A stretch of 4,530 nt of DNA from the IMG/VR virus record IMGVR_UViG_2657245448_000001; one strand, written 5' to 3'. Every line of letters starts with the position of its first letter. Positions within the stretch are counted from its first letter, which is position 1. Origin of the DNA: a virus. Taxonomy: Duplodnaviria > Heunggongvirae > Uroviricota > Caudoviricetes. The translations under genes were made by a program, and so were the position numbers. The notes beneath the pieces were generated by a model. The model did not search any database. It was not told the origin of the DNA and saw nothing but the letters and a program-made list of their open reading frames with translations. Positions 1 to 4,530 of the stretch are shown piece after piece.

Positions 1-406
1 AAACCGGTTGACGTTCAAGGAAATCGGCAGGTAGCGGGGATACTGACTGATAGCCGTCATAGATTTGTGGCGGCTGTTCAGTATGCAGCGGTAACATCGC
101 CAGGTCGCACTCTCGGTCACCCCAGTAGCAGGCCGGGTCGAAAATGTACTGATCCACGACTAACGCATCCGGCACGCTGTTACTGGCTTTTACCTGCAAC
201 CAGACCAGCACCAGATCGCCGCTACGTAACGAGTCCAGCGATTTGCAATCACCATCTTTTCCCAGAAATTTTATCTTCTGTGATGTGACAGTTTCACCGT
301 TAATAACAGTCATTCCGTCACCGGTCATCGTGTAGTTGCCGCACTGAATTGCAGCCATCGCCGGAGCAGTAACCATCATAACTAACGCCAAACATAACCG
401 TTTCAT
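1..406 (-). CDS. 5'-complete, 3'-truncated ORF (at least 135 codons): secreted small protein N-terminus running in frame into a fructosamine-kinase-family C-terminal segment; probable prophage/host junction ORF
   Basis: Hand translation of the minus strand from ATG (plus 404-406) to position 1 gives no stop: MKRLCLALVMMVTAPAMAAIQCGNYTMTGDGMTVINGETVTSQKIKFLGKDGDCKSLDSLRSGDLVLVWLQVKASNSVPDALVVDQYIFDPACYWGDRECDLAMLPLHTEQPPQIYDGYQSVSPLPADFLERQPV... Residues 1-18 are a classic Sec signal peptide (MKR, hydrophobic core, AMA before the likely cleavage site). Residues 87-104 (YIFDPACYWGDRECDLAM) match the conserved C-terminal motif of the fructosamine-3-kinase family. The ATG overlaps the upstream gene stop (TAATG) and is preceded by AGAGGG. 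It is absent from the ORF track only because it runs off the window edge. Confidence 0.6.
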   Translation of the reverse strand, partial: MKRLCLALVMMVTAPAMAAIQCGNYTMTGDGMTVINGETVTSQKIKFLGKDGDCKSLDSLRSGDLVLVWLQVKASNSVPDALVVDQYIFDPACYWGDRECDLAMLPLHTEQPPQIYDGYQSVSPLPADFLERQPV

Positions 407-1470
407 TAAAGCCCTCTTTCCCTCGCTGATGAGGAAACAAGATCCGCCGCGCCACGCGCTTCACACATCATATCCATGTACCACGCCTGGCCCCTTGTGT
501 CGCCAGTGTACATAATCCCGCGCACAATATAAACGCCATCCGTTGCGATGCTGGCAGGCTGCGATGTGGTGCCGCTGAGCGTGATATTTCCGTCCGTGTT
601 CTGGTCGGTGATCTGACCACCAGCCATCGCAATATCGTTGTTCGACAACGCGGTACGATAGACGGAAGCCTGATCCAGCTGAATGAGCCCGTTAACCCGG
701 ATGTTCGGATTAATAAGCGCGCGGACGTTTACGCCGTTACCGATAGTCTGCTGCGGCATTCCAATAAGCCCGGTAGCGCTGTTGAGCACAATCGCTTCGT
801 GAACATATTCGTTATTCACCACCATCTGGCGCTGACCGTCCACGAATTGCCATGTTGCGCCACATTGTCCGGCTACGTTATCCATTAGATGCCGCGTCAT
901 GCCAAAGAGTACCCGCCCCCGGGGGAATACAGTAGCAGGCATTTCAGGCGTCAGGCCTTCGGTCGCGCCTTTGGCTTCGAAGTCTTTCATCAGCGCACGG
1001 TTCACATCAGCGACCGTGTAACCGGCAGCCAGCGTCTGTGAGGTTATACTGGTAGCAAAAGCCAGATCAGTATCTGCTGCCTGAATCAGGACGTAGGTAT
1101 CAACCGGACTGTCTTTTCCTGTGACCGAGTAGCGAATTTCACCGCTGAAAATCAGTCCGTAGTTGCGGCCATCTCTCTGGCCCACGTCCGCCGCGTCAAC
1201 TTCCCGCACGGTCCCTACGTCGCTTGCTGACACCTCCGGCGCGATACCGTCGTAACCGGCAATCAGACGCACTTTCGAAAACTCCTGCCCGGTAATTCGG
1301 TTCACAGTATCTGCCGAGAGGTTATAAATTTTGATAGTCCCTACCCGGGACGCGCTGCTGATGTTGAACCAGTCGATCGTAAAGGTGACTTTGAAATCAC
1401 TTAGCTCAATTCCCTGACCGTTCCCGTCCACAAGCTGCAGCTCGAAATGTCTCATCCAGTTCTGTGACAT
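406..1470 (-). CDS. phage tail/baseplate protein, 354 aa (possibly gpD-like baseplate hub; family not confirmed)
   Basis: Complete ORF with ATG start (plus 1468-1470) and TAA stop (406-408). GGAG sits 5 nt upstream of the ATG, and the start lies 2 nt after the stop of the preceding gene. It is the third gene downstream of the tape measure gene in a coupled operon. The product call is positional inference; I do not recognise the sequence itself. Confidence 0.7.
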   Translation of the reverse strand: MSQNWMRHFELQLVDGNGQGIELSDFKVTFTIDWFNISSASRVGTIKIYNLSADTVNRITGQEFSKVRLIAGYDGIAPEVSASDVGTVREVDAADVGQRDGRNYGLIFSGEIRYSVTGKDSPVDTYVLIQAADTDLAFATSITSQTLAAGYTVADVNRALMKDFEAKGATEGLTPEMPATVFPRGRVLFGMTRHLMDNVAGQCGATWQFVDGQRQMVVNNEYVHEAIVLNSATGLIGMPQQTIGNGVNVRALINPNIRVNGLIQLDQASVYRTALSNNDIAMAGGQITDQNTDGNITLSGTTSQPASIATDGVYIVRGIMYTGDTRGQAWYMDMMCEARGAADLVSSSARERGL

Positions 1471-1472
1471 GC

Positions 1473-1775
1473 TTACTCCGTTGATACCAGTAAATGGCTG
1501 CGACCGCCCAGGTCAGTTTTTGTGGGGTAATCCTGTGTGTTGTCATCACAGACCACCACCAGCTTAAAACCAAGCCCCATACAGGCGTACTGCGCCAGCA
1601 GGTCAGCACCAGTGACGAGAGGAATACCGGAGATTACCGGCTCCCCTCTGTCGTTCTGCAGGTCCATAATCCAGTACAGATCGCGCCATATGATGCTAAT
1701 CCGCCAGGTGACACCACCCAGGACGATGCTGAACTGCTGGTTGTCCGCTGTCAGCGGAATTTCCTGAATTGTCAT
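1473..1775 (-). CDS. small phage tail protein, 100 aa (hypothetical)
   Basis: Complete ORF with ATG start overlapping the upstream stop (TAATG at 1773-1777) and a GGGGGG run about 8 nt upstream. TAA stop at 1473-1475. No recognisable LysM-type motif. Confidence 0.6.
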   Translation of the reverse strand: MTIQEIPLTADNQQFSIVLGGVTWRISIIWRDLYWIMDLQNDRGEPVISGIPLVTGADLLAQYACMGLGFKLVVVCDDNTQDYPTKTDLGGRSHLLVSTE

Positions 1776-2362
1776 TAGCCGCCCCCCAGTAATGACGCCA
1801 CGTTACCCGTGATGCTTTTCAGCAGTGAAGTATCTGGAGGCTTTGTGGTTTTGTTGCCGCTGTTCTGTACCGCCGACGTGCTGGCCCCTTCCTTCATGTT
1901 GGTTTTATCCGCGACGGTAATCTGCTGTGTCCGGGAGATAATGACCTCCCTCAGGGTGAGGACGGCGGACAGGACGTTTTCGGTTGTCTTGTCCGTCGTC
2001 ACTTCCAGCGCCCGGATCAACATGTTGCTGTACAGCCGTTTACCGGTTACCACATCGAAGGGGATACGGCTTTCCTGCAGACCCAGTAGCTCCTGATACG
2101 TCTGCTGAGGACTCAGGCCGAGCAGGCTGGTAGCCGTCAGGTTACTGGCAAAATCCAGCAATGCGCCGCCACCGGCGAAACCAACCTCCATCACCACTTC
2201 TGACGGTTTTTTATAGGCATGATCAGCGACAGCGGCCCCGACCTCTACCGGATGCTCTGTTATTTCAAGCATATCTGTATGCTTCTCTGAAATAACAACA
2301 CTGGGAACAATCATTCCTATTTTTCTGCTCTGCTGATGAAAAAGTGTAGAGAGAATATCCAC
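1775..2362 (-). CDS. phage tail protein, 195 aa, immediately downstream of the tape measure gene (possibly gpU-like tail-completion/baseplate component)
   Basis: ORF opens with GTG (plus 2360-2362) overlapping the tape measure TAG stop (TAGTG), with a purine-rich GAGGGTGGG stretch upstream. The first in-frame ATG (codon 17) has AGGA directly abutting it, so GTG is the more likely start. Stop TAA at 1775-1777. Confidence 0.6.
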   Translation of the reverse strand: MDILSTLFHQQSRKIGMIVPSVVISEKHTDMLEITEHPVEVGAAVADHAYKKPSEVVMEVGFAGGGALLDFASNLTATSLLGLSPQQTYQELLGLQESRIPFDVVTGKRLYSNMLIRALEVTTDKTTENVLSAVLTLREVIISRTQQITVADKTNMKEGASTSAVQNSGNKTTKPPDTSLLKSITGNVASLLGGG

Positions 2363-4503
2363 TAACCCACCCTCACCTGATTACTTCGCATGACCTGAGC
2401 ATTTGCAGACTGTTGCCGACGTGCAACCTCATTACCGACAGCGTGCGGATCTCCGCCACCGTAAATGTGGTAGGTATTTTGCTGGTTAACCTCTGTCACT
2501 TTGCCACTAATTCCCGCCACGGCAGCCTTATTAATCAGCTCTCGAGAATAGATATTTCTTCCATTCTCATGCTGGATAATGCTGCTCATCAATGCTGACA
2601 TGGTTTGCGGATCGCTCATATTCAGGGCAGCCCGGGGATCCACTCCCAGTCGTTGCGATACAGCCCTGATATACGCTGTTGTGTTGTTATTATCAGACGC
2701 AGGTGCCCAGGTAGAGATAATTTTCTCCACACTGTTTATTCCCCGTCCGGCGTACAGCATTAACTGACGAGCAAGAGCCCGTAATCCATCAAAGGCAGTT
2801 TCAAATCTGGCAAATCGCCCGCCCGGGCGTTCAAGAGAAGCCCCTGCCTGACCAGCAAAATTAAGGTTTCCCGGATTGTTATTCCGTTCTCCTCGTTTCG
2901 TAGCCTGTGCATATTGTTCCGGCTCAGCACCTGGAATATCTGACTGAATATTTGCGCCTTTTACGGTATGAGGATTACGACCAAAATCGGTATCAATGCC
3001 AAGCCAGCGCAATGAATCTCCAATATTTTGTTTCGTGTAATCCCAGGATGACTTCGCACTGGCACCAATATTTTCGCGATCAGAGTACAAATACGCAGCA
3101 TAAGCCATCCAGCCTTTTAACCACGGCGGGACCGGCAAACCTGATATTTTCCCGAAAGCCCCCAGAACCCTGGATACCCAGACACCCGCGATGAATGTAC
3201 CAAGGATTTCCAGTGCATTTTGCCAGCCGCCAACACCATCTTTTAGTTCCAGAAGGTGATCACGAAGCCAGGTGATCGCATCCTTCGCTTTATCTATTGC
3301 CGGTTGCCATTTTTCCCAGTCGATAAGACTGTTACCGCCTTCTTTCCATGTTTTGTAGTCTTCCCACAAGAGACCGAGAGCCACGATCAGACCGGTAATC
3401 AGCCCTATAGGTGACATCCAGAAAGTAGAGTTAAGTATCCGCATGGCGACAACCAGACCGCCGATAACCTCTATCAGGGTTTTCGTTTCGGCATCCAGTT
3501 TCCCCCACCACTCGATGATATCTCCGACACCATCGACTATCCGAAATGCTACCCGCCCGACTATCTCACCCAGCCAGAGGATCCCCTTTATGACCTTTGT
3601 GATGGTGACTTCAATTTTGGGAAAATTTTCAATTATCTTTTTGCGCAGGTTATCAATCTGCCCCGCCAGTCCGTCCGCAAGATTCGATCCGATTTTGTCC
3701 CGCGCCATCCTGGCCATTTCACCGAGCGATTTCAGCGAGGTCATAAACCGGTTTGACGATAAGGCAGCCTGATCGGCATTAAATCCGATCGCTTTCACCA
3801 TTTCTGAATACTGAGCGCTGAACTGCCCCACTCCGCGACGCATAGCCATCAGGGTATTTTCGTCAATGCCCAGCATCTGCGCATACTGGTTAGCCCGGTA
3901 ATACGGCATGCTGCTGAGTTTCTGTCCAACGCCCGTAAAGATAGCAGCCATGTCACGCATGTTACCGCTGGCATCACGGGTCTGTACGCCCAGGCGATTC
4001 AGAAAGCCTTCTGCTCCGGGATTGTTACGAATAAACCGGGAGAGGCTTTCCAGAGAAGATCGCGCAGCGTCCACACTGCCGCCAACCTGCGAAACCGCAT
4101 AGCCAATAGACTGAATTCCCTGGACCGTCGCGCCGGTGCGCTGTGACGCCCAGTAAAGATTATCCAGGCCGGAGGCGATCTTAGCCGTGAAGGCCACCAC
4201 GGACAGCGCAGCCCCTTCAACAGCCAGCCCCATTTTGATGACATTTGCAGTTGTACCGGCGAGGACAGAACCGAACTTTTTCGCTCCTGCATCATCCACA
4301 CGGAAGCCAAGCGAGACGAGGAAATCTTTAATAGTTTCAGCGTTAGCTCGCCACGTCGCGACCTGGAGTGAATGGCTGCTTGCCAGGACGGCTGATAAGC
4401 CCGAACAACGTGACCGTGGACGGCGGTGGTCCGACCCACAGCGTGTAGTTGCCCTGCAACGGCGGGTTACCGCGTTCGGCAACGCGGACGATATCGGGAT
4501 CAA
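2362..4503 (-). CDS. phage tail tape measure protein (up to 713 aa; true start uncertain)
   Basis: Long ORF with typical tape measure organisation. Residues 45-300 are Ala/Gln-rich and predicted helical. Two Trp/Gly-rich hydrophobic blocks follow (about residues 307-380 and 425-475, nt 3364-3585 and 3079-3231). The gene sits directly after a chaperone-like frameshift arrangement. The TTG start at 4503 is the ORF-track start, but the first 44 codons are Arg/Cys/Pro-rich and look like an out-of-frame read. No canonical start with a Shine-Dalgarno sequence sits where protein-like sequence begins (about 4370). Confidence 0.85.
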   Translation of the reverse strand: MIPISSALPNAVTRRCRATTRCGSDHRRPRSRCSGLSAVLASSHSLQVATWRANAETIKDFLVSLGFRVDDAGAKKFGSVLAGTTANVIKMGLAVEGAALSVVAFTAKIASGLDNLYWASQRTGATVQGIQSIGYAVSQVGGSVDAARSSLESLSRFIRNNPGAEGFLNRLGVQTRDASGNMRDMAAIFTGVGQKLSSMPYYRANQYAQMLGIDENTLMAMRRGVGQFSAQYSEMVKAIGFNADQAALSSNRFMTSLKSLGEMARMARDKIGSNLADGLAGQIDNLRKKIIENFPKIEVTITKVIKGILWLGEIVGRVAFRIVDGVGDIIEWWGKLDAETKTLIEVIGGLVVAMRILNSTFWMSPIGLITGLIVALGLLWEDYKTWKEGGNSLIDWEKWQPAIDKAKDAITWLRDHLLELKDGVGGWQNALEILGTFIAGVWVSRVLGAFGKISGLPVPPWLKGWMAYAAYLYSDRENIGASAKSSWDYTKQNIGDSLRWLGIDTDFGRNPHTVKGANIQSDIPGAEPEQYAQATKRGERNNNPGNLNFAGQAGASLERPGGRFARFETAFDGLRALARQLMLYAGRGINSVEKIISTWAPASDNNNTTAYIRAVSQRLGVDPRAALNMSDPQTMSALMSSIIQHENGRNIYSRELINKAAVAGISGKVTEVNQQNTYHIYGGGDPHAVGNEVARRQQSANAQVMRSNQVRVG

Positions 4504-4530
4504 GATTGATTTTTTGCCTGCCCGTCACTT
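4343..4530 (-). CDS. 3' end of the gene upstream of the tape measure gene, probably the -1 frameshift extension of a tail assembly chaperone (lambda G/GT or P2 E/E' type); 5' end outside the window
   Basis: This frame is open from the window edge to TAA at 4343-4345 (VTGRQKINLDPDIVRVAERGNPPLQGNYTLWVGPPPSTVTLFGLISRPGKQPFTPGRDVAS). The tape measure frame, which is +1 relative to it, ends a separate upstream ORF with AAG-TGA at 4530-4525. The GTG at 4528 is the first codon read after a -1 slip on a heptamer ending in AAG. There is no convincing ribosome-binding site for independent initiation. Confidence 0.45.
   Translation of the reverse strand, partial: VTGRQKINLDPDIVRVAERGNPPLQGNYTLWVGPPPSTVTLFGLISRPGKQPFTPGRDVAS
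4525..4530 (-). other. last sense codon (AAG) and TGA stop of a small upstream ORF in the tape measure frame; candidate 3' part of a -1 slippery heptamer
   Basis: The minus strand reads AAG TGA at 4530-4525. The -1 frame continues open for 61 codons. The heptamer 5' part lies outside the window. Confidence 0.35.

Follow-up and report, generated by a model that had tools for sequence, protein, structure and literature searches.

A signal-peptide–YfhM–YniA fusion frame, very probably a chimeric end of a draft Escherichia coli contig, flanks a genuine SEN34-like prophage segment

The 4530-nt stretch of DNA analysed here (hereafter the window) is one short contig, CDRV01000231.1, taken from end to end; the contig belongs to GCA_000937355.1, a draft E. 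coli assembly of the Illumina era. Its anatomy was resolved by separate searches and by ungapped alignments to the fetched parental loci, which divide the window into four pieces, each 100% identical to its own parent and all sharing one common coding orientation (Table 1). In the whole-window megablast only the prophage body was matched at 100%, and the two ends match elsewhere. The foreign tails are confined to the contig ends, the left one comprising 248 nt (96 nt of yfhM and 149 nt of yniA) and the right one 186 nt (yjbG), and both of them end within unique genes. The three genes concerned are single-copy chromosomal genes that lie far apart in every complete genome inspected; in strain 4/2-1, yniA is found at 1.81 Mb and yjbG at 4.34 Mb. 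A circular molecule was considered and rejected, as the contig ends carry no terminal overlap.

Table 1. Features of the window, listed from its left to its right end
Feature	Position (nt)	Strand	Basis and remarks
yniA 3′ fragment, ORF codons 87-135 = YniA residues 207-255 of 286, native frame	1-149	-	100% identity; runs off contig end
Junction 1: single T, unlike yniA (G) and yfhM (A); makes hybrid CAG (Gln) codon	150		Four-way alignment
Internal yfhM (alpha2-macroglobulin) piece, 96 nt, ORF codons 55-85, native frame	151-246	-	100% identity
Junction 2: AA; nt 248 unlike phage (G) and yfhM (C)	247-248		Alignment
Phage small secreted protein gene, 5′ 158 nt, ORF codons 1-53 of 111	249-406	-	phrog_3443
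Prophage body	249-4344		100% identity in 59 of 5426 complete E. coli genomes (whole-window megablast)
Stop/start overlap TAATG, baseplate hub gene/small ORF	404-408	-	Sequence and ORF list; native phage feature, same layout in natural prophage
Phage baseplate hub gene, 354 aa, intact	406-1470	-	phrog_196, E 2e-88; PF22759 E217_GP41, weak match
Baseplate plug gene, Pam3 gp18 family, 100 aa, intact	1473-1775	-	PF22479, E 6e-25
Dit-like baseplate protein gene, 195 aa, intact	1775-2362	-	PF21821, E 3e-33
Tape-measure gene lacking only its ATG, native codons 2-661	2362-4344	-	phrog_2276, E 3e-265 for native protein
Junction 3 and internal yjbG fragment, YjbG residues ∼109-169 of 245	4345-4530	-	100% identity; runs off contig end

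The phage body is a genuine 4.1-kb stretch from the tail/baseplate module of a temperate myophage of the SEN34-like (Brunovirus) type. Its identity is 100% to vB_EcoM-689R2, -606R2 and -611R5, which are induced E. coli myophages, and ∼82% to Salmonella phage SEN34 (Brunovirus). Due to the loss of the tape-measure ATG at the 4344/4345 join with yjbG, the gene was called by PGAP from an internal GTG at 4299, giving the 645-aa product WP_064753253.1. By exact-sequence look-up, this truncated product forms a cluster of n = 1, present on one 4530-nt contig. In the same gene, residues ∼407-650 (nt 2362-3100) match the PHROG endolysin/tail-injection transglycosylase families phrog_873 and phrog_7182, which suggests a tape-measure protein with a peptidoglycan-degrading domain.

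The complete native prophage was located in NZ_AP022003.1 (1337682-1378879, ∼41 kb), where it lies between yfhL and yfhH with a tyrosine integrase adjoining yfhL. In this genome the small gene that is cut in the window encodes the 111-aa protein WP_001551482.1 and is placed between the baseplate hub gene and a 170-aa ORF, past which follow a spike gene, a gp25-sized ORF, baseplate J, DUF2612 and fibre genes with an invertase remnant, i.e. ∼6 kb more tail genes past the small ORF. From this native layout, the phage piece of the window is internal to the tail module at both sides, and the real attachment site is unrelated to yniA. The original prediction, made from the letters of the window, regarded the small ORF as translationally coupled to the last tail gene. 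The coupling itself holds, being visible in the TAATG overlap, but the upstream gene encodes the baseplate hub and the tail genes continue beyond the small ORF (170-aa ORF, spike, baseplate J and fibres). The early region of the native prophage encodes a TIR-domain protein, an SNF2-related protein, a VRR-NUC protein and its own DNA polymerase, and these genes could be defence or counter-defence cargo.

For the native small protein, an 8-stranded beta-barrel is predicted, and a Cys22/Cys105 pair is conserved. An alignment of the phrog_3443 family (28 homologues) shows a signal peptide that is variable yet always hydrophobic, followed by a highly conserved mature domain with two invariant Cys, and members are found in prophages of Escherichia, Klebsiella, Raoultella, Cedecea and Yersinia. 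SEN34_20 of Salmonella phage SEN34 is a 70%-identical homologue; it is annotated as 77 aa from an internal Met, without a signal peptide, and 110 nt are left unannotated between SEN34_20 and the hub gene (region 2126-2469 of the fetched SEN34 locus). The start codon of SEN34_20 may be mis-annotated, or its N-terminus may have been lost.

In the window, the small gene opens a frame of 135 codons on the minus strand, which runs from the ATG at 406-404 to the window edge without a stop. Its N-terminus, MKR-LCLALVMMVTAPAMA/A, has the charge, the hydrophobic core (Kyte-Doolittle values up to 2.6) and the AxA pattern of a predicted Sec signal peptide, with an AMA/A end, and UniProt names its homologues ‘Secreted protein’; the translation ends with YIFDPACYWGDRECDLAMLPLHTEQPPQIYDGYQSVSPLPADFLERQPV. 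This chimeric minus-strand ORF (nt 1-406) is built of three of the four pieces of the window. The phage, yfhM and yniA parts are all read in their native frames, and the ORF is thus uninterrupted.

The phage part covers residues 1-53, which comprise the signal peptide and a third of the mature domain at its N-terminal end, and is identical to WP_001551482.1 (NZ_AP022003.1); at the nucleotide level, phage vB_EcoM-689R2 and the prophages of 59 complete genomes share nt 249-406 at 100% identity. Accordingly, the phrog_3443 match extends over residues 3-56 of the ORF (profile positions 6-61 of 115), compared with residues 3-109 in the native 111-aa protein. Strands 5-8 and the second invariant Cys (C105) are absent, and two thirds of the conserved barrel are missing. 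The first ∼85 residues had been predicted to be a signal peptide plus a small domain; the signal peptide was borne out, whereas phage-derived sequence makes up only residues 1-53 and residues 55-85 come from yfhM.

The middle piece is an exact copy of YfhM residues ∼1518-1548 of 1653. In 1811 genomes yfhM has the identical sequence (100%), and 5403 of the 5426 give a match; the piece includes the stretch SGDLVLVW...ALVVD. The original prediction had correctly remarked that the SGDLVLVW segment does not reproduce the HGDLWSGN motif of the kinase: the segment is a copy of yfhM, and belongs neither to the phage nor to yniA. In YniA the catalytic motif LLHGDLWSGN is located at residues 189-198, and in place of this motif the window has the yfhM-derived SGDLVLVWLQ, whose likeness to it is a coincidence within a foreign fragment.

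In most of the 5426 E. coli genomes, yniA agrees with nt 1-149 at 100% identity, and in none does the agreement go on past nt 149. The assignment of the residues from ∼87 onwards to the C-terminus of a fructosamine kinase is thus correct, and it is further supported by a match to Pfam PF03881 (Fructosamin_kin; ORF residues 85-134, profile positions 207-256 of 288, E 6e-19). Similarly, the breakpoint that had been expected within nt 130-230 was found where yniA identity ends, at 149/150; yniA identity does not extend across the 406 nt. The kinase part contains only 49 of the 286 YniA residues and lacks the ATP-binding N-lobe and the catalytic loop. The ORF is neither a member of the fructosamine-kinase family in a functional sense nor a complete phrog_3443 protein.

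When the 135-aa ORF was compared with 5.8 billion proteins, no protein spanning two of the pieces and no full-length homologue was found. The hits fall into three disjoint families, namely the YniA family (36% of the query), small phage proteins (39-42%) and alpha2-macroglobulin fragments (29-30%). Two longer alignments, with query coverages of 57% and 63%, were inspected and turned out to be rearranged or deleted YniA variants, not the same chimera. Hence, the original view was upheld that the N-terminus of a secreted phage protein and a C-terminus from yniA are joined in frame in an unnatural ORF, to which three parent genes contribute.

An uninterrupted 135-codon frame coupled to an upstream gene might also be expected of a natural multi-domain protein, in this case a secreted protein with a kinase-like C-terminal module. 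This reading is refuted by the lack of any homologue of such architecture among these proteins, the nucleotide identity of each segment to part of a different complete gene, and the incomplete state of both the kinase part and the phage part.

The exact shared sequence between the parents is 0-1 nt at junctions 1 and 3, and at junction 1 the similarity of the flanks is absent as well (6/20 and 5/20 identical). Beside junction 2, phage nt 249-268 and yfhM (6099-6118 of the fetched locus) are identical at 14/20 positions, with a longest exact run of 6 nt, and the corresponding peptides are ILGTDGK (yfhM) and FLGKDGD (phage), for which the chance is ∼1e-4 per comparison. Thus, template switching may have been the origin of this join. 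At junction 3, the yjbG fragment (matches in 5416 of the 5426 genomes) is out of frame with the tape-measure gene, and its own frame meets a TAA stop created by the join. Native frames are therefore kept at two junctions out of three; together with the common orientation of the four pieces, the rough chance of this arrangement is ∼0.03.

We then asked where else these junctions occur. Among 5426 complete E. coli genomes, no place covers at least 80% of nt 1-420, of nt 1-260 or of nt 4200-4530, and hence none of these genomes spans a junction; throughout, alignment to yniA, yfhM and yjbG ends at the breakpoints. Exact words of 28-30 nt across the junctions were also sought in genome_contigs (185,579 species-representative genomes), metagenome_contigs (241 million records) and viral_contigs (IMG/VR). 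The junction 1 word gave no exact match in genome_contigs or viral_contigs, the junction 2 word none in genome_contigs, metagenome_contigs or viral_contigs, and the junction 3 word none in metagenome_contigs or viral_contigs. As a positive control, we sought the phage 30-mer that crosses nt 249 unbroken: 6 viral contigs carry it, and each runs on as native phage. A 4261-nt IMG/VR contig was considered as a sibling short contig and rejected, since it shares no more than nt 249-482 with the window and runs on in the opposite direction. The junctions thus occur in one record only, at the contig ends.

Because the mosaic was found only at the end of one short draft contig, we regard it as an artefact and not as a prophage boundary or a new protein: very probably, the ORF and the window ends were joined during library preparation or assembly and do not represent a real feature. 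The chimeric ORF is accordingly not expected to be present in the organism. Most likely, chimeric templates or reads would have been formed by ligation or template switching during library preparation, and the assembler, or a contig-extension or gap-closing step, would have taken up such reads and lengthened the contig end. By chance, the three left pieces share strand and frame, and a gene caller or a human reader therefore sees one 135-codon ORF consisting of a signal peptide, a yfhM beta-strand piece and a YniA C-terminus. The 1-2 untemplated bases at junctions 1 and 2 and the small size of the pieces (only 96, 149 and 186 nt) fit with chimeric reads, as do their restriction to the contig ends and the termination of the contig within unique genes. 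Comparable chimeric yniA ORFs in other short scaffolds, such as the one in ERZ1758346 described below, point the same way. A k-mer (exact-repeat) mis-join was considered unlikely, as no exact repeat >6 nt is common to the parents at any junction; hence, the chimera probably existed already in the reads or came from tolerant extension or gap-closing. That two chimeric events should fall on one contig could plausibly be explained by extension at contig ends lying at repeat boundaries.

The common orientation and the two in-frame joins are slightly more order than random ligation predicts, and the similarity beside junction 2 is suggestive of guidance by homology, be it in template switching in vitro or in illegitimate recombination in vivo. 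We therefore considered that the junctions are real in the isolate and reflect a multi-breakpoint rearrangement, brought about by a series of template switches or by illegitimate recombination while the DNA was replicated or the prophage induced, in which short copies of yfhM, yniA and yjbG were joined to a duplicated prophage tail segment and gave rise to an in-frame secreted fusion ORF. The orientation and frames of the pieces speak for such an event, and so do the 14/20 similarity and the untemplated bases, which are also seen in microhomology-mediated template switching. However, no junction was seen in any other genome, metagenome or viral contig searched, and essentially every E. coli has yniA, yfhM and yjbG intact, each in a single copy. 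Moreover, unique flanks should assemble on into yniA and yjbG, but the contig stops 149 and 186 nt past the joins, and three independent breakpoints, including a 96-nt insert, would be required in 4.5 kb. We thus consider a rearrangement in the isolate unlikely. Its more specific form, a true in-vivo product in which an MMBIR/FoSTeS-like cascade copied 96-190-nt snippets of three distant genes to a prophage tail segment, with a signal-peptide fusion ORF arising in frame by chance, is held to be quite improbable.

The original prediction had proposed a prophage or tailocin island integrated in the 3′ region of yniA, with the host 3′ fragment fused to a terminal phage ORF. A phage-derived N-terminus and a yniA-derived C-terminus in one frame are indeed what such an event would leave, but this proposal is refuted by the mosaic anatomy and retains hardly any probability. 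A yfhM fragment separates the phage part from the yniA part. The phage sequence itself breaks off within a gene and within a module on either side: at codon 53 of the small ORF, ∼6 kb short of where the prophage ends, and immediately behind the tape-measure ATG. The yniA 5′ part and an integrase, which were expected at the far end, were sought; the far end proved to be yjbG, and no integrase was present. Neither was there a direct repeat that could serve as the att core, as the 14/20 similarity at junction 2 is between phage and yfhM, not between phage and yniA. Moreover, the natural prophage lies between yfhL and yfhH, yniA is unbroken at this position in all 5426 genomes, and the junctions are unique to the window.

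Comparison with known systems leads to the same preference for a chimeric contig end. Like other chimeric or misassembled short contigs, the window joins distant single-copy loci without repeats, has the joins at contig ends, is found in one record and yields singleton ‘hypothetical proteins’; it differs from typical ones in that two joins keep native frames, one of them lies beside a 14/20 similarity and the product looks designed. Integration of a prophage into the 3′ end of a host gene has in common with the window a phage–host junction within coding sequence, but in the window both integrase and att repeat are lacking, the phage breaks off within a module, a further host fragment intervenes, the opposite end is in an unrelated gene and the arrangement does not recur. 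With E. coli YniA, the ORF shares the identical segment that includes the DPA...WGDRE.DLA motif, although only a small part of the protein is represented here. With the phrog_3443 proteins of SEN34-like temperate myophages, which are encoded between baseplate hub and spike, it shares the gene position and the TAATG coupling, both native here, but the gene is cut at codon 53.

In terms of biology, the window holds no new protein architecture, attachment site or tailocin island, and its value is that of a quality-control case. Through one chimeric draft contig, public databases have acquired the singleton WP_064753253.1 and a partial ORF fused from three genes. A reading of the sequence alone can yield a plausible but wrong mobile-element story, and recurrence of a junction in an independent genome should precede the interpretation of fusions at contig ends.

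Another, unrelated chimeric yniA ORF was noticed in a metagenome assembly (ERZ1758346, scaffold QH_Gr_Scaff2081291, 361-972). On this 1106-nt scaffold, a YdjM-family (PF04307) N-terminus is joined in frame to a YniA C-terminus, with a yniA breakpoint only 3 codons from that of the window; either this is assembly noise in the background, or yniA has a position at which breaks recur.

Follow-up and report, generated by a model that had tools for sequence, protein, structure and literature searches.

The inner baseplate of contractile tails has been described for cyanophage Pam3 and for phage P2. In Pam3, gp17 is the tube initiator, gp18 is the plug, and gp19 is the hub (PMC9942802). The gp19 trimer bears the spike, and the gp17 hexamer sits atop the hub and seeds the tube. 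Six gp18 monomers lie between the hub-spike complex and the wedge, and release goes with contraction (PMC9942802). The P2 tail has gpU as its hexameric tube initiator, gpX, with the LysM fold, as its glue protein, and gpD as its trimeric hub (bioRxiv 10.64898/2026.09.14.750843). The order of tape measure, tube initiator, small adaptor, and hub is common to the P2-type and the Pam3/Brunovirus-type contractile tails, despite their different protein families. Gene size and gene order alone, therefore, cannot place a tail module in the P2 lineage.

The window, that is, the whole stretch of 4530 nt analysed here, carries such an order of genes (Table 1). It is highly likely that positions 249-4344 of the window are a 4096-nt slice of a known temperate Escherichia coli myovirus prophage, and that the operon end seen there is technical. 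Encoded in the slice are the tape measure and the inner baseplate core (tube initiator, plug, and hub), followed by the beginning of a small signal-peptide-like protein. These genes are already known; they are the same as those of deposited phages and prophages, and their Pfam families are named after solved structures. The operon end flagged in the first-pass annotation, which was based on the sequence alone, is an assembly artefact and not a real prophage boundary.

Table 1. Features of the window and the matches that identify them.
Feature	Position	Strand	Evidence
yjbG internal fragment (GfcC-family capsule protein)	4345..4530	-	100% identical to yjbG of many E. coli genomes
Tail tape measure gene, codons 2-661 and stop	2362..4344	-	phrog_2276 at 5e-265
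Tube initiator, 195 aa, Pam3 gp17-like, Pfam Dit_like	1775..2362	-	PF21821 3e-33; phrog_817 1e-69; PDB 7yfz_a 4.9e-18
Baseplate plug, 100 aa, Pam3 gp18 family	1473..1775	-	PF22479 6e-25, full length; PDB 7yfz_h 1e-3
Baseplate hub, 354 aa, Pam3 gp19/SEN34 hub type	406..1470	-	phrog_196 2e-88; PDB 7yfz_t 3e-12
First 53 codons of the 111-aa phage gene, phrog_3443	249..406	-	Identical residues in L001 19823-20158
Scaffold gap	247..248	.	NN in CDRV01000231.1, AA in the window
yfhM internal fragment, 96 nt (alpha-2-macroglobulin), native frame	151..246	-	100% identical to L002 401-496
yniA internal fragment, 149 nt (fructosamine kinase family), native frame	1..149	-	100% identical to L003 401-549

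All long ORFs of the window are on the minus strand. The tape measure ORF ends at 2362, and ORFs of 195, 100, and 354 aa follow it. Their sizes and order had been given correctly in the first-pass annotation. Strong family matches for each of the three indicate that they are real genes. Their products match consecutive chains of a single solved baseplate, PDB 7YFZ, and, judging from these matches, they are the counterparts of the tube initiator gp17, the plug gp18, and the hub gp19 of Pam3. The score of the 100-aa protein against PF22479 is 88 bits, versus a cut-off of 24 bits. The same protein also matches gp84 in PDB 9zd7 at 2e-4, and its name in RefSeq is "phage baseplate plug family protein". 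For the hub, the match to Pam3 gp19 (7yfz_t) covers residues 100-295, and the match to PF22759 (E217_GP41; 5e-5, 23 bits) is under the 27-bit gathering cut-off. The homologue of the 354-aa protein in Salmonella phage SEN34 is annotated as the baseplate hub. Residues 22-89 of the hub also gave phmmer matches to designed WD40 repeat proteins; these are considered spurious, as no stretch is individually significant.

The natural tape measure protein is 661 aa long and starts with MNAETIKDFLV. Its part in the window is 100% identical to positions 22114-24096 of the natural prophage locus L001. The natural ATG, at the window-equivalent positions 4347-4345, is lost to the yjbG sequence; exactly the ATG is missing. 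Due to this loss, the public gene call of the tape measure starts at the internal GTG at 4299 and yields 645 aa instead of the natural 661 aa. The long ORF of 713 aa is an out-of-frame read-through into the yjbG sequence. Towards its C-terminus (about 2497-2898, minus strand), the tape measure includes an endolysin-like domain. It matches Gp29 in PDB 9vvp at 2e-20 and Endolysin in 7q47 at 1e-13, as well as phrog_873 and phrog_7182 ("tail injection transglycosylase"), and is without a Pfam model. From this similarity, the domain may confer a cell-wall-degrading activity that is delivered along with the tape measure.

The megablast search against 5426 complete E. coli genomes revealed positions 249-4344 in one unbroken piece in 59 of them, with 100.0% identity in 20 of the 20 matches listed. 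There are 0 mismatches over the 4096 nt between the window and L001. The natural prophage is about 40 kb in length, intact, and next to yfhH (e.g., NZ_AP022003.1). In NZ_AP022003.1 and CP041359.1, the genes are ordered as follows: neck terminator, sheath (PF11863/E217_gp31_N), tube (PF11681), chaperone (PF21822), DUF6889, tape measure (661 aa), tube initiator, plug, hub, 111-aa ORF, 170-aa ORF, spike (PF18352 and Apex), sheath initiator (PF10934), Baseplate_J, Phage_Wedge1, 264-aa fibre, fibre assembly proteins (TAP), an invertase-associated alternative fibre tip, and the host gene yfhH. Upstream of the tail block, the natural copies have terminase, portal-like DUF1073, head morphogenesis, major capsid (DUF2184), lysis, antiterminator Q, and repressor-type genes. 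The synteny of the Pam3/Brunovirus type is seen in the natural loci L001 and L005 and in SEN34, while the window itself holds only the part from the tape measure to the hub.

This natural context bears on several claims of the first-pass annotation. It had taken the operon to end after the 354-aa gene, with no fibre genes nearby and with baseplate and fibre genes grouped in another operon. The natural copies inspected all have these genes directly after the hub, in the same operon and the same direction, and the fibre and its chaperones are encoded downstream, outside the slice seen in the window. A tailocin, also proposed, should be free of head, portal, and terminase genes. The natural element, as judged on the identical copies, has terminase, portal, capsid, lysis, and regulatory genes; it is a complete temperate myovirus and not a tailocin. 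The sheath and tube genes, for which the first-pass annotation advised a search, were found upstream in the natural context. Its exclusion of a lambda-type siphovirus was right, as the tail is contractile, with genes for the sheath and the sheath initiator in the natural copies.

Two further observations were made in the natural prophage. At the prophage end (L001 13779-15478 and L008 2731-4481), a DNA invertase gene, which is a partial pseudogene in L001, lies beside opposed genes for the fibre tip and fibre assembly. By analogy with the G segment of Mu or the C segment of P1, this appears to be an invertible segment for host range. A small DUF6889 ORF separates the tail assembly chaperone from the tape measure and overlaps the start of the latter (L001 24089-24729). 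In analogy with E/E' of P2 or G/GT of lambda, it could be a frameshift extension of the chaperone.

The interval 1-406, where the operon seemed to end, contains the start of a fourth phage gene. The TAA of the hub gene shares one base with an ATG at 406-404, from which the frame is open on the minus strand to base 1. No terminator-like site was found in positions 1-700 of the window. The overlapping ATG, the open frame, and the lack of such a site indicate that the interval is coding-like throughout and is not the intergenic end of an operon. The first 53 residues of this ORF are identical to those of the 111-aa protein encoded next after the hub in the natural prophage, and the phage identity extends to base 249. 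The full-length 111-aa protein matches phrog_3443 at 3e-53, and its N-terminus is signal-peptide-like: MKRLCLALVMMVTAPAMAA. The scaffold gap truncates the phage gene after 53 of its 111 residues.

In the frame of 135 codons in this interval, the 53 phage residues are fused with some 32 residues of YfhM and some 49 of YniA, and all three pieces are read in their native frames. In the public gene call, the fused frame is listed as a product of 135 residues, and this chimeric "protein" is probably already present in protein databases. The slot between the hub and the spike is variable. It holds the ORFs of 111 aa and 170 aa (phrog_19013) here (L001 19314-20158) and unrelated ORFs of 77 and 138 aa in SEN34 (L009 8188-8859). 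It may be a moron or accessory slot within the baseplate operon.

The mosaic structure of the window was resolved by ungapped alignments to natural loci, in which each of the yniA, yfhM, prophage, and yjbG pieces is 100% identical to its source. Base 150 is an orphan T that matches neither of the neighbouring pieces, and base 4344 is common to the phage piece and the yjbG piece. A TAA that arises at the join closes the native frame of yjbG. In complete E. coli genomes, yniA, yfhM, and yjbG are three unlinked loci. The first-pass annotation had placed a host junction within 1-406, and non-phage DNA does begin inside this interval; it is, however, a mosaic of unlinked gene fragments attached through an NN gap. 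Nor is the join the right end of a prophage next to attR; it is a scaffold artefact at which the phage gene is cut at codon 53.

The source of the window was traced by looking up the 645-aa tape measure product that starts at the GTG at 4299. It is found in exactly one record, CDRV01000231.1, a scaffold of the draft assembly GCA_000937355.1, and the window corresponds to this 4530-nt scaffold in its entirety (range 1-4530). The tape measure products with starts at 4503, 4482, and 4233 had no matching record. The sole differences between the record and the reverse complement of the window are the NN at window positions 247-248. The join between the phage and yfhM pieces is thus an unsequenced scaffold gap, for which AA stands in. 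Ambiguous bases were seemingly turned into A in the window, masking the scaffold gap in the raw sequence.

No host scrap extends farther than 250 nt from a scaffold end. At its two ends, the scaffold breaks off in yniA and in yjbG, genes that are each matched about once per complete genome. A genuine attachment junction is expected to show a contiguous host flank from a single locus beside the terminal phage gene, and no such flank is present in the window. The natural insertion site of the prophage adjoins yfhH, in contrast to the yfhM, yniA, and yjbG fragments of the window. The pattern is that of chimeric tips or mis-scaffolded mini-contigs of a short-read assembly and not that of an att site. 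We infer that the host scraps are chimeras that arose in the assembly or the library and do not reflect real joins in the DNA. The prophage piece would have been joined through the NN gap to a 246-nt chimeric scrap (yfhM and yniA) and directly to the 186-nt yjbG scrap at the other end.

With a length of exactly 4096 nt (2^12), the phage piece begins right after the ATG of the tape measure. Either chance or the assembly pipeline may account for this length. The exact length had raised the suspicion of an in-silico or generated chimera, which was dropped as an explanation, as the public scaffold makes the origin by assembly simpler.

Alternatively, the joins could be real, and the window could represent a degraded 4.1-kb prophage remnant (tape measure to hub) that was fused by illegitimate recombination, in frame, to duplicated yfhM/yniA fragments on one side and to yjbG on the other. 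Across both of the left-hand joins, the phage gene, yfhM, and yniA all stay in their native frames, so that the minus-strand frame is open from 406 to 1, and all four pieces are on the same coding strand. We estimate the shared frames and strand as a roughly 1-in-70 coincidence for random chimeras. The dead ends of the scaffold inside yniA and yjbG are not proof of an artefact either; contigs would break inside real duplicated fragments as well, since these would stop the assembler if intact copies are present. Against these points, the join between the phage and yfhM pieces is NN in the deposited record and, hence, was never sequenced. The fusion needs three independent joins of 96-186-nt scraps from distant chromosomal loci within 4.5 kb, and the scraps are all at scaffold ends. 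At the other end, the ATG, and nothing more, is missing from the tape measure gene, whose frame is not that of yjbG. None of the junctions is spanned by any of the 5426 complete E. coli genomes. Each of the two sequenced joins was also absent from one public collection: the 36-mer of the yniA/yfhM junction from 185,579 species-representative genomes, and the 34-mer of the tape measure/yjbG junction from a metagenome contig collection. The absence of the 35-mer of the phage/yfhM junction from both genome and metagenome contigs carries no weight, as the pattern included the stand-in AA and was unable to match. A remnant fused in this way is thus considered very unlikely, and the chance that all of the joins are real is slim. 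If they were, the isolate could keep only a 4.1-kb orphan tail-core cassette amid duplicated host fragments, with a phage signal peptide fused in frame to segments of YfhM and YniA. Such a cassette would be an unusually scrambled prophage remnant, and its probability is slimmer still. The reading of the window as a slice of the yfhH prophage with chimeric ends carries a caution for other data: on a short draft scaffold, chimeric scaffold ends and N gaps silently turned into bases can fake a prophage boundary.

The first-pass annotation had assigned the same region to a P2-type (Peduoviridae) prophage, at its right end, or to an R-type tailocin, with attR after T, U, X, and D and with ogr lost. 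The sizes of 195, 100, and 354 aa and the order of tape measure, tube initiator, small protein, and hub do resemble T-U-(X)-D, and P2 has ogr, a terminator, and attP after D. The families of the proteins, however, are different. In a Pfam run at E<=10, gpU and gpD of P2 (NC_001895) served as positive controls; gpU matched PF06995 at 4e-44 and gpD matched PF05954 at 6e-27. In the same run, the window proteins showed no match to PF06995 or PF05954. The 195-aa protein matched only PF21821, and the 100-aa protein matched only PF22479, with no match to LysM/Phage_tail_X in this run controlled by gpU and gpD. The profile check against the gpU, gpD, and gpX families, which the first-pass annotation had suggested, was therefore negative. 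BLASTP of the 195-aa protein against gpU (E=1.4) and of the 354-aa protein against gpD (E=0.21) was not significant in either case. The negative results of the 195-aa protein for PF06995 and of the 354-aa protein for PF05954, with the controls positive, reject membership in the P2 lineage; the window proteins belong to the families of Pam3 gp17, gp18, and gp19.

The gene organization also speaks against the P2 type. A P2-type operon is expected to stop after the hub gene, while the next phage gene overlaps the hub stop here, with no terminator, and the identical natural copies go on with spike, wedge, and fibre genes and include a full head module. As the operon end is artefactual, the absence of ogr is uninformative on the P2-type reading. 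The family tests and the natural context together refute a P2-type right end or tailocin, which is given practically no probability. From the likeness to T, U, X, and D, the same roles in the same order stand, while the protein families differ; the module works like T-U-X-D without belonging to the P2 families. A siphovirus tail tip, which could be suspected from the names of the families of the 195-aa protein ("Dit-like" for PF21821 in Pfam, "tail fiber protein" for phrog_817 in PHROGs), is equally improbable and is refuted by the sheath (PF11863/E217_gp31_N), sheath initiator (PF10934), and Baseplate_J genes that flank the module in the natural copies; the closest solved homologue of this protein is the tube initiator of the myophage Pam3, the window proteins match no Dit/Tal/J-type families of siphovirus tips, and no Tal/J-like protein is present.

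With the window read as part of the yfhH prophage, the function of its proteins can be proposed on the model of Pam3. The hub trimer would bear the spike and would be topped by a hexamer of the 195-aa tube initiator, which would seed tube polymerisation round the tape measure. Six copies of the 100-aa plug would be wedged between the hub-spike complex and the wedge ring, and the plug and the hub-spike complex would be released alongside sheath contraction. Both the stoichiometry and the mechanism are carried over from Pam3 by homology. In the natural prophage, the operon extends about 6 kb past the hub, through the spike, sheath initiator, wedge, and fibre genes, and the invertible fibre-tip segment and then yfhH come next.

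The nearest deposited sequences are those of the vB_EcoM phages. In vB_EcoM-689R2, -606R2, and -611R5 (ON470582, ON470579, and ON470588), positions 249-4344 of the window are present in one unbroken piece with 100.0% identity, and in vB_EcoM-683R1 (ON470593), they are matched in two pieces with 100.0% identity. These records and the prophage at yfhH have the same tape measure, tube initiator, plug, hub, and 111-aa ORF as the window. Unlike the window, the natural copies have the start codon of the tape measure, the full 111-aa gene, and all of the downstream baseplate and fibre genes, and they are free of the yniA, yfhM, and yjbG fragments. The deposited "complete genome" of vB_EcoM-606R2 (ON470579.1; L008 1-1002) includes the host gene yfhH and a phosphatase fragment. 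The vB_EcoM records thus look like excised prophage regions with host flanks rather than packaged genomes. A literature search for vB_EcoM-689R2 and GCA_000937355.1 returned nothing on either of them.

Among classified phages, the nearest relative is Salmonella phage SEN34 (Brunovirus SEN34, NC_028699), with about 82% nucleotide identity from the tape measure to the hub. Yersinia phage YP3 shows about 88% nucleotide identity over the same genes. SEN34 shares the order of sheath, tube, chaperone, tape measure, initiator, plug, hub, spike, wedge, and fibre. It differs in the ORFs between the hub and the spike (77 and 138 aa versus 111 and 170 aa here) and in the fibre and integration modules.

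The gene order of the whole baseplate is common to Pam3 (PDB 7YFZ) and the prophage, although the homology between them is distant. At 354 aa, versus 229 aa in Pam3, the hub here has some 100 additional aa in its N-terminal region and is also longer at the C-terminus. The prophage also differs from Pam3 in the two extra small ORFs between the hub and the spike, the enterobacterial host, and the temperate lifestyle. The end of the P2 F operon (T, U, D, ogr, and attP) and PA0625-PA0628 of the R2 pyocin show the same order of roles in a contractile injection machine. The P2 protein families (PF06995, PF05954, and LysM) differ from those of the window proteins. P2 keeps its spike, wedge, and fibre genes in another operon and has ogr, a terminator, and att after D, whereas in the E. 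coli prophage, the spike, wedge, and fibre genes follow the hub directly.

Follow-up and report, generated by a model that had tools for sequence, protein, structure and literature searches.

Phages encode small exported proteins that do not belong to the virion, such as Bor and Lom of lambda, Llp of T5 and Cor of phi80. In phage HK97, gp15 confers superinfection exclusion: it blocks the entry of the genome of incoming phages in a tail-dependent manner (PMC3594210). HK97 gene 15 and related genes also provide the definition of a moron that we used here, i.e., a gene with its own promoter and terminator, a deviant composition and a distribution of presence and absence among related phages. Finally, SEN34 has been described as a temperate myovirus with lambdoid regulation (PMC5261728).

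We analyzed a stretch of 4,530 nt from a virus record of the Caudoviricetes (IMGVR_UViG_2657245448_000001), hereafter the window. A gene starting at position 406 on the minus strand had been interpreted, from the letters only, as encoding a small secreted protein at a phage end, possibly a moron or a lysogenic-conversion factor comparable to Bor and Lom. Our results make it very probable that the window instead carries the truncated copy of a 111-aa exported protein of the PHROG 3443 family inside a four-piece mosaic. The small protein itself is already known, as it is catalogued as a hypothetical exported phage protein.

The reading frame at position 406

The ORF lies on the minus strand and its ATG occupies positions 406-404. 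Its translation begins MKRLCLALVMMVTAPAMAAIQCGNYTMTGDG and contains no stop codon, so that after 135 codons the frame is still open at the left edge of the window. A Shine-Dalgarno-like GAGGG can be read directly at 412-416 (minus strand), 5 nt 5' of the ATG. Directly upstream lies the baseplate hub gene (409-1470, minus strand; 354 aa), which was identified by its match to phrog_196 'baseplate hub' (2.3e-88) and by a weak match to PF22759. The TAA of the hub gene (408-406) shares a base with the ATG of the small gene (406-404), forming a TAATG overlap (404-408, minus strand) that is also found in the intact prophage (L001). This overlap is a translational coupling of the small gene to the hub gene. 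The good ribosome-binding site and the coupling to the tail operon proposed by the sequence-only reading are both confirmed by these observations.

The ORF starts with a predicted signal peptide of the Sec/SPase I type, MKRLCLALVMMVTAPAMA (codons 1-18; 353-406, minus strand), followed after the predicted cleavage site at A18 by AIQCGNY. The call is based on a simple heuristic with our own scoring (positive n-region, hydrophobic h-region of 7-15 residues, and small neutral residues at -3 and -1) and on comparison across the family. The small protein presents all these properties: the n-region contains K2 and R3 (net charge of +2 over the first 8 residues), the h-region LCLALVMMV has a mean Kyte-Doolittle value of 3.1 over 9 residues, and A-M-A is found at -3/-1 of the predicted cleavage site (AxA). 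It was also the sole protein to pass among the 17 proteins of the tail module in the intact prophage. The homologues agree, since 107 of 118 family members passed an anchored version of the test—the failures being mis-anchored or truncated sequences—and residue -1 was A or S in 108 of 118. The signal peptide claimed previously is thus supported by the homologues and is predicted to be cleavable and of the Sec type. No SPase II lipobox ([LVI][ASTVI][GAS]C at the end of the h-region) was found in the protein: Cys22 is preceded by A-I-Q, with a disallowed Q at -1, and Cys5 is located before the h-region.

Beyond the signal peptide, the alignments indicate that the ORF is a three-part chimera, in which phage codons 1-53 are followed by yfhM and then by yniA. 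Codons 1-53 (window 248-406) are identical to the start of the 111-aa protein WP_001551482.1, and positions 249-406 are 100% identical to the prophage gene (L001); base 248 presents an untemplated synonymous change (GAC>GAT). Codons 19-53 (248-352, minus strand), assigned by identity to L001, encode the beginning of the mature PHROG 3443 protein (35 residues). This part of the phage sequence spans the first 3 of about 7 predicted beta-strands (AF2 strand map) and includes the invariant Cys22. The next codon, TGC (Cys54; 245-247, minus strand), is a junction codon: T247 matches the phage and GC is derived from an AGC codon of yfhM. An exact 96-nt match located near the 3' end of yfhM (alpha2-macroglobulin; 151-246, minus strand) is read in its native frame and corresponds to codons 54-86. 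A single base matching neither yfhM nor yniA (position 150, minus strand) constitutes the middle base of a second junction codon, CAG (Gln86). The last part (1-149, minus strand; about codons 86-135) is a fragment of yniA, a gene of the fructosamine kinase family, which is also in its native frame, extends past the window and is 100% identical to K-12. This segment is present in all 5426 complete E. coli genomes that we searched. Pfam identified the same part as fructosamine kinase (PF03881; residues 85-134; 6.1e-19; profile positions 207-256 of 288), and residues 87-135 belong to this family as a fragment. Both left joints preserve the native frames of all three genes and each carries one base explained by neither parent (248 and 150).

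The sequence-only reading had proposed a small mature domain of a protein of ~85 residues, with a possible disulfide between Cys22 and Cys54. The native residue at position 54 is Tyr, and the 31 aligned homologues show Y, D, E or W at this position but never Cys; Cys54 is an artefact of the junction. Because residues 54-86 are a fragment of YfhM, residues 87 onward belong to YniA and Cys54 was made at the joint, there is no 85-residue domain and no Cys22-Cys54 disulfide. The invariant pair of cysteines is C22 and C105. In line with this, neither the search for homologues nor the protein search with the chimeric ORF returned a homologue with the 54-85 segment and Cys54. For comparison, full-length members of PHROG 3443 cover ~115 profile positions and include the motifs TSQK, MGLMP..DGNNYGF and GSFPC as well as Cys105. 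The window ORF retains residues 1-53 only and is a fragment of such a member: residues 54-111, including the invariant Cys105 and most of the barrel, are replaced by host gene fragments. As it retains 3 of about 7 strands and a single cysteine of the invariant pair, the window copy cannot be functional, and the chimeric ORF cannot form the native barrel. This ORF is of little consequence in itself, as it is the truncated copy of a catalogued hypothetical protein, and several sources already describe members of its family as secreted or exported.

Searching with the chimeric ORF, we found no instance of the fusion protein among 5.8 billion clusters. Two matches of higher coverage (P0121 and P0123) were rejected as other yniA truncations or chimeras with a different joint. 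In three predicted proteins of ENA metagenome assemblies (P0133, P0125 and P0121), this C-terminal part of YniA follows an unrelated N-terminus or an internal deletion. In P0133, for instance, the N-terminus is YdjM-like and the joint lies at ...SDGPYIFDPACYW; the joint of the window is shared by none of the three.

The window as a mosaic of prophage and host DNA

The window is composed of four pieces in the order yniA, yfhM, 4096 bp of prophage and yjbG. The prophage-derived core (249-4344) is exactly 4096 bp long (2^12); it starts at codon 2 of the tape-measure gene and reaches codon 53 of the small gene. A prophage found in 65 complete E. coli genomes is 100% identical to this core, NZ_AP022003.1 being one of its carriers. 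On the right side, a fragment of yjbG (a capsule gene of the GfcC family; 4344-4530, minus strand), which is 100% identical to K-12, abuts the tape-measure gene, and the ATG of the latter is lost at this joint. The native frame of yjbG meets a TAA created at the right joint. A 713-aa ORF (2362-4503) reads through the joint between yjbG and the tape-measure gene, and this does not constitute a real N-terminal extension.

We searched for these junctions in several collections. Among the 5426 complete E. coli genomes (megablast and blastn), no place covered at least 80% of window 1-420, and the exact junction strings were absent from contigs of species-representative genomes and of metagenomes. 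We also considered that the mosaic could be a rearrangement of NZ_AP022003.1. In this genome, yfhM lies about 55 kb downstream of the phage tail genes, on the same strand and colinear with them, and both yniA and yjbG have the opposite orientation to these genes, which implies that at least three breakpoints are needed. This origin was rejected: NZ_AP022003.1 presents 4 mismatches in the 185 positions of the yjbG piece and one mismatch in the yfhM alignment, whereas the yniA and yjbG pieces match K-12 perfectly, although no match to the prophage was seen in K-12. Finally, a prophage boundary is defined by phage DNA ending at an attachment site beside an integrase or at a known integration locus. 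The phage DNA of the window breaks off within a gene at both ends, namely in the tape-measure gene at codon 2 and in the small gene at codon 53.

These results suggest that a chimera or a construct is a more likely origin of the window than a natural prophage boundary or remnant. An artefact is favored by the power-of-two length of the core, by the same-sense and in-frame joints and by the absence of the junctions from every collection searched. A genuine mosaic seems unlikely to us; the window would then represent a decayed and rearranged prophage remnant of an unsampled K-12-like E. coli, whose hybrid ORF is a pseudogene or an in-frame fusion. Every piece is indeed E. coli DNA, but a core of exactly 2^12 bp and junctions missing from all the collections would be left to explain. 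The location of yfhM on the same strand and about 55 kb from the prophage means that a single deletion (about 59 kb) could form the joint between phage and yfhM, but such a deletion would take out purL, glyA and the isc operon. The joints carry single untemplated bases, as illegitimate recombination typically leaves, but at least three breakpoints with two inversions or translocations are required, and we estimated that four pieces in sense on one strand with two joints in frame would occur by chance in roughly 1 in 72 cases. Findings based on the ends of the window warrant caution, since the supposed phage end and Cys22-Cys54 domain both arose as artefacts of the mosaic.

The native protein and its genomic position

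In the intact prophage, the native gene encodes a protein of 111 aa (WP_001551482.1) that matches phrog_3443 (function unknown; 2.7e-53; profile positions 6-114). We identified 410 clusters of homologues at 90% identity, and all the named ones belong to Enterobacterales. A profile search of 1.84 billion representatives returned only 62 clusters at 50% identity. Some members are named 'Secreted protein' in UniRef and one GenBank record is labelled 'putative exported protein'. In an alignment of 31 diverse members, the N-terminal 18-22 residues are variable and hydrophobic with small residues at -3/-1, and the mature part is strongly conserved, with 24 invariant columns and exactly two cysteines (C22 and C105). 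The same layout is kept in distant members of the family. Two longer proteins, P0203 (292 aa) and P0222 (265 aa), carry the domain at their C-terminus and possess lipobox-like N-termini (LSGC and LVSC), with no Pfam match in either part. The PHROG 3443 family thus also exists as a domain of putative larger envelope lipoproteins.

No match to the native protein was found in Pfam, NCBIfam, PADLOC or PDB sequence profiles. At E <= 1, the Pfam scan yielded only a sub-threshold DUF4488 (0.14), and Pfam returned nothing for ten more distant family members obtained from the search of 1.84 billion proteins. The AF2 model, which was generated with P0002 (97% identical to the native protein) as first row, is all-beta with seven strands (mean pLDDT of 79.9 and pTM of 0.68) and places the two cysteines on the first and last strands. 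Foldseek identified nothing significant. Predicted export by Sec together with a putative C22-C105 disulfide is well supported by the family comparison, and this disulfide probably staples the barrel. Most likely, the native protein resides in the periplasm as a small beta-barrel stapled by a disulfide and is produced together with the late tail genes.

Two of the deposited homologues, SEN34_20 (L006 4501-4842) and QBP27692 of ST340-VIM1phi10.1 (L008 4501-4842), are annotated with a CDS of 234 nt that starts at an internal codon. These starts are probably mis-annotated, as homology and an open frame continue ~108 nt further upstream and include the signal peptide. The records of the vB_EcoM-6xxR phages are mentioned in no paper of the literature, and the SEN34 paper (PMC5261728) is silent on the small gene.

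The E. coli prophage presents the following gene order, as established with Pfam and PHROG: tape measure, Dit-like, plug, hub, small exported protein, variable gene, spike, gp25-like, baseplate J, wedge and fibres. The small gene is located in the middle of the operon and of the baseplate genes, about 6 kb before the fibre/invertase end. The intact prophage extends past the tail-fibre and invertase genes and borders yfhH-pgpC-tadA. The succession of hub, small gene, variable gene and spike is kept in Salmonella SEN34, Klebsiella Mulock and ST340-VIM1phi10.1 (35-58% protein identity). The gene occupies this hub-spike slot in intact SEN34-like temperate myophages (Brunovirus-type) of E. coli, Klebsiella, Salmonella and Yersinia. 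Its mid-baseplate position in every intact relative examined contradicts the earlier description of a phage-end gene.

Other phages do not carry the gene. In Providencia phage PSTCR3 the spike directly follows the hub, three unrelated genes are found in the slot of Hafnia phage yong1 (whose hub is 77% identical), and an unrelated gene occupies it in Burkholderia phage Magia. These three phages indicate that the hub-spike junction is a slot for accessory genes and that the small gene is dispensable for such baseplates. The Magia gene (gene 021; L019 3457-3828, minus strand) is in opposite orientation, and its 123-aa product contains two cysteines and a clear signal peptide (MKKLLLIAALLAPLTAVA). 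There are hints that the hub-spike slot repeatedly collects exported cargo, and in distant relatives it could hold other envelope-targeted cargo, such as the unrelated Magia_021.

We then compared the small gene to the definition of a moron. It is indeed present in some related phages and absent from others. Its GC-content is low relative to its neighbors (45.2% versus 51-54%) but its GC3 (54.5%) is close to theirs. The gene overlaps both of its neighbors, and no promoter or terminator of its own was found. The sequence-only reading had also suggested expression from a local promoter, which was not corroborated: we found no sigma-70-like site upstream within the hub gene, and the number of promoter-like sites in the region was not above that of shuffled sequences (6 versus 3.6 +/- 2.1). 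The view of the gene as moron-like cargo holds in that the native gene is accessory and no core structural gene, as seen in PSTCR3, yong1 and Magia, but not in its location at a prophage end.

A sigma-70-like site (GTGAAA, 18-nt spacer, TAAAAT; 9/12) is found inside the small gene (window 268-297, minus strand; L001 6020-6049) and faces the downstream low-GC gene. This is a consensus match only, and the count of such sites is not above shuffles. The downstream gene, which is absent from the window, follows the small gene in the intact prophage (L001 5314-5826, minus strand) and encodes 170 aa, with a GC-content of 38.4%, a GC3 of 33.9% and a strong terminator-like hairpin 3' of the gene (5297-5274). 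Its product matches phrog_19013 (unknown function) and has no match in Pfam, PADLOC or NCBIfam. This neighbor fits the definition of a moron far better than the small gene. Each relative carries a different gene of low GC at this position: SEN34_21 and Mulock_021 present N-terminal membrane helices, and a 188-aa protein of ST340 contains a HEAGH motif.

Possible roles and comparison with described systems

Translation of the small gene is coupled to that of the hub gene, as indicated by their overlap, and the protein would be made with the late tail operon. It is predicted to be exported by Sec and cut after A18 at the AxA site. The mature protein would then fold as a small all-beta barrel, presumably stapled by Cys22-Cys105, and would most likely act in the cell envelope, possibly by blocking a periplasmic step of superinfecting phages. 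An envelope-level role, perhaps superinfection exclusion, can be inferred weakly, only from location, export and analogy with cargo of tail operons such as HK97 gp15. We tentatively propose, as a possibility that we would rate well below even, that PHROG 3443 comprises uncharacterised periplasmic disulfide-stapled barrels of the hub-spike slot that block a periplasmic infection step of related phages, through superinfection exclusion or immunity to tail-tip activity. The family is widespread in prophages of Enterobacterales and represents a reasonable but unremarkable candidate for an envelope or exclusion factor.

Two other roles of the native protein were considered. It is improbable that the protein is a periplasmic inhibitor of peptidoglycan hydrolases similar to MliC, PliC and PhiA, which would neutralise the tail lysin of incoming related phages or serve as an immunity protein. 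Indeed, the scores of avidins and of other generic barrels equal or exceed those of these inhibitors, Foldseek showed nothing significant, and no match to Pfam MliC was obtained even at E <= 1. In addition, the C-terminal 261 residues of the tape measure (window 2365-3147, minus strand), which contain an ERNNNPGNL motif, have no Pfam match even at E <= 5, so the idea that the protein inhibits the lysin of its own tail is unsupported. In several relatives (yong1, ST340-VIM1phi10.1 and Magia), the tape measure bears an annotation of SLT, lytic transglycosylase or lysozyme-like; yong1 possesses an SLT-annotated tape measure and yet does not carry the small gene.

More improbable still is that the 111-aa protein constitutes a structural component of the baseplate, or of its assembly, with an uncleaved hydrophobic N-terminus. 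Its position inside the baseplate cluster, its coupling to the hub and its conserved mature part would be compatible with this role, but the gene is absent from related baseplates (PSTCR3 and yong1). The N-terminus varies and yet retains the properties of a signal peptide and the AxA site, the invariant pair of cysteines is typical of periplasmic proteins, and the distant members P0203 and P0222 carry the domain at the C-terminus of lipobox-bearing proteins.

An exported protein that is intact over ~85 residues, contains a Cys22-Cys54 disulfide and, like Bor or Lom, is encoded at the prophage end as a moron or a factor of lysogenic conversion is hardly credible and was ruled out by the alignments: its signal peptide, ribosome-binding site and coupling are real and the native gene is accessory, but its residues derive from YfhM (54-86) and YniA (87 onward), its Cys54 is a product of the joint that is seen in 0 of the 31 aligned homologues, all intact relatives place the gene between hub and spike, and no named family matches, Bor and Lom included.

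The closest counterpart of the window ORF is WP_001551482.1 and the other PHROG 3443 proteins, for instance those of vB_EcoM-611R5, SEN34_20 and Mulock_020. The window shares with WP_001551482.1 the identical codons 1-53, the upstream hub and the TAATG coupling, but WP_001551482.1 possesses residues 54-111 where the window copy presents fragments of host genes. The native protein, most likely a small periplasmic barrel, resembles the lysozyme-inhibitor barrels MliC, PliC and PhiA at the level of the fold only, and no better than it resembles avidins. Members of the MliC/PliC group are recognized by a Pfam MliC match and by an eight-stranded barrel with conserved lysozyme-binding loops, and no sequence or profile match (Pfam) to them was found.

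The small protein also differs from Bor, Lom, Llp and Cor. It does not possess a lipobox (Q at -1 of Cys22), and its gene is located in the hub-spike slot rather than downstream of the tail fibres or at a prophage end. The relationship to Bor, Lom or exclusion proteins suggested by the sequence-only reading did not hold, as no match was found in Pfam (E <= 1 for the Bor and Lom families), NCBIfam or PADLOC. The PHROG 3443 protein differs from HK97 gp15 in being predicted as soluble and periplasmic, with no detectable promoter of its own and no sequence relationship to gp15. The two nevertheless have in common that they are small, envelope-targeted accessory proteins from the tail operon of a temperate phage.
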